Positions 1-64,000 of a stretch of DNA of 64,000 bases are shown here, piece after piece. The notes under the pieces are model-generated. The model searched no databases. It worked only from the letters and a program-made list of their open reading frames with translations, and was not told the DNA's origin. Each line of letters opens with the position of its first letter. Within the stretch, counting starts at the first letter, position 1. The stretch lies in contig JBHGAY010000008.1 in the NCBI GenBank assembly GCA_041946735.1, forward strand, positions 32,001-96,000, read 5' to 3'. The translations under genes and the position numbers were made by a program. Source of the DNA: Candidatus Eiseniibacteriota bacterium. Lineage in GTDB: Bacteria > Eisenbacteria > RBG-16-71-46 > CAIMUX01 > VGJL01.

Positions 1-46
1 CGAGGTCCGGATCGTCGTCCACCAGTAAAATCTTCGCCTTGCTCAT
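1..46 (-). CDS. Response regulator receiver domain protein, N-terminal fragment (runs off the window start)
   Basis: Reverse strand reads MSKAKILLVDDDPDL, a typical REC start (hydrophobic beta1 then DD). SD-like GAAGGAG about 12 nt upstream. Not in the ORF track. Confidence 0.85.
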   Translation of the reverse strand, partial: MSKAKILLVDDDPDL

Positions 47-237
47 CGTCTGGCAGCGCTCCTTCATCGGCGCCCGAGCCCGGGGCCGAGTGACCGGGAC
101 TCCGTCCCCCGTCTTCGGATGACGGAGCCCGTCCCATGGTGTGCCGGCTGAGGCGAGTTCATAATAGAGGCTGACTTCGGACGCCACAAGTAGATCGATT
201 TTGCTAATCCTGCGTAGGGGGGAAGTGGGGGGGAACA

Positions 238-267
238 TTGACAGGCTGTCAGGGGTGCCCGTAGAGT
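238..267 (+). promoter_or_regulatory. Putative sigma70 promoter (TTGACA-N18-TAGAGT) with a palindrome TGACAG-G-CTGTCA overlapping the -35
   Basis: Perfect TTGACA at 238-243, TAGAGT at 262-267, inverted repeat at 239-251, about 80 nt upstream of the 347 ATG. Confidence 0.45.
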
Positions 268-346
268 CGGCGCAACATGGCAAGGCGGGTGCCGGCCCGA
301 ACCCGGACGGGTGCGCATCCGTGCACGAAAAACTGAAGAGGAGTCG

Positions 347-2269
347 ATGAATCAACTTCTGCTGGCGGCACTCGCCGTCTCCGGGGCGTTCGATCTGGTT
401 GCTGGAATCTGGGCAATCGTACGCCCGTCGAATTTCGCATCGTTCTGGCTCGGGACTGACGTAGCCGAGCCCTCCCTTGTCATCCCGATCGTCGCCGTCG
501 GCCTCGGCGCCCTGGCGCTCTCCCTCCTCCATCTCCTCGCCATCCACTGGCTCCGAAAGGAGAAGAAGGAAGCCTACGGCCTTTCGATCTCGCTCGGCGG
601 CGGTCTCACCGTCGCCGCTTTGTTTCTCGTCCTGTACCGAGTCCTTGGGCACCAGCCTCTGAATCTCGCGCTCGAACTGATCGCCGAAGGAGCACGAGGC
701 GCGGCGCTCGCCGTGATCGGTATCGCCGCCCGCAACGCTCCCGCGACCGTGAAGGAACTCCGTCTGCCGAAGGAACGTGTCCGCGAGGCTCGCGGCCGGG
801 ACCGGCGGATGGATCAGCGCGAGGTGCGAGGGGGTGGGCGGGGCGGCCGCAGTGGCGGCCATGGCCGCGACAGGGATCGGGATCGGGAACATGATTTCGG
901 CCAGCGCAGGGAAAGGGGCAGGCGCGGCGGCAGAGAGGGCCGAGAAGCAGCCGCACCCCGCGGAGCCGGCGGCCCTGGGCAGGACCGGCGAGAGCCGGCC
1001 GTAACGTCCAGCGCCTCCTCCCATACCGCGCGCAGGGAACCTCGCGAGTCCGTCTCTTCGCCTTCCGTACCCGGGATCCGTCCGGCGCGCCCGGCCGCTG
1101 GTCCCAGCGCGGGCGAGCGGGAGGGGCGCGACCGCTGGTCGTCCCGCCGCGGCCGGGATCGCGAACAGGATCATGATCGTGATCACACGACGCCCGTGAC
1201 CGAAGACGTCCGCTCGCTCGGGGTGGTCGTGACCGGAAAGCCGCCCGTCGGGCTCCGGCAGGACCGCCCTCGGGTCGAGAGTCCTGCAGAGACCGAGGAG
1301 GTCATTCCGCGCGCGCCGATGGTGCCTCGTCTCCGGGCCGAAAGCCTGGTTGCCCGCCCGCTCCCTCCCGATGACGAGGAGCAGGATGCGGGGACCGGCG
1401 AGGGAAGCTCGGACCGCCGCCGCCGTCGTCGTCGCCGTCGCTCCTCCCGTGGATCGTCCGGAGCCGAAGCGCTTTTCGCCTCCGAGCCGTCGCCCACCGT
1501 CGAACCGGCGGAGAGCTTCGCGATCCCGCGTCCCACGCCGCCGTCGATCCGCGAGCCGCGCCCTGAGCGTGTCGAGCGGCCCGGCGAGCGGCACGAACGC
1601 GCCGATCGTCCGGAGCGCTTCGACGGGGCGGAGCGAGCCGAGCGACCGGAGCGGCCGGAGCGCGCCGAGCGACCGGAGCGAGAGGAGCGGCCGGACCGTC
1701 CGGAGCGCCGTGAGCGACCGGAACGGCCGGAACGCCAGGAGCGCTTCGACCGGTCGGAACGCTTCGACCGACCGGAGCGCCACGCAGAGGAGTTCCCACG
1801 AGAGCTGGATCGGCCTGTTGCGGAACCCATGGCGGGCCGCGACCATCCGCTCTTCCATGAGCCACCCGCCGCCTTCGAGCCTGAGCGCTTGATCCGGGAA
1901 GATGTCAGGCCGGCGGCGGAAGCCGGGGAAGGCCAGGAGCCGATCGACATGCTCTCTGCATTCGGGAACCGCGAATCGTCCGCCGAGGCGGCAGCCTCGT
2001 CCCCGTACGGCCGTCACAAGCGCCCGTTCTCCCCGCATCGCAAGGGGAAGCAGGTGAAGCCGCGGGAGACGAAGGTCCATCACTCGCTCGGCGGCGGAGG
2101 ATACACGCCGGAACCCGCTCCGACTCCTGCCGCTGACGCTGGGGAGGAGCCGGCTCCCGCCGCGCCTCCGGAGCGTCCGAAGCGGATCGCCGTCGAGGGG
2201 AGGATCGGCCCGGCCGATGGCATCGGCCCGATCGACTTGACCGACGACAGCGATCGACAGGAGCCCTGA
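347..2269 (+). CDS. Hypothetical membrane protein: about 4 N-terminal TM helices and a long disordered R/E/D/P-rich tail
   Basis: ATG at 347 after GAGGAG. Hydrophobic first ~130 aa, then low-complexity charged sequence (RDRDRDR, poly-R, ERP/ERA/DRP repeats). Confidence 0.75.
   Translation: MNQLLLAALAVSGAFDLVAGIWAIVRPSNFASFWLGTDVAEPSLVIPIVAVGLGALALSLLHLLAIHWLRKEKKEAYGLSISLGGGLTVAALFLVLYRVLGHQPLNLALELIAEGARGAALAVIGIAARNAPATVKELRLPKERVREARGRDRRMDQREVRGGGRGGRSGGHGRDRDRDREHDFGQRRERGRRGGREGREAAAPRGAGGPGQDRREPAVTSSASSHTARREPRESVSSPSVPGIRPARPAAGPSAGEREGRDRWSSRRGRDREQDHDRDHTTPVTEDVRSLGVVVTGKPPVGLRQDRPRVESPAETEEVIPRAPMVPRLRAESLVARPLPPDDEEQDAGTGEGSSDRRRRRRRRRSSRGSSGAEALFASEPSPTVEPAESFAIPRPTPPSIREPRPERVERPGERHERADRPERFDGAERAERPERPERAERPEREERPDRPERRERPERPERQERFDRSERFDRPERHAEEFPRELDRPVAEPMAGRDHPLFHEPPAAFEPERLIREDVRPAAEAGEGQEPIDMLSAFGNRESSAEAAASSPYGRHKRPFSPHRKGKQVKPRETKVHHSLGGGGYTPEPAPTPAADAGEEPAPAAPPERPKRIAVEGRIGPADGIGPIDLTDDSDRQEP
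1552..1780 (+). repeat. Degenerate 9-nt coding tandem repeat (ERP/ERA/DRP tripeptides)
   Basis: Repeated gagcggccg/gagcgaccg/gaccgtccg units encoding ERAERPERPERAERPEREERPDRPERRERPERPER. Confidence 0.7.
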
Positions 2270-2312
2270 CCCAAAGCCAGGGACGACGGAAAGTCTCGCT
2301 CGGTTCGAACGA

Positions 2313-2352
2313 AGAGCGCCCGCGAATCCTCGAAAGAGGCCGCGGGCGCTCT
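2313..2352. terminator. Hairpin between convergent genes (probable terminator)
   Basis: AGAGCGCCCGCG...CCTC-GAAA-GAGG...CGCGGGCGCTCT: 12-bp outer stem plus a GAAA-capped inner stem. No strong U-tract. Confidence 0.6.
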
Positions 2353-2379
2353 CGTTACCGTGCCGGAGCGGAGATCCGG

Positions 2380-4290
2380 CTACATCCGGTCGGGCGCCTC
2401 GACGGTGAGAATCCCGAGGCCTCGCCGCAGCGCCTGCGCGACGCAGAGCGAGAGCTGCAGGCGGGCAAGCACGGTCGCCTCCTCCGGCGCGTCGAGCACG
2501 CGGTGCGCGTGGTAGAAGCGGGCGTAGGCGCGGGTGAGCTCGAGGAGGTGGTTCGCGACCGGAGCGGCCGAGAGCTGCCTCCAGCCGAGATGGATCATCG
2601 TGGGGAATTCGAGAAGCCGCAGGGCCAGCTCCCGCTCCTCGGGCGAGCCGAGGCGGGCGTAATCGACCCGCTCCGGCCGCACGGCCGCGTAGACCCCGGC
2701 CGGCGCGTCGGTCGCCGGCACGAGGTCCTCCTCGCGGATCGTCCCTCGCTCGAGCCCCTTGCGCACGATGCCGCAGATCCGCGCGTGGCTGTATTGAATC
2801 GCGGGCCCGGTGTCCCCCTCGAACGAGAGCTTCTCCTTCGGATCGAAGACGATGTTCTTCTCGTTGCTCACCTGCAGCAGGTAGACCTTGACCGCTCCCT
2901 GGCCGATCGCCTCCGCCGTCGTCTCGATCCGCTCCGGATCGTCCCCGCAGTACCCGCCCTCGACGATGCGCGCCCGCGCCTCGCCGTGCAGCAGATCGAG
3001 CAGCTCGTCGATGTCGACCGCCGTCCCTTCCCGGGACTTGAGCTTGCCGAGCCCGCCGGGAAGGTTCACCAGGCCGTAGGAGACGTGCTGCAGACCGGAG
3101 GCCCACGGATGCCCGAGCAGCTCGAGGATCGCGAAGAGATTCCTGAAGTGCAGGTCCTGCTCCGAGGCGACGACGTAGAGCGAGCGCGCGGCCGCGTAGT
3201 CGCGCTGCTTCTGCACCGCCGTCCCGATATCCTGGGTGATGTAGACCGCCGTGCCGTCGGATCGCAGGACGAGCTTGTCCTGCAGGCCCTTCGTCTCGAG
3301 CTTCGCCCAGACGGAGCCGTCCTCCTTGCGGTAGAAGACTCCCTTCGCAAGACCGCGCTCCACCTCCGCCTTGCCGACGAGCCAGGTGGCGCTTTCGAAG
3401 TACCAGCGATCGAAGCGGCAGCCGAGCCGCTCGTACGTCTCGCGGAAACCTTCGTAGACCCACTCGTTCATCATCGCCCAGAGCTTGAGGATCTGCGGAT
3501 CGCCGTCCTCCCAGCGGCGCAGGATCGCCTGCGCCTTGCCCATCCATTCGGATACGGCGAGGAAGCGCTCCTCCACCTCCTCGCGCCGCTCGCGATCGAG
3601 CTTCGAGAGGTCGATCCCCTCACGCTCGAGCCACGCCGCCTGCTCCTCCTTCAGGGCGGCATTGAAACGGACGTAGTAGCGTCCGACGAAATGGTCCCCC
3701 TTCTCGCCGGTCTTCGACGGCGTCTCCTCGCCGCCCCACGTCATGTAGGCGAGCATCGACCGGCAGATGTGGATGCCGCGATCGTTCACGAGATTCAGCC
3801 GCACGACCTCGTGCCCCGCCGCTTCCAGCAGGTTGGAGAGGCTCATGCCGATCGCGCTGTTTCGCACGTGCCCGAGATGGAGCGGCTTGTTCGTGTTCGG
3901 GCTCGAATACTCGACGAGCACGCGGGAGCCGGCGCCTGCCGTCAGGCTGCCGAAGGAGGCCCCTTCCTCGGCCGCGCAGCGGCAGACGGCCGCGAGCAGC
4001 GAGTCGGTCCGGAAGCGAAGGTTCACGAAGCCGCCGGCCGGGCGGGCCCATTCGAGGATGAGGCCGGGCGCCATCTCCTTCCCCGGCGCCAGGGCCTCGC
4101 TCCATCGAGCGGCGATCTCCTGGGGGGGCCGGCCGAGCGCGCGCGCGAGCGGGAACGCGGCGATCGCGACGTCCCCCAGATCGAGCGAGGGAGGGCGTGT
4201 GAGGACCGGCTCGAAATCGGCGACCGGCTCCGGAAGCCGGCGGACCAGCTCCTCCTTCAGGGCTTTGAGGATCTCCTCGATGCGGGGCAT
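2380..4290 (-). CDS. argS: Arginine--tRNA ligase
   Basis: VEYSSPNTNKPLHLGHVRN (HIGH motif), NDRGIHIC, LRSDGTAVYITQDIG, KLKSREG, GDTGPAIQYSHAR, C-terminal LGI..PDRM. Confidence 0.97.
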   Translation of the reverse strand: MPRIEEILKALKEELVRRLPEPVADFEPVLTRPPSLDLGDVAIAAFPLARALGRPPQEIAARWSEALAPGKEMAPGLILEWARPAGGFVNLRFRTDSLLAAVCRCAAEEGASFGSLTAGAGSRVLVEYSSPNTNKPLHLGHVRNSAIGMSLSNLLEAAGHEVVRLNLVNDRGIHICRSMLAYMTWGGEETPSKTGEKGDHFVGRYYVRFNAALKEEQAAWLEREGIDLSKLDRERREEVEERFLAVSEWMGKAQAILRRWEDGDPQILKLWAMMNEWVYEGFRETYERLGCRFDRWYFESATWLVGKAEVERGLAKGVFYRKEDGSVWAKLETKGLQDKLVLRSDGTAVYITQDIGTAVQKQRDYAAARSLYVVASEQDLHFRNLFAILELLGHPWASGLQHVSYGLVNLPGGLGKLKSREGTAVDIDELLDLLHGEARARIVEGGYCGDDPERIETTAEAIGQGAVKVYLLQVSNEKNIVFDPKEKLSFEGDTGPAIQYSHARICGIVRKGLERGTIREEDLVPATDAPAGVYAAVRPERVDYARLGSPEERELALRLLEFPTMIHLGWRQLSAAPVANHLLELTRAYARFYHAHRVLDAPEEATVLARLQLSLCVAQALRRGLGILTVEAPDRM

Positions 4291-4336
4291 CTCTTCTCCT
4301 GTCTTCGGGAACGAAGCGGCAACAGCGAGGAACTAT

Positions 4337-4392
4337 AGCATGCGATGCCGGGCGAGCACTCGATGCCGGGCGAGCATGCGATGCCGGGGAGC
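4337..4392. repeat. 18-bp tandem repeat x3
   Basis: agcatgcgatgccgggcg / agcactcgatgccgggcg / agcatgcgatgccgggg in the divergent argS-M16 intergenic region. Confidence 0.8.
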
Positions 4393-4555
4393 GCCCGACA
4401 GGCGATTCGCGGCGCGGCCGGCACGCGCCGCCGTTGTCGAGCCGCCGTCGTCAATTCGATTGCCGCGATCGGGGCGGCTCTGACAACCTGAATGGCGCTT
4501 GCCCGCGGGTGACGATCCTGCGCGAGCGGTATGGGGACGAGAAGAGGAGGGGTCG

Positions 4556-6142
4556 ATGAGACGGTTCTGGATCAGGGTCCCCGGGATCCGTGCGATTCCC
4601 GGGACTCTCGGCATTCTCGGGGTGTTGGGGATTCTCGCCCTTCTGCCGGCCGCGCATCCCGCGGTCGCGGCGAAGGCGCAGGCGAAGGGTCAAGACGGCT
4701 TCGCCGCTCTCGAGAAGCAGGTCGAGACGTTCACGCTTCCCAACGGTCTGACCTTCCTCGTGCTGGAGCGGCACGAAGCGCCGATCTTCGGCTTCCGCAC
4801 CTACGTGGATGCGGGAGGCGTCGACGAGATCAGCGGCGCGACCGGGTTGGCCCACATGTTCGAGCACATGGCGTTCAAGGGGACGACCCACGTCGGGACG
4901 ACCGACTACGCGAAGGAACGTCCCGCGCTGGAAGCGGTGGACCGGGCGTGGGAGGCGCTGAAGGCGGAGCGTGACAAGGGCAGGCACGCCGACTCGACGA
5001 AGATCGCTTCTCTCGAAGCGGCGTTCAAGGCGGCGCAGGAGGAGGCGGGCCGCTACGTCGTCGCGAACGAGTTCGGCCGCGTGATCGAGCAGAACGGCGG
5101 CGTCGGCCTGAACGCCGGGACCGGCACCGACGCGACGCAGTACATGTACGACCTCCCATCGAATCGCGCCGAGCTGTGGGCGCTGATGGAAGGGGACCGC
5201 CTGACGCAGCCGGTCCTCCGCGAGTTCTACAAAGAGCGGGACGTCGTCATCGAGGAGCGCCGCATGCGGACCGAGTCGACGCCGAGCGGCCGCCTCTTCG
5301 AGGAGTTCCTCACCGCCGCCTTTCTGGCCCACCCCTACGGCAAGGGGGTGATCGGCTGGCGGAGCGACCTCGAGACCCTGAGCCGCGAAGAGGCGGAGGC
5401 GTTCTGGAAGGAGCACTACGTCGCGAAGAACATGGTGATCGCGGTCGTCGGGGACGTGAAGGCGCCGGAGATCCGCCAGCTCGCTGAGAAGTACTTCTCC
5501 ACCGTGTCCGACGGGCCGGTGCCGCCTCCGGTCCATACGGTGGAGCCGCCGCAGCACGTGGAGCGGACGGTGGTGATGGAGGACGAAGCGCAGCCGCTCA
5601 TCTTCCTCGGCTATCACATTCCCGACTTCAACGATCCCGACTGGTTCGCCTACGCCGCGCTCTCCGACCTGCTGGGGGAGGGGAGATCGAGCCGCCTCTA
5701 CACCCGTCTCGTCAAGGAGGCGAAGGTCGCCGTGCAGGCGGGTACGGGGGCCGGGTTCCCGGGCGAGAAGTATCCGAACCTGATGTTCGGCTTCATCGTC
5801 CCGGCGACCGGCGTCGATCCCGATTCCGCGCTCGCCGTCTTCGACGACGAGGTGGAGAAGATGTTCGACGAGAAGCCGATCACGCAGGAGGAGCTCGACG
5901 GAGTGAAGACGCGCGTCCGTGCGCGCTTCTGGCAGCAGATCCAGTCGAATCAGGGGATGGCGGGGCAGCTCGCCTACTTCCAGGCGATGACGGGCGACTA
6001 CCGGAACCTGTTCCGTCAGGTGGAGAAGGTGGAGGCGGTGACGATCGACGACGTGAAGAGGGTCGCGCGTGAGACCCTCCGCAAGGACAATCGGACGGTC
6101 GCGATCCTGCGCAACCGCCCCGCCGCCGGGGACGCGTCGTGA
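4556..6142 (+). CDS. M16 family (insulinase-like) zinc peptidase, catalytic subunit, with signal peptide
   Basis: FTLPNGL, TGLAHMFEHMAFKGT (HxxEH), LNAGT, ERDVVIEERRMR, HPYG..VIGW. ATG 4556 after GAGGAGGG. Confidence 0.93.
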   Translation: MRRFWIRVPGIRAIPGTLGILGVLGILALLPAAHPAVAAKAQAKGQDGFAALEKQVETFTLPNGLTFLVLERHEAPIFGFRTYVDAGGVDEISGATGLAHMFEHMAFKGTTHVGTTDYAKERPALEAVDRAWEALKAERDKGRHADSTKIASLEAAFKAAQEEAGRYVVANEFGRVIEQNGGVGLNAGTGTDATQYMYDLPSNRAELWALMEGDRLTQPVLREFYKERDVVIEERRMRTESTPSGRLFEEFLTAAFLAHPYGKGVIGWRSDLETLSREEAEAFWKEHYVAKNMVIAVVGDVKAPEIRQLAEKYFSTVSDGPVPPPVHTVEPPQHVERTVVMEDEAQPLIFLGYHIPDFNDPDWFAYAALSDLLGEGRSSRLYTRLVKEAKVAVQAGTGAGFPGEKYPNLMFGFIVPATGVDPDSALAVFDDEVEKMFDEKPITQEELDGVKTRVRARFWQQIQSNQGMAGQLAYFQAMTGDYRNLFRQVEKVEAVTIDDVKRVARETLRKDNRTVAILRNRPAAGDAS

Positions 6143-6156
6143 GAGGGAAGGGGAGG

Positions 6157-8349
6157 ATGACGATGAGGAGGATTCTCGAACGGCGCTCGCTTTCGGGCGC
6201 GCTCTTCGCCGGTCTCGTCGTGGCGATGGCCGTCTCGCTCGGCCTGTCGCTCGCGCCGCAGACCGCCTCGGCGCAATCCGCGGCCCTCTGGGACCGCGAC
6301 CGGCTGCAGTTCCCGCCGCTCCGCGAGATCCAGCTGCCGAACGTGCAGCGGACCGTCCTGCCGAACGGAATGGTCCTCTACATTCTCGAGGACCATGAGT
6401 TTCCCGTCGTGCAGGGACGGGTGCTGATCCGCGCCGGCTCGATGCTCGATCCCGACGGGAAGGACGGACTCGCCCGCATGGTCGCCGACGTGCTGCGGAC
6501 CGGCGGCAGCGCGAAGTACCCGGGGGACGAGCTGGACCGGACGCTCGAGGGGATCGGTGCGCGGATCGAGACCTCGCCGGGGCAGATGATGACCTCGGCG
6601 GTCTTCTGGTCGCTTCGCGAGAACGCGAACGACGTGCTCGCGATGCTCGCCGACCTGCTCCGGCGTCCCGCCTTCCCGGCGGAGAAGATCGATCTCTCGA
6701 AGATCGAGATCCGGCAGGAGATCGCGAGCCGCAACGACCAGCCGATGGACATTCTCGGGCGCGTCATGGAGCAGCAGATCTGGGGGAAGGGCCATCCGTA
6801 TGCCCGCTACCCCGAGTACGCGACCATCGAGGCGATCCAACCGGGAGATCTCGCCGCGTTCCATGGCCAGTACTACTTCCCCGACCGGATCTACCTGACC
6901 GTCTGGGGAGACTTCGACGCCGCGCAGATGAAGAAGAGGATCGAATCGCTCTTCGGCGACTGGAAGGCGTCCGGAAAGCCGGCGCCCGAGCTGCCGAAGG
7001 TCGCGCCGATCGTGCCGGGCGGGAGCATCGCCTACGCCGAGAAGACCGGGACGACGAATACCTGGATCGTCGCCGGTCACGTCGGGCTGCGCGGAGACGA
7101 TCCGGACTACGCCGCGATGAACGTCCTGAACGAAATTCTCGGCGGAGGGTTCTCGTCGAGATTGTTCAACGAGATCCGCACGCGGCGCGGTCTCGCCTAC
7201 GCGACGGGCAGCAGCTCGGGGACCGACATCCCGCGGCCGGGGGTGTTCTTCGGCTACGCGGGAACGCGCAGCGACTCGGCGCTCGTCGTCCTCGACATCT
7301 TGAAGGAGGAGATCGCGCGGGTGACCCAGGAGCCGCCCTCCGCGGACGAGATGCAGAAAGCGAAGGACTCGATCCTGAACTCCTACGTCTTCCAGTTCGC
7401 CTCCAAGGGGCAGATCGCGAGCCGCATGGCGATGCTCGACTTCTGGGGATATCCGGAGGACTTCACCGCCCGGTATCCGGAGATGGTGAAGGCGCTGACG
7501 CCGGAGCAGATCCTGGAGGCGGCGAAGCGCAACATCCATCCCGGCGACCTGCAGGTCGTCCTCGTCGGCGACAAGAAGGACTTCGCGAAGCCCCTCTCCT
7601 CGCTCGGCCAGGTTCAGACGATCGACCTGACGATTCCGCCGCCCCCCTCGAAGGCGGGCGCGGTGCCCGAGGCGGGACCCGAGGCGCAGGCGAAAGGGCG
7701 CGAGATCCTCGCGAAGGCTGCGCAAGCGACCGGCGGCCAGGCCAACTGGGCCGCGGTGAAGAGCGTCGAGAAGCAGACGACCGTCACCGTCACGATGCAG
7801 GGACAGACGGTCCCGATCACCTCCGAGACGATCGAGACGGTCGACGGCAAGACCTACGTCCACCAGAAGCTGCCGTTCGGCGAGATGACCATGGCGAGCG
7901 CCGGCGGCGCGGGTTGGATGAAGATCCCGGGCGGCGTGCAGGACCTTCCGCCGAGCCAGGCGGGGGAGATGCAGAGCGACCGGGCGCGGCAGTTCTGGAT
8001 GCTCTTCGCGAATCCCGAGTCGTACGACGCCCAGGCGGTGGCGGACGAGACCATCGACGGCAAGAAGCTCGCGGGCGTGCTCCTGAAGAAGGAAGGAGTC
8101 GACCCGTTCTTCCTTTTCGTCGATCCAGCCACTGGACGGCCCGCGGCGATCCGCTACCAGGGAAGCGGGCAGCAGGGTCCGACCGAAATGACGGAGATCT
8201 ACGACGGCTATGGCGAGTACGGATCGCTCCTGCTGCCGGACTCGATCCGGATTCTGAGCGAGGGGCAGCCGTTCGCTACGAGCAAGGTGACGAAGCTCGT
8301 CGTGAACGGGCCGGTCGACCCGAAGCTGTTCGAGAAGCCGGCGATGTAG
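6157..8349 (+). CDS. M16 family peptidase non-catalytic subunit with a C-terminal LolA-like extension
   Basis: VLPNGMVLYILEDHEFPVV, no HxxEH, ILGGGFSSRLFNEIRTRRGLAY. Extra ~240 aa C-terminal beta-rich domain ending NGPVDPKLFEKP. Confidence 0.88.
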   Translation: MTMRRILERRSLSGALFAGLVVAMAVSLGLSLAPQTASAQSAALWDRDRLQFPPLREIQLPNVQRTVLPNGMVLYILEDHEFPVVQGRVLIRAGSMLDPDGKDGLARMVADVLRTGGSAKYPGDELDRTLEGIGARIETSPGQMMTSAVFWSLRENANDVLAMLADLLRRPAFPAEKIDLSKIEIRQEIASRNDQPMDILGRVMEQQIWGKGHPYARYPEYATIEAIQPGDLAAFHGQYYFPDRIYLTVWGDFDAAQMKKRIESLFGDWKASGKPAPELPKVAPIVPGGSIAYAEKTGTTNTWIVAGHVGLRGDDPDYAAMNVLNEILGGGFSSRLFNEIRTRRGLAYATGSSSGTDIPRPGVFFGYAGTRSDSALVVLDILKEEIARVTQEPPSADEMQKAKDSILNSYVFQFASKGQIASRMAMLDFWGYPEDFTARYPEMVKALTPEQILEAAKRNIHPGDLQVVLVGDKKDFAKPLSSLGQVQTIDLTIPPPPSKAGAVPEAGPEAQAKGREILAKAAQATGGQANWAAVKSVEKQTTVTVTMQGQTVPITSETIETVDGKTYVHQKLPFGEMTMASAGGAGWMKIPGGVQDLPPSQAGEMQSDRARQFWMLFANPESYDAQAVADETIDGKKLAGVLLKKEGVDPFFLFVDPATGRPAAIRYQGSGQQGPTEMTEIYDGYGEYGSLLLPDSIRILSEGQPFATSKVTKLVVNGPVDPKLFEKPAM

Positions 8350-8351
8350 CA

Positions 8352-8379
8352 GCCGCAGCGGGGGACGAACCGTTGCGGC
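8352..8379 (+). terminator. Hairpin after the M16 operon
   Basis: GCCGCAGCGG-loop-CCGTTGCGGC immediately after the TAG at 8349. Confidence 0.45.
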
Positions 8380-8470
8380 GAGAAGGAACGGCGGGCGGCG
8401 GGACCCGAGCGTCACGTTGCCCGCCGCCGTCCATTCGATCGAAAGCGATGAGGAATCGAAGGCGGTCCGG

Positions 8471-9550
8471 ATGACGAAGCATCGGCGGATGGTCCCCCCG
8501 GCGGGAGTCGCCGCGGGACTGCTCGCCGCAGCGCTCTTCGGAGCGAGCACGCCCGCCTCGAAGGTCCTCCTCGCCACGCTCGATCCGCTCACGCTCGCGG
8601 CGAGCCTCTACCTCGGGGCTGGCCTGGCTCTGAGCCTCGCGCGCATCGCACGGCGCCGCCGGGAAGACCTGCCGGCCGAGGCGCCCCTACAGCGGCGCGA
8701 CGTCCCCTTGCTCGTCGCCGTCGTCGCCCTGGGAGGAGTGGTGGGGCCGGTGATGATGCTGTCCGGCCTCTCGCGGCTCACCGCGACCACGGGTTCCCTG
8801 CTCCTCAATCTCGAGGTGACGTTCACCATCCTGATCGCGGTCCTGCTCTTCGGAGAACATCTGGGACGCCGCGAGGCGGCCAGCGCGCTGCTGGTGATCG
8901 CCGGCGTGGCGGCTCTTGCCTATGACCCGGGTCGTCTCGGCGGCCGGCCGCTCGGTGTTCTGGCCATCGTCACGGCGTGTCTCGCCTGGGCGTTCGACAA
9001 CAACTTCACGCAGAGGCTCTCCCTGCGCGACCCTGTGGCCTTGATGCACGTCAAGACCCTCGGTTCCGGCGCGTTGATGGCGGCGATGGCGGTTTCGATG
9101 GATGGGCTTCCGGGCGGCGCGTGGCCGGCGGTCGGAGCGGCGCTCGGGATCGGCAGCTTGAGCTATGGAGCCAGCCTCGTCCTCCATGCCCGGGCTCTGC
9201 GCCTTCTCGGTGCGGCCCGCCAGGCCGTCCTCTTCGGGACCGCGCCGTTCCTCGGCTTCCTTCTCTCCGTCGTATTCCTGAAGGAACGGCCCGGGGCGAT
9301 CGATCTCGCCGCGGCGCTTTCGATGTTGGCCGGGATCGCCCTTCTGACGAGCCGCGCGCACGCCCACTGGCATAACCATGCAGCGCTCGAACACGAGCAT
9401 GCCCACGTCCATGACGAGCATCACGCACACCGCCACGGGCATGCGGGGGAGATCGCCGAGCCGCATTCACACCCCCACGCGCACGCTCCGATCGCGCACG
9501 AGCATCCCCATGCATCGGACGAGCATCATCGGCACCGGCACGGCGAGTGA
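8471..9550 (+). CDS. DMT/EamA family transporter with His-rich C-terminal tail (probable metal, Ni/Co, export)
   Basis: About 10 TM segments, LFGASTPASK, SLLLNLE, WAFDNNFT. Tail HAHWHNH...HEHAHVHDEHHAHRH...HHRHRH. Confidence 0.88.
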   Translation: MTKHRRMVPPAGVAAGLLAAALFGASTPASKVLLATLDPLTLAASLYLGAGLALSLARIARRRREDLPAEAPLQRRDVPLLVAVVALGGVVGPVMMLSGLSRLTATTGSLLLNLEVTFTILIAVLLFGEHLGRREAASALLVIAGVAALAYDPGRLGGRPLGVLAIVTACLAWAFDNNFTQRLSLRDPVALMHVKTLGSGALMAAMAVSMDGLPGGAWPAVGAALGIGSLSYGASLVLHARALRLLGAARQAVLFGTAPFLGFLLSVVFLKERPGAIDLAAALSMLAGIALLTSRAHAHWHNHAALEHEHAHVHDEHHAHRHGHAGEIAEPHSHPHAHAPIAHEHPHASDEHHRHRHGE

Positions 9551-9566
9551 GGGGGACGATCGGCGC

Positions 9567-10508
9567 TCAGCGCGCGTCCGGCAGCTCGACGCCGAGCGCT
9601 TTGGCGAGGCGGCGGATCGGACCGCCGAGGCGCCGCCGGGCGGCCAGCGCGGCGAGGCGCGTCACGTCGGGACGGGCGGCAGGCTCCAGGTCGACGGGGA
9701 CGGTCGCGCGCACCGGCACCACGTCGCGCATTGCCACGATGTAGTCGCGTGCCGCGCGTAGCGACCCGGCCGGCCGTGGCGGCAGCTCGGCGCGCTCCGC
9801 CGCTTCGAGCAGAGCGTCGAGCGTCGGATACGCCTGGACGAGCTGCGCCGCCGTCTTCGGGCCGATCCCCCGGACGCCGGGAAGGCCGTCCGACGGGTCG
9901 CCCCGAAGCGTGGCGAAGTCGGTGTAGCGTTGCGGCGGGACTCCGTAACGGTCGAGGACCATCGCCTCGTCGAAGCACGCCAGCTCGGAGACGCCACGCA
10001 GCGTGAACAGCACGCGGACCGCGGATCGCGGCTTCGCGCCACCGCGGGCGTCGCGAACGAGCTGAAGCAGGTCGCGGTCGCCGGTCACGATGTCGACCGC
10101 CGCTCCGCTCTCCTCGGCGAAGCGGGCGCACAAGGCGCCGATGGCATCGTCCGCTTCCCAGCCGATCGCGCGGGCGCGTGGCAATCCCGCTGCCGTCAGC
10201 ACCTCCTCGAGCAGGTCGAACTGCTCCGGAAGCCCTTCCGGATCGGGACGCCGCTGCGCTTTGTAGGCGGGATACGCCCGGGCGCGCTCCACCGGGACGA
10301 TGGCGTCGTCGAAGACGTGGAAGACCGCGGCGGGACTCAGCAGCCCGGGCGCCGCCGGCAGCTCTCCGGAAAGCAGCCGCGTCGTCATGTCGAGGTAACC
10401 GTGGACGGCATTGACGGGACGGCCGGCATCGTCGCGGATCGTCGCGGGCAGCGCGAAGTAGGCACGGTACATCAGGCTCGAGGTGTCGAGCAGAAGGCGG
10501 TCGGGCAT
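9567..10508 (-). CDS. Stand-alone 5'-3' exonuclease / flap endonuclease (PolA N-domain-like)
   Basis: LLLDTSSLMYRAYFALP, PVNAVHG, YKAQR, EADDAIG, VTGDRDLLQL, LRGDPSDGLPGVRGIGPKTA (H3TH). Confidence 0.92.
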   Translation of the reverse strand: MPDRLLLDTSSLMYRAYFALPATIRDDAGRPVNAVHGYLDMTTRLLSGELPAAPGLLSPAAVFHVFDDAIVPVERARAYPAYKAQRRPDPEGLPEQFDLLEEVLTAAGLPRARAIGWEADDAIGALCARFAEESGAAVDIVTGDRDLLQLVRDARGGAKPRSAVRVLFTLRGVSELACFDEAMVLDRYGVPPQRYTDFATLRGDPSDGLPGVRGIGPKTAAQLVQAYPTLDALLEAAERAELPPRPAGSLRAARDYIVAMRDVVPVRATVPVDLEPAARPDVTRLAALAARRRLGGPIRRLAKALGVELPDAR

Positions 10509-10594
10509 CTACGTCCTCGCTCTCCCTTCCAGGAAGCTTCGTGTCCGCCCGATCCTATCAGCTCAGACGCGCGCCACGTTGCGCGCCCGCCGGC

Positions 10595-11062
10595 TCAGAG
10601 CCAGCGGCGCACCCGCTTGCGGTAGCTGCGGTACTCCTCCGCGAAGCGTCCTTCCAGGTAGCGCTCTTCCTTCGGAATGATCACGAAGTTCACGAGAAGC
10701 AGCGCCGGGACCGCCATCGCGAGGATCGGCGCCGAGTTCGCGGCCAGCGCGATACCGCAATAGAGGAGCGTCTGACCCAGGTAGTCGGGATTGCGGCTGA
10801 ATCGGTAGGGGCCGGTCACGACGAGCGCGCGAGTCGGCCGCCACGGCGTCACGGGAGTTCGCGCCTCGCCAAAGCGGCGCATGACGCTCCCGCTCAGGAA
10901 GATCCCGAGGACGATCAGCGCGGCGCCGGCGAGCCGGCCGAGCCACGCGCGGCCCAGGAGCCGGGCCGGCTCATGGATCTGGAGGACGACCCCCACCGAA
11001 AGTGCGGCGAGAAAGAGGACCGGCGGGGGAACGAGGATCCCGGGTCCCTTTCCGCGTTCCAT
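10595..11062 (-). CDS. Isoprenylcysteine carboxyl methyltransferase / PEMT family membrane protein
   Basis: PPPVLF, LVVTGPYRFSRNPDYLG, PKEERYLEGRFAEEYRSY..RVRRWL. Confidence 0.88.
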   Translation of the reverse strand: MERGKGPGILVPPPVLFLAALSVGVVLQIHEPARLLGRAWLGRLAGAALIVLGIFLSGSVMRRFGEARTPVTPWRPTRALVVTGPYRFSRNPDYLGQTLLYCGIALAANSAPILAMAVPALLLVNFVIIPKEERYLEGRFAEEYRSYRKRVRRWL

Positions 11063-11099
11063 GGGAGTAGTCAAGCGCGCCGGCCGAGGAGGTCGCAAG

Positions 11100-11151
11100 G
11101 GGAGCGGCTGCCCGGCAGCGGTTGCCCGGGAGCGGTTGCCGGGGAGCGGCT
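11100..11151. repeat. 14-bp tandem repeat, about 3.7 copies
   Basis: gggagcggctgccc / ggcagcggttgccc / gggagcggttgccg / gggagcggct. Confidence 0.7.
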
Positions 11152-11283
11152 ATCGGGCGCGACGAGGACGCGGCAAACGATCGTCGCCATCCCGGCGCTG
11201 CGTCACCTGGCCCGGTCGCCGCCACGAATTTCCACGTTTGCGCGGCGGACGCGTTACCATGCGCCGGAAGGGAGGCGGCTCGA

Positions 11284-11670
11284 ATGGCGATCCGTGTCGT
11301 CCGGCTCGGGACTCCGAGGACGCCCGGCGAGGGGCTGCGCGTCGGAACGGTGCGGCGCCCTCCGCGCGGCGTCCTCAAGTCCGAGTTCTCCAAACGCAAC
11401 TACTACGACGTCTGGCTTCCCGATCTTTCGCCTTCCGAGGATCTGGTCAAACAGGCTCTCCAGGCCGAGGACGAGCGCGACTGGCGCGCCTTCGTGCGGA
11501 AGTACCGCGCGGAGATGAAGCGTCCGGAGCCGGCGCGGCTGCTCGAGCTGCTCTCCGCGCTTTCGCACCAGACGAACTTCTCGGTCGGCTGCTATTGCGA
11601 GGACGAGTCCCGTTGCCACCGCTCCGTTCTCAGGGAGCTGTTGGAGGAGCACGGGGCGAAGCTCGCGTGA
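11284..11670 (+). CDS. DUF488 (YeaO-like) family protein
   Basis: MAIRVVRLG..EGLRVGTVRRPPRGV.K...DVWLPDLSPS, CYCEDESRCHR. ATG after GGGAGG. Confidence 0.85.
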   Translation: MAIRVVRLGTPRTPGEGLRVGTVRRPPRGVLKSEFSKRNYYDVWLPDLSPSEDLVKQALQAEDERDWRAFVRKYRAEMKRPEPARLLELLSALSHQTNFSVGCYCEDESRCHRSVLRELLEEHGAKLA

Positions 11671-11689
11671 GCTAGAGGAGGGCAGCTGG

Positions 11690-12226
11690 ATGCGTACTCT
11701 CGGGGCCGCGGCGGCGGCGCTGTTCTTCGTGTTGATTCTCGCCCAGGCTGCCTGCGGGCCGGCCGGTGACGGGCCCGGCGCCCGCACGGCGGCCTCCCTG
11801 CCCCTCCGCGACGGCCTCTACCCGGTTCTCTGGGAATCGGCGAACGCGGACTCCGCCGCGCTGCGGGCGCCCGGCCACGTGGTCCTTCCCTACGATCGGC
11901 TCTACACCGGCTCGAAGGAGCGGGAGCCTCGCACCTGGCTCGCGATCGACACGACGTCGACGGTCCCGCTCCTCCTGGAAGGGGAGCCCGAGGCGCGCGC
12001 GGACGAAACGGGCCGCGCCCTGCTGAGCGTGACGCTCGCGCACGAGCAGGTGGGACCGCTCGAGAGCTTCACGCGGGACCATCTCGGCAGGCCGGTCGCC
12101 ATCCTTCTCGACGGCGAGGTGGTGACGATGCACAAGGTCCGCACCGTGATCCAGGACGGAAGGATGCAGATCACGCGCTGCGACAGCAACACTTGCGAAG
12201 TGCTGCGCTCGAGGCTGCTCGACTAG
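11690..12226 (+). CDS. Putative lipoprotein with a SecD/SecF P1-head-like domain
   Basis: Signal peptide with lipobox-like LAQAAC. FTRDHLGRPVAILLDGEVV...IQDGRMQIT resembles the SecD P1 head. Confidence 0.6.
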   Translation: MRTLGAAAAALFFVLILAQAACGPAGDGPGARTAASLPLRDGLYPVLWESANADSAALRAPGHVVLPYDRLYTGSKEREPRTWLAIDTTSTVPLLLEGEPEARADETGRALLSVTLAHEQVGPLESFTRDHLGRPVAILLDGEVVTMHKVRTVIQDGRMQITRCDSNTCEVLRSRLLD

Positions 12227-12296
12227 CTCGAGGCTGCTCGACTAGCGGACCGGGGGCGGGGTGCCGCGCGCTGCGTCACGGTCCGCACTCAGCTGG

Positions 12297-13454
12297 TCAG
12301 CCTCCCACCGCCTTTTCCCATCCTGCCGCGAGGGCCCGCGCTGCCTCCAGGATCTGCACCTCGTCGTTGCCATGCCCGAGGCTCAAGCGCACCGATCCCA
12401 GCGCGGCGGCCTCGTCGATCCCCAACGCGAGGATCGCGGCCGGCGCTTCGTCGCGCCCCGCATGGCAGGCGGAGCCGGTCGACGCGGCGATCTCCGGCGT
12501 GGCGTTCAGCAGCGCGTTGCCCGTCACGCCGGGGAAGCGGACGTGCAGCGTGTTCGGCAGCGTGGCGACGCGCGGAGCGGTCCACACGATGCCGGGAATC
12601 AGCGACTCCAGCTCGCTCCAGAGGCGATCGCGCAGCGCGCGCAGCCGATCCGATTCTCCGGCCGCGAGACGCCGGGCGGCGAGGCGGCAGGCGGCGCCGA
12701 GACCGACGATGCCCGGGACGTTTTCCGTCCCGCCGCGAAGACCGCGCTCTTGCCCTGCGCCCGGGAGAACGGGGAGCAGCTCGACCCCAGAGCGGACGTA
12801 GAGCGCTCCGACTCCCTTGGGCGCGTAGAGCTTGTGCCCCGCGATCGTCAGCAGGTCGCAGCCGATCGCCGTGACGTGCAGCGGAATCTTGCCGGCCGTC
12901 TGCGCCGCGTCGACGTGGAAGAGAGTGCCGCGGCTCCTCGCCATCCTGCCGACCATGTCGACCGGCTGGAGGACGCCGATCTCGTTCTGTGCGTGCATCA
13001 GGCTGACGATGTCCGGCTGCGTCGTCAGCTGCCAGGTCTCGAGCATCTTGTCGAGCCGCACGATCCCCTCCGGGTCGGGAGGCACGAGATGCACCGTGTC
13101 TCCCTTGGCCCGGAGCGCTTCGAGCGGCTGCAGGGTGGCCGGATGCTCGAGGGTGAAGGAGACGAACGAGAGGCGCCGGCCGCCCGAGCGGGCGCGGATC
13201 GCCTCCGCCCCTCCCACGAGCGCCAGAAGGCTCGCTTCGGTGCCGCCCGAGGTGAAGACGATCTCTTCGACATGGGCCCCGATCAGCGAGGCGACGTCCG
13301 CCCGGGCGTTCTCGACCGCCTGGCGGGCCCGCCGGCCGAAGGGATGGCTGCTCGACGGATTGCCGAAGTCCGAGCGCAAATAGGGCAGCATCGCGTCGAG
13401 GACCTCGGGATCGACCGGCGTCGTCGCATTGTGATCGAGGTAGATCGGATCCAT
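12297..13454 (-). CDS. Cysteine desulfurase (NifS/IscS group I, PLP-dependent)
   Basis: Likely start MDPIYLDHNATTP at 13454. FGNPSSSH, FTSGGTE, HVDAAQTAGK, AGHKLYAPKG (PLP Lys), RGGTEN, STGSACH (catalytic Cys). Confidence 0.94.
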   Translation of the reverse strand: MDPIYLDHNATTPVDPEVLDAMLPYLRSDFGNPSSSHPFGRRARQAVENARADVASLIGAHVEEIVFTSGGTEASLLALVGGAEAIRARSGGRRLSFVSFTLEHPATLQPLEALRAKGDTVHLVPPDPEGIVRLDKMLETWQLTTQPDIVSLMHAQNEIGVLQPVDMVGRMARSRGTLFHVDAAQTAGKIPLHVTAIGCDLLTIAGHKLYAPKGVGALYVRSGVELLPVLPGAGQERGLRGGTENVPGIVGLGAACRLAARRLAAGESDRLRALRDRLWSELESLIPGIVWTAPRVATLPNTLHVRFPGVTGNALLNATPEIAASTGSACHAGRDEAPAAILALGIDEAAALGSVRLSLGHGNDEVQILEAARALAAGWEKAVGG

Positions 13455-13591
13455 CGGCCCCTTCCTTGTGGGATCCCTTGCCAGACGCCTCCTCGCGCCC
13501 GCTCCCGGCCGCCCGGTCATGCCTCCGTCCCGTTCGGTCGCGGGGCCAGATCGGCGCGTGCGGTCGCGCGGGTAGGGTCTAGAATACCGGC

Positions 13592-14875
13592 GTGGAGATC
13601 CCCTACAAGCAGATGCGAGATCAGTTTCGAGCCGAGATTCGAGCCGAGATGCGAGCCGGCACGCAGCGGCCATTCGGGCCGCCGGACTCGGAGGAAGCGC
13701 AGCGGGCCGAAGGCGCCGCCGGCGAAACGCGCTCACGCGAACGGGCGCCGGGCCGTGTGAGCCTGGCGCAGGCGTCCGCCTGGCTGGCCGCCGCCCGCGA
13801 GGACCCTTCGCTCCTCGATGAGCTCGGCGCCGTCGCGGGCGCAGCGCGTGACGCGATCCACGGCAGGCGGATCCGCCTGTTCGCCCCGCTCTACTATGCG
13901 AACGTCTGCGTGAACGACTGCCTCTACTGCGGCTTCCGGCGCGAGAACCGCACGGCCAACCGGCGCGTGCTCTCGCCCGGGGAAATCGCGGCGGAGGCCG
14001 AAGCGCTCCTCGAGATGGGCCACCGGCGCATCCTGCTCGTCGCATCGGAGGACCCGAGCGCGCGCGGCCGCGCTCTCGTGCTCGACGCGGCCCGCGCCGT
14101 TCGATCCGCGCGCCACGGCGGCGCCTCGGCATCCCAGGTCGCGATGGAAGTCGCTCCGGGGACGATCGCCGATTTTCGCGCCATGGCGGAGGCCGGAGTC
14201 GACGCCTATGTGCTGTTCCAGGAGACCTACGATCGAAGGCTCTACGGACGCGTGCATGTTTCGGGCCCGAAAAGCGATTTCGACTGGCGGCTCGGGGCGC
14301 CGGAACGCGCCCTCGCCGGCGGCATCCCGCACGTCGGGCTCGGAGTCCTCCTCGGGCTCGGAGATCCGCGACGCGAGGTGCTCGGCCTGATCGGCCATGC
14401 GCGGCGGATCGAGCGGCGCTCGGGGCGCCCGCCGCGGACCGTTTCGCTGCCGCGACTCCGTCCCGCCGAGGGATCGGACCTCTCGCGTCATCCGTATCGT
14501 CCCGTCAGCGACGAGTTGCTGCTCGCGGCGATCGCCGTGGTGCGCCTCGCGCTCCCGCGCACCGGTATCGTGCTCTCCTCGCGCGAGCCGGCGGCGTTGC
14601 GGGATCGCGCGCTCGACTTCGGCGTCACCGAGCTTTCCGCCGGATCCCGAACCGATCCGGGGGGGTATACCGCCGAACGAAAGGGCACGCCGGGGCGGGA
14701 TGTGGCGCTGGCGCAATTCGAGGTGGAGGATAGGCGGGGGTTCGATTCCATGGTGACCGTGCTTCGCGACCGGGGCTACGAACCGCTCTTGGATGGCGAT
14801 CCGTCCGATCCAGTTGCGGCGGGAAGGTCCTTGGCGTCGCCCATGCGCGATTCGCGATCCCTGAGCGGCAGTTGA
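13592..14875 (+). CDS. thiH: ThiH-like radical SAM tyrosine lyase (2-iminoacetate synthase family); start uncertain
   Basis: LFAPLYYANVCVNDCLYCGF (CxxxCxxC), LFQETY, SLPRLRPA, LSSRE, SAGSRTDPGGY, QFEVEDRR. No HydG-type second Cys cluster motif. Confidence 0.75.
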   Translation: MEIPYKQMRDQFRAEIRAEMRAGTQRPFGPPDSEEAQRAEGAAGETRSRERAPGRVSLAQASAWLAAAREDPSLLDELGAVAGAARDAIHGRRIRLFAPLYYANVCVNDCLYCGFRRENRTANRRVLSPGEIAAEAEALLEMGHRRILLVASEDPSARGRALVLDAARAVRSARHGGASASQVAMEVAPGTIADFRAMAEAGVDAYVLFQETYDRRLYGRVHVSGPKSDFDWRLGAPERALAGGIPHVGLGVLLGLGDPRREVLGLIGHARRIERRSGRPPRTVSLPRLRPAEGSDLSRHPYRPVSDELLLAAIAVVRLALPRTGIVLSSREPAALRDRALDFGVTELSAGSRTDPGGYTAERKGTPGRDVALAQFEVEDRRGFDSMVTVLRDRGYEPLLDGDPSDPVAAGRSLASPMRDSRSLSGS

Positions 14876-17220
14876 GCAGCGCGCCGCCTCCCACGCTTCC
14901 GCCCGGCCGGATTCCGCCGCCGCCGCCCCGCGCGAAGAAGCGCCACTCGCACCCGCGCCTGCGGGCGCTCTCCTATCTCGCCGTCGGCATCCTTCTGCTG
15001 CTGCTCATCCTCGCCGTCGGATCCTGCATGACGGTCCGCATCCCGGCGAGCGGATCGCGCCAGACCGTCCTGTTCTTCTCCGTCCCGACCGATCTGGCGC
15101 CCGGCTCCCGGATCGATCGCGATGAGCTGGAGAACCGGCTCCGCCGTCTCGGCTACCGCGCCTCCACGACCCTCCAGCCGGGCGAGTACCGGATGGTGAG
15201 CGGAGGCGCGGAGATCCATCTCCGTCCGTTCCGCTATCCCTCGCGCTTCTATCCGGGCGGGATCGCCCGCGTCTGGATTTCCGGCGGGACGGTCCGGCGC
15301 ATCGAAACCGACGAGGCCCTCGACCCGGACCAGGTCGCTCTCGAGCCGGAGCGGCTGGCGGGTTACGAGGGGCAGATCGGGGCGTTCCTGCATCCTCTAC
15401 GCTTGAAGGACGCGCCTCCGCTGCTCGTCAAGGCGATCGTCGCGGTCGAGGACCGGCGCTTCTACAGCCACCCGGGGATCGATCCGATCGGGACCGCCCG
15501 CGCCGTGTGGACCGACCTGCGGCGCGGCGAGCACGCGCAGGGCGGCTCGACGATCACGCAGCAGCTCGCGCGCTCGCTCTACCTGCACAATCAGAAGACG
15601 TTCGGACGGAAGCTGCGCGAGGCGGTCATCGCCCTCGGCCTCGAGCTGCGCTATTCCAAGGACGAGATCCTCGAGGCGTACCTGAACGCCGTCTACTGGG
15701 GCTACTGGGGATCGATGGAGATCCGCGGCGTGCGCGAGGCTTCGAGCTACTACCTCGGCAAGGAGGTCGACGACCTCGATCCGGCCGGGATCGCCCTGCT
15801 CGTCGGTTTGATCCGGGCGCCCAACGCCTACTCCCCCTACAGTTCGGCCGAGAAGGCGAAGAAGCGGCGTGACGTCGTCCTGCGGCTGCTGATGCAGCAG
15901 GGGATCCTGAGCGAAGCGGAAGGGAAGAAGGCGCTCGCGCAGCCCGTCCGCGCGAAGCGCCCGCCGGACCGTCCCGCTGACGCCGCCTACTTCCTCGACG
16001 CGGCCCGCAAGGAGGTCGAGCGCCGGGCGCCGCGCGGCACGTTGGAAAAGCCGGGAACGATGATCTTCACGACGCTCGACCCGCGCGACCAGGCGGCCGT
16101 CGTCGCATCGCTACGCAAGGGTCTCGAGGATCTCGAGAAGGACCATCGCAGCCTGCGGCGCAAGAAGGACCGGCTGCAGGGGGCGGCGATCGTGATGGAT
16201 CCGACCTCCGGCGAGGTGCGGGCGCTCGTGGGCGGGCGCGACTACGCGGCGAGCCCCTTCAACCGAGCCATCGACGCGCAGCGCCAGCCCGGCTCGCTGT
16301 TCAAGCCGTTCGTCTATCTCGCCGCATTCCAGAATCCCCGGCGACGGGGCGGCGGCTACTGGACCCCGGCAACCGTCGTGAAGGACGAGCCGATCGAGAT
16401 CCGCGCCGGACGGAAGATGTGGAGGCCGAAGAACTATGACCGTCAGTACCGCGGCGAGGTGACGGTGCGGCAGGCGCTCGCGCAGTCGCTCAACGTGCCG
16501 ACCGCCTACGTCGCGAACCTGGTCGGGATCCGCAAGGTCGCCGAGGCGGCGCACGATCTGGGGATCGAGAGCGAGTTGGACGAAGTCCCGTCGCTGAGCC
16601 TCGGCACCTCGGAGGTCACGCTCCTCGAGATCTGCTCCGCCTATGCCGCGCTCGCCGACGAGGGGCGCTCTCACGCTCCGACGATGCTTCGCGGAATCCT
16701 CGACGGGTCGGGCAAGATGGTGATGCTCGATCCGCTCGATGATCCGCCCGGAGTCGGCGCGCCGGAGGCGTACCTGGTGACGCGCCTGCTCGAGGGGGTC
16801 ATCGACAACGGGACGGGACGCCGCGCGCGGTCGATGGGGATCGGCGGCGACGTCGCGGGGAAGACGGGAACGACCGACGACTACCGGGATGCCTGGTTCA
16901 TCGGCTTCACGCCGCGCCGGCTCGCCGGCGTCTGGGTCGGATACGACAGGAAGGAAGTGATCGGGCTATCGGGCTCGGCGGCGGCGCTGCCGATCTGGGG
17001 AAAGGTGATGCTCGCGATCCGTCCCGATCGCGGGGATGGCGAGTTCCAGCGTCCGCCCGGCATCGTCACGGTCGCGATCGATCCGGAGTCGGGGATGCTC
17101 GCCACGTCCGACTGTCCGGGATGGCGCGAGGAGGAGTTCCTCGAAGGGACCGAGCCCCAGGAGGAGTGCGACAGGCACGGCGGCTTCTTCGACTCGATCC
17201 GGGAGTTCTTCCACTTGTAG
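14872..17220 (+). CDS. mrcB: Class A penicillin-binding protein PBP1b (UB2H + GT51 + transpeptidase)
   Basis: TM anchor, LRRLGYR UB2H-like region, EDRRFYSHPGID, QGGSTITQQL, RKLRE, SLFK (SxxK), SLN, KTG. Confidence 0.9.
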   Translation: MSSAPPPTLPPGRIPPPPPRAKKRHSHPRLRALSYLAVGILLLLLILAVGSCMTVRIPASGSRQTVLFFSVPTDLAPGSRIDRDELENRLRRLGYRASTTLQPGEYRMVSGGAEIHLRPFRYPSRFYPGGIARVWISGGTVRRIETDEALDPDQVALEPERLAGYEGQIGAFLHPLRLKDAPPLLVKAIVAVEDRRFYSHPGIDPIGTARAVWTDLRRGEHAQGGSTITQQLARSLYLHNQKTFGRKLREAVIALGLELRYSKDEILEAYLNAVYWGYWGSMEIRGVREASSYYLGKEVDDLDPAGIALLVGLIRAPNAYSPYSSAEKAKKRRDVVLRLLMQQGILSEAEGKKALAQPVRAKRPPDRPADAAYFLDAARKEVERRAPRGTLEKPGTMIFTTLDPRDQAAVVASLRKGLEDLEKDHRSLRRKKDRLQGAAIVMDPTSGEVRALVGGRDYAASPFNRAIDAQRQPGSLFKPFVYLAAFQNPRRRGGGYWTPATVVKDEPIEIRAGRKMWRPKNYDRQYRGEVTVRQALAQSLNVPTAYVANLVGIRKVAEAAHDLGIESELDEVPSLSLGTSEVTLLEICSAYAALADEGRSHAPTMLRGILDGSGKMVMLDPLDDPPGVGAPEAYLVTRLLEGVIDNGTGRRARSMGIGGDVAGKTGTTDDYRDAWFIGFTPRRLAGVWVGYDRKEVIGLSGSAAALPIWGKVMLAIRPDRGDGEFQRPPGIVTVAIDPESGMLATSDCPGWREEEFLEGTEPQEECDRHGGFFDSIREFFHL

Positions 17221-17247
17221 GGGATCGATCAGCCTGCAGGGGATCGA

Positions 17248-18825
17248 TCAGCCCCGCCCGCCGCCTCCGCGGCCGCCCGGACGGCGGCGCCGCCTGCCTC
17301 CCCGGCCGCCGCCTCCGCTCGAGCCTCCGCTGCCGACCCCTCCGCGGAATCGCTCTTCCCGCTCCCCGGGCGGCGCCTCGTAAGCGAAGTCCGATTGGCC
17401 CGGCTCCGGCCCCGGCTGCCGCTCTGCCCCCGACTCCCGCTCCGGCCCCGGCTCCCGCTCGTACACCCGCTCTCGCTCCCGCTCGTGTACCCGCTCTCGA
17501 TCCCGCCCGCGGTCGTGCCCGCGGCCTCTGTCGCGATCCCGGCGATCGCGATCCCGATCTCGATCGCGGTCTCGGTCCCGATCTCCGTATCCGCCCGACT
17601 CTTCGTAGCGGTCCTCGTCGCGCTCGCGCGGAGGAATCTGCCGCACCACGACGCGCCGCACCCACGCGCTGTGATCGATCGGCGGCTCGCCGGTCTTCTC
17701 GCGGCGGATGCGGTCCTCTTCGAGCGTCCACTCCAACTCGACCTCGGCCAGGTCCGGCATGGCCGCCATCGCCTGGCGGTCCCCGAGCAGCGCTCGGGCG
17801 CGCGAGAGCACGAGGTCGCGGCCGCGCAGCCGGTCGGTCCATCGCGCGGGGATCGCCCGGATTCCCTGATAAGCGCCGCACAGCGCCCCGACCACAGCTC
17901 CGACCGTGTCGGTGTCGCCGCCCCAGCGGATCGCCTCCTCCAGCGCCACCTCGAACTCGCCGCGGAAGTGGAGGAAGAAGTAGATCGCCGAGACGATTCC
18001 GGCCGGCGCGAAGCCGCGGCAGGGATGCTCGATCATGTATCCCGCCAGATCCGAGGCGCGCGTCGCGATCCCGGGCAGGACATCCTCGGGGGAACGGCTC
18101 GTCTGCCCGGCAATTCCAGCGAGCGCCTCGCTCATGTGATGCAGGACGGGACGGCTGTCGCGCGCCAGGTGGCGTCCATGCGCTTCGAGGAGCCAGTCCT
18201 CCGAGCGCCGGAGGAAGTGGATCTCCTCTTCCAGGAACGGCTCGGGATGGAGCGGCTCGGGATGGAACCAGGCGAGACGGCCGATCGAGTGGGCCACGAC
18301 GCAGCTCGCAGCGACGGCGCGCGGGTCGTTGTGGGTGACGAGGGCTTGCAGCGCCGCGTTGCTCCGCACGGCCGCATCGTCCAAGCCGAAAGCGAGACCG
18401 ACGGGCGCGACGCGCATCGTCGCGCCGACGCCGGCCGTGTGCCGGGAGCCGTGATTCCAGCTCGCCCCTTCGCGCAACGCCTGGATCGTGTAGCGGAAGT
18501 TGCGACCGGCCCCGCGATGGGCACCGAGGATCAGGTGGGGAGGGCCTTCGGCGAGATCGAGGAACTTCTGGCACAACACGTCGGGGTCGGCGCGGCCCGC
18601 CTCGATCAGGGTGTCGGCGACGACGAGCGCTTGCTGGGTGTCATCGGAGTGGAGCCCGGGGAGGCGCCACTTCTCTGGCGGCTCGGTCGGCGGCTCGACG
18701 TAGTCGCGGACCGGCCCATAGCGTGCCTGGATCTGCTCCTGCGTCCATCCTTCGATGGGATAGCCGAGAGCGTCTCCCACGGCGAGCCCCATCAGACAAC
18801 CCAGGAATCGGTCGGAACGCGACAT
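17248..18825 (-). CDS. ADP-ribosylglycohydrolase (DraG/ARH family) with an R/D/E/G-rich C-terminal tail
   Basis: GCLMGLAVGDALG.P.E, HSDDTQQ, MRVAPVG, THNDP, GGDTDTVGAVVGALCGA. Confidence 0.9.
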   Translation of the reverse strand: MSRSDRFLGCLMGLAVGDALGYPIEGWTQEQIQARYGPVRDYVEPPTEPPEKWRLPGLHSDDTQQALVVADTLIEAGRADPDVLCQKFLDLAEGPPHLILGAHRGAGRNFRYTIQALREGASWNHGSRHTAGVGATMRVAPVGLAFGLDDAAVRSNAALQALVTHNDPRAVAASCVVAHSIGRLAWFHPEPLHPEPFLEEEIHFLRRSEDWLLEAHGRHLARDSRPVLHHMSEALAGIAGQTSRSPEDVLPGIATRASDLAGYMIEHPCRGFAPAGIVSAIYFFLHFRGEFEVALEEAIRWGGDTDTVGAVVGALCGAYQGIRAIPARWTDRLRGRDLVLSRARALLGDRQAMAAMPDLAEVELEWTLEEDRIRREKTGEPPIDHSAWVRRVVVRQIPPRERDEDRYEESGGYGDRDRDRDRDRDRDRRDRDRGRGHDRGRDRERVHERERERVYEREPGPERESGAERQPGPEPGQSDFAYEAPPGEREERFRGGVGSGGSSGGGGRGGRRRRRPGGRGGGGRG

Positions 18826-19013
18826 CGTTCGTTCGTCTCCTCAGCGAGTCCTTCGCGAGCCCGCCGGGTGGGCGAGTCGCGCCCGCGAAATCCCTCTGGG
18901 AATCCTCGGGCGGCTCGGCGAAAACGATCCGGAGCCTACGGGCAAGTACGGGCAGAGCCTAGACGATCCCCCCGAGTGAGGAAAGGGTACGGGGCGTGGA
19001 TTTGCCCGGTGTC

Positions 19014-19121
19014 GTCGATGGGAGGACCACCGGTCGATGCGAGGACCACTGGCACGGCTGTGGCGCGAAGGCTGGCGGCCGCTCGCGAGGGCTCACAAAG
19101 GCTGGCGGCGGCTCGCGAGGG
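19014..19121. repeat. Two adjacent tandem duplications (19-bp and 30-bp period)
   Basis: gtcgatgggaggaccaccg/gtcgatgcgaggaccactg at 19014-19051. aaggctggcggc(c/g)gctcgcgaggg at 19068 and 19098. Confidence 0.7.
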
Positions 19122-19241
19122 GTTCGCGACGGCGAAGGCTCGGAGATCCGCGGCTGCCCCCGGCCGATCCTTCGGCTAAGATCGGGGCTCGGTCCGAGGG
19201 GCGGGCAAGAGCAGCGGCCGGGCGTGGACCGGGAGGTGTGA

Positions 19242-20390
19242 TTGGCGGAGCGACCGATGACCGAAGGCCGGGCGAGACCGCTTCCCGGAGGGTTCGCCGG
19301 CTACTACTTCGATGCGATCGGTCTCGACGGGCGCCACGTTCTGGTCGCCTGCTGGTACTCGGGCTTCCTCTTCTCCCCGCGTTACTACGACGAGGTGCTG
19401 GAGCTGCGGGACCGCAAAGGCGTGCAGCCCGAGGAGGGAATCGTCCTTGCGGACCCCTCCAACCACGGCGCCTTCTCCCTCGCCCTCTATGACCAGGGCC
19501 GCACCGTCGCATACCTGGTCGCCGAGGAACCGCTCGCTCGCGGCGAGTCCGACCCGTGGTTCCCGGCGCTGCATGCCGGGGAGCCGGGACTGTCCGGCGC
19601 CATGCCGCCCCCCGGAGCGAAGATGGGGATCGGCGACAACCGCGTGACGCGTACCGCCGACGGCGCCTACGAGCTCGAGTTCGCCGACCGCTCGAAGTGG
19701 TTCCGCGCTTCGTTCGAGGGGAAGGTCCGCTTTCGGCCGCTAGGAGGCGCCAGCGCCGTCGTGCCGCTTGCGCCGAGCGGAGGACCCCCTTCCGAGGCGG
19801 AGCAGCATTGGCAGATTCTCTGCTCGCGAGCGGAGGTCACCGGCAAGATCCGCTGGAACGATCCGATCAGCCGCAAGCAGAACTCGCTCGATCTGCAGGC
19901 GCTGGGATACGTCGACCGCAACGCCGGCCGGCTGCCAATCAGCCCTCGCGTGGGTCGCTGGCTCTGGGGGCGCTTCCAGGGCAGCGGCAAGATGCTCGCC
20001 TACTACCGGCTCGACCCGGCGGAGCCGGAGCCGGCGGATGCGAAGAGCGGCCCGCGGCCCGGCCCGCTGAGCTTCCTCTACACGAGCGATCGGGAGCGCG
20101 AAGGTCTCATGCCCGGCGCCCAGATCGTGCCGCACCGCGTCCATCGCAACCGGTGGGGGATGCCGCATCCGCTCGAGATCGAAGGGACGGGCGGTGATCT
20201 CGCTTTCCGCGCGCACACGGTCCGGATCGTCGATCGTGGCCCGTTCTACGTCCGCACCCTCTCCCGCCTTTCCTGCGCGGACCCCTCGCTCGACGGCCTG
20301 CTCGGGATCACCGAGTGCTTCCTCCCCTCGCGATGGGACGTTCCGCTCTACCGCTTGATGGCGCGCGGCCGCATCCGGCGCGGACCGTGA
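19242..20390 (+). CDS. CrtC-like (carotenoid 1,2-hydratase / lipocalin-like fold) protein
   Basis: PGGFAGYYFDAI..DG, LFSPRY, GYVDRNAG, W.WGRF, GPFYVR resemble CrtC blocks. TTG start after GGGAGGTG. Confidence 0.65.
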   Translation: MAERPMTEGRARPLPGGFAGYYFDAIGLDGRHVLVACWYSGFLFSPRYYDEVLELRDRKGVQPEEGIVLADPSNHGAFSLALYDQGRTVAYLVAEEPLARGESDPWFPALHAGEPGLSGAMPPPGAKMGIGDNRVTRTADGAYELEFADRSKWFRASFEGKVRFRPLGGASAVVPLAPSGGPPSEAEQHWQILCSRAEVTGKIRWNDPISRKQNSLDLQALGYVDRNAGRLPISPRVGRWLWGRFQGSGKMLAYYRLDPAEPEPADAKSGPRPGPLSFLYTSDREREGLMPGAQIVPHRVHRNRWGMPHPLEIEGTGGDLAFRAHTVRIVDRGPFYVRTLSRLSCADPSLDGLLGITECFLPSRWDVPLYRLMARGRIRRGP

Positions 20391-20403
20391 GAGAGTCCCT
20401 CCC

Positions 20404-21126
20404 GTGTCTTCGCGGATCCTGATCTTCGACAACGACGGCACGCTCGTCCCCTCGCACCTGGTGGCGAATCCGGCCATCCAGGAGGCGTTCGCCCGCTTCA
20501 GCGAGGAGCGCCGGCTGGGACTACCCGCGCCGAGCGATGCGCGCATCCGCGAGCTGACGGGACAGCCTGGAGACGCGTTCTACCGCGCGCTCCTTCCCGA
20601 ACGGCTGCAGCACCTCGCGGCAGAGCTGCGCAACTTCTGCCTCGATCGGGAGGTCGCGGAGATGCGACGTGCAGCGACCTTCTATCCCGGGATCGAGGAG
20701 ATGCTGCACGCTTGCCGGGCGAGGGGGGACCGGCTCGTGCTGGCAAGCCACGGGGGAGAGCGCTACATCGGAGCGGTCGCGGAGCGGCTGCGCTACGCGG
20801 ATCTCTTCGACCGCGTCTACCACCACGGCTTCGAGGGGATGCAGGAGAAGACGGAGATGGCGCGGCGCGCGCGGAGCGAGCTGGGCCCGGGCCGTCCCGC
20901 CGTCTTTGCCGGAGACCGGCGCGCCGACCTGCTCGCCGCTCGTGCAGCGGGAACGCGGTTCGTCGGCTGCCTCTACGGATACGGCAGCCGCGAGGAGCTG
21001 GAGGGAGCGGACGCGCTTGCCGCCACGCCCGCCGGGCTTGCGGCGATCCTGCTGAATGGAGAAGAGGCGGAAGGTCCTGGCGTCCGTCCAGGGGAGGATC
21101 CCGCCATCAGCGAAGGGGGCGCGTGA
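20404..21126 (+). CDS. HAD-superfamily hydrolase (phosphoglycolate phosphatase-like)
   Basis: LIFDNDGTLV (motif I), FYPGI, AGDRRADL.AA (motif IV), YGYG. Confidence 0.9.
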   Translation: MSSRILIFDNDGTLVPSHLVANPAIQEAFARFSEERRLGLPAPSDARIRELTGQPGDAFYRALLPERLQHLAAELRNFCLDREVAEMRRAATFYPGIEEMLHACRARGDRLVLASHGGERYIGAVAERLRYADLFDRVYHHGFEGMQEKTEMARRARSELGPGRPAVFAGDRRADLLAARAAGTRFVGCLYGYGSREELEGADALAATPAGLAAILLNGEEAEGPGVRPGEDPAISEGGA

Positions 21127-21229
21127 GGGTCCGTTGACAGCGGGCACGCGACGTGCCGGCCCTCACGCGGACTGAGGCGGCGGCCCGCCGGCGCACCCGA
21201 GCCGCCCGGCCAAGTGGAAGGGGGTCGCG

Positions 21230-22321
21230 ATGTCGTTGCAGATGGGGATCGTCGGGCTTCCGAACGTCGGCAAGTCGACCCTGCTGAACGCTCTGACCCG
21301 GGCGCACGCCGAAGCGTCGAACTATCCGTTCTGCACGATCGACAAGAACGTGGGGGCCGCGTCGATCGACGATCCGCTGCTCGAGCGGCTGGCGGCGCGC
21401 CTGCACCCGAAGGAGGTGCTCCCCGCCTCCATCCAGTTCGTCGACATTGCCGGCCTGGTGCGCGGCGCGAGCAAAGGGGAGGGACTCGGCAACCAATTCC
21501 TCGGACACGTCCGCGAGGTCGATGCCCTCGTGCACGTCGTCCGCTGCTTCGACGACGGCTCCATCGTCCATGTGGAGGGTTCGATCGATCCCGTCCGAGA
21601 CGTGGAGCTGGTGGAGACCGAGCTCTTGCTCGCCGACCTCGATGCGGTCGAGCGCCACCGCAGGAAGGTGGAGCACGCAGCGAAGGGGAATCCGAAGAAG
21701 GCGGCCGCCGATCTCGACGCGCTCGAGCGGCTCGCCGAGGACCTGAAGCGGGCCACTCCGCTCCGGCACCGCTCGCTCGAGGCGGAGGAGGCTGAGAAGG
21801 TGCGCGAGCTCTCGCTGCTCTCCGCGAAGCCGGTCGTCTTCCTGGCGAACGTATCGGAGGACGACCCGCGCGGGGAGGGGCCGGCCGTGCGCCGCCTCAG
21901 GGAACGCGTGCAGGGGGAGCCGATCCTGCCGCTCGCGATCCGGATCGAGGAGGAGATGGCGCAGCTCGACGAGCCGGATCGCCTCGCATTCCTCGCCGAC
22001 CTCGGTCTTCCGGCGAAGGGGCTCGACCGCTTGCTCGAAATCTCGCGCGAGCTGCTCGACCTGATCACGTTCTACACGAGCGCGCACGAGAAGCTGCAGG
22101 CGTGGCTGCTGCCGCGCGGGACGAAGGCCCCGCGCGCGGCAGGCCGCATCCACACCGACATGGAGAAGGGGTTCATCCGCGTCGAGGTCTTTCAGCCGGA
22201 CGATCTCGAAACGTTCGGAACGCGCGCCGAGCTGCACAAGCACGGCCGCTTGCGGGTCGAGGGGAAGGAGTACGAGATCCGTGACCGGGACATCTGCCAC
22301 TTCCTCTTCCAGCCGGCTTGA
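21230..22321 (+). CDS. ychF: Redox-regulated ribosome-binding ATPase YchF
   Basis: GIVGLPNVGKST, NYPFCTID, FVDIAGLVRGASKGEGLGNQFL, AAGRIHTD, GRLRVEGKEY. Confidence 0.97.
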   Translation: MSLQMGIVGLPNVGKSTLLNALTRAHAEASNYPFCTIDKNVGAASIDDPLLERLAARLHPKEVLPASIQFVDIAGLVRGASKGEGLGNQFLGHVREVDALVHVVRCFDDGSIVHVEGSIDPVRDVELVETELLLADLDAVERHRRKVEHAAKGNPKKAAADLDALERLAEDLKRATPLRHRSLEAEEAEKVRELSLLSAKPVVFLANVSEDDPRGEGPAVRRLRERVQGEPILPLAIRIEEEMAQLDEPDRLAFLADLGLPAKGLDRLLEISRELLDLITFYTSAHEKLQAWLLPRGTKAPRAAGRIHTDMEKGFIRVEVFQPDDLETFGTRAELHKHGRLRVEGKEYEIRDRDICHFLFQPA

Positions 22322-22534
22322 CGCAGCGTCCGGCCGGATCCCTTGCGCAGGGACCTCTCGCTTTCCCGTTGGCTTGAAGCAGCCGGCTTGATGCCTTTCG
22401 ACCGGCATGACACCGCCCCTGTCATGCGAGCTGACTTATAGGTCTTGAGTCTCTGATTCAGCTTTTCTTCTGGACTACTCCCTCCCGGCTGGTATCCTTC
22501 GAGCGGGCTGACCGTGCGGGTTCCGGGAGGGGAG

Positions 22535-24280
22535 ATGAGTCGTCCCGACGCTGAGCTGGCATTCGATCGATTCGCCGATCGCGTGTTCGACGCGCTGCTC
22601 AGCGGCAACCCGATCCTTGCGACGACGCTGGGGATCCACGGCCCTCACGACTCGATGCTGCCGTCGCGCACGGCATCCGCAGCGCAATCTTCGGAGCGGA
22701 TGCTCACCGAACTCCTGCAGGAGGCCGAGAGCTTCCACGAGCGAGAGCTGTCGATCGAGCGGCTCGTCGATCTTCGCCTCGTGCGGTCCGGCCTTGCCGC
22801 CGCGCTTCTACGCGGGCAAAAGAGACCGCTCTGGCGCGTCTGCCCATGCTCCTACGTCAACGACGCGGTCTACGGACTCTACTCGCTGATGGTCCATGAC
22901 TTCGCTCCGCTGCCCGATCGGGCGAGCGCGGTCGGCGGACGCCTCCATGACGTGCCGCGGCTGCTCGACCAGGGACGGGCGAACGTCGAGAATCCTTCGC
23001 CGGTCTTCACCGAGATGGCGTCGCTCAGCGTCCGTGGAGCGGTTCACTTCCTCGACGAGACGGTGGCGCCCTTCCTGGAGGAGGCGGGCGATGTCGTCCT
23101 CCGCGGCCGGCTGGAGGGGGAACGGGTGCGCGCGCGGGAGGCGTTCCTCAAGTACGGGGAGTGGCTGGAAGCGGACCTGATGCCGCGCAGCAACGGACGG
23201 TTCGCGATCGGACGGAGCGCGTACGAGCGCCTCATGATCGAGGAGCAGGGCCTGCGCTGGACGACCGATCAGCTGATCGCGCTCGGACAGAGGATCTATA
23301 CGGAGACGCTGCGCGAGTCGAAGCGGGTCGCCTCCCGCCTCCTGCCCGGCAAGCCGTGGAGCCGCGTGTTCGAGGCGATCAAGACCGAGCATCCGGAGCC
23401 GGAAGGGCTGCTCTCGAGCTACGCGGCGGAAGTGGCCCGGGCGAAGGCGTTCCTGCAGCAGCACGACCTGATCACGATCCCGGAGGACGAGTCGATTTCG
23501 ATCGCCGCGACCCCCGACTTCGCGCGGCCGCTGATCCCGTATGCCGGCTACGTCGGACCGGCGCCCTTCGAGGGCGAGACCGCCGGCACGTTCTGGGTGA
23601 CGACGCCCGACCCGAATCTCGATGAGGGCCACCAGCTCTCGCAGATGAAGGGTCACTCCTATCCGCGGATCACGGTCACCTCGATCCACGACGGCTACCC
23701 GGGGCACCATGTGCAGGCGCTGCATGCCAATCGCCGGACCGACCGGAAGCTGCGCCTGCTCTTTCCCTGCAGCACGATGGTCGAGGGGTGGGCGCTCTAC
23801 TGCGAGGAGATGATGTACGGGCAGGGGTTCTTCCGGAGCGAGAAGGTCCGCCTGCTCCAGCTTCGCGATCTCCTCTGGCGCGCGTGCCGGGTCATCATCG
23901 ACATCGAGCTGCAGACCGGACGAATGGGATTCAACGAGGCAGTCTCCTTCCTGGTGCGCAAGGCGCATCTCGAGCGGCCGAGCGCGGTCGCGGAGGTCCG
24001 CCGGCACTGCGCGTATCCCACGCAGCCGATGAGCTACATCGCGGGGAAGGCTCTGATCGAGGAGCTTCTGCGGGACTATCGTGCGGCGCGGGGCTCCCGC
24101 TTCCGCCTGCGCGAGTTCCACGACGATCTGCTCTCCCATGGGCCGATCCCGATCGATCTGATCCGGCTGGAGATGGGGATCGAGCGGCGCCCCCGCGGCC
24201 GGCCGGGCCGGGCGCCGCTGGAGCGGGCGGAGCCTGCGCGGTCGCGCACGTCAGCCGGCGGACGCAGCCTCTCGGGCTGA
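22535..24280 (+). CDS. DUF885 family protein (putative metallopeptidase-like), no signal peptide
   Basis: ATTLGIH..D, HDGYPGHHVQ, EGWALYCEE, LWRACRVIIDI, PTQPMSY..G, FHDDLLSHG. Confidence 0.88.
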   Translation: MSRPDAELAFDRFADRVFDALLSGNPILATTLGIHGPHDSMLPSRTASAAQSSERMLTELLQEAESFHERELSIERLVDLRLVRSGLAAALLRGQKRPLWRVCPCSYVNDAVYGLYSLMVHDFAPLPDRASAVGGRLHDVPRLLDQGRANVENPSPVFTEMASLSVRGAVHFLDETVAPFLEEAGDVVLRGRLEGERVRAREAFLKYGEWLEADLMPRSNGRFAIGRSAYERLMIEEQGLRWTTDQLIALGQRIYTETLRESKRVASRLLPGKPWSRVFEAIKTEHPEPEGLLSSYAAEVARAKAFLQQHDLITIPEDESISIAATPDFARPLIPYAGYVGPAPFEGETAGTFWVTTPDPNLDEGHQLSQMKGHSYPRITVTSIHDGYPGHHVQALHANRRTDRKLRLLFPCSTMVEGWALYCEEMMYGQGFFRSEKVRLLQLRDLLWRACRVIIDIELQTGRMGFNEAVSFLVRKAHLERPSAVAEVRRHCAYPTQPMSYIAGKALIEELLRDYRAARGSRFRLREFHDDLLSHGPIPIDLIRLEMGIERRPRGRPGRAPLERAEPARSRTSAGGRSLSG

Positions 24281-24390
24281 TCCGTTTTCGCGGAGGCCCT
24301 GCCGCGCCCGGAGCGGCGTCACGGTTGCGCGCCTGCTCGACGCTCGTCCTTCCCAGCGATCCCTCAAGCAGCCGCCTGCGCAGGCCGATC

Positions 24391-25125
24391 ATGGGACCGA
24401 TGCCCACGCGCGCCCGCTCCTCGGTACCGCCCGTTGCCGTCGTCGCCCTCGGCGATCTTCGTATGGGGGACGACGGCGTCGCCTTGCGCGTGATGGGCCG
24501 CGTCCGTCCCCTGCTCGGCGAAATCGCGCTCACCGGTTGCGAGCCGACGCCGGACCTTCCGAAGAAGGGCAGCCGCCGGATCGCGTTCTACGGAGGTTCC
24601 GGGGACGGCTCGCGCCGGGTGCTGACGCGCAAGGACCTCCAGGCGCTCGCCGCGCGCCGCGCAGCATCGAAAGGTCCGAAGCCGCTCTGCCGCGTGGTCG
24701 ACTGGGTCGAAGGACGGACATCGATCGAGGCGGTCCGACCCCACCTGCGCGACCGCAAGCGCGTCGTGCTGATCGACGCGATCGCGACCGGAGTGAGCCC
24801 GGGGACCGTGCGCCACTGGCATCTCGAGAGGACGAAGAAGCGCGATCTCAGCGTGATCCGCTTCTACCAGCCGGTCCCGATCGAAGCGCACGACCACCTC
24901 TGCTTCTGGATGGAGGACGACCTTCCCCCTCATGGGACCGATCTGATCGCGATCGAGCCGTATCGGATCGCTCCGGGGGACCAGCTCTCCGCCGTCCTGC
25001 GCTCCCGCCTGGCGGCGATCACGTCGCAGGTCGGCGGGCTGCTCCTCCGGATTCTCGAGGAGGAGGGCTGGCGCTTCGACGAAGAGCCGCGGCCTGCCCG
25101 GCGCGGGGCTTCGCGCACCGCCTGA
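24391..25125 (+). CDS. Divergent hydrogenase maturation protease-like protein (HycI/HoxW, peptidase A31)
   Basis: VAVVALGDLRMGDDGVALRV, VVLIDAI..G..PG, LIAIEP...G..LS, with a basic insertion of about 45 aa. Confidence 0.6.
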   Translation: MGPMPTRARSSVPPVAVVALGDLRMGDDGVALRVMGRVRPLLGEIALTGCEPTPDLPKKGSRRIAFYGGSGDGSRRVLTRKDLQALAARRAASKGPKPLCRVVDWVEGRTSIEAVRPHLRDRKRVVLIDAIATGVSPGTVRHWHLERTKKRDLSVIRFYQPVPIEAHDHLCFWMEDDLPPHGTDLIAIEPYRIAPGDQLSAVLRSRLAAITSQVGGLLLRILEEEGWRFDEEPRPARRGASRTA

Positions 25126-25296
25126 TCGGATCCTCGTCCGCCCATCCGAATACCTGTCGCGCCGACTTTGCGAGTGCCGCCCGCGCCGCCCGAACCGCTC
25201 GCGCCGCTTTGGCGCGTGGCGCTGGCGCATTTGCTACCATCCCCGCGGCCCGTTCCGCGACTTCCGATCGCTGGGATCACGAAGGAGGGATCGATC

Positions 25297-26175
25297 ATGG
25301 ATCCGAACGCCGATCCGCCGGCCCCGAAGCCTGGCGAGCCGCTCACGATGCCCGTCCCGCCGCCGGACGGGATGGAGGAGGTGCGGAGGCGCCACGAGGC
25401 GAATCGCGCGAGCTGGAACGAGGCGGCCGAGCGCTACCGCGAGGAGATCGAGGAGACGATCCGGTTTCTGCGGGAGGGCCGTAGCAATCTCCATCCGATC
25501 GAGCGGCGGAACCTCGGGGAGTTGCGGCGGTGGTGCCGGCGGGCGATCCATCTGCAATGCGCTTCGGGGCGCGACACACTCTCCCTCGTCAACGAGGGGG
25601 TCGCCGAGGTGGCAGGGGTCGACATCTCCGACCTACACATCGAGAACGCGAGAAGGACGAGCGAGGCGCTCGGAATCCCGGCGCGATGGTTCCGGTGCGA
25701 CGTGCTCGAGACGCCGCACGAGCTGGACGGCTGGGCGGACCTCGTCTACACGGGACGCGGCGCCGTCTGCTGGATGCACGACCTCGACGCCTGGGCGGCG
25801 GTCGCGTACCGCTTGCTCCGGAAGGGGGGAGTGTTCCACGTGTTCGACGGCCATCCCTCCACCTACCTGTTCGACTTCGACGCGAGCGAGGTGCGATGGA
25901 GCGGGCTCCACTACTTCCGCTACTGCGAGGTCTCGCGCGGCTGGTCGCCCGGTTATCTCGGCAATCTCGGCAAGCCGGTAGAGGAAGAGGCGCCGAAGTA
26001 CGAGCGGCTCTGGACGATCGCTGACGTCTTCATGGCGCTCCGGGGAGCCGGCTTCGACGTCGAGCGGATCGGCGAGCACCCCGATCCGTACTTCAACGCG
26101 TTTCCGAATCTCTCCGCAGATGCCTGTGCGCGGTTGCCAATGACCTTCTCCGTTCTCGCCCGCCGGCCGCGATAG
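25297..26175 (+). CDS. Class I SAM-dependent methyltransferase
   Basis: EANRASWNE, IHLQCASGRDTLSL, GVDIS, DLVYTGRGAVCW, LLRKGG...DGHP. ATG after GAAGGAGG. Confidence 0.9.
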   Translation: MDPNADPPAPKPGEPLTMPVPPPDGMEEVRRRHEANRASWNEAAERYREEIEETIRFLREGRSNLHPIERRNLGELRRWCRRAIHLQCASGRDTLSLVNEGVAEVAGVDISDLHIENARRTSEALGIPARWFRCDVLETPHELDGWADLVYTGRGAVCWMHDLDAWAAVAYRLLRKGGVFHVFDGHPSTYLFDFDASEVRWSGLHYFRYCEVSRGWSPGYLGNLGKPVEEEAPKYERLWTIADVFMALRGAGFDVERIGEHPDPYFNAFPNLSADACARLPMTFSVLARRPR

Positions 26176-26370
26176 CCAAGATTTTCGCCGCCGAGGCGAA
26201 TCTTCCTTCGCAAGTTCGTTGTCCGGATGCTACTATCGACGGTTCGCTTCCTTGCGCCTTGCTCGACTGCCGAGCGGGGAGGCTCTCCTCCTCACGCCGA
26301 TCGAGCCGGCGCGACCGGGAACCGCGGCCGCCGGTCCCTTCGACTTCCGGGATGCAAAGGGAGTAGATCG

Positions 26371-27453
26371 ATGATGACGATGCGACCGCGCCTCCGCTTC
26401 GCCCTGCCCGCCCGTCTGGCTTCCCTCGCGACTCTCTGTCTGCTCATCGTCGCCGCCGCCAGCGTTCCCGCCGCGCGCGCGGGCGTTCCTCGCGTCATGG
26501 TCGGGGAGGACTTCGGCGCCACCTGGTGACTCTACTGCCTCTATGCCCGGTGCGGGCTTCAGGAAGTGCAGGAGGAGATGGGGCAGGAGATGGTGCATTG
26601 GGAGCTGCACCTCGCCGACGTGTTCGAGATTCCGGAGACGATCGCGCGCGCCGACTTCTACGAGCTGTACGGCCATCCTTACGTCCTGATCGATGGGACG
26701 ATCGGCGCCTTCGGGGCTCTCGACTGCGCGACCGCCGCCGACACCTACCGTCAGATGGTCCAGCAGCGGATCGAGGAAACCGGAGGGATGAGCCCGGTGG
26801 CGATCCAGGGAAGCTGGACGGTCGAGAACGGGACGATCTCGCTGCGTGCCGTGCATCGCGCTGTCGATCCGATGCCCGGATACCCGCTGCGGGCCACCTT
26901 CCTGATCTACGAGGACGGGATCCCGTGGTGTTGCGGGCACGGGCAGGACGTCTGGGACGGAGTGGTGCGACGAATTCGCGACATTCCGGTCGAGCTTGCC
27001 GCTCCCGGCGATTCCGTGGTCGTCACGGCCGAAGTGCCGGTCGAGGCGGACTGGAACGTCGACAGCCTGCACGCCGTCGCCTACCTGCAGGGCTCGGACC
27101 GGGACCGCGACATCCTGCAAGCCACCGTGCTCATCCGCGAACTGCCGGCGTTCGCGGCGGATCCTGGCGCAATGGCAGGGAAGAGCCGGTTTCTGACCCT
27201 GCCGAATCCGCTCCGGCCGGGTTCCCCGGTCTCGTTTCTCGTCTCGGAGCGTGCGGCGGGCTGGCCATTGCGCCTCGAGCTGTTCGACGCCGCCGGCCGC
27301 CTGCTCTACGAGCATCACGAGGGGGAGGCGGCCGCTGGCGTCCGCTCCTGGACGATCCCGCTGGACTTCCCGCGGAACCATCACGGAGTTTCGTTTCTGC
27401 GCCTCTCGACGCGTGACGGCGCGGTGGCGCGCAAGATCGTGCGCCTGGACTGA
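26371..27453 (+). CDS. Probable selenoprotein: secreted Omp28/thioredoxin-like protein (UxxC) with a T9SS-like C-terminal domain; in-frame TGA at 26527-26529
   Basis: ORFs 26227..26529 and 26566..27453 share a frame. Read-through gives signal peptide-VPRVMVGEDFGATW-U-LYC..., GHPYVLIDG (cis-Pro loop), LIYED..DGVVR..WN..LHAVAYLQ..ILQA (Omp28-like), then PNP...DAAGR...RKIVRLD. Confidence 0.8.
26530..26563 (+). promoter_or_regulatory. Candidate bacterial SECIS element
   Basis: CCT-ctat-GCCCG-GTG-CGGGC-ttc-AGG: 5-bp GC upper stem (26545-26557) with a G-starting apical loop about 20 nt after the UGA. Confidence 0.55.
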
Positions 27454-27751
27454 TGCCGCGCGCCGCGGCCACGCGGCTGGCGGCGCGCCACTCGCGATGA
27501 CGCGCTCGTAATGTATAAGCGACGATCGCGCGATCGCCTCATCCGTTTCCCGTGTGGCTTCTTCTCCGCTCCCTCCGCGGGATCGACATACGAATTCCTG
27601 TTGCCGTTCGGCAGGCGCGGTGCCCTATAGTGCTCGGTTCCGACGCGGAGCGCCGAAGCCGTAGAGGATCTAGCCACTCCGAGGACCTCCTCCCCGCAAC
27701 TCCGCTCCGCTGCATGCGACCATCCCCCCTCGCTCAGGAGGCAAGAACGGA

Positions 27752-29377
27752 ATGTCGAAGAAGGGCCGCCGCCTTCGGCGTGCGCTCGCGATCCTCGTCT
27801 CTTCGCTCGTCCCGCTCGTTCCGTGCGCGCTCGTCTCGCTCGTTTCGCGCGACGCGGCGGCGGCGCGCGATCCGGTGATCGCCAACCCGGACAGCGCCCT
27901 GGCGATCGCGCTGGCCGGCATCGCCGGGGCTCCGCTCTCCCTCGAGGAGGCGCAGCGGCTCGCGATCGACCGATCGACCGATCTGGGGCAGGCTCGTGCC
28001 GCGCGGGTCGCGGCCGAGGGGGCGGCGCGCCGCGAAAGCGGCAAGTTCGATCCGGAGCTGTTCGCCGAGGTGTCGCACACGCAAGAGGACGCGTCGAGCG
28101 CCTCGCCGTTTGCCGGCGCGGATCTCCTGCGGACGAAGACGACGCTCGGTCTCGCCGGAGCGCGCATGCAGCTTCCGCTCGGAACGCGCCTGGAAGCGGC
28201 GATGACGACGACGCGTCTGCGAACGAACTCCGGCTTCGCGGCGCTCGACCCCGAATACGACGCGTTCGGCTCGCTCTCGATCACCCAGCCCCTGCTGCAA
28301 GGGTTCGGGGCCGGAACGCGGGCGCCTCTCGCCGCCGCGCAGATCGGGGAGCAGGCCGCGCGATCGCGTGAGGACGAAGCGACGCGTGCCGTGCAGGCCG
28401 ATGTGCAGATCGCCTACTGGGACCTCTATGCGGCCGAGCGGGACTACGCAGTGCAGAAGCTGATCGTCGGTCAGGCCGAGGCGCTCCTCGAGGAGACCCG
28501 CACGCGGGCCGGCGCCGGCCTGGTCGGCCCGAGCGAAGTCGCCAACGCGCGCGTGTTCCTGGCGGAGCAGAGGCAGGCGCAGCTCGATCGCGAGGAAGAC
28601 CTTGACCGTCTCTCCGACCGGATGGCCAGACTGATCGGCTCACGCCCGCAAGGCCAGGAAGGACGCTTCCGGCCGACCGACGAGCCGCCGAGCCGGTTCC
28701 CGATCGCCGGCGCCGACTCGCTCGTCAGGGTCGCGATCGAGCGGAACGAGGGGCTCCAGGCGATGCGCGAGGACGTGGTCGCCACGCGCACCCTCGCTCG
28801 CGGCGCCGCGTGGAACGCGCTCCCAGCGCTCGACCTCGTCGCCTCGGTAGGCGGCAACGGCCTCTCCGGGACGCCGCGAAGCGTGATCTTCGGCTCCGAC
28901 ACGCTCCGCACCTCGATTTCCGGGAGCGCTTCGGACGCCTGGTCCGATGTCTTCGGGCGGGACAATCCCACCTGGTCGGTCGGCCTGCGGATGTCGGTGC
29001 CGATCGGCAGCCGCGAAGGACGCGGCGAGCGCGACCGTCTTCGCGCCGAACAGGAGCGGGCGCGGTGGGCGGTCGAGGACGCCTCGCGCCGGCTCGCCGA
29101 TCAGGTCCGCGAGACGCATCGCGAGCTGGTCAACGCGTCGCGAAGGCTCGAGGCGGCGCGCGACGGCGTCGACGCCGCGCAGGAGCAGGTCCGGATCGGG
29201 ATGATCGAATACCGCAACGGACGGACGACCGCCTTCGAGCTCGTGCGGCTCGGAGCCGACGTGGCCTCCGCGCAACGCCGCTACTCGCAGGCGCTCGTCC
29301 GCGCCGCGCAGGCGGCCGCCAAGCTGTCGCTTCTCACCTCGGGCGGGTATCCGGGGGAAACAGGAGGATCCCGATGA
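27752..29377 (+). CDS. TolC family outer membrane efflux protein
   Basis: Signal peptide, LSLEEAQRLAI, ITQPLLQG, AYWDL, LPALDL, W.VGL.MSVPIG, EYRNGRTT. Confidence 0.9.
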   Translation: MSKKGRRLRRALAILVSSLVPLVPCALVSLVSRDAAAARDPVIANPDSALAIALAGIAGAPLSLEEAQRLAIDRSTDLGQARAARVAAEGAARRESGKFDPELFAEVSHTQEDASSASPFAGADLLRTKTTLGLAGARMQLPLGTRLEAAMTTTRLRTNSGFAALDPEYDAFGSLSITQPLLQGFGAGTRAPLAAAQIGEQAARSREDEATRAVQADVQIAYWDLYAAERDYAVQKLIVGQAEALLEETRTRAGAGLVGPSEVANARVFLAEQRQAQLDREEDLDRLSDRMARLIGSRPQGQEGRFRPTDEPPSRFPIAGADSLVRVAIERNEGLQAMREDVVATRTLARGAAWNALPALDLVASVGGNGLSGTPRSVIFGSDTLRTSISGSASDAWSDVFGRDNPTWSVGLRMSVPIGSREGRGERDRLRAEQERARWAVEDASRRLADQVRETHRELVNASRRLEAARDGVDAAQEQVRIGMIEYRNGRTTAFELVRLGADVASAQRRYSQALVRAAQAAAKLSLLTSGGYPGETGGSR

Positions 29378-30600
29378 AGCCGATGCGGAAGCCGTTGTCT
29401 CTGTCGCTGCCGCTGCCGCTGCTGCTTGCGGTGCTCGCGCTCCCGATGGCTCTGTCCTTCGGCTGCTCGAAGAAGGAGGCGGGAAAGAAGGGGGCCGCCT
29501 TCGCGATGCCCCCCACGCCGGTCGAGATCGCGGTCGCCGGCTCGCGGAGCGTTGCCGACGTCTTCGAGGCGGTCGGCACGATCGAGGCGAGAAACGCGAT
29601 CACCGTCGTCTCCGAGATCGACGGCGTCGTCCGGGAGATCCCGTTTCGGGAGGGGGATCCGATCCGCAAGGGAATGCTGATCGCGCGCATCGACGACGAC
29701 CAGCTCGCGGCGGAGGTCGCGAGGACGGAGGCGCTGCGCGATCAGAGCCGTTCGAACTACGAACGGGTGAAGGCGGTCGTCGAGCAGGGAGCGGGAGCTT
29801 CTCAGGACCTCGACGACGCCGCGGCGGCGTTGAAGGTCGCCGAGGCGAATCTCTCCTACGCCCAGGCGCGATTGAAGAAGGCGCGGATCACGGCGCCGTT
29901 CGACGGCGTCATCGGATCGCGGCGGGTGAGTCCCGGGGCGTTCGTCCGGGCGGGCGATGCGCTCACCGATCTCGCGCAGCTCGACCATATCCGCGTGCAC
30001 TTCGCAGTCCCGGAGCGTTACCTGGGCAAGCTGTCGAAGGGAGCGGCGGTGGCGATCTCGACGACCGCCTATCCTGGCGAGCACCTCGACGGGACGATCG
30101 AGGTCATCGATCCGGTGCTCGATCCGGACACGCGCTCCGCGCAGATCGTGGCGGATGCCGAGAACCTGGGAGGGAGGTTCCGCCCAGGAATGTCGGCGAA
30201 CGTGCAGGCGGTGCTCAGCCAGCGGGCGAACGCGCTCACGATCCCCAACGAGGCGGTCTTCGTCGAGGGAAGCCAGGCGTTCGTCTTCGTGATCCAGGCG
30301 GACAGCACGGTCACACGCGCGCCGCTGCAGCTCGGAACGAGGCAGGCGGACGTGGTCGAGGTTCTTCAGGGCCTCGAGCCGGGCGCCCGGGTCGTGCGCG
30401 CCGGTCACCAGAAGCTCTACGACGGGGCGAAGGTGATGCCGGTCGTCAGTCAGCCGGCCCAGGCGTCGGACGCCGGCTCGAACACTGGCGCCGCCGGTGG
30501 CGCGGGCGGCGACGGGGGCGGCACCGCTGGCACCGCGAGCGGCGATGAAGACGCCGCCGCGGACGGCAAGGGAGTCGTGATGGAGGCGGCCTCGCGATGA
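29374..30600 (+). CDS. RND efflux periplasmic adaptor (membrane fusion protein), lipoprotein
   Basis: ATG 29374 overlaps the TolC stop. Lipobox SFGC, VSEIDGVV..I.F.EGD, ITAPFDGVIG, FRPGMSA, GLEPGARVV..G. Confidence 0.92.
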   Translation: MKPMRKPLSLSLPLPLLLAVLALPMALSFGCSKKEAGKKGAAFAMPPTPVEIAVAGSRSVADVFEAVGTIEARNAITVVSEIDGVVREIPFREGDPIRKGMLIARIDDDQLAAEVARTEALRDQSRSNYERVKAVVEQGAGASQDLDDAAAALKVAEANLSYAQARLKKARITAPFDGVIGSRRVSPGAFVRAGDALTDLAQLDHIRVHFAVPERYLGKLSKGAAVAISTTAYPGEHLDGTIEVIDPVLDPDTRSAQIVADAENLGGRFRPGMSANVQAVLSQRANALTIPNEAVFVEGSQAFVFVIQADSTVTRAPLQLGTRQADVVEVLQGLEPGARVVRAGHQKLYDGAKVMPVVSQPAQASDAGSNTGAAGGAGGDGGGTAGTASGDEDAAADGKGVVMEAASR

Positions 30601-33600
30601 AGCTCTCCGAGATTTCGATCCATCGTCCCGTCTTCGCGACGGTCATGAGTCTCGCGATCCTCCTCTTCGGGGTGATCTCGTTCCTGCGGCTGCCGGTCCG
30701 CGAGTATCCCGACATCGATCCGCCGATCGTCTCGATCACGACGTTCTATCGGGGCGCGAGCCCGAGCGTGGTCGAGACGGAGATCACCAACGTGCTCGAG
30801 GAGCAGCTCGCGACGATCGAGGGGGTCAAGACCCTGACCTCGTCGAGCCGCGAGCAGGGATCGGTCATCACGATCGAGTTCGAGCTGGGGCGCGATGTCG
30901 ACGAAGCGTCGAACGACGTCCGCGACCGCGTCTCGCGCGTGCGTAGCTCGCTCCCGCGCGAGGCGGATGATCCGGTCGTCGCCAAGATCGACGCCGACGC
31001 CCAGCCGATCTTCTGGATCGCGCTCTCGAGCGAGCGGCACGATGGGCTGGAGCTGAGCGACGTGGCCGATCGGATTCTGAAGGAGCGCGTGCAGAGGCTG
31101 CCGGGCGTCGGATCGGTCATCATCGGCGGCGAGCGCCGCTACGCGATGCGCGTCTGGCTCGATCCGATGCGGATGGCGGCGCACGGGCTCACGACCCAGG
31201 ACGTCGAGCGGGCGATCGCCGCCGAGAACGCGGAGATCCCGGGAGGCCGCGTCGAGGGGAGCGAGCGCGAGTTCTCGGTCCGCACGCGTGGAGACCTGCG
31301 GACGCCCGAGGAGTTCGGCGCGATCATCGTCTCGCAGAAGGGGAACGAGGCGGTGCACCTCGACGACATTGCCGAGGTGTCGGTCGGGGCGGAGGACGAG
31401 CGCACGGTGGCCCGCTTCCTCGGCAAGCAGGCGGTGGGATTGGGGATCGTGAAGCAGTCGACGGCCAGCACGCTCGACGTCGCGCGCGAGGTGCGCGACG
31501 CGATCCCGAGCCTGCAGGCGGCGCTCCCGGAGGGGATGACGCTGAACGTCGCCTACGACTCCTCCATCTTCATCACCGAGTCGATCCACGAGGTGCGCGA
31601 CACGCTCCTGATCGCCGCCTGTCTGGTGATCCTCGTGATCCTCGTGTTCCTGAAGAGCGTGCGCGCGACCACGATCCCGACGATGGCGATCCCCGTCTCG
31701 ATCGTCGGCGCGTTCGCCGTCGCCTACTTCCTCGGATTCACCGTGAACATCCTGACGCTGCTCGCCCTCGTGCTCGCGATCGGGCTCGTCGTCGACGACG
31801 CGATCGTGATGCTCGAGAACATCTTCCGCCATCTCGAGATGGGGAAGTCCCGCCGGCAGGCGGCGCTCGACGGGGCGAAGGAGATCGGCTTCGCCGTCGT
31901 CGCGACGACGATCGCGCTCGTCGCCGTCTTCATCCCGGTCGCGTTTCTGACCGGCACGGTCGGCCGCCTCTTTCGCGAGTTCGGGATCACCGTCGCCGTA
32001 TCGGTGCTGATCTCGGGGTTCGTCGCGCTGACGCTGACGCCGATGATCTGCTCGAAGATGCTGCGGCCGCTGCACGGCAGCGGGACCGGTTGGGCGACCC
32101 GCTCGTTCAATGCCTTCTTCGACGCGCTCAACCGGATCTACGACAATACGCTCCGTTTCGTGCTGCGCCGGCCGCTCGTGCCGATCGCCGCCGCCGTCCT
32201 GCTGATGGTCACGGCCGTCGTGATCTTCCGGATCCTCCCGAGGGAGCTGGTGCCGATCGAGGACAGGGGGACGGCGTTCGGCGTGGTGATCGCGCCGGAG
32301 GGCTCGACGCTCGAGTACACCGATCGGTACATGCGACAGGTCGAGGGGACGCTGATGGCGCAGCCCGAGACGAAGGGGCTCTTCTCCGCCGTCGGGCTCG
32401 GCTTCGGCGGTCCGGGACGGGTGACGAACGGCTTCTTCTTCCTGCAGCTCAAGCCGCGCGACGAGCGGGAGCGATCGCAGCAGCAGGTGGTCGCGTCCCT
32501 CTTCCCGCAGCTGATCTCGATCCCGGGCGTGCTCGCCTTTGCGATCAACCCGCCGAGCCTCGGCGGCCGGTTCTCCTCCAACCCGGTCGAGTACGTGCTC
32601 CAGGCGGAGAGCTACGAGGATCTGAGCCAGGCGGTCGGAATCATGATGGGCAAGGCGTCGCAGCTCGGCTACCTCGTCAACCTCGACACCGATCTCCGCC
32701 TGAACAAGCCGCAGCTCGACATCTCGATCGATCGGGAGCGCGCGGCCGGGCTCGGCGTCTCGGTCACGGACATCGGCTCCACGCTCGAGATGATGCTCGG
32801 CGGCCGGGTGGTGAGCGAGTTCAAGCGGGGAACGAAGCAGTACGACGTGATCGCGCAGATGAAGCCGGCGAACCGCGCGACCCCCGATGCGATCGACGGC
32901 ATCTACCTGCGGGGCAACTCCGGTCTCGTGCAGCTCGCCAACGTCGTCGACGTCCACGAGACAGTGGCTCCGAAGGAGCTGAACCACTACAACCGCGTCC
33001 GCTCCGCCACGATCACGGCGAACCTCGCTCCCGGAGTGAGCCTCGGGACGGCGCTCGACGCGCTCGACCGTATCGCCGCGAACGATCTTCCCCCCGGGAT
33101 CCGTCACGAGCTGGGAGGGCAGTCGCGCGAGTTCCGCGAGTCGAGCAGCAGCCTCTACCTCCTCTTCCTGCTCGCCGTCGTCTTCATTTTTCTCGTGCTG
33201 GCGGCGCAGTTCGAGAGCTTCGTCCATCCCTTCACGATTCTCTTGTCGGTGCCGCTCGCGGTGGTCGGCGCCCTGGTCTCGCTGCTGGCGTTCCACCAGT
33301 CGCTGAACATCTACTCGCAGATCGGCCTGATCATGCTGATCGGCCTCGTCACGAAGAACTCGATCCTGATCGTGGAGTACTCCAACCAGCTCCGCGCGCG
33401 CGGGCTGGAGACGCTCGAGGCGGTGCGGGAGGCGTCGAAGATCCGGCTTCGCCCGATCCTCATGACGTCCTTCGCGACGATCTTCGGGATCCTGCCGATC
33501 GCGATCGGGCTGGGCGCGGGCGCCGAGGCCCGCCGCCCGCTCGGGATTGCGGTCGTCGGCGGAATGTTCTTCTCGACCTTCCTCACCCTGATCCTCGTGC

Positions 33601-33761
33601 CGGTCGTCTACTCGCTCCTCGCCCGGTTCACCGGCGTGCGGGAAGAGGCCGGGATGAGCGAGCCGGAAGGGGAAGGGGGGGCGCGGGAGATCGGCGGAGC
33701 GCGCCGCGCAGGGGACGGCGGAAGGGCTGCGGTCCTCGGCACGGTCGAGCCGGTCGCGTAA
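30597..33761 (+). CDS. RND efflux transporter permease (AcrB/MdtC-like)
   Basis: SIHRPVFATV, LPVREYPDID.P, AIGLVVDDAIVMLEN, GRLFREF, GLVTKNSILIVE, RLRPILMT. Confidence 0.96.
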   Translation: MKLSEISIHRPVFATVMSLAILLFGVISFLRLPVREYPDIDPPIVSITTFYRGASPSVVETEITNVLEEQLATIEGVKTLTSSSREQGSVITIEFELGRDVDEASNDVRDRVSRVRSSLPREADDPVVAKIDADAQPIFWIALSSERHDGLELSDVADRILKERVQRLPGVGSVIIGGERRYAMRVWLDPMRMAAHGLTTQDVERAIAAENAEIPGGRVEGSEREFSVRTRGDLRTPEEFGAIIVSQKGNEAVHLDDIAEVSVGAEDERTVARFLGKQAVGLGIVKQSTASTLDVAREVRDAIPSLQAALPEGMTLNVAYDSSIFITESIHEVRDTLLIAACLVILVILVFLKSVRATTIPTMAIPVSIVGAFAVAYFLGFTVNILTLLALVLAIGLVVDDAIVMLENIFRHLEMGKSRRQAALDGAKEIGFAVVATTIALVAVFIPVAFLTGTVGRLFREFGITVAVSVLISGFVALTLTPMICSKMLRPLHGSGTGWATRSFNAFFDALNRIYDNTLRFVLRRPLVPIAAAVLLMVTAVVIFRILPRELVPIEDRGTAFGVVIAPEGSTLEYTDRYMRQVEGTLMAQPETKGLFSAVGLGFGGPGRVTNGFFFLQLKPRDERERSQQQVVASLFPQLISIPGVLAFAINPPSLGGRFSSNPVEYVLQAESYEDLSQAVGIMMGKASQLGYLVNLDTDLRLNKPQLDISIDRERAAGLGVSVTDIGSTLEMMLGGRVVSEFKRGTKQYDVIAQMKPANRATPDAIDGIYLRGNSGLVQLANVVDVHETVAPKELNHYNRVRSATITANLAPGVSLGTALDALDRIAANDLPPGIRHELGGQSREFRESSSSLYLLFLLAVVFIFLVLAAQFESFVHPFTILLSVPLAVVGALVSLLAFHQSLNIYSQIGLIMLIGLVTKNSILIVEYSNQLRARGLETLEAVREASKIRLRPILMTSFATIFGILPIAIGLGAGAEARRPLGIAVVGGMFFSTFLTLILVPVVYSLLARFTGVREEAGMSEPEGEGGAREIGGARRAGDGGRAAVLGTVEPVA

Positions 33762-33797
33762 GCCACCTCTCCGCGAGGGCGCGCATGAGGCGGCAGC

Positions 33798-34544
33798 TTA
33801 CTCCTTCCTGCCTCGAACGGGGGTTCGCGACCCGGCCCCGCGCGCTGCGAAGCGTGCGGTGATCCAGGCTCGCGCGCGCCGGCCGGCGAGCAGGGTGGCG
33901 ACCGCAACGACGACGACGGCGATCCCCGCCCAGAGCCAGGCGCCCGGCGGGAGGCGGCGCGCGTTCGCGCCGAACCAGCAGAGCAGGAAGTGCGACGGCA
34001 GCCGCGAGAGGACGATGAGCGGAAGCATTCTGGCGATCTGCAGGCGGCTGAGACCGATCGCGATGCAGGCGACGTCGTCGGGGAAGAACGGGAGCAGGAA
34101 GACGACGACGTAGAAGGCGGCCGACCGCTGTGACGACCACTCCTCGGCGAGGGCGATCGTGCGGCGGCCGAGGAGCCCGCGCAGGACCGGCCGGCCGAGG
34201 TGCCGGGAGAGCAGCAGAACGCTCCACGTCCCGGCGGCCCCTCCGATCGTGGAGTACAGCAGCCCGCGCCAGAGTCCGAACAGGAGGCCGCTGATCATCC
34301 CGATCAGATGGCCCGGGATCGGGGCGAGGATCACCTGGATGGCCTGGAGCGCGATGAGGACCACCGGCGCCCAAGCGCCGCGCGACGCGAGGAACGCCTC
34401 GAGCGCTTCGCGGTCCCGGAAGATCCGGACGAGCTGCGAGGGGGAGATCCAGAGCACGAGCGCTCCGGCGAACGCCGCGACGACGAGCGCGGCGAAGATC
34501 CACGCGCGGGCGCGCCGGCTTCTTTCGTCCCCCGGGACGCTCAT
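33798..34544 (-). CDS. TVP38/TMEM64 (DedA/VTT domain) membrane protein
   Basis: QAIQVILAPIPG..GLLFG..G, FLLPFFPDD...IGLS, RLPS. Confidence 0.88.
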   Translation of the reverse strand: MSVPGDERSRRARAWIFAALVVAAFAGALVLWISPSQLVRIFRDREALEAFLASRGAWAPVVLIALQAIQVILAPIPGHLIGMISGLLFGLWRGLLYSTIGGAAGTWSVLLLSRHLGRPVLRGLLGRRTIALAEEWSSQRSAAFYVVVFLLPFFPDDVACIAIGLSRLQIARMLPLIVLSRLPSHFLLCWFGANARRLPPGAWLWAGIAVVVVAVATLLAGRRARAWITARFAARGAGSRTPVRGRKE

Positions 34545-34799
34545 GAGCAGAGAGTAGCGGCCTCGGCCCGCCTCGGCACGGTTGCTGCGGCGGAGACAGA
34601 CCGGCGAGCGGGTGGGAGTCTCGAAGGGTTCGGAACGAGGGAGTTCTCAGGACCTTCATTGGACCGGCCGATGCCTTCTCCGTACGATGGGAATCGAGGG
34701 AGCGGATCGGCGTGATAGCGGGACGCAAAGCGCGTCACCGGCCGAAGGCCGTCGAGCTTTCCTCTGGCAGGTCCCCCTGACCCCCCTGCCCCCCAACGG

Positions 34800-37700
34800 A
34801 TGAACATCGCACCGAGGAAGAAGGCGTTCGAGTTCTCGCTTCACGGCTGGTCCCGCCCGCGACTGCTCCCGCTGCGCTTCCAAAGGCCTCCGGACTGGCT
34901 GATCGCGACGGCCGTCGCCGGCGCCGTGGTGACGGTCTTCGTGGTCCGGGAGGCGAAGGAATCGACGCTCCAGTCCGGCCTGCTTTCCCGCATCGCCCGG
35001 CAGCTCACCTACCGTGTCGAGCCCGGGCCTGGCGATGCCATCCTCTTTCCTTCGGAAGGACCGTTCGACATCTCGCGCGGATATGCGGCGATTCCGCGGA
35101 TCACGGAACGGCTGAGCGGGAGCGGGTACCGGGTGATCGCCCAGGCGCGGATGTCGGAGCGGATGCAATCGCTCGCGCGCCACGGCGTGCCCCCGGTCTA
35201 TGACGAGAAGACGCAGGCCGGTCTGACCATCCTCGATCGGCAGGGGAAGCGGCTGTACGAGGTGTCTTCCCCGCGGCGCGCCTACTCCGACTTCGACTCA
35301 ATTCCTCCGCTCGTCGTGAAATCGCTGCTGTTCGTCGAGAATCGCGAGCTTCTCGAAAAGGACCGTCCGCGCCTGAACCCCGGGGTCGAGTGGGATCGCC
35401 TTGTGCGAGCCGCCTTCGAGTTCGCTCTCAATCGCGTCGGCCTCGATCGCGAGCAGCCGGGGGGAAGCACGCTCGCGACGCAGATCGAGAAATACCGCCA
35501 CAGTCCGGAGGGAAGGACCGAGGGGCCGGGCGACAAGCTGCGCCAGATGGCGGCGGCGAGCCTCCGCGCCTATCGCAACGGGCGCGTGACGCTCGACGCG
35601 CGCCGCTCGATCGTGGTCGACTACGTCAACAGCGTCCCTCTGAGCGCCTATCCGGGTTACGGCGAGGTGAGCGGGCTGGCCGAGGGGCTGTGGATCTGGT
35701 TCGGCGTCGATCCGCGCGAGGTCGATCTTGCGTTGCGCGCCCCTCCGCTTCCGGCGATCGAGGAGGTCTCCGCCGATCCTGTCGCTGCGAGCGGCGGACC
35801 GCGGAGCGAGGCGCGCGAGGCGAGCGAGGCGCCTCCGGAGGCGGGACGAATCGGCTCGCGGCCAGGCGAGTTCGCCGCGCCCGCCGGCGGCCCGGCGATG
35901 TCCCCGGCCGAAGCGTACAAGATGATCCTCAGCCTGATCGTCGCGCAGCGACGCCCGAGCGCCTACCTGCAGCCCTCCGGCCGCGAGCAGCTCGAACGCG
36001 AGACGGACCAGTATCTCTCGCTCCTCGCCCACGATCAGGTGATTCCCGCCGGCCTCGCCGCGCAGGCGCGCGCGAGCCGGCTCCGGTTCCGCGACGAGCC
36101 GGTCGCCATCCCGCGGCCCCCCTTCGTCCGGAGGAAGGCGATCAACGAGGTGCGGACCGATCTGCTGCGCCTTCTCGGGGTCGACGACCTCTACACGCTC
36201 GATCGCTTCGATCTGATTGCGAGAAGCACGATCGATCAGCACCTCCAGCAGCGCGTGACGCGCCTGCTGCAGCGCCTGCGCGATCCTGCCTACGTCGACT
36301 CGGCCGGCCTGCGCGCGGAGCGCCTGCTCGACCGCGGCGACCCTTCCGCGGTGGTGTACAGCTTCACCCTCTTCGAGCGGACGCCGGAAGGGAACCTGCT
36401 GCGGGTGCAGGCGGACAACGTCGACGAGCCGTTCGACGTGAATCAGGGATCGAAGCTCGACCTCGGTTCCACCGCGAAGCTTCGCACGTTGACGCACTAC
36501 CTGCAGATCATGGCCGAGCTGCATCACGAGATGGCGGGGCGGCCGGCCGGCGGTCTCCGGCTCGAGAGCGGCGAGACGGCCGATCCGCTACGCCGATGGG
36601 CCGCCGGCTGGCTCGCGTCTTCGCCCGACACCACGCTGCCGGCGATGCTCCACGCCGCGCTCGAGCGCCGCTACTCGGCCAGTCCCGGCGAGTCGTTCTT
36701 CACGGGGGGCGGGCTCCACACCTTCCACAACTTCACGAAGGACGAGAACGGCCGCATCATGACCGTCTCCGAAGCGTTCCGGAACTCGGTGAACCTCGTC
36801 TTCATCCGTCTGATGCGCGACATCGTGCGTCACGAGATGGCGCAGCTTCCCGCCTACGCTTCGGGGATCCTCGAGGATCCGAGCGACCCGGCGCGCCAGG
36901 AGTACCTCGCGCGCTTCGCCGACAAGGAGGGGAAGACCTACCTCGGGCAGTTCTGGAAGAAGTACCACGGCGAGCGGCGGCGTGGCGACCCGCTCGAGAT
37001 CCTCGTTCAAGGGATCGTGCCGACGCCGAAGCGGCTCGCGGTCCTCTACCGGTCGATCTACCCCGACGGCGATCTCGAATCGTTCGGAAGGTTCCTGCGG
37101 GCGCACCTGCCTGGCGCGGGAAGCGATCCGCAAGACGTCGCGGATCTCTACGACAACTTCGCTCCCGATCAGTTCACGCTCGACGAGCGCGGCTACCTCG
37201 CCAAGATCCACCCGCTGGAGCTGTGGCTCGTCCGGTATATGAAGGAGCACCCGGACGCGAGCTGGAAGGACGTCGTCGCGGCGAGCGAGTCGACGAGGCA
37301 GGACGTCTACGCGTGGCTCTTCAAGAGCACACGGACGAAGGCGCAGAACATCCGAATCTGGACGCTCCTCGAGGCAGAGGCGTTCGAACGGATTCACGAG
37401 GCGTGGCAGCGTCTCGGCTACCCGTTCGACCGTCTCGTCCCCTCGCTCGCCACCGCGATCGGCTCGTCCGCGGACCGTCCCGCCGCTCTTGCGGAACTGA
37501 TCGGCATCCTCGGCAACGACGGTGTCCGGCTTCCGAGCCGAAGCGTGACCGGCCTCGACTTCGCCGTCTCGACCCCCTACGAGACGCGGTTTGCGGCCGG
37601 CGAGGCGCAAGGGGAGCGGGTGCTGCCGCCGGCGGTCGCGGAGGCGGTTCGCGAGGAGCTGTTCCACGTGGTCATGGACGGGACGGCACGCCGCGCCTTC

Positions 37701-38120
37701 AACGACTACCGAGTCGAGGGGGAGAAGCTCCCGCTGCTGGGCGGGAAGACCGGCACGGGGGACCACCGGTACGAAACCTTCGGGCCGGGGCGGCGCCTGC
37801 TCGAGTCGCGCGTCGTGAACCGGACCGCGACCTTCGTCTTCCTTCTCGGCGACCGCTACTTCGGGACGATCACCGCCGTGCCCGGCGAGCGCGCCGCGCG
37901 CTACGACTTCTCGAGCGCGCTCCCGGTGCAGATCATGCGGATCCTCGCTTCCGATCTACGCCCTCTCGTCGACGCCGGCGTGCCGCCGCGCCGGCCGGAG
38001 CCTGCGCCCGGCCGTCCGGCCGAGGGCGAAGAGGAAGACGATTGGTCCGTCCCTGCGTTTTCCCCCTCGCCTGCCGCGGGCGCCGCGCCTGCCCCGGCCA
38101 TACTCGCCGTGGGGGACTGA
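34800..38120 (+). CDS. Large atypical bifunctional transglycosylase / penicillin-binding-like protein
   Basis: LLFVENREL, GGSTLATQIEKYRHS (GT51-like), GSTAKLR (SxxK), SVN, GGKTGTGD. Confidence 0.8.
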   Translation: MNIAPRKKAFEFSLHGWSRPRLLPLRFQRPPDWLIATAVAGAVVTVFVVREAKESTLQSGLLSRIARQLTYRVEPGPGDAILFPSEGPFDISRGYAAIPRITERLSGSGYRVIAQARMSERMQSLARHGVPPVYDEKTQAGLTILDRQGKRLYEVSSPRRAYSDFDSIPPLVVKSLLFVENRELLEKDRPRLNPGVEWDRLVRAAFEFALNRVGLDREQPGGSTLATQIEKYRHSPEGRTEGPGDKLRQMAAASLRAYRNGRVTLDARRSIVVDYVNSVPLSAYPGYGEVSGLAEGLWIWFGVDPREVDLALRAPPLPAIEEVSADPVAASGGPRSEAREASEAPPEAGRIGSRPGEFAAPAGGPAMSPAEAYKMILSLIVAQRRPSAYLQPSGREQLERETDQYLSLLAHDQVIPAGLAAQARASRLRFRDEPVAIPRPPFVRRKAINEVRTDLLRLLGVDDLYTLDRFDLIARSTIDQHLQQRVTRLLQRLRDPAYVDSAGLRAERLLDRGDPSAVVYSFTLFERTPEGNLLRVQADNVDEPFDVNQGSKLDLGSTAKLRTLTHYLQIMAELHHEMAGRPAGGLRLESGETADPLRRWAAGWLASSPDTTLPAMLHAALERRYSASPGESFFTGGGLHTFHNFTKDENGRIMTVSEAFRNSVNLVFIRLMRDIVRHEMAQLPAYASGILEDPSDPARQEYLARFADKEGKTYLGQFWKKYHGERRRGDPLEILVQGIVPTPKRLAVLYRSIYPDGDLESFGRFLRAHLPGAGSDPQDVADLYDNFAPDQFTLDERGYLAKIHPLELWLVRYMKEHPDASWKDVVAASESTRQDVYAWLFKSTRTKAQNIRIWTLLEAEAFERIHEAWQRLGYPFDRLVPSLATAIGSSADRPAALAELIGILGNDGVRLPSRSVTGLDFAVSTPYETRFAAGEAQGERVLPPAVAEAVREELFHVVMDGTARRAFNDYRVEGEKLPLLGGKTGTGDHRYETFGPGRRLLESRVVNRTATFVFLLGDRYFGTITAVPGERAARYDFSSALPVQIMRILASDLRPLVDAGVPPRRPEPAPGRPAEGEEEDDWSVPAFSPSPAAGAAPAPAILAVGD

Positions 38121-38266
38121 CCGCTCGCCTGCTCGCCCCTCGCGCCTGCTCGCTCGCGCTCCGCCGCGCGCGCCCGCGCGCGAGTCCGCGCAGCCCCTCG
38201 GCGCTGGTCTCTGCTAGAATCGAGGTCGTCGATTCGTCCCCTGCACATGCAAGAAGGAGCGAGAGC

Positions 38267-39541
38267 ATGATTCCTGCTTCGAGGATCCCGCCTCTGCTCG
38301 TCGCGGCCTTCGTCGCGGCGCTCCTCGGGTCGGTTCCGCCCCTGCAGCGGAGCGCGCGCGCGCAGGAGATCCCCGCGGGCGGGGAGTGCGCCACGATCCT
38401 CACCGAGGAGGGCGCTCGCCAGGCCATCGAGCGGGATGACCGCGGAGCGTACCGCCTCGACCCTCGCGACGCCGGTCCCTGGCAGGTGAGGACGGCGGTG
38501 CACGTGGTCCGGACCGACGAAGGGCTGGGCGGCCTGACGGAGCAGGAGGTCGAGCGGTCCCTCGAGAGGGCGAACGAGCACTTCGCCCCGCTCGGCATCT
38601 CCTTCGTGATGGAGGGGCCGATCGATCACATCGACAGCGACGCCTTCTACTACGACATCGACACCCTGGCGGAGATCGATCAGCTCCGCGAGACGAACGT
38701 CGTGGACCATGCGATGAACGTCTACTTCACGGAGAACCTCGCGAACGAGAACGGGTCGTTCTGCGGGATCTCCTCGTTCACCTGGAGCCCGCATCAGGGC
38801 GTTGTGATCATGAACGCCTGCATCCCGTCGATCTGGAACCCTTCCACCTTCAGCCACGAGGTGGGCCACTACTTCGACCTGTTTCACACCCACGAGACGG
38901 CCTACGGCCGCGAGTGCGTGGACGGCTCGAACTGCGGGACAGCCGGAGACCGTCTCTGCGACACGCCCGCCGATCCGGGCCTGAACCGCTGCGGCCCGAA
39001 CGGCAACGACTACTGCGTCGATCCGTACTGCGTCTACACCGGCGCCTTCGTCGATCCGTGCCATGGCGACCCCAACCATCCGGCGACCGACAACATGCTG
39101 GCGTACTCGAGGCCCACCTGCCGGACGGTCTTCACCCCGCAGCAGTCGGAGAAAGCGGCCGCAACGCTCGTGAATCTCCGGCCGGACCACATTCTCGATA
39201 CGTCGGGGGCGGAAGAGTGGACGGGCTCCGGGCAGGAGAGCAGCGGGCCGCCGCTGCTGCACGTCGCGGTCCGAAGCCCGGTCTCGCGGACGATCGCGTG
39301 CCGCATCGCGATCGCAGAGGATCGAGCCGTCACGGCGCGGCTCGTCGATGCGTCGGGGCGGACGGTCGCGCAGCTGACGAGCGCGGATGAGACGATGCCG
39401 GCCGGAACTCACGACCTGTTCTGGGACGTGGGCGGCCGGCTGCCGAGCGGGATCTACTTCCTACAAGTCGAAGCACGGCCGGCGTGGCAAGGCCCGACCA
39501 AGGCGGCGAAGGTCTCCCGGCCGATCGTCGTCGTGCGCTAG
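38267..39541 (+). CDS. Secreted M43 (pappalysin/ulilysin-like) zinc metalloprotease with a T9SS/FlgD-like C-terminal domain
   Basis: ATG 38267 after AAGGAG. Signal peptide, HEVGHYFDLFH (HExxHxxxxxH), GDRLCDTPADP, NMLAYS..C..FT..Q, DASGR..WD..LPSGIYF. Confidence 0.88.
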   Translation: MIPASRIPPLLVAAFVAALLGSVPPLQRSARAQEIPAGGECATILTEEGARQAIERDDRGAYRLDPRDAGPWQVRTAVHVVRTDEGLGGLTEQEVERSLERANEHFAPLGISFVMEGPIDHIDSDAFYYDIDTLAEIDQLRETNVVDHAMNVYFTENLANENGSFCGISSFTWSPHQGVVIMNACIPSIWNPSTFSHEVGHYFDLFHTHETAYGRECVDGSNCGTAGDRLCDTPADPGLNRCGPNGNDYCVDPYCVYTGAFVDPCHGDPNHPATDNMLAYSRPTCRTVFTPQQSEKAAATLVNLRPDHILDTSGAEEWTGSGQESSGPPLLHVAVRSPVSRTIACRIAIAEDRAVTARLVDASGRTVAQLTSADETMPAGTHDLFWDVGGRLPSGIYFLQVEARPAWQGPTKAAKVSRPIVVVR

Positions 39542-39581
39542 CCGGCCCGTCCCTCGGCCGCTTTGCGTCCTACCGATCCGG

Positions 39582-39959
39582 CTACGGCGCGACCGGCGGC
39601 GGCTCCATCACCGACAGGCGATTCCCCCACGGGTCGCGGAGATTCGCAATCGTCCCGTAGGGCTGCACGTTCAGCCCGCCGACCTGCTCGAACCCTGCCG
39701 TCAGCGCGCGGTCGAGAGCTGCCCGGACGTCCGGCACGCGGAAGGACACGATCGCTCCACCGCGGAACGGAACGGTCTGGTCCGCTCCATTCGTCTCCTT
39801 CAGCTCGGGGTCGGCGTGCAGCGCGACGTTACCGCCTTCGAGGGAGAACTCCACCCAGTCGCCGTCGGCGAGGAAGGGCTCTGTCTCGAACAGGCGGGAG
39901 TAGATCCGGGTCGCCTTCTTGGTGTCACCGACAAGGTAGAAGCTCACTCCGACTCGCAT
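39582..39959 (-). CDS. VOC / glyoxalase family protein
   Basis: DWVEFS...ALH, VSFRVPDV, QPYG..A.LRDPWGNRL. Confidence 0.85.
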   Translation of the reverse strand: MRVGVSFYLVGDTKKATRIYSRLFETEPFLADGDWVEFSLEGGNVALHADPELKETNGADQTVPFRGGAIVSFRVPDVRAALDRALTAGFEQVGGLNVQPYGTIANLRDPWGNRLSVMEPPPVAP

Positions 39960-39980
39960 CGATCCTCCACGCGGCAATCT

Positions 39981-42113
39981 TCAAGCGCCGTACTCTTCCT
40001 CGTAGGTCCTCTTCAACCGGTCGACGACGGCCGGGTCGGCGAGGGTGGTCGTATCGCCCAGCACCTTTCCCTCCGCGATGTCGCGCAGGAGGCGGCGCAT
40101 GATCTTTCCGCTGCGGGTCTTCGGCAAGTCGGCCGAGAAGATCACGTCCTCCGGGCGGGCGAGCGCGCCGATCCGGTCGGCGACGAAGTCCTTCAGCTGG
40201 CGCGCGAGATCGGGCCCCGCGCCCGCGGCTCCCTCCCGAAGCGAAACGAACGCGGCGATCGCCGTCCCCTTGACGTCGTGCGCCCTTCCGATGACCGCAG
40301 CCTCGGCGACCGAAGGGTGCTCGACCAGCGCGGACTCGACCTCCATCGTGCCGATGCGGTGGCCGGCCACGTTGATCACGTCGTCGACCCGCCCGAGAAC
40401 CCAGAAGTATCCATCGCGATCGCGCTTCGCTCCGTCTCCGGGGAAGTAGATCCCGGGCCACTTCGACCAGTACGTGGACCGAAAGCGTTCCTCGTCTCCG
40501 TAGATGCCGCGCATCATCGCCGGCCATGGCTCGCGAATCGCCAGGTATCCGCCGCCGATCTCGACCGTCCGGCCCTTCTCGTCGAGGATGTCCGCCGCGA
40601 TGCCGGGGAGCGGGCGCGCGCATGATCCCGGCTTCGTGACGGTGATGCCCGGGAGCGGCGAGATCAGGATCATTCCCGTTTCGGTCTGCCACCACGTGTC
40701 GACGATCGGGCATCGGCCGCCGCCGATCTTCTCGTGGTACCAGACCCACGCCTCGGGATTGATCGGCTCCCCGACGGTGCCGAGAAGCCGCAGGCTCGAG
40801 AGGTCGTGGCGGGCCGGCCACTCCTCCCCCCACTTCATGAAGGCGCGGATCGCGGTGGGCGCCGTGTAGAGGATCGTGACGCCATGATCCTCGATGATCT
40901 GCCAGAAGCGGTCCTTGTCCGGCCAGTCGGGAGCGCCCTCGTAGAGAAGCACGGTCGCTCCGTTCGCGAGGGGACCGTAGACGACGTAGGAGTGCCCGGT
41001 CACCCAGCCGATGTCGGCCGTGCACCAGTAGACGTCGTCCTCGCGCAGATCGAAGACCCAGCGCGTCGTCGCCGCGACCCCGGTCAGGTAGCCCCCCGTG
41101 GTGTGGACGATCCCCTTCGGTTTCCCGGTCGTCCCGGACGTATAGAGGATGTAGAGCATGTCCTCCGCGTCCATCGGCTCCGGCTCGCAGTAGTTCTCCG
41201 CTTCCTGGAGCAGCCGGTGGTACCAGTGGTCCCGCCCCTCTTTGACGCGCAACGGGAAGTCCCCCCGCTTGACGATCACGACGTGGCGGATCGAGGGGCA
41301 GCTCATCACGGCGTAGTCGGCATCGTGCTTGAGCGGCAGGAGGTTGCCGCGCCGGTAGGCGCCGTCGGCGGTGATGAGGAGCTTCGCCTGCGCATCCTGG
41401 ATCCGGTCGCGCAGAGCCTCCGCGCTGAAGCCGGCGAAGACGACGGTGTGAACCGCGCCGATCCGCGCGCAGGCGAGCATCGCGACGACCGCTTCGGGGA
41501 TCATCGGGAGGTAGATCGCCACACGGTCGCCCTTGGCGATGCCGAGCGAGCGCAGGGCGTTGGCGAAGCGATTGACGCCGCGGTAGAGGTCGAAGTAGGT
41601 GAGCGTCCGGCGCTCGCCCGGCTCACCTTCCCAGACGATCGCGGCATGGTTTCGATGAGGTCCGAGCGCGTGGCGATCGACGCAGTTGACCGAGGCGTTC
41701 AGCTTCCCGCCTTCGAACCAGCGGAAGTCGGGCGCCTCGCCGGTCAGCACCTTCCGCCACGGAGCGATCCAGTCGAGGCGGTGCGCCTCCTCCTCCCAGA
41801 AACCCTCACGGTCGTAGTCGGCCCGGTGATAGATCCCCTCGTCTCGCACGACCGCCTCCCGCGCGAAGGCGGGAGGCGGGGGATACGAGCGGGTCTCCTC
41901 GAGGAGAACGTCGATGCCGTCCGGCGTCGCGCCTCCGTCGTTCGGAGCCGATGCCGGCTCTGGGAGTGACGCGGACGCCGCGTCCGCCGCTGGCGTCGAG
42001 AGTCCCTTCGAAGCCGATCGCCGGTTCGCGCCTGCATCCTTGGGGGCGTGACCGTTCCCAGGCAACGGGGGAACGGACCCCGAGGAGCCCGATCCTCGTG
42101 AACTCTCGCTCAT
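39981..42113 (-). CDS. acs: Acetyl-CoA synthetase (AMP-forming), with a low-complexity N-terminal extension
   Basis: [68 protein letters not shown]. Confidence 0.97.
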
Positions 42114-42288
42114 GGAGCCTCCTCGTCCCCGCGGGCGGTCTCTGGGGAAACCGAGCAGGCTAGCGAGCGGGAGCGGCGCCGGTCAACGACGGCGGCGTCG
42201 CCCGCCTTACCGGCCGCGCCGGCCGCGCCGGAAGCTGCCTCCCGCTCGCCAACCGGCCGCGAAGCAGCATCGCCGCGGTCGCGACCGG

Positions 42289-43674
42289 TCACGTCCGCGG
42301 CGCGATGTTCTGGTTCATCCGGAACAGGTTCGTCGGATCGTACTTCGCCTTGATCTTCGCGAGCCGCTCGAGCGTCGCCGGCGGATACGCCTGCTTCACG
42401 CTCTCCTCGCCGGTGTCGCTCGGAAGGTTCACGTAGACGCCGGCGCTGAACGGCGCCGTCGCTTCGTGCAGTCCGCGCACCCACGCGAGGCACTCCGCAT
42501 CCTGAGCCGGGTCGCGCCACCGGGTGTGGATGTTCATCAGATAGGGAACGTCCCGATGCGCGTACGCGGTCGCTTCCACCGGCACTCGGGAAGGCGCTCC
42601 ACCCATTTGTGCGATGAGGATCTCGCACTCGTCCGAGGGGAGACTCTTGGCGCCTTCGAGAATCGCATCGACGAAGCCGTCCGGAGTCCCGGTCAGATGG
42701 TGCGACTTCCAGTAGTTGCGGGCGCCGTGCTCGGCCAGCGGATCGAGGCCCGACTGCCAGGCTGTCCACGGCTGTGTGCCGATCGCCTCGCCGAGCGACG
42801 GAGTCGCGTTGCGAAGCGGATCGATCGCGTCCTTCCCTTCGGCGGGATCGCCGGCCCAGGCGAAGGCGACGACGACGATGAGCTTCCCGTGCGCCTCGGA
42901 GGGCAGGAACGGCAGGGGCGGCGCCTTGCGAACGACGTTCCAGACGGTCAGATCGTCCGGCGCGCTCGCGAGGAAGTCGCGCTGGAAAGCGAAGTACGGC
43001 TTCGCGTCCTCGAACCGCTTCACGATCAGGCCGGCGAACACGTCAGGCCCGTGAGGATCGCACCGGAAGTCGAAGCGCGTCACGACGCCGAAGTTTCCTC
43101 CCCCTCCACGGATCGCCCAGAAGAGATCGGCGTTCTCGCCCTCACTCGCCGTCCGGACTTCGCCGTCCGCCGTTACGACCTCCGCGGAGAGAAGATGATC
43201 GATCGTCAGGCCGTACTTGCGGCTGATCCACCCGAAGCCGCCGCCGAGTGTGAGGCCTCCGATGCCGGTATGGGAGATCACGCCCGCGGGCACGGCGAGG
43301 CGGTGCGACGACGTCGCGGCATCGAGATCGCGGAGGAGCGCTCCGCCGCCGGTCGACGCCCTCCGCTGCTCCGCATCGACCCGCACGGACCTCATCGGAG
43401 AGAGGTCGAGCGTGAGGCCGCCGTCGCAGACGGAGAGGCAGGCAGCGCTGTGGCCGCCGGCCTTGACGGCAAGGAGAACGCCGCGGTCTCGCGCGAAGTC
43501 GATTCCGGCGGCGACGTCGCTCGCATTGGTGCACTGCAGGATGGCCGCCGGCCGGCGCTCGATCATCCCGTTCCACATCGCGCGCGCCTCGTCGTACCCC
43601 GCTTCGCCGGGGAGCAGGAGTCGCGCTCCATCCCTTTCTCGCAGAGCCGTGAAGTCCAGATTGGAAACCGCCAT
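42289..43674 (-). CDS. FAD-binding oxidoreductase (BBE-like / vanillyl alcohol oxidase superfamily)
   Basis: GYDEARAMWNG, AGGHS (FAD-linking His), GIGGLTLGGGFG, DLFWAIRGGGGNFGVVT, YVN, KAKYDPTNLFR. Confidence 0.93.
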   Translation of the reverse strand: MAVSNLDFTALRERDGARLLLPGEAGYDEARAMWNGMIERRPAAILQCTNASDVAAGIDFARDRGVLLAVKAGGHSAACLSVCDGGLTLDLSPMRSVRVDAEQRRASTGGGALLRDLDAATSSHRLAVPAGVISHTGIGGLTLGGGFGWISRKYGLTIDHLLSAEVVTADGEVRTASEGENADLFWAIRGGGGNFGVVTRFDFRCDPHGPDVFAGLIVKRFEDAKPYFAFQRDFLASAPDDLTVWNVVRKAPPLPFLPSEAHGKLIVVVAFAWAGDPAEGKDAIDPLRNATPSLGEAIGTQPWTAWQSGLDPLAEHGARNYWKSHHLTGTPDGFVDAILEGAKSLPSDECEILIAQMGGAPSRVPVEATAYAHRDVPYLMNIHTRWRDPAQDAECLAWVRGLHEATAPFSAGVYVNLPSDTGEESVKQAYPPATLERLAKIKAKYDPTNLFRMNQNIAPRT

Positions 43675-44050
43675 GGTGAAATCCTCCCCGGTTGCGCGGC
43701 GCTCACGCGGCGTCGCGCATGGTGAGAACGGATACGGTGGCCGGCTTGGATCGCCGGTGGCTAGTCATGGGAACGGGAGAGGATAGCAGACGGCTTGGGG
43801 TTCCACCCTGGGAAAGCGCCATCGCGACCCCCGAACGGCCGCGCGGCCTCCGGACCGAGCCGGTTGCCCGTTGCCGCTCGATCCTGTCGAACCGGCGAAG
43901 GCGAGCAGGCTCCTCGCCCGCGTCGCGACGTGCCGCTTTCGCCACTCGCAACGCGACGTATACTGCCCGCGGTCGAGAGGCAGCTCCAGCGGCGGGGATC
44001 GGAGTGGCCCCGAGCGCCGAACCGGCGGATGCGGGAGGGAGGGAGGGACG

Positions 44051-44887
44051 ATGAGGATCGTGAGCCTTCACGACCGCGGCAGGATCGAGAGGTTCCTGCG
44101 TCGCGATCCTGGTCTCCATCTCTACGCGCTCGGGGATCTCGATGACTTCTTCTGGCCCTCGACCGTCTGGCTGGGAATCGAGGACGACGATACGACCGCG
44201 CAACGCGGAGCGCCCGAGCTTCGGGAGGTTGCACTGCTCTACGTCGCTCCGCGGCCGCCCGTCCTGCTGCTGTTCAGCGAGGAGCCGGGTGCGCTTGCCG
44301 CCCGCGCCCTGCTGCGCGGGATCCTTTCCGTCCTGCCGCGCGAGGTCTACGCGCACCTCTCTCCAGGGCTCGCGGCGATCGTGACCGACGCCTTTCATCC
44401 GGATCCGCACGGAGAGCACGTGCGAATGGTCTGGAGGGATCGCGCGGCGGCTGGGCGAGTCGATGTCTCCGGCGCCGTGCGACTCGGTCCCGCCGATGCG
44501 CCGGCGCTCGATCGTCTCTATCGCGAAAGCTATCCTGGAAACTGGTTCGATCCGCGCATGCTCGAAACGGGCCACACGTGGGGCGTGCGGTCAGGCGGGA
44601 GGATCGTCAGCGTCGCGGGGCTTCACGTCTACTCGGCCGCGCATCGGGTCGCGGCGATCGGCAACGTCGCCACGCATCCCGACTTCAGGCGGCGCGGTCT
44701 CGGCACCGCCGTCTGCGCGCGGCTGTGTCTCGATCTCGCCGGCGAGTGCGAGACGATCGGGCTGAATGTGAAGGCGGACAATGCAACCGCGGTCCGGAGC
44801 TACGAGAGGATCGGATTCGTGGCGGCCACTCGCTATGAGGAGTACTCCCTCACTGCGATCACAAACACAGCGCCGGCGCCCGAGTGA
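44051..44887 (+). CDS. GNAT family N-acetyltransferase (FR47-like)
   Basis: IGNVATHPDFRRRGLG, LNVKADNATAVRSYERIGF. Confidence 0.9.
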   Translation: MRIVSLHDRGRIERFLRRDPGLHLYALGDLDDFFWPSTVWLGIEDDDTTAQRGAPELREVALLYVAPRPPVLLLFSEEPGALAARALLRGILSVLPREVYAHLSPGLAAIVTDAFHPDPHGEHVRMVWRDRAAAGRVDVSGAVRLGPADAPALDRLYRESYPGNWFDPRMLETGHTWGVRSGGRIVSVAGLHVYSAAHRVAAIGNVATHPDFRRRGLGTAVCARLCLDLAGECETIGLNVKADNATAVRSYERIGFVAATRYEEYSLTAITNTAPAPE

Positions 44888-44962
44888 TCGAGGGCATCGA
44901 TCCGATCGAGCGCCGGCGGGACGGGCTGGCGGGCGGGCGGGACGTTGCGCGAAGGCGCCTGG

Positions 44963-45559
44963 TCAGGGCGCCGGGGCGTAGTACGGGTTGCGCCCTGCGG
45001 CGTGGTCGGTCGTGTCGAGGATCGCGCCCACCTCGGGGACCGCTTCACGGATCGCCCGCTCGATCCCGAGCTTGAGCGTCATCTTGGCCGCGCCGCACCC
45101 CTGGCAGCCGCCGCCGAGCCGCAGGAAGACCTCGTTCCCCTTCACGTCGATCAGCTCGCACATTCCGCCATGGGACGCGATGGCCGGGTTGATCTCGTTG
45201 GCGAGGAGAGTCTCGACCTTCCAGCGGATCACTTCCTCCGACGGGAGGTTCCTGGCGATCTCATCGGAGATCGCAGGCCGGCCCGAGGTGAGGACGTTGC
45301 GGATGGCGCCGCCGATCTGCTTGGCGATCGGGCGCCAATCCTCCACACCCATGGTCGTGACGGTCACGATGTTGTCTTGCACCAGGACCGACCGGACGCC
45401 TTCGATCGCGAAGAGCTCCTCGATCAGCGGGGATCCCGGCGCCTTCTCCGGCGAGCCGAAATAGAACGACCGGCCGGGATAGACCGGCTGGCTCACGGCG
45501 AAGCGGCACGACTCGAAGTCCAGGGGCTCGGCGGTGATCTTGATATCCTGCGGATCCAT
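44963..45559 (-). CDS. NfuA/NifU-like Fe-S cluster carrier (Nfu_N + NifU C-terminal domain)
   Basis: SPLIEELFAIEGV, INPAIASHGG, LGGGCQGC (CxxC), TDHAAGRNPYY. Confidence 0.92.
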   Translation of the reverse strand: MDPQDIKITAEPLDFESCRFAVSQPVYPGRSFYFGSPEKAPGSPLIEELFAIEGVRSVLVQDNIVTVTTMGVEDWRPIAKQIGGAIRNVLTSGRPAISDEIARNLPSEEVIRWKVETLLANEINPAIASHGGMCELIDVKGNEVFLRLGGGCQGCGAAKMTLKLGIERAIREAVPEVGAILDTTDHAAGRNPYYAPAP

Positions 45560-45696
45560 CCTCTTCCTTCCCGCGCGGGGCTTCCGCGCCCTTGTTCGCG
45601 GCGACCGCCGCTTCCGTTGCAGTATAGGGGGGAGGCGGCGACCCCCCAACCACCGAAAACAAGGCCGGCTCGGGGGTGGTTCCGGGCGCGAGGGCG

Positions 45697-45779
45697 GCGC
45701 GACAGGATGCGCGACAGGGACGCGATCTGTGACCGCGAAACGCTTTGCGCCGCGAAACGCTCGGCGACCGCAAAACGCT
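45697..45779. repeat. Direct repeats in the divergent nfu/gluconokinase region
   Basis: gcgcgacagg x2 (45697, 45709). ccgc(g/a)aaacgct x3 (45733, 45750, 45768). Confidence 0.65.
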
Positions 45780-45830
45780 CCGCGAATCGGTAGCCGCCGG
45801 GCATCCGACGCGTTCCGCTAGACTTTGCTC

Positions 45831-46385
45831 ATGGCTTCTCCTCCTGCCGATCAAGGCGCGGCTGCTCCGCGACTCTCGACCACGCCTCCGCTCGTCCTCG
45901 TGCTGATGGGCGTCTCGGGTGTCGGAAAGACAACGCTAGGGTTGGAGTTGGCTGCGACCCTTGGTTGGGATTTCGTCGAGGGGGACGCCTTCCACTCCGC
46001 CGCCAACGTGGAGAAGATGAGCCGCGGCATCCCGCTCGACGATGACGATCGCCGCCCCTGGCTCGATGCGCTCGCGCGAGTGATCGCCGATCGCATCCGG
46101 AAGGGCAAGCGGTCGATCGTCGCCTGCTCCGCGCTGAAGAGGAAATACCGGGAGCGACTGAGGGACGGTTCGGATCGAGTCGGCTTCGTCCATCTCGAGG
46201 CGGATTACGAGTCGATCGCCCGCCGCCTGCGATCGCGCTACGGCCACTTCGCCAAGGTGGACCTGCTGGCGAGCCAATTCGAGACGCTCGAGGCCCCGGA
46301 GCCGGACGAGGGGGTCCTCGTGATCGACGCGATGGCCGATCCGCGTGAATCGATCCGGAGAATCCGCGAAGCCTTCGGGGTCTGA
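45831..46385 (+). CDS. gntK: Gluconokinase (GntK/IdnK type)
   Basis: MGVSGVGKTT (P-loop), EGDAFH..NVEKMSRGIPLDDDDR.PWL, ACSALKRKYR, SQFETLEAP. Confidence 0.93.
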   Translation: MASPPADQGAAAPRLSTTPPLVLVLMGVSGVGKTTLGLELAATLGWDFVEGDAFHSAANVEKMSRGIPLDDDDRRPWLDALARVIADRIRKGKRSIVACSALKRKYRERLRDGSDRVGFVHLEADYESIARRLRSRYGHFAKVDLLASQFETLEAPEPDEGVLVIDAMADPRESIRRIREAFGV

Positions 46386-46504
46386 GCCGCACGAAGCCGC
46401 ATCGGAGCGACGTCTGAGCCGCGGCTGGACCCGCCCACCCTCTCCCGGTATACTTTCCCACGGCATTCCGACAGCCCTTTCTCATTCCAGCAGAGGAGAA
46501 CAAG

Positions 46505-48292
46505 ATGACCTCGTTCCGTGCCGCTCTCTGCTCCGTGGCCGGCGTCGCTCTGGCCGCGAGCCTCCCGCTCATCGCATCCGGCTCCTCCTCCCCGCGCATC
46601 GAGCTCGGAAGGTCCGTCTCCGACCCGGCGCCGGCGAGGGGCCCGTCCTCCGTATGGACGCCCGCCGGCCCGGCAGCCGGCGCTGCGGGCGATCGATCGT
46701 GGCCGGTCGGCCTCGTCAATCCGATCGGATCCCCCGTCTTCTGCGACGTCGATGGCGATGGCCTCGACGAGGTCGCCGTCGGGGGCGAGACGCGCGCGCT
46801 GCTGCTCGACACCCAAGGCAACCCGAAGCCCGGGTGGCCACAACCGATGGGCGAGACGAACCACGCTCCGGCGATCGGGGACATCGACGGCGACGCGACG
46901 ATGGAGATCGTCTTCACCGTCTGCGGCATCCCGCCGCAGATCTGGGCCTTCGAGGTCGACGGGAGCTTGCAGCCCGGCTTCCCGATCGACCTTCCGTTCC
47001 ACAACTGGCTGAACGTCAGCGGTCCGGCGCTCGCCGATCTGGACGGCGACGGCGACCTCGACGTCGGGGCGGCCGCCGAACTGGGTATCTACTTCTTTGA
47101 TGGCTCGGGACGTCCTCTGGAAGGCTGGCCGTACCTCTGGATCGCGCCGCAGCAGAACATCCAGTGGTCCTGTCCGTCGATCGCCGACATTGACGGCGAC
47201 GGGCTTCTCGAGATCGCGTGCGCCAACAACAGCCTCTATTACGAGTCGGTGCACGTCGTCGACTGCTTCGCCCAACCCGAGCCCGGCTGGCCGACCTACG
47301 ACATCGAGCCGGTTTTCGCGTCGACTGCGCTCGCCGACCTCGATGGCGACGGGGACTACGAGGTGATCGCGAAGGACGGGGAGAACACCTGGATCGGCCA
47401 CCGGCTCTACGTCTGGCATCATGACGGCACGCCGATGGCCGGTTTCCCGATGTCGATCTGCGAGGACTGGGTTTCCTCGCGCTCGAACCCCTCGGTCGGA
47501 GACGTGCAGGGGGACGGCGTCCTGGAGATCGTGACCGCGACGTGCGATGGAAACGTGCACGTCATCCGCCCCGACGCTCACGAGCTTCCCGGATGGCCCA
47601 AAGCGCTCACGCCAAACGGCTCGATCTCGACTCCCGCTTTGGCCGACGTCGATGCCGACGGGCAGCAGGAGATCTTCCTCTGCTACTGGCAGGACTACTC
47701 CCAGTATGTCGGCGGCTGGAATCTCGACGGGACGGTGGTGCCTGGCTTCCCGAAGTTGCTGCTGGCGGGGACCGAATGGGACGCGCACGGCTCGCCTCAC
47801 GTCGCCGACTTCGATCATGACGGCCGCTTCGAGGTCGCTGCGTGCGGGACGAACTGGACGAGCGGGAATGTCTGCGTCTTTCCGATCGAGGGGTCCGTCT
47901 ACACGCCCGGCGTCACGGTCTGCGAGTGGCCGAAGATCCGGCGGGACCTCGCCGCGACCGGGACCTATCCGGCCCTCGATCCCGCGGGGATCGGCGATCC
48001 GGCCGTCTTCGCAGCCGGTTCCTTCGCTGTCTGGCCGAACCCCGCAGGCCCTTCGGTCGTCGAGTTGCGGTACGCCGCGCGCGGACTTGCTTCTCCCGCG
48101 GCCGGCCTCCTCCGCGCGTTCGATCCTCTTGGCCGGGCCGTCGGCGCCGTCCAGGTGGGAGCGGCCGGAACGATCGCAATCCGTGACCTGTTCGGCGGCG
48201 ACGGCAGCCCGGCGAGCGGAATCTACTGGCTGCGCTGGGAGCCGAGGAGTGGCGCCCCGCGGTCGACGCGCTGGATCCGGCTTGCTGATTGA
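46505..48292 (+). CDS. Secreted FG-GAP/VCBS-repeat beta-propeller protein with a T9SS-like C-terminal domain
   Basis: Multiple PAxxDxDGDGxxE repeats each followed by PGWP/PGFP. WPNP..DPLGR..SGIYW at the C-terminus. Confidence 0.85.
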   Translation: MTSFRAALCSVAGVALAASLPLIASGSSSPRIELGRSVSDPAPARGPSSVWTPAGPAAGAAGDRSWPVGLVNPIGSPVFCDVDGDGLDEVAVGGETRALLLDTQGNPKPGWPQPMGETNHAPAIGDIDGDATMEIVFTVCGIPPQIWAFEVDGSLQPGFPIDLPFHNWLNVSGPALADLDGDGDLDVGAAAELGIYFFDGSGRPLEGWPYLWIAPQQNIQWSCPSIADIDGDGLLEIACANNSLYYESVHVVDCFAQPEPGWPTYDIEPVFASTALADLDGDGDYEVIAKDGENTWIGHRLYVWHHDGTPMAGFPMSICEDWVSSRSNPSVGDVQGDGVLEIVTATCDGNVHVIRPDAHELPGWPKALTPNGSISTPALADVDADGQQEIFLCYWQDYSQYVGGWNLDGTVVPGFPKLLLAGTEWDAHGSPHVADFDHDGRFEVAACGTNWTSGNVCVFPIEGSVYTPGVTVCEWPKIRRDLAATGTYPALDPAGIGDPAVFAAGSFAVWPNPAGPSVVELRYAARGLASPAAGLLRAFDPLGRAVGAVQVGAAGTIAIRDLFGGDGSPASGIYWLRWEPRSGAPRSTRWIRLAD

Positions 48293-48392
48293 TCTTGAGC
48301 CTTGACCGATCGGTCGTAGAATCCACTCTCGTTGCCGCGCTTCGCGCCCCGAGGTCCGGCGGGATCCGGTCCCCGGGGCGCGAAGCGCTTTC

Positions 48393-49316
48393 GTGGAAGT
48401 CTTGCGGAGCGGCGCCCGCGGCGGGCGGATTGCGAGGAGGTCTGTGGCGATGGGCAGGACGGCCGGGCGGCAGGCGCGCCCGAACGCGAAGGGTCGAGCG
48501 GCGGCGGTGACGGACCGGCACATGCTCTACGAGGCCGCCGTGCAATCGGTCGACTACGAACTGGACTTCTTCCAACGCGTGTTCCGCACCCGCCGCGGGA
48601 GGACGTTCCATCGCCTTCGCGAGGACTTCTGCGGCACCGGCCTGCTCGCTTGTCATTGGGTGGCGCGCAGTCCGAGCCATCAGGCGTGGGGCGTGGACAT
48701 CCATCGCCCGACGCTGGAATGGGGCGAGCGAGAGCACGCTTCCCGTCTCGGCTCCGCGCGCCCGCGCTTGACGCTGTTGTGCGAAGACGTCCGCACGGTG
48801 CGCGCTCCCCAGACCGACGTGGTCGTGGCGCTCAACTACTCGTACTCGGTCTTCAAGGACCGCTCCGTCCTCCGCGACTACTTCCGCAAGGTTTGCGCCT
48901 CTCTGGCGCCAGACGGTCTATTCTTCCTGGACGCCTTCGGAGGTACGGAGGCGACGAACCAAGGCTCGGAGGACAGGAAGGTGAAGCCGTCCGTCCGCCC
49001 GGACGGGACCAAGGTTCCGGGCTTCACCTACGTCTGGGAGCAGGCGAGCTTCAACCCGATCGACCATCACATCCGCTGCTACATCCACTTTCGCTTCCCG
49101 GACGGGAGGAAGATGGAGCGCGCGTTCCGCTACGACTGGCGCTTCTGGACGCTTCCGGAGCTGCAGGAGATCCTGCTCGAGGCCGGGTTCCGCTCCGCCG
49201 AGGTCTACCTGGAGGGATGGGACGACGAGGCCGACGAGGCGGACGGCATCTATCGCAGGCGGAAGCGCTTCGAAGAGATGGCGGGATGGGTCGCCTACGT
49301 GGTCGGGCTGCGATGA
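48393..49316 (+). CDS. Class I SAM-dependent methyltransferase (start uncertain, possibly 48450)
   Basis: DRHMLYEAAVQ, LREDFCGTG, GVDI, ALNYSY, YVWEQ, FRYDWRFWTLPEL. Confidence 0.85.
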   Translation: MEVLRSGARGGRIARRSVAMGRTAGRQARPNAKGRAAAVTDRHMLYEAAVQSVDYELDFFQRVFRTRRGRTFHRLREDFCGTGLLACHWVARSPSHQAWGVDIHRPTLEWGEREHASRLGSARPRLTLLCEDVRTVRAPQTDVVVALNYSYSVFKDRSVLRDYFRKVCASLAPDGLFFLDAFGGTEATNQGSEDRKVKPSVRPDGTKVPGFTYVWEQASFNPIDHHIRCYIHFRFPDGRKMERAFRYDWRFWTLPELQEILLEAGFRSAEVYLEGWDDEADEADGIYRRRKRFEEMAGWVAYVVGLR

Positions 49317-49545
49317 GGTAGCCGCAGCCGCCCCGCCGTCCGCCGCGCCCGCCGCGCCCGCCGCGCCGGTTATACATTGCGTCCCATCGCGTCTCTGAAG
49401 AGACATTGCCGCACATGTTCGAACTGTCATCCTCCCGAGTTTTCGTCTTGAACGTCCAACATCCCGGTCGGTTACGATGAGGATGTGAACCGCGCGAAGA
49501 GCGAAAGCGCATGTGAACGCGACCGTAACGGAGGTGACGACGAAT

Positions 49546-50439
49546 ATGACGAACAGACGCAGCGAGGCCCCGCTCGCGCTCGTGACGGGCATTTCGGGGG
49601 TGCAAGGAGCCGCTGCCGCGCGATGGCTGCTGGCCGAGGGTTTCCGGGTGCGCGGATGGACGGCCTTACCGGACTCCGACGTGACGCGATCGCTCCACGC
49701 TCTCGGTTGCGACATCCTCACCGGTCCTCTGGATACGCCGGAGCGCGCGGGCGCGGCGATGGCCGGAGCGCGGGCGGTCGTGAGCTGGCAGGAGTACGAC
49801 GTGCTTGGGGTCGACAGGGAAGTCGATCAAGGCCGATCCCTCGCGGCCGCGGCGGCGGGCGCAGGCGTCGAAATGCTCGTCTACATCTCGACTGCGAACG
49901 CGCGTCTCCGCACCGGCCTGCTCCGCTTCGACGTGAAGGAGAGGATCGAAGAGCAGGTGCGCGCATCCGGCGTCCCTTACTCGATCCTTCGTCCCGCCTT
50001 TCCAATGCAGGAGCTGGAACGCTACGGAGAGGAGATCGAGCGGCGCGGGGGGCGGCTGGAGCTGCCCGTCGGTCCCGAGGTTCCGCTGGAACTGATCGAT
50101 CTCGATGATGTCGCCGCGATCGCTTCCAGGGCGGCAAGCGATCCGGAATCGTTCGCCGGGCGCGAGATCGATCTCGCGAGCGAGGAACGGACGATGATCG
50201 AGATCGCGGAAGCCTTCGGCCGGGCGCTCGGCCGCGCGGTCCGCTACGAGGCGATCCCGTGGAGCCTCTTCCGGGAGAGGCGGGGTTCCGAGATGACGGC
50301 GGTCTATCGCTGGCTCAACAACGTCGGGTACGAGGTCGTCCTAAACGAGGTGCGCAGGCAGTTCCCGGGACTGCGGACGCTCGAGGAGTTCCTGCTCGAG
50401 CAGCACCATCGCGAGCGCCTCGGAGCGGGAGCGGCGTAA
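49546..50439 (+). CDS. NmrA/HSCARG-like atypical SDR protein
   Basis: LVTGISGVQG, E..QG....AA...GV, F..K..IE, ILRPAF, IDLDDVA. ATG after GGAGGTG. Confidence 0.88.
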   Translation: MTNRRSEAPLALVTGISGVQGAAAARWLLAEGFRVRGWTALPDSDVTRSLHALGCDILTGPLDTPERAGAAMAGARAVVSWQEYDVLGVDREVDQGRSLAAAAAGAGVEMLVYISTANARLRTGLLRFDVKERIEEQVRASGVPYSILRPAFPMQELERYGEEIERRGGRLELPVGPEVPLELIDLDDVAAIASRAASDPESFAGREIDLASEERTMIEIAEAFGRALGRAVRYEAIPWSLFRERRGSEMTAVYRWLNNVGYEVVLNEVRRQFPGLRTLEEFLLEQHHRERLGAGAA

Positions 50440-50490
50440 CAAGCGGGCCGCAGGCGGCCGGAGCGATGCGGTCGCCTGCCGTCCGTCCCG

Positions 50491-51255
50491 TCAGGGACCG
50501 TGCCGGGCAGCCAGCGGCCCGCTTGGACCGCTCCCCCCGCCTTGCTGTCCGGACGGCCGGCGCCGCGCGGCAGCCGCCGCGATGATCCTCTTGCGCCTCC
50601 GCTCCCGCAGGAAGCCGGCCGCCCGCACGAGCATCAGGAAGGCGAGGATCGCCAGGAATCTCTCCGGCGTTCGCCGATCCGCCTTCACCCGCCAGAGGAA
50701 GTGGATCACCCCGAGCGCCGCGACGCCGTAGATGAGGCGGTGCAGGCGCTTCCAGCGAACGTACCCCATGCGGCGGACCGCCCGGTTCGTGCTCGTGATC
50801 GCGAGCGGCACCATCAAGAGCAACGCGACGAAACCGACGGCGATGAACTTCCGCTTCGTGATGTCTGCCACGATGTCGTCGAACGCGAAGAACTGATCCA
50901 GAGCGACGTAGACCGCGAAGTGCAGACAGGCGTAGGCGAAGGTGAACAGACCGAACATGCGGCGCAGGCGGAGGGGCCAGGTGATGCCGAGCGCAATCTT
51001 GGCCGGCGTGCAGGCGAGAGTGATCGTCAGCATCGTCAGGGTCCAGAATCCGAGCCGGTTGAGAATCTCGGCGATCGGGTCGGCGCCGAGCCCGCTCCCG
51101 AGGACCGCGTCGTAGCCGATCTTGCCGAGGGGAATCAGGGCGACCACGAACACGACGGGCTTGAGCCAGCGCCGCAACGCTGCGCGCGGGCGGGAGGGAC
51201 GGGCTCGGAGCGGGGCGCTCGCGCTAGAAGTTCTTCCGGAGGTCCATGCCTTCAT
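50491..51255 (-). CDS. msrQ: Methionine sulfoxide reductase heme-binding membrane subunit (start uncertain)
   Basis: [43 protein letters not shown]. Directly downstream of msrP. Confidence 0.92.
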
Positions 51256-52186
51256 AGAGCGAGGCCACCAGATCACCGTATCCATTGAACGGCATTGTGG
51301 GCCGCTTGCGAAGCTCGCCGATCCGCCGCTCCTTCGCCTGACTCCAGCGGGGATGATCGACGTCGGGATTCACGTTCGCGTAGAAGCCGTACTCGTTCGG
51401 CGCCGAGATGTTCCATGTGGTCGATGGCTGCTGCTCGGTGAAACCGATCGAGACGATCGACTTGATCCCCTTGAATCCGTACTTCCAGGGGACGACGAGA
51501 CGGATCGGCGCCCCGTTCTGCTTGGGGAGGGCGCGGCCGTAGAGCCCGACGGCGAGGATCGTGAGCGGATGCAGCGCCTCGTCCATGCGAAGCCCCTCCC
51601 GATAGGGCCACTCGAGGACGGCGCGCTTCTGCCCGGGCATCTCCTCCGGACGCAGCAGCGAGGTGAAGGCGACGAACTTCGCCCGCGGATCGGGCTCGGC
51701 CCAGCGGATCAGATCGCCGAGAGGGAATCCGACCCAGGGGATGACCATCGACCACGCTTCGACGCAGCGCATCCGGTACACGCGTTCCTCGAGCGGGAAG
51801 CGGCCAAGGATCTCCTCGAGCGCGTGGGTCCCGGCCTTGCCCGCCATCCCTTCGATCGACAGGCTCCAGGGCTCCGTCGTGAGGGCGTGAGCGTTTCGCG
51901 AGGGGTCGGCCTTGTCCGTCCCGAACTCGTAGAAGTTGTTGTAGGTCGTCACGTCCTCGTACGGAGTCCGCTTCTCGCTCGTCCCGTACGGACCGGGCTG
52001 GACACCCGGTAGCGGTGTGCCCGGCGGCTCCTTTCCCCCGGCGGCTCCGCTCACGGCGGGAAGGAGGAGCGAGGCAACCGCAGCGGCGCCGGCCGAAGCG
52101 CCGAGCGCGAGGAATTGTCGCCTTCGCAGATAGAGCGAGAAGGGGGTCGCCTCGGAGGCGGGCAAGCTCAGCGGGTGGCGTTTCAT
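51224..52186 (-). CDS. msrP: Periplasmic molybdoenzyme methionine sulfoxide reductase, catalytic subunit (Tat signal)
   Basis: RRRQFL Tat motif, [50 protein letters not shown]. Confidence 0.96.
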
Positions 52187-52475
52187 GACCCGCCAGTATG
52201 CCCCGGCCGTCCAGGGCCCCGCAACTCGTGGTCGGGGGCGGCGCAATCCCGTTTTCAAGCGAGCGCCGGGCCCGAACGGCCGATAGGATATCGAGCGGGG
52301 AGGGGGCCGGCCGGCACGGAGCCGAGCCTTTCGATCGGGTGCGGAACCGGAGTTCGCGCTTGCCGTTGCCGGCCGTACCCGGCATCCTCGTTCCCTGGCT
52401 GGAGCGGGCGGCCATCAGGGCCGGGTCGTCTCTGCCGCAGGTGCCGTAATTCGAAGGACCGGTACGCCGAGAAGC

Positions 52476-54062
52476 ATGGCGAAAAGAGCCCTCACCTCCC
52501 AGAGCCCGCCCCGCACGATCCCCGAGTGGGTCGTGTCTCCCTGGTTCTACCTCCTGCTCGCCATCGCCGCCGGGGTCGTGATCGCGCAGCTGCTCACGGG
52601 ACAGCTCGCTCCCCGCTGGATCAAGGCGTTGATCGGTCTGGTGTTCCTCTTCGGCCTCTTCCGCCTGCCGCTCTACGCGGTCGTGTCCCTCTTCCTGATC
52701 GCGTTCCCGTTTCCGACGTGGATCTTCGTCGGCAACACGAACATCGTGCTGATCGTGATGATGCTCGCCTTCTGGGGGGTGAAGGTCCGCCTCGGCAAGG
52801 AGCCGGCGCCGCCGAAGACCTACCTCGACTACGCGGCCTGGACCTACCTGCTGGTGCATCTGCTCTCGTTCTTGAACGTGGGGAACGCCTCCGACCTGCG
52901 CAACGGGATCTACCAGGTCAGCTTCCTGGGGTCTGCGGTCGGCCTGTATTGGCTCGTCTCGAAGACGATCCGCGACGAGCACGAGCTCGAGGTTGCGCTG
53001 AAGGCGTTCGTGTTCACCTCGCTCCTCGTTTCGATCACGGGCGTCATGGACTACTTCTACCCGGCGGTGCAGCTGATCCCGGACTCGTTCATCGCGGCCG
53101 GCCCTACCGGCAAGCGGTTCGCCGAGGGAGGACGCGTCGGTGGCGTGTTCCGCTTCCATGGGCTGCTCGCCGACTTTTGCGCGATCCTCTTCATCTTGCA
53201 GGCCTACCTGTTCGTGAGATCGCGCAGCTTGCTGGGGAAGGCGTTCTACGCCGCGCTGATGGCCGCCGGCGTCTTCCAGATCATCGTCACGGCGAACCGC
53301 GGCGGTTTCGTGATCTGGGTGATCGGCCTCCTCTACATGTTCTGGATCGGGCGTGCGGCGTTGACGACGCGAAGGGTGGTGATCGCCCTGCCGATCCTCT
53401 TCGTCGTCGGTTACGTCGCCGAGATCGCGACCGCGCGCTATGGGCGCGTCGTCACGCTCTTCGCCCGGCTCCTCACGACGCACTTCGAGAGCGGTATTCC
53501 GGACACCCGCGTGCAAGTGTGGACCAGCGTTCTCCGGGAGATTCCGGAGCATATCTGGATCGGCCATGGGCCGTTCTACGACATGACGAGGGCGGGCGCG
53601 GGCGTGCTCTCGCGCAACTGGCCGCACAGCGCCTACCTCTGGTATCTCTGGACCACGGGGATCGTCGGTCTTGCCGTATTCCTCTGGATCCTGTTCAAGG
53701 TGCTCTGGAAGAGCCGGCCGGGGAAGCTCCAGTTCGGGAAAGTCTCGTTCGCCCACGGAGCGATGGCTGTCGCGCACATCCAGATCGTCCAGTTCGCCCT
53801 CGCGCAGATCCGCGACGAGCACCAGCGCGGGAACGTCTATCCCTTCCTGATGTGGGCCCTGATCGGCTTCGCCGTCGCTGCGCGGCGCATCAAGGAGGAG
53901 CGTGAGGAGGCCGAGGCGGAAGGTCTCGAGGGAGCGCCGGCAGAGCTGCGAACGCCCGCGGCGGGCGGGCCGCGCGCTGGCGCAGTCTCCGCTCCGTCCT
54001 CCGCTCCATCCTCCACTCCGGTCGACGCCGGGCCGCGGCCGAGGAGCCTCTACAGGATCTGA
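52476..54062 (+). CDS. O-antigen ligase / polymerase (Wzy_C) family membrane protein
   Basis: About 12 TM segments, RVGGVF, TANRGG, R..VW......IGHG, PHSAYL....TGIVGL. Confidence 0.85.
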   Translation: MAKRALTSQSPPRTIPEWVVSPWFYLLLAIAAGVVIAQLLTGQLAPRWIKALIGLVFLFGLFRLPLYAVVSLFLIAFPFPTWIFVGNTNIVLIVMMLAFWGVKVRLGKEPAPPKTYLDYAAWTYLLVHLLSFLNVGNASDLRNGIYQVSFLGSAVGLYWLVSKTIRDEHELEVALKAFVFTSLLVSITGVMDYFYPAVQLIPDSFIAAGPTGKRFAEGGRVGGVFRFHGLLADFCAILFILQAYLFVRSRSLLGKAFYAALMAAGVFQIIVTANRGGFVIWVIGLLYMFWIGRAALTTRRVVIALPILFVVGYVAEIATARYGRVVTLFARLLTTHFESGIPDTRVQVWTSVLREIPEHIWIGHGPFYDMTRAGAGVLSRNWPHSAYLWYLWTTGIVGLAVFLWILFKVLWKSRPGKLQFGKVSFAHGAMAVAHIQIVQFALAQIRDEHQRGNVYPFLMWALIGFAVAARRIKEEREEAEAEGLEGAPAELRTPAAGGPRAGAVSAPSSAPSSTPVDAGPRPRSLYRI

Positions 54063-54619
54063 CGGCCTGCTCTATCGCCGGCCTGCTCCCCCGCCGATCT
54101 GCTCCCTCCGCAGCCCGATCGCTCTGACCGCCCACCTCCTGCCGAGCTCCTGCCCATCCTGCTGACGAGTTGCCGGACCAACCCAGTCCGAAGTCGCCGG
54201 ACAATATCCTTTTTGCATCACGAACTTTCGTGGAGCCTCTTCGTATTTCGTGACCGCTTCTTCATGTCTACTAGTTAATATCCGCGCCGGATAGGTGCGG
54301 GGACCTCGCAGCGTTGCGATCGGCGCCCCCTGAGACGCGCCGATCGCCGGACCTCCCGTCGCCCTCCCCTCGCCGGGTCTCTTCAGCCACTCGAACGCGC
54401 GGCCGCGTCGTGTTCGCTCCTCGGCCAAGGCAGGGCTGCCCCGCCGCGGGCGGCAGGGAGGTAGGGATGCGGTTTCCTGCCCGGTTCTTCCGTGTTTCGT
54501 TGGCGTCGTTCCACCCGAGACGGCCGAGAGGCGAGGACGAATTCGTTCCTCGACCCGCCGTCGTTTCCCTCGGCGTTCTCTTCGACCGGCCGCGTGAAAG
54601 GCCGCTGCCCTGCGCACCC

Positions 54620-56662
54620 ATGCGCCTCGTGCTCCCGTCCTTGCTCGCGCCGCTGATCTTCCTGGCGCCGCCCGTTCGCGCGGGCAATAGCGCTTCCGTG
54701 GCATCGCTGGACGCGCGCGCGACCGCGGAATGTGCAGGTCTTCGCCTGTTTCTCGAGGGCGACGATGATCACGACGCGACCGCGACCGTCGCGTACAGGC
54801 CGAGCGGAGGCGCGTGGCAGCCGGCCCAGCCGCTGCTGCGTCTCGATGCGAACGCGACCGGCAATCTCCTCGCCGGAAGCGTCTTCCGTCTCGAGGAAGC
54901 GACCGACTACGAGTTCCGCGTGACGTTCTCCGATCCCGACGGCGGCTCGGACGTCCGGACCGTTGAGGCCCGTACCCGCGCCGCGCCCCGCGATCCCGTG
55001 CAGCCGAGGACGCGGTACGTCGTGCCGGGTTCGGGCGGGGGGAGCGGGACGGCATCCGATCCGTTCCGGGGCTTCGCCGCGGCGAACGCCGCGGCCGTTC
55101 CTGGAGACGTCTTCATCGTGCGGGCCGGCACGTACACCGGCACCGCGATTCTGGATCATTCCGGCACCGAGGAGAACCCGATCGTCTGGCGGGGCGAGGA
55201 CCCCTCCGCGGTGATCCTCGACGGCCAACTGTCCGTCTACCCGCTGCTCGACCTTCCTGCGGTGCGGCACGTCCATGTGGAAGGGATGACGCTGCAGAAC
55301 CCGCGCCGCTACGCGGTTCGCGCGACGGCCACCGAAGGCCTCGTGCTTCGCGGCTGCACGATCCGCGTCCCCGACGTTGCCGGCCAGGAGATGGGCGGCA
55401 TCTGTCTGCTCGGCGCCGGTCACTCCGACGCCTGGATCAGCGACAACCGAGTTTTCGGCCCGATCGTCTGGGAGGACGGGCGGGGCGACGACGACTCCTA
55501 CGCGATCCGCCTGCAAGGGCGCGGCCACGTGCTGCGCAACAACGAAATCCGCGATTGGTGGGACGGGACGAACGTCGGTGTGGACGATCCCTCCGTCGAG
55601 ACCTCCGACTGCGACGTCTCGCATAACGAGATCCACAACTGCATCGACGACGGCATCGAGACCGATGGCTCCTTCCACAACATCCGCGTCTTCGAGAACC
55701 GGATCACCAACGTCTTGTGCGGACTGAGCGCGCAGCCGGTCTACGGCGGCCCGGTGTACATGGTCCGCAACGTCGTCTACGACTGGCAGCTGAAGCCGTT
55801 GAAGTTCCATCTCGACCCATCCGGGCTGATCGTCGTGAACAACACCTTCGTGGGAGCCGACCCTCGCGGATGGGGCGGCGGCGAGTGGTGCAACACCTTG
55901 GTCGAGAACAACCTCTTCCTCGGAGGCAGCCAAGGCGGGCAGACGGGGCAGCCGATCTGTCTCGACACGGCCGGCGATCGGGCGCGGATGAACAACAACG
56001 GCTGGCGCCAGGTCGATCCGCAGCGCTTCGCCTACTGGAACGGCTCGTTCTATCCCACGCTCCAGGAGTTCCGGGACGCGACCGGCCTCGAAACTTCCGC
56101 GCGCCTCGTCGATCTCGACGTCTTCGTCGACGCCGAGGAGCCGCCGCTGGGCTCGTACATGGGTCAGGACGGCTTCATCCCGCCCTACGATCCGGGTAGT
56201 CAGGACTTGCGCCTGACGCAGGGCTGCGCCGCGGTCGACGCGGGGATCTACTTCGCCAACCTCGGGGGAACCTACACCGGCTCCGCTCCGGATCTGGGGG
56301 CGTACGAGACGGGACAGCAGGTTCCACTCTACGGGCCGCGGCCGGAGGCGCCGGCCGTCGTCGCGGCGAGCGTGGCGCGCTCGCGTCCCTTCCTGCATCC
56401 CGCGCTGCCGAACCCGTTCCACGCGGAGACAGTGATTCGTTTCGATCTCCCGGCCGAGGATCGGGTCCATCTGGCGATCGTCGACGCGGTCGGACGGCGC
56501 GTCCGCGTGCTTCTCGACGAAGCTTGCGGAGCGGGAACCAGAACGGTCGCGTGGGACGGCCGGGACGAGCAGGGCCGGGCCGTCGCTCCTGGCTTCTATT
56601 TCGCCCGGGTCGATGCGGATCGAGCGGGGATCGTGACCCGCAAGATCCTCAAGATCCGCTGA
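54620..56662 (+). CDS. Secreted right-handed parallel beta-helix protein (pectin lyase-like fold) with FN3-like N-domain and FlgD/T9SS-like C-terminal domain
   Basis: GSGTASDPF..PGD...AGTY, HNEIHNCIDDGIETDG, repeated NN strands, APDLGAYE, LPNPF..WDGRDEQG..GFYF..TRKILKIR. Confidence 0.85.
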   Translation: MRLVLPSLLAPLIFLAPPVRAGNSASVASLDARATAECAGLRLFLEGDDDHDATATVAYRPSGGAWQPAQPLLRLDANATGNLLAGSVFRLEEATDYEFRVTFSDPDGGSDVRTVEARTRAAPRDPVQPRTRYVVPGSGGGSGTASDPFRGFAAANAAAVPGDVFIVRAGTYTGTAILDHSGTEENPIVWRGEDPSAVILDGQLSVYPLLDLPAVRHVHVEGMTLQNPRRYAVRATATEGLVLRGCTIRVPDVAGQEMGGICLLGAGHSDAWISDNRVFGPIVWEDGRGDDDSYAIRLQGRGHVLRNNEIRDWWDGTNVGVDDPSVETSDCDVSHNEIHNCIDDGIETDGSFHNIRVFENRITNVLCGLSAQPVYGGPVYMVRNVVYDWQLKPLKFHLDPSGLIVVNNTFVGADPRGWGGGEWCNTLVENNLFLGGSQGGQTGQPICLDTAGDRARMNNNGWRQVDPQRFAYWNGSFYPTLQEFRDATGLETSARLVDLDVFVDAEEPPLGSYMGQDGFIPPYDPGSQDLRLTQGCAAVDAGIYFANLGGTYTGSAPDLGAYETGQQVPLYGPRPEAPAVVAASVARSRPFLHPALPNPFHAETVIRFDLPAEDRVHLAIVDAVGRRVRVLLDEACGAGTRTVAWDGRDEQGRAVAPGFYFARVDADRAGIVTRKILKIR

Positions 56663-56791
56663 CCGAATCGGGATGGATGAGCCGCGGCCCGCGTGGTAGG
56701 CGGTTCGCGGCAACGACAGAGAGCAAAGGGACGGGCCGGAGGGCGGCCTCCGCCCGTCCCGATGGCCGCGGGCCCGTGGAACGCTACGACG

Positions 56792-59278
56792 TCAGCGCAA
56801 GAGCCGCAGCTTGACGCTCGCCGCCTCGCCGGCGAGTCTGCGCGTCCCGCTCGTCATTCGGGCGAGGTAGACGCCGCTCGGCGCCAGCTCGCCGGTCTCC
56901 ATGCGCCCATCCCACACGGCCTCACCGTTGCCGGAAGCGAGCATGCGCACGATTCTGCCTGCCGGGTCGACGATGGTGATCGTCGCTTCCTCCGTCCCCC
57001 GAGGCATGCGGAAGAGGATCCGCGGGGACGAGCCGGTCGCAGGATTGGGGAACGCGCGGAGCGACGAATCGTCCGAGCCGTTCCATGCCTCCTCGCCGAG
57101 ACCCGCCAGCGGCGGCAGCGCGCTGGTCCATGTCCCCGTGCTGGTGGAGAGGAGCACGCGTGGCTCGGAACCTCCGCTGTGCGCGAGACCGCGCGCGTAA
57201 CCGGAGCTGGCGAGGCCGGCGTTCCATGCCGAGAAGCTCGCTCCTCCGTTCGTCGACAGCATCACCTTCTCCGGGTCGGGCCGCGTGATCCACACGTTGT
57301 TCGCATCGTTCGGATCGCAGAGGACGCTCCAGACCGAGCCGGTGCCCGCGTATCCCGCGCTCGCCCAGCTGACGCCTCCGTTGGTCGTCTTGTACACGCC
57401 TCCGGCCCCGGCCGCATAGTTGCCGTCCGCGTAGTAGAGCGTCTGCGGATCGCCGCGGAGGACTGAAAGGCTCATCCCGCGCGCTCCCGGATGCAGGCCG
57501 GCGCTCGAATCGAACCAGTGAAGACCCCCGTCGGTCGTCCGGAGCGCTCCTCCGGTGTTCTGGCTGAAGTCGGCGAAGGCCGCGACGGCGATCTGGTCGG
57601 TCCCATCGTCGACGCGCTCGATGTCCTCGACAGTCTCCGACTCGATACTCTCGTACGCCTTCTTCCAGTTCGTCCCGCCGTCCGTGGTCAGCCAGACGGT
57701 CGCCTGGAAGCCGGCGACGCCGAAGTCAGCGCCTCCCGCTAGGATCGTGCCGGGCGCCTGGCGGCTGAAGCAGAGGCTCGTGAGGTCGGATTCGTAGAGG
57801 TCCCCCTGGTCGGGGCCGAGGCCCGTCCACGTGCCGTCCGGGTTGCGACGATACAGCCCCTCGGGAGCGACGCTGCTCGGTCCCGAAGAGATCGCGTAGA
57901 GCGTGCCATCGTAGGCGAAGCCCACGTGGCTATAGCGGGTGGGCGGGACCGCCTCGAGCCCCCAGCTCTCCCCGCCGTCGGTCGAGCGATAGACGCCGCC
58001 GTCGTTCTGGCCCTGGTACGCGATTGCGATCTCGAGGGGATCGACGGGGCTCGCGGCGACGGAATAGACATCGAGCGCCATGATCCCGTTCGAGGATGGC
58101 ACGAAGGTCGCGCCTCCATCCTCGCTCTGGTACACACCGAGAGAGCCCAAGCCGAGCAGGATCCGCGAGGCGCTCGCGGGGGCGAACCGAACCGAGCGGA
58201 CCGAGAACGACCCGCTTCCTCCGATCCCGAACGACCAGCTGACCCCGCCGTTCGTCGACCGGAAGACGCCGTCCCCGTCGGTGCCGGCGAGCAGGACGGA
58301 GGAGTTCGTGGGATCGATCTCGATGTCGCGCACGTAGAGGTTCGGCCATCCGCCGGACAGATCCGTCCAGCTCGCGCCGTTGTTCGTCGACGCGTAGAGC
58401 CCGACGTACTGCGATCCGAAGAGCATGCCGCCGCCGACCAGCACGCGGCTGCCGTCATGCACGACGTCCATCATCGGGTTGCCGGGAAGCCCCGCGGAGC
58501 GGTTGACCCAGCTCCCCCCGCCGTTCGTCGTCACCCACACGGCGCCGCCCCCGAAGCTGCCGCCGAAGCAGGCGTAGACCGAGTTGGAGTCGCCGGGGCG
58601 CACCGCGATGGAGCGGCACGCGAGCGGGGACATCGGGGGCGTCATGTTTGCCCAGCTCGTTCCGCCGTTCGTCGAGCGGATGACGTTGATCGGCTGGGCT
58701 CCCATCGCGTCGTCGACACCGGCCCAGATCGTGTTGGAATTGTTCGGATCGATGGTGACCTTGAAAATCACATCGTTCAGTCCGATGCCCAGCGCGAGCT
58801 GCGTCCAGTTCACCCCGGCGTTCGTGCTCTTCCAGATCCCATCGGTCGTCGCGGCGAAGACGGTCCCGGCCGGTGTGAACGCAATGCCATAGACGCTTTT
58901 CCCGGTGAGCGCCGAAACCGGGGACCAGTGGGCGCCGCCGTCGGTCGACCGGAACAGAAGCCCCGTGCCCCCGTCGGGCGCGAGTCCGGCGAGCGCCAGG
59001 TTGGGGTCGACCGGGGAGACGACCGCATCTTCGACGGTCCCCCCGAAGGGTCCGAGGGGGCCCCAGTCGGCCACGGGGGGATCTGTGCGCAGGTCGTCAC
59101 CAGGCAACCCGGGAGCCTCGATCCCGGGAGCGACCGCTTTCGCCCCCGTCCCGTCGATCCGGACCGAAGGATCTGCCGGATCCGGGAAGACGCGCTCGGG
59201 CGCCGGCGAGGCGAGCGAGGTGCTGGCGATCAGCAGGCAGAGGGCGAAGAGGGTGGTGGGAATGGAACGAACCCGCAT
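56792..59278 (-). CDS. Secreted BNR/Asp-box repeat double beta-propeller protein (VPS10/GH74-like) with FlgD/T9SS-like C-terminal domain
   Basis: Signal peptide, WGPLGPFGG, many S/T-x-D/N-G-G-x-x-W Asp boxes, AFPNP..DPAGR..WDGR..SGVY. Confidence 0.88.
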   Translation of the reverse strand: MRVRSIPTTLFALCLLIASTSLASPAPERVFPDPADPSVRIDGTGAKAVAPGIEAPGLPGDDLRTDPPVADWGPLGPFGGTVEDAVVSPVDPNLALAGLAPDGGTGLLFRSTDGGAHWSPVSALTGKSVYGIAFTPAGTVFAATTDGIWKSTNAGVNWTQLALGIGLNDVIFKVTIDPNNSNTIWAGVDDAMGAQPINVIRSTNGGTSWANMTPPMSPLACRSIAVRPGDSNSVYACFGGSFGGGAVWVTTNGGGSWVNRSAGLPGNPMMDVVHDGSRVLVGGGMLFGSQYVGLYASTNNGASWTDLSGGWPNLYVRDIEIDPTNSSVLLAGTDGDGVFRSTNGGVSWSFGIGGSGSFSVRSVRFAPASASRILLGLGSLGVYQSEDGGATFVPSSNGIMALDVYSVAASPVDPLEIAIAYQGQNDGGVYRSTDGGESWGLEAVPPTRYSHVGFAYDGTLYAISSGPSSVAPEGLYRRNPDGTWTGLGPDQGDLYESDLTSLCFSRQAPGTILAGGADFGVAGFQATVWLTTDGGTNWKKAYESIESETVEDIERVDDGTDQIAVAAFADFSQNTGGALRTTDGGLHWFDSSAGLHPGARGMSLSVLRGDPQTLYYADGNYAAGAGGVYKTTNGGVSWASAGYAGTGSVWSVLCDPNDANNVWITRPDPEKVMLSTNGGASFSAWNAGLASSGYARGLAHSGGSEPRVLLSTSTGTWTSALPPLAGLGEEAWNGSDDSSLRAFPNPATGSSPRILFRMPRGTEEATITIVDPAGRIVRMLASGNGEAVWDGRMETGELAPSGVYLARMTSGTRRLAGEAASVKLRLLR

Positions 59279-59423
59279 GGCTGTCTCCTCCTTGCGTGAG
59301 TTCCGGATGTCGTGACACCGCGCGCAATTCTAGGCCCGCCGGACGCGATGTCCAAGCGCAAGCCCCCGGGTCGATGCCCGACGTTCGTTGGAGGTATAGC
59401 TTGTGCCTTTCTGAACTTACCTA

Positions 59424-59452
59424 TTGACACCTCTTCTAGCGCTCTGGATACT
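59424..59452 (+). promoter_or_regulatory. Putative sigma70 promoter of the atp operon (TTGACA-N17-GATACT)
   Basis: Perfect -35 at 59424-59429, 17-nt spacer, -10-like GATACT at 59447-59452, in an AT-richer patch. Confidence 0.6.
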
Positions 59453-59538
59453 GACCCTCTTGTGGGGTGGCGGCGAGGGGCGTGCGGCCCAGACGTCAGG
59501 CCTCCCTCCTGTCCGCGAAGAATCAAAGAGAGAACCAA

Positions 59539-59790
59539 TTGCGGGACGGCCGGAAAGGACAGCGCGGGGACGACCCGCGCACCTACTACCGAAGCGTCCT
59601 CGCCCTGATGACGATTCCGTTCGTCCTCGGAGTCGCGCCGGTGATCGGCTGGTGGTTCGGGCGATGGGTCGATCGGAAGGCCGGCACGGACTGGGTGTTC
59701 CAGGCGATCGGCGTCGCCCTCGGTCTCGGCGCGGGAGTCCGCGAGACCATTCTCGTCATTCGGAAGGTGCAGCGGGATCTGGATCGCTGA
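59539..59790 (+). CDS. atpZ: AtpZ/AtpI-family (ATPase gene 1) small membrane protein
   Basis: IGWWFGRWVDRKAGTDWVF...GVALGLGAG motif. First gene of the atp operon, probable TTG start. Confidence 0.8.
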   Translation: MRDGRKGQRGDDPRTYYRSVLALMTIPFVLGVAPVIGWWFGRWVDRKAGTDWVFQAIGVALGLGAGVRETILVIRKVQRDLDR

Positions 59791-59799
59791 AGCGCGCAG

Positions 59800-61317
59800 A
59801 TGCGCGGGAGGTCGCTCGGCTTGGTAGGCGAATCGGCGGCGGCACGCGGGCTCGACTTCGGTCCGCGCTTTCTGCGCCGCATCCTCGTCACGACGACCTG
59901 GCTCGGTGGGGTCGTCTTCCTCTGCGTCGCCGTCTACGTGGGTCTTGGCGCGGCCCTCGCCTGGATCGCCGGCGTCGCGCTCGGCCTCGCCGACCTCCAT
60001 CTGCTCGATCGTCTTCTCGCCGAGGCGATGGGGGCGCGTCGAAAGCCCGCGCTCGTCCTCCTGGGCTTCCTCAAGGTGATCGGGATCTACGCCGCCGGCG
60101 CTGTTCTGCTCTTCGTCCTGCGGCTCTCTCCCTGGTATCTGCTCGCCGGCTTCTCCCTCTTTCTCGCCGTGATCTTCCTGAAGGTCCTCGGACGGCTCCT
60201 TCTCTCCTCCTCTCCGATGCGGAAGGACCGAGATGGCCCGGGCGGCCCCTGGCTGCGCCAAGGCCCGGGGCGTGGCCTCCTCCTCGTTCTCGCGTTCGCC
60301 GGCAGCCTCGCTCTCGGGGGAGCGGCGAGTGTCGCGCACGCGCAGGCTTCCACCGAGCACGGAGCCGCGGCGGTCGCGCAGGCTTCCCCCGAGCACGGAG
60401 CCGCGGCGGCCGCGCCACACGAGGCGGTGGCTCCGGACGGCCTGCCGGCGGGGAGCGACGTCGAGGAGGCGGCGGAGGAGACCACCGCGGAGCACGCGGA
60501 GGCGCACGGGGGTGGCGAAGAGGCTGCCCACGAGGGCCCGATGCTCGAGCTCCCCGACCTCTTTCACAATCTGGAGGCGTACTTCGGAGGCACGGGAGAG
60601 CAGCCTGCCGGCATCATCGACTACCTGTTCCTCTGGAGAGGCCCGATCTTCGCGCTGATCATCCTGCTCACCATCGCGACGCTCCTGCTTCGCGGAGCCG
60701 CGCGCCGCGCGATGATCCCCGGCGGCTTCCAGAATGCGGTCGAGTATGTCGTCGAGGCGTTCTACGACTTCACCTACGGGATCCTGGGACACCACGCGAA
60801 GGAGTTCGCGCCGTTCCTCGGGACGCTGTTCCTCTATATCTGGTTCATGAATCTCTCGGGGCTCGTGCCGCTCTTCAAGGCGCCGACCTCCCTCTTCGAG
60901 ACGACCCTCGCGCTCGCGCTGGTCGTCTTCCTGTACGTGCAGTGGACCGGGATCCGCAAGCTCGGCCTGCTCCGCTACCTGCATCACTTCGCCGGTTCGC
61001 CGTCGGACGTGATGGGATGGTGCATGGTCCCGCTGATGTTCCCGCTGCACCTGATCGGCGAAGTCGCGAAGCCGGTCTCCCTCTCGCTTCGACTCTTCGG
61101 CAACATCATGGGAGAGGACGTTCTGATCGCGATCTTCACCTGGCTCGGCGTCGCGATGCTGGCCGCGATCGGGTCTCCGATCGGAATCCCGCTCGAGTTC
61201 CCGTTCATCTTCCTGGGGCTCTTGCTCTCGACGATTCAGGCCCTGGTGTTCACGCTGCTCAGCGCCATCTACTTCTCGCAGATGCTCCCGCACGAAGAGG
61301 AGCATGGGGCTCATTGA
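59800..61317 (+). CDS. atpB: ATP synthase F0 subunit a with an N-terminal AtpI-like domain fused in frame
   Basis: C-terminal half: PGGFQNAVE, FLYIWFMNLSGLVP, KPVSLSLRLFGN (essential Arg), IQALVFTLLSAIY. N-terminal ~135 aa has 4 hydrophobic segments like AtpI. Confidence 0.9.
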   Translation: MRGRSLGLVGESAAARGLDFGPRFLRRILVTTTWLGGVVFLCVAVYVGLGAALAWIAGVALGLADLHLLDRLLAEAMGARRKPALVLLGFLKVIGIYAAGAVLLFVLRLSPWYLLAGFSLFLAVIFLKVLGRLLLSSSPMRKDRDGPGGPWLRQGPGRGLLLVLAFAGSLALGGAASVAHAQASTEHGAAAVAQASPEHGAAAAAPHEAVAPDGLPAGSDVEEAAEETTAEHAEAHGGGEEAAHEGPMLELPDLFHNLEAYFGGTGEQPAGIIDYLFLWRGPIFALIILLTIATLLLRGAARRAMIPGGFQNAVEYVVEAFYDFTYGILGHHAKEFAPFLGTLFLYIWFMNLSGLVPLFKAPTSLFETTLALALVVFLYVQWTGIRKLGLLRYLHHFAGSPSDVMGWCMVPLMFPLHLIGEVAKPVSLSLRLFGNIMGEDVLIAIFTWLGVAMLAAIGSPIGIPLEFPFIFLGLLLSTIQALVFTLLSAIYFSQMLPHEEEHGAH

Positions 61318-61378
61318 CGTTGGACACGGGCGGCCTCATGCGCCGGCCGTTCTTCAGCAAGCAAGGAGGTAGGCAGAC

Positions 61379-61609
61379 ATGACCGGTACGCTTCTTCACT
61401 TGGCGCTCCCCCTCGGCCTCGGGATCGCCGCATTCGGATCCGCCATCGGCCTCGGCCGCGCCGTCGGCAGCGCGATGGAGGCGATGGGCCGGCAGCCGGA
61501 AGCTGCCGGGAAGATCCAGGTCGGCATGGTGATCGGTTGCGCCTTCATCGAGGCGCTCACGATCTACGCCCTCGTCACCGTCTTCGTGCTCCAGGGAAGG
61601 CTCGGCTAG
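61379..61609 (+). CDS. atpE: ATP synthase F0 subunit c (H+-type)
   Basis: GxGxxAxG, GRQPEA loop, FIEALTIY. SD AAGGAGGT. Confidence 0.96.
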   Translation: MTGTLLHLALPLGLGIAAFGSAIGLGRAVGSAMEAMGRQPEAAGKIQVGMVIGCAFIEALTIYALVTVFVLQGRLG

Positions 61610-61703
61610 CAGGACCAGAACCGTCTCGGAATCGACGGGAAGGCGGGACGTCGCGCTCAGCGGCGCTTGCGCGCCAGGCGGACTCCGAACGGGGGAGAGA
61701 GCG

Positions 61704-62216
61704 ATGGCAGCGGAAGTCAACGTACTGAATCCACACTGGAGCGAGGTCGCGACCCATGCGGTCGCCTTCGCCTTCGCGGTCGCCGTGCTCCGGCGCTACG
61801 CGTGGAAGCCGATCCTGGGGCTTCTCGAGGAGCGCCGCGCGAAGATCGTGTCGGACTTCGATGCGATCGAGAAGGGGAAGACGGCGAACGCGCAGATCCG
61901 CGCCGAGTACGAGCGCGAGCTTAAGACGATCGACCAGCAGGCGCGCGCCAAGATCCAGGAGGCGGTCGGAGAGGGACAGCGGGTCGCGGGCGAGATCCGC
62001 GAGCATGCGCGCCAGGAGTCGCGAGAGCTGATGCAGCGCGCGAAGGAGGAGATCGAGATCGAGAAGGACAAGGCGGAGGTCGCGCTGAAGGAGGACATGG
62101 TTCGCATGTCCCTCACGGCGGCCGAGAAGCTGCTCCGCTCGAAGCTCGACGACGCGACGCACAGGCGCCTGATCTCCGATGCGATCGACGACATGATGAG
62201 GATGCAGCTGACGTGA
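61704..62216 (+). CDS. atpF: ATP synthase F0 subunit b
   Basis: N-terminal TM, YAWKPILGLLEERR, long coiled coil, AAEKLL. Confidence 0.93.
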   Translation: MAAEVNVLNPHWSEVATHAVAFAFAVAVLRRYAWKPILGLLEERRAKIVSDFDAIEKGKTANAQIRAEYERELKTIDQQARAKIQEAVGEGQRVAGEIREHARQESRELMQRAKEEIEIEKDKAEVALKEDMVRMSLTAAEKLLRSKLDDATHRRLISDAIDDMMRMQLT

Positions 62217-62761
62217 TCGACGAGGGCGTCGGAAAGCGTTACGCGCAGGCGCTGTTCGGAGCCGCCGAGAAGGCGGGAGAGCTGGACGCGGTCCAGTCGG
62301 ACTTGGACAGCCTCGAGGCGCTTCTCGAGAAGGATGAGAGTCTCATCCGCTTCCTCGAGTCGCCGCGCGAGCTGGACGAGGAGAAGGTCCATCTCGTCGA
62401 GATGCTCTTCCGCGGCCGCACGACCGGCCTGTTCGTGAGGCTTCTGCTCCTGCTCCTCGAGAAGAAGCGGATCCTCCATCTCCGGGACATTGCGCGGCAG
62501 TACCGTCATCTGCTCGAGGAGCATCGGGGGATCGCCGAGGCGATCGTGACGACCGCTGTTCCGCTGCCGAAGGATCTCGAGCCGCGGCTCGTGCAGGAGC
62601 TGGAACGAATCTTCGAGCGGAAGATCCGCATCCGCCCGCGGATCGATCCGCGGATCATCGGCGGAGTGGTCGTGATGGTCGAGGGCAAGGTCATCGACCG
62701 GTCGGTGCGACACGACATCGACCGGATGCGCGAGGAGCTGCTCGCCACGCCTGTCGTGTAG
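62213..62761 (+). CDS. atpH: ATP synthase F1 subunit delta
   Basis: [33 protein letters not shown]. Confidence 0.95.
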
Positions 62762-62910
62762 AAGCGAGCGCCGGCGCCTAGGAAGTGCGCGAAGCGTCGC
62801 GTAACGAGGCGCCGCGCCGGACGGCCCGAGGTTCGATCCGTCGGAATCTGGGTAGACATTTCCGATGCGCACGCGGCGCGATTGCCGGCGGCGCGAGAAG
62901 GGTGAACGAG

Positions 62911-64000
<1,090 letters not shown>

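Follow-up and report, generated by a model that had tools for sequence, protein, structure and literature searches.

The stretch of DNA analysed here (the window, 64,000 nucleotides) contains a plus-strand reading frame that runs from an ATG at 26371 to a TGA at 27451-27453 and is interrupted only once, by a TGA at 26527-26529. Does this internal TGA end translation, or does it encode selenocysteine (Sec), with the sequence on either side forming one gene? The original prediction took the latter position. We consider it highly likely that the locus is indeed one gene for an exported selenoprotein, with a SECIS-decoded UGA and a UxxC thioredoxin domain; its most likely role is that of an oxidoreductase outside the cytoplasm, for which export by the type IX route is plausible.

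A reading frame divided by annotation

With the internal TGA translated as U, the gene (26371..27453, + strand; 360 codons including Sec53, followed by the TGA stop) gave a 360-residue product, hereafter the window protein, carrying the motif GEDFGATW-U53-LYC, i.e., W52-U53-L-Y-C56. A Shine-Dalgarno-like AAGGGAG (26357..26363, + strand) can be read from the sequence 7 nt upstream of the ATG. Translation bore out the predicted single frame with one TGA, the Shine-Dalgarno AAGGGAG, the W-U-L-Y-C motif and the length of 360 aa, and the further features listed in the original prediction were all found, namely GHPYVLIDG (P103), ARC (C61), LDC (C119), PWCCG (C186/C187) and the PNP...DAAGR...RK tail. 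Homologues could be aligned to the window protein along its full length.

Gene callers split this gene, which speaks for a pseudogene or a recent nonsense mutation, where the TGA would end translation and either fragments or nothing would be made. The only public protein found for the gene (P0002; 100% identity, 80% query coverage) has 287 aa and starts at profile position 40, i.e., downstream of the TGA, as had been foreseen for a truncated annotation. A word-indexed protein search with the window protein returned nothing beyond this truncated product of its own gene. Among the best 150 library relatives, 104 begin after the Sec column, indicating that the family is systematically mis-annotated. 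Public gene calls lose both the signal peptide and the active site of this Sec family.

On one side of the gene lies a methyltransferase gene, and on the other an OEP/HlyD/AcrB efflux operon. The operon, just 3' of the selenoprotein gene (27752-33761, + strand), consists of genes for an outer-membrane factor, a membrane-fusion protein and an AcrB-type RND pump, and it is followed at 34800-39541 (+ strand) by two very long overlapping frames, the first (1106 aa) matching a transglycosylase and the second (1383 aa) weakly matching Peptidase_M43. A terminator-like site follows the gene upstream of the selenoprotein gene, and a sigma-70 promoter scan gave 0 sites. Nothing was found among the neighbours that would tie them functionally to the selenoprotein.

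The TGA codon, its hairpin and the decoding machinery

The codon at 26527..26529 (+ strand) would specify Sec53, the first residue of U-L-Y-C. We aligned 78 loci to the domain profile, comprising 60 chosen loci (52 flagged with one TGA and 8 flagged with none) and 18 further loci. TGA stood at the first-Cys column of CxxC in 68/68 TGA-bearing loci, and Cys occupied the same column in 10/10 TGA-free loci; the 68:10 ratio is a result of row choice and not a frequency, and the loci are kin, such that these counts overstate independence. Both the Cys and the TGA homologues that the original prediction proposed to look for were therefore present. The pattern that it had linked to a recent nonsense mutation, relatives that all carry Cys with an unconserved TGA, was not what the alignment showed. 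Conservation of the TGA column extended down to about 25% identity, and, judged from the aligned sequences, the placement of TGA at this shared column is far beyond chance.

The aligned loci include five more paralogues from the window's genome, 36-44% identical and with a single TGA in frame in each case; a sixth paralogue in this genome has no TGA and reads WCQYC at the motif. Translation of the six Sec genes of this genome placed U in the same W/x-U-x-x-C motif in every case (6/6). The TGA also recurred in independent DNA, a check suggested at the outset: contigs of three other studies (runs X2, X3 and X4) spanned the codon with 0 differences, while a fourth run (X5) had no coverage there. 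In two full-length library relatives, P0009 and P0026, the Sec column is occupied by Ala (as W-A-S-Y-C) or by Ser (as G-S-P-F-C), implying that the nucleophile has been lost or replaced in these proteins.

The family is concentrated in the order to which the bacterium belongs. Matches at E<=1e-5 were found in 35/41 related genomes (the window's own included), among them all 34 of the other same-order genomes, which spread over four families, and in 0/6 genomes from other families of the class. In a phylum sample of 121 genomes, 24 had a match at E<=1e-20, made up of the window's genome, 20/20 others of the order and 3/100 from other families; among the 106 matches listed in this sample, 75 had one TGA and 31 had none. 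A locus search with the window's own domain as query returned no relative, and the same search with a paralogue as query returned 2 loci.

Downstream of the UGA lies a SECIS-like hairpin, GCCCG-GUG-CGGGC (26545..26557, + strand), recognized by paralogue conservation, covariation and synonymous-codon bias. It starts about 15-16 nt past the UGA and places its apical loop GUG at +21-23. The string CCCGGUGCGGG occurs 16 nt after the UGA in 6/6 own-genome Sec genes and is missing from the Cys paralogue. In a gap-free alignment of the 68 Sec loci, every one of the five core stem pairs was present in 55-65 sequences. At pair 27:35, 50 sequences had C-G and 14 had G-C; at pair 25:37, 48 had G-C, 4 had G-U and 3 had A-U. 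Covariation scored 0.191 compared with 0.089 in shuffles, a value attained in 0/500 shuffles and exceeding that of all slid registers. Because column 27 falls on the silent third position of an Ala codon and column 35 on the second position of a Gly/Ala codon, constraints on the protein can hardly account for this coupling. The four outer pairs of the hairpin were poorly kept (19-32 of 68).

Codon choice within the hairpin was biased in the same region. At the Arg position at +7, the Sec loci used CGG in 57/62 Arg codons and never CGC, whereas the remainder of the same genes used CGC for 44% and CGG for 32% of Arg codons. The third base of this CGG is the first loop base, G. The Gly position at +9 was encoded by GGG in 48/51 Gly codons, compared with 19% elsewhere in the same genes. 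Among the Cys forms with Arg at the +7 site, three used CGC and one used CGG. The selD gene of this genome served as a control; its UGA, too, is followed by a hairpin, and the loop of that hairpin likewise lies at +21-23. A figure legend of PMC2398784 highlights, for bacterial SECIS elements, a guanosine that is conserved in the apical loop.

It should be noted that the hairpin lies in the codons for A-R-C-G and that 4/10 Cys forms (L104, L105, L106, L108) keep a hairpin at the SECIS position, so the pairing could partly reflect the peptide and GC-rich codon usage. The hairpins in these four Cys forms may be fossil SECIS relics of recent Sec-to-Cys changes, or may arise partly from the encoding of A-R-C-A in GC-rich codons; three of the four have C instead of G as the first loop base. 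Scanning 26300-26800 against Rfam (E<=10) yielded one chance snoRNA match and no SECIS family, and the whole-region fold z-score (-0.94) was uninformative. The element offers an example of dual coding, in which 13 nt specify both A-R-C-G and a SECIS stem-loop, with the Cys of this tetrapeptide, Cys61, apparently also engaged in a disulfide.

The genome of this bacterium (4.89 Mb in 72 contigs, 94.8% complete) encodes the machinery for Sec insertion. The genes selD (388 bits), selA (479 bits) and selB (349 bits) all scored above their curated cut-offs, and a tRNA-Sec with anticodon tca scored 72 bits, also above cut-off, with the same tRNA called by ARAGORN. All four components whose presence the original prediction had asked about were therefore found. 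The selD gene (L001; G000:C2:108941-109867, - strand) itself encodes a selenoprotein, with one in-frame TGA (…CAG-U-ASK…). TGA is the stop of 1965/3195 stop-to-stop frames of at least 500 codons in this genome, which indicates that the organism does not generally read TGA as sense.

These results bear on two alternatives to Sec decoding. A pseudogene in the sense described above is extremely improbable given a TGA column kept in all 68 TGA-bearing loci across such divergence, a frame that is intact on either side of the TGA, constraint on the hairpin at the nucleotide level and an identical TGA in the contigs of the other studies. Reading of the TGA as Trp, Gly or Cys, through a changed code or near-cognate read-through, draws on the fact that the inserted residue is not decidable from sequence alone. 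However, TGA closes the majority of long frames and ends the window gene itself, the full Sec machinery and tRNA-Sec are present, the hairpin has a loop G and the same spacing as in selD, and the column is otherwise Cys; we regard this reading as very improbable. Conservation, hairpin constraint, Sec machinery and the use of TGA as an ordinary stop led us to reject both the pseudogene and the altered code. The TGA at 26527-26529 is very probably a real Sec codon located in the active site. Its UGA would be read as Sec by tRNA-Sec and SelB, directed by the hairpin at 26545-57 within the gene.

Domain architecture, relatives and export

The window protein begins with a putative signal peptide (residues 1-37; 26371..26481, + strand), read from the sequence as a basic N-region, a hydrophobic core and an A-x-A site, with cleavage probably between ARA and GVP. 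The structure model has a helix at residues 14-30, and paralogues show (A/S)-G/S-VP-K/R right behind the signal peptide. A thioredoxin-fold domain follows (residues 38-137; 26482..26781, + strand), supported by profile matching and by AlphaFold models. A profile built from an alignment of 18 family members matched two thioredoxins, 1fo5 (E 1.1e-7) and 1nho, in register at both CxxC and cis-Pro, and matched HBP35 weakly. The model of residues 36-256 had a pLDDT of 94.8, and the full-length model showed the thioredoxin-core elements E43-49, H56-73, E74-80, E104-107 and E111-114. The cis-proline of the fold is Pro103 (26677..26679, + strand), which aligned with vPt of 1fo5 and was invariant in the 18-member alignment and in that of tailed short-form relatives. 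All 18 members had Sec or Cys at the nucleophile column, together with the second Cys and the cis-Pro, and the last two were retained in 78/78 loci.

Outside the active site, Cys61 (ARC; 26551..26553, + strand) and Cys119 (LDC; 26725..26727, + strand) were both present in 64/78 loci and both absent in 14, with neither ever occurring alone. This all-or-none pattern makes a structural disulfide between Cys61 and Cys119 probable, as far as co-occurrence in sequences can tell. We considered whether Cys61 is kept solely for the hairpin and rejected this, as Cys61 and Cys119 come and go together and both are kept in Cys forms. Cys61 is constrained by the protein and by the hairpin alike.

The thioredoxin domain is followed by an Ig-like beta-sandwich of the Omp28/HBP35 kind (residues 143-253; 26797..27129, + strand), seen as strands in both models and supported by Foldseek and Pfam. 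This domain contains a vicinal Cys-Cys in W-C-C-G (residues 185-188; window 26925-26936), which was retained in 27/78 loci, in Sec and Cys forms both, and replaced otherwise. The C-terminal region (residues 273-360; 27187..27450, + strand) is a degenerate sorting-type beta-sandwich (T9SS type A/FlgD-Ig-like), assigned from TIGR04183, paralogue homology and the model. In the full-length model (pLDDT 87.5), it forms a seven-strand sandwich with a pLDDT of 80-91. The predicted architecture of a probable signal peptide, a Sec thioredoxin-fold UxxC domain, an Omp28/HBP35-like Ig domain and a sorting-type C-terminal domain is supported by both sequence and models. In the proposed protein, the cleavable signal peptide would lead into a thioredoxin fold with the Sec nucleophile in U-L-Y-C and cis-Pro 103, on which the Ig-like sandwich would pack, with the type IX sorting-type sandwich next to it.

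The original prediction suggested that this may be an undescribed family, which did not hold. The window protein is a distant relative of NF045500, the "Omp28-related selenoprotein", which corresponds to GOS_C of 2008. NF045500 scored 22.2 bits against the whole window protein, 20.3 bits against its domain alone and 53.9 bits against the best paralogue, compared with a cut-off of 200. Matches to NF045500 at E<=0.01 were found in 17/18 family members (best 6.5e-17), none of them above this cut-off. A score of 22 against a cut-off of 200 indicates that the window protein belongs to a separate, divergent branch. In a table of a 2026 review (PMC13188914), NF045500 appears under the name "Hypothetical protein GOS_C" with UxxC. 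The passages of PMC2398784 on GOS_C (Zhang & Gladyshev 2008) describe a Trx-like fold in which UxxC is conserved, count 74 sequences with Sec and 312 homologues with Cys, and as to function only suggest a thiol-based redox role. The window protein shares with NF045500/GOS_C the Trx-like fold, a UxxC with Sec first, many Cys homologues and a hairpin with a guanosine in the apical loop. These passages on GOS_C mention no signal peptide or secretion tag. We found no paper pairing Omp28 with a selenoprotein in the literature searched, and none linking selenoproteins with Eisenbacteria or with type IX secretion.

The profile-HMM searches that the original prediction proposed did give thioredoxin matches and, in relatives, Omp28 matches. 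Pfam Omp28 (PF11551) was matched at E<=0.01 by 11/18 family members and NF033782 (lipoprotein Omp28) by 12/18. Pfam at E<=1 on the whole window protein gave no family, PF11551 included, and NF033782 scored 10.8 bits against it (cut-off 150). In contrast to Omp28 lipoproteins, the window protein has a signal peptidase I-type site and no lipobox. The best sequence match of the catalytic domain was to small thioredoxins of the MJ0307 type (1fo5, 1nho; TIGR00411), with CxxC and cis-Pro in register, and 10/18 family members matched TIGR00411. However, MJ0307-type thioredoxins are cytoplasmic, single-domain Cys proteins without Ig or sorting domains.

The closest structural relative was HBP35. In a Foldseek search with the model of residues 36-256, HBP35 (5y1a) was the top PDB match (TM 0.82, E 7e-12), followed by 2axo, and it was again the top match for the full-length model, with 350 aligned columns. 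HBP35 and the window protein share a thioredoxin domain, a beta-sandwich and a C-terminal domain in that order, although HBP35 has Cys instead of Sec, is only 15% identical and comes from a different phylum. The build of a surface-exported thioredoxin is not new, as HBP35 is an experimentally known protein with the same three domains. Por-dependent secretion of HBP35 is the subject named in the title of PMC3120885. The window protein belongs to a known kind of selenoprotein, in a divergent branch that has expanded throughout the order and whose architecture for export resembles that of HBP35.

The role proposed for the window protein is that of a selenol/thiol-disulfide oxidoreductase acting outside the cytoplasm. 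It could instead be mainly a binding module for haem or metal or an adhesin, as has been described for Omp28 and HBP35, with the UxxC binding a ligand and no disulfide exchange. We know of no electron donor for an extracellular reductase, and the absence of a known external reductant would fit such a module, as would an Ig-like domain with a conserved W-C-C-G in many members. HBP35 of Porphyromonas gingivalis is described as a 35-kDa hemin-binding protein located on the cell surface, and the same source ascribes to it a thioredoxin activity that depends on two Cys (PMC2907840), the latter favouring catalysis. In addition, U/CxxC and cis-Pro are kept throughout the family as in catalytic thioredoxins, and many Sec members lack W-C-C-G. 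We consider a predominantly binding function improbable.

Evidence on the export route came from the tail and from the secretion genes. The original prediction had described the tail as a T9SS-like sorting domain. Against TIGR04183 (cut-off 23), the tail of the window protein failed, with 17.0 bits as an isolated domain and 13.3 bits in the whole protein, whereas paralogue tails passed with 35.5, 37.8, 27.3 and 28.0 bits. Pfam at E<=0.1 gave no domain for the window tail, unlike the paralogue tails, which matched FlgD_ig and Por_Secre_tail. The tail of the window protein was nevertheless homologous to the passing paralogue tails (E 7e-11). Two components of the type IX system scored above cut-off in the window's genome, PorU with 596 bits (cut-off 420) and SprA with 492 bits (cut-off 200), which makes type IX export plausible, and dozens of further open frames in this genome have sorting-type tails. 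A PorV-like protein was weak (111 bits, cut-off 250).

The failed TIGR04183 scores, the missing Pfam tail domain and the sub-threshold PorV match would all fit a real selenoprotein that is not type IX cargo, one that is periplasmic or leaves by another exit and whose C-terminal domain has decayed. However, the homology to passing tails, the modelled seven-strand sandwich, the recurrence of the tailed short form among relatives and the presence of PorU and SprA argue against such a protein, which we regard as rather unlikely. Type IX export of the window protein is plausible from its sequence and those of its paralogues. It would cross the inner membrane by Sec and then pass through the type IX system to the cell surface or the medium, a role and route that parallel those of HBP35, which has the same three-domain build with Cys.

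Paralogue expansion in the order

Genomes of the order contained up to 10 family matches each. The window's genome has a tandem pair (G000:C24:1209-1916 and 3430-4155; L022/L023), and two relatives (G022:C10:35-48 kb and G015:C7:841-853 kb) each have five paralogues within about 13 kb, of which one of the ten lacks a TGA. Long paralogues of about 700 aa (L023:187-1491, - strand; L026:1124-2428, + strand; L024:2215-3525, + strand) carry a middle region of about 330 residues that separates the Ig-like domain from the tail. This region matched no family at E<=0.1, with only the Cys paralogue L027 giving a weak DUF4159 match.

We tentatively suggest, as a possibility that is less than even, that this order of Candidatus Eisenbacteria maintains an enlarged repertoire of Sec thioredoxins that are exported to the surface by the type IX system, either alone or fused to the domain of about 330 residues, and that together form a systematic extracellular selenoproteome. 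Known bacterial selenoproteins are mostly cytoplasmic. Selenoproteins of the kind described here were first predicted in 2008; the more unusual aspects are their expansion across the order and their export tag. The family, which has expanded throughout an order of uncultured bacteria from soil and sediment, provides a well-supported case of Sec in a protein with an architecture for export. If the suggested selenoproteome is real, Sec would be used extracellularly in these bacteria because a selenol stays reactive outside the cell.

Follow-up and report, generated by a model that had tools for sequence, protein, structure and literature searches.

An AtpI-like domain joined to ATP synthase subunit a through a putative former signal peptide in an Eisenbacteria genome

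Of all proteins encoded by the atp operon, AtpI (also UncI or Atp1; PF03899) is the least well understood. In its stand-alone form it comprises about 120 residues with four membrane helices, is encoded behind a PF09527 gene and before subunit a, and is dispensable in E. coli. A single ORF that supplies two subunits of the respiratory chain is known from Bradyrhizobium japonicum, where the FbcH cytochrome b-c1 precursor carries an internal signal sequence and is processed by signal peptidase. Among ATP synthases, the precursors of yeast Atp6 (through Atp23) and of chloroplast CF0-IV lose an N-terminal piece during assembly. Unlike the N-terminal part of the protein described here, those presequences are about 10 to 18 residues long, are not assembly factors, and are removed by other proteases. 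For bacterial Atp1/UncI, the abstract of PMC9806626 describes an action in c-ring assembly, and PMC3543383, in a passage citing Hicks et al. 2003, implicates atpZ together with atpI in Mg2+ import.

We analyzed a 64,000-nucleotide stretch from the genome of an uncultured soil bacterium, Candidatus Eisenbacteria (the window), in which one ORF takes the place of both atpI and atpB. In contrast to stand-alone AtpI, the AtpI-like domain encoded here lacks a stop codon, continues into subunit a, and reaches no PF03899 score. Compared with FbcH, the fused protein belongs to a different complex, and the processing of FbcH was demonstrated experimentally whereas that of the present chain is a prediction. 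The parts themselves are known families; our literature search found neither a description of an AtpI-subunit a fusion nor work on the Eisenbacteria ATP synthase.

The fused reading frame and its operon

The fused atpI-atpB ORF lies on the plus strand at 59800..61317 and contains 505 codons plus a stop when read from ATG 59800, or 498 codons when read from TTG 59821. The original prediction of a single uninterrupted 505-aa ORF over the atpI and atpB positions was confirmed by the open frame and by the GC content at the three codon positions, which was coding-like in both the AtpI part (0.73/0.47/0.84) and the subunit a part (0.62/0.38/0.89). The ORF stood, but its proposed start at ATG 59800 did not fare as well. 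The likelier start is TTG 59821, which follows the Shine-Dalgarno (SD)-like sequence GGGAGG (59806..59811, plus strand) by 9 nt with a duplex dG of -11.0, versus -3.1 at ATG 59800 (background in window DNA, mean -3.3 and sd 2.9). The 498-aa form is present in the public protein collection, and the 505-aa form is absent from it.

The neighboring genes are those of an F-type ATP synthase operon. Upstream, on the plus strand at 59467..59790, is the gene for a small membrane protein of the AtpZ/'I' type (PF09527, ATPase_gene1), identified by a Pfam match to aa 47-94 of a 107-aa ORF (E 2.3e-09, 37.6 bits against a cut-off of 26.6) within which the start is uncertain. Downstream on the same strand follow atpE for subunit c (61379..61609; PF00137, E 2.3e-15; strong SD, dG -12.7) and atpF for subunit b (61704..62216; PF00430, E 8.3e-22; SD dG -8.6), and then a putative atpH (62213..62761) and a putative atpA (62785 onward), both assigned by place and translation only. 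The SDs of the other operon genes range from -6.1 to -12.7. The PF00119 match is unique in the assembly, which is 94.8% complete, and the fused ORF is thus the sole subunit a gene of the genome.

We considered that the long ORF could be an assembly or sequencing artefact, or that its AtpI part could be an untranslated, decaying remnant, given that the genome was assembled from a metagenome as a draft in 72 contigs and that the N-terminal domain of the window has no direct family match. Both forms of this explanation are very improbable. From 60182 to 60655 all three plus-strand frames are without a stop, so that one indel would not be enough to bring back an atpI stop nearby. The likely source run yields a 12-kb contig (X1) that matches the window exactly. 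In a different study, of an industrial-waste metagenome, a contig (X2, record 6) spans 59932-60353 without any difference or gap, and in a third study a contig (X3, record 9) spans 60288-60438 with 0 differences, so that the junction has been seen independently. The raw-read run X8 contained no reads on this stretch. A stop or frameshift at the junction, the result named beforehand as fatal to the fusion, was thus looked for and was absent from the independent contig, and a frameshift artefact was dropped on the grounds of the open frames and of this agreement. Further points against an artefact or a remnant are the same architecture in 11 sister-family genomes and in 14 of the 15 long frames sampled elsewhere in the phylum, the presence of the window's row among the 10 invariant columns of an order-level alignment (A1, 21 sequences), AtpI-domain dN/dS values of 0.24-0.65 against same-family relatives, and the strong SD before TTG 59821. 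The fusion is genuine and stands in the genome's only F-type ATP synthase operon.

Parts of the fused protein

The AtpI-like domain (aa 16-136; 59845..60207, plus strand) has four transmembrane helices and ends that are predicted to be cytoplasmic, as judged from alignment A1, AF2 and loop charges. The helices span residues 22-46, 49-77, 82-106 and 111-137 by AF2 and hydropathy, with AF2 block-mean pLDDT values of 83-97, in agreement with the four hydrophobic segments that had been claimed for residues 1-135. The claim that this domain is AtpI held in part. The direct comparison failed: the N-terminal domain of the window has no Pfam or NCBIfam match, PF03899 (cut-off 25.1 bits) gave no match to aa 1-139, aa 16-136 or the whole protein even at E up to 1 or 10, and a six-frame search of the genome with PF03899 at E <= 10 matched only an unrelated place. 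Homology through intermediates and a profile succeeded. The domain is 29-64% identical to a domain found in every family of the order, and 17 of the 21 sequences of A1 match PF03899 over profile positions 1-99, its full length (8 of them at E < 1e-3, 1 over the cut-off with 25.4 bits); the four sequences without a match are the window and three same-family relatives. Searched against 1.84 billion representatives, the profile built from the 21 sequences retrieved 1177 proteins with E <= 1e-3, and the best 150 of these 1177 included 47 with PF03899 (E <= 1e-3), 10 with ATP-synt_A and 1 with AtpR, and no further family.

Compared with PDB sequences, the N-domain profile had no credible match (best E 0.063, presenilin), and we know of no solved AtpI structure. 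A word-based search with the N domain alone found 10 close stand-alone relatives, which are likewise without Pfam matches. When the first 200 residues of the window's protein were used to search for fused relatives by the same method, none scored; low-complexity words swamp the method, so that this empty result is no evidence of absence. The operon order is PF09527 gene, AtpI-like domain, a, c, b, and the order I - sI - a is likewise described in a passage of PMC4154653. We file residues ~16-136 as a probable divergent AtpI on the basis of the transitive and profile evidence together with gene order.

Behind the fourth helix is a basic, cytoplasmic AtpI tail (aa 137-159; 60208..60276, plus strand) that is homologous to the C-terminal tails of stand-alone AtpI in four same-family genomes (G005, G003, G002 and G004) and has 5 Lys/Arg and 2 Asp/Glu at aa 139-159. 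It is followed by aa 160-181 (60277..60342, plus strand), which formerly served subunit a as its signal peptide, as recognized by aligning DNA and protein with the signal peptides at the N termini of subunit a in G005, G004 and G003. This segment consists of the h-region LLLVLAFAGSLAL with 13 hydrophobic residues, a GG break and the c-region AASVAHA. A positive, n-region-like stretch (R-K-D-R-D...R...R-G) precedes it, and A-H-A (aa 179-181) occupies positions -3/-1 of a candidate signal peptidase I site after nt 60342. The basic stretch, the signal-like h-region and the AHA↓QA site (↓ marks the candidate cut) are all present as originally described. The segment begins at residue 160, behind four membrane helices and not at the N terminus of the precursor, and AF2 places a low-confidence helix over it at 157-194.

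The linker that follows (aa 182-250; 60343..60549, plus strand) is acidic and His-rich, as had been claimed, contains no Lys or Arg, and is predicted to be periplasmic and disordered, with pLDDT below 50 at residues 186-245. The 92 residues after the hydrophobic segment (aa 180-271) contain no Lys/Arg, 18 Asp/Glu and 8 His. A 36-nt tandem duplication at 60339..60415 on the plus strand (2.1 copies, 95% matches) repeats A-x-A↓QAS(T/P)EHGAAA and thereby creates a second site, AVA↓QAS, 12 residues further on.

Subunit a proper (aa 251-505; 60550..61314, plus strand) extends from a conserved ELPDL motif to a His-rich C-terminal end and is normal, as proposed. It matches Pfam ATP-synt_A (PF00119) at aa 286-493 (E 3e-52, 178.1 bits, cut-off 33.9) and TIGR01131 with 129.3 bits (cut-off 102.6), and it aligns to solved subunit a chains. 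The essential stator Arg of LSLRLFGN is aa 431 (nt 61090-61092), and R431, L432, F433, G434 and N435 are invariant in 31 aligned sequences. NCBIfam NF009953 (PRK13419, long-form subunit A) scores 101.3 bits, below its equivalog value of 460, in an alignment that covers aa 164-503 and includes the hydrophobic segment and the linker.

Could subunit a be translated from a start of its own? ATG 60217 (M140) is preceded by CTCCTCCTCTCC and, as had been claimed, has no SD (dG +4.3 compared with -12.7 at atpE and -8.6 at atpF). M140 is moreover a conserved residue of the AtpI tail, and on both counts it was dropped as a start of subunit a. The window has no other in-frame ATG, GTG or TTG before the h-region. 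In ten fused sister-family loci, the best candidate start before the segment reached only -3.3 to -6.2, with one locus having no candidate, compared with -3.4 to -10.0 at the plausible starts of 16 split genes, where the biologically plausible start was picked by eye. With no usable internal start before the signal segment, subunit a must be made as a fusion.

Before the signal segment ATG 60217 is indeed the only internal ATG nearby, as the original prediction held, but that prediction missed ATG 60541 (M248), where GAGGG forms an SD-like site of moderate strength (dG -6.4, near the values of split-gene starts). ATG 60541 adjoins the conserved ELPDL motif, lying just upstream of it. Initiation there, additionally or mainly, would give a subunit a of 258 aa with neither signal peptide nor linker and would leave the long chain mainly as a source of AtpI; subunit a is without a signal peptide in some relatives, namely an Ignavibacteria MAG (L042) and G056. 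We nevertheless consider this unlikely, given that the Met is not conserved (Leu or Ile in the four same-family relatives read there), that a dG of -6 or lower occurs at 17% of all positions in window DNA, that such a product would lack the His-rich linker, which is conserved throughout the order, and that translation of AtpI would still continue into subunit a.

Split relatives and the spread of the fused form

All five same-family genomes (G001-G005) encode AtpI and subunit a in two genes, the stop of the first overlapping the start of the second as ATGA in G001, G003, G004 and G005 and as TGATG in G002. These genomes resemble the window closely. Their AtpI domains are 57-64% (G002, G003 and G005) or 46% (G001) identical to that of the window, their subunits a are 74-79% identical by tblastn, and they share the AtpI tail, the design of the signal peptide (h-region, GG, A-x-A) and the His-rich linker. 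In G005, AtpI ends with LLRKSPGADRRAR and a stop codon, and the subunit a of the split relatives opens with a short signal peptide (in one example, MTRR-ILLLCAVLIAMGF-GG-AFA↓ESE). The AtpI tail of the window is homologous up to ...LRQGPG and then continues in frame as RG-LLLVLAFAGSLAL-GG-AASVAHA↓QA.

The difference lies in the genes' boundary. G001-G005 keep the SD, stop and start that the window has lost, and in the DNA alignment the window is without 23 nt (3n+2) exactly at the SD and ATGA of G005. Such a 3n+2 loss of ribosome-binding site, stop and start makes the basic tail of AtpI run into the former signal peptide of subunit a. We conclude that in the ancestor atpI and atpB were translationally coupled, with stop and start overlapping as ATGA, and that a 3n+2 deletion (23 nt relative to G005) took away the stop of atpI and the start of atpB together with the ribosome-binding site and the greater part of the signal peptide's n-region. 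Given that close relatives still have two genes, the exact mutational step is visible as the loss of SD, stop and start at the ATGA overlap, and the split sister genomes and the window together offer a natural comparison of the states before and after fusion, which the older fusions lack.

A tree placed the window within the split clade of its family (SH-aLRT 96) and required at least two changes between the fused and split states within the order. It was built from 23 rows that combined the AtpI domain with the C-terminal 111 residues of subunit a, leaving out L026-L028 as truncated and L010, L013, L014, L016 and L029 as short matches. Together with the alignment, it indicates that the fusion arose recently in the lineage of the window, for which one deletion is the simplest account.

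Among the 35 genomes of the order, 12 carry the fusion (the window and 11 of the 13 genomes of family f2), and 21 are split or have AtpI in a short frame (five in f1, one in f4 and 15 in f3); G015 has the locus in pieces, and G011 has no match. In the phylum as a whole, 186 of 206 genomes have a match to the AtpI profile. Frames of at least 400 codons account for 97 of the 150 AtpI matches listed (37 further matches exist), and by family, among the matches listed, such long frames make up 1/6 in f1, 11/12 in f2, 1/1 in f9, 1/5 in f12, 7/7 in f15 (including G072, an unpublished genome used in no other result), 70/77 in f17 and 6/6 in f18. We fetched 19 regions, and 14 of the 15 sampled long frames, with the lone exception of G138, hold AtpI, segment, linker and subunit a in one frame. 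In three of the four short-frame regions (G048, G073 and G055) subunit a is in a frame without the AtpI domain, and G056, also fetched, is split too; the remaining short-frame region, G038, contains no subunit a. The fused form predominates among the listed matches of the phylum.

These distributions qualify the view of the original prediction that atpI and atpB are normally separate genes. This view is correct for the window's own family (5/5 relatives), but in the phylum the fused form is the commoner listed state. The check whether relatives conserve the fusion came out in the opposite way, negative in the same family and positive in that 12 of the 35 genomes of the order, and other families of the phylum, have it. 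Relatives in general therefore do not all encode separate genes, the fusion being found in 11 of 13 f2 genomes and beyond.

The fused proteins of f2, f9, f12, f15, f17 and f18 (for example P0013, P0020 and P0154) and that of one Planctomycetia MAG (L079), in which the fusion also occurs, have the same order of parts as the window: AtpI, basic loop, hydrophobic segment, acidic/His-rich linker, ELPN motif and subunit a. They are nevertheless separate events, given that the window sits inside a split clade. Their junctions differ from that of the window in length and sequence, some with 20-30 more residues before the linker or with a longer, anchor-like segment.

Membrane topology and the fate of the fused chain

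Lys and Arg cluster at residues 1-26 (5), 70-81 (3) and 139-159 (5), the three predicted cytoplasmic loops, and are absent from the 92 residues after the hydrophobic segment. This distribution suggests that the C-terminal end of AtpI is cytoplasmic and the N-terminal end of subunit a periplasmic, so that one extra membrane crossing is needed. A hydrophobic crossing segment was found in every fusion that we aligned. AF2 run with 31 fused sequences gave a mean pLDDT of 75.6 and a pTM of 0.57, with both membrane domains confident, the crossing helix of low confidence and residues 186-245 disordered.

We hypothesize that one chain, probably initiated at TTG 59821, inserts the four helices of AtpI with both ends cytoplasmic, and that the former signal peptide would then cross the membrane as a fifth segment, carrying the Lys/Arg-free linker and the N-terminal end of subunit a to the periplasmic side, its proper side. 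Signal peptidase I may cut this chain behind AHA (nt 60342) or, 12 residues downstream, behind the AVA of the duplication, which would yield an AtpI-plus-signal-segment product of about 175-190 aa and a mature subunit a like that of the split relatives. We regard such cleavage at the internal segment as plausible, with about even chances of being correct. It is favored by the dimensions of the segment, which are those of a signal peptide (13-residue h-region, GG, A-x-A), by its recent descent from, or homology with, N-terminal signal peptides, and by three signal peptidase I genes (PF10502) over the Pfam cut-off in the genome. In the split forms, whose own signal peptide cleavage is itself a prediction, AxA is enriched near the h-region (13/17 versus 9.1 expected from shuffles), in a test that is crude and made on related sequences.

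The AxA site of the window cannot be counted among these points, even though it had been offered as the sign of cleavage. AxA appeared in 0.86 of shuffles of the window's same 29 residues, and the motif was dropped as positive evidence for being at chance level in an Ala-rich stretch. The fused homologues, of which 29 were scored (in 2 of 31 no junction was found), showed no AxA enrichment near the h-region by the same crude test (15/29 versus 16.0 expected), which gives no sign of selection for a canonical site in long-standing fusions. Several f17 fusions also carry segments of 19-20 residues flanked by Trp that resemble permanent membrane anchors, with a conserved PWRAA motif in front of these long segments.

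The same observations lend weight to the alternative that the chain stays in one piece, with the former signal peptide as a fifth transmembrane helix and AtpI tethered through the flexible periplasmic linker as a stoichiometric appendage of the Fo stator. The contrast in AxA enrichment between fused and split forms and the longer Trp-flanked segments of old fused lineages fit an uncut chain, the membrane crossing is required for the topology whether the chain is cut or not, and the linker, being long and disordered, would leave a tethered domain free to lie next to the complex. Set against this, the segment of the window is short and came recently from an N-terminal signal peptide, and at least two state changes within one order are easiest to accommodate if fused and split genes give the same mature products. 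We consider a permanent tether a serious possibility, at somewhat under an even chance.

If the chain is cut, it would be a rare bacterial membrane polyprotein and, to our knowledge, the first in ATP synthase biogenesis. If it is not, the Fo of the phylum would carry an extra, tethered five-helix module. A conserved and repeatedly arisen AtpI-subunit a fusion suggests that both proteins are wanted at the same place and time, and we infer that a benefit such as coupled 1:1 synthesis and co-insertion may be involved. The recurrence, seen in at least two state changes and in the commoner listed state, constitutes Rosetta-stone evidence for the client of AtpI, and it makes AtpI, until now a vaguely defined helper, a partner of the proton channel that can be put to the test. 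We tentatively propose, at somewhat less than even probability, an Eisenbacteria polyprotein route to the Fo proton channel. In this route a single chain would contain both AtpI and subunit a, signal peptidase I would divide it at the membrane, within a signal peptide that was once N-terminal, and AtpI would have as its client, beyond the c-ring, subunit a itself or the interface between subunits a and c. Public predictions already include the fusion, and JGI names one such protein (P0064) 'F-type H+-transporting ATPase subunit a'.

Start of the fused frame and its divergent neighbour

The fused open reading frame has two candidate starts within window 59800-59823: an ATG at 59800, preceded by a weak Shine-Dalgarno sequence, and a TTG at 59821 with GGGAGG 9 bases upstream, the latter being the start chosen in public gene calls. 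Divergent from the atp operon and upstream of it, on the reverse strand (window 56792-59278), lies a gene for a secreted-looking protein of 828 aa, in which 'STDGG..W' / 'TTNGG.SW' repeats are numerous and the C-terminal domain is sorting-like.

The His-rich linker and its variants

Throughout the order to which the window belongs, subunit a is extended at its N terminus by a stretch, predicted to be periplasmic, in which His, Asp and Glu abound and Lys and Arg are absent (window 60343-60549; relatives' regions L006, L012, L015, L019 and L022), exemplified by the HDEHGEHEAHG repeats of genome G014. The C end of subunit a is also His-rich in this order (LPHEEEHGAH), and these features vary widely in both length and sequence. 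The extension and the C end could have a metal-binding or proton-collecting role. Within the linker of the window, a tandem duplication of a 36-nt unit (60339-60415; 2.1 copies, 95% matches) accounts for the presence of the motif A-x-A|QAS(T/P)EHGAAA in two copies.

In one subclade of fusions (regions L008, L014, L020, L009, L016 and L030; public proteins P0020 and P0053), 20-30 more residues separate the hydrophobic segment from the His-rich linker. This insert has a conserved Trp and a conserved acidic residue and terminates in a conserved small-x-Ala (ALA|Q/E, AVA|Q), which sits farther from the membrane than a textbook site for signal peptidase would.

Fusion, split frames and a probable adapter in related records

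Outside Eisenbacteria, an AtpI-subunit a fusion was found in an uncultured Planctomycetia MAG (L079, 2959-4023), where the hydrophobic connector is very short (MALFLLLSRVAEA|SEAAHGG). In three relatives, subunit a is split among two to four frames (L051 of G004, 3001-4516; G015:C6:500057-501296; L122 of G138), which could reflect assembly indel errors or broken genes; the G004 assembly has 7 contigs and that of G138 has 1.

A public nr record for a close relative's subunit a (P0162, 269 aa) lies at a contig end and starts RQMCIRDS, and it seems to include translated adapter sequence. The contig from metagenome run X2 has a loose end at window 59961 that reads CTGTCTCTTATACACAT, presumably a transposase adapter.
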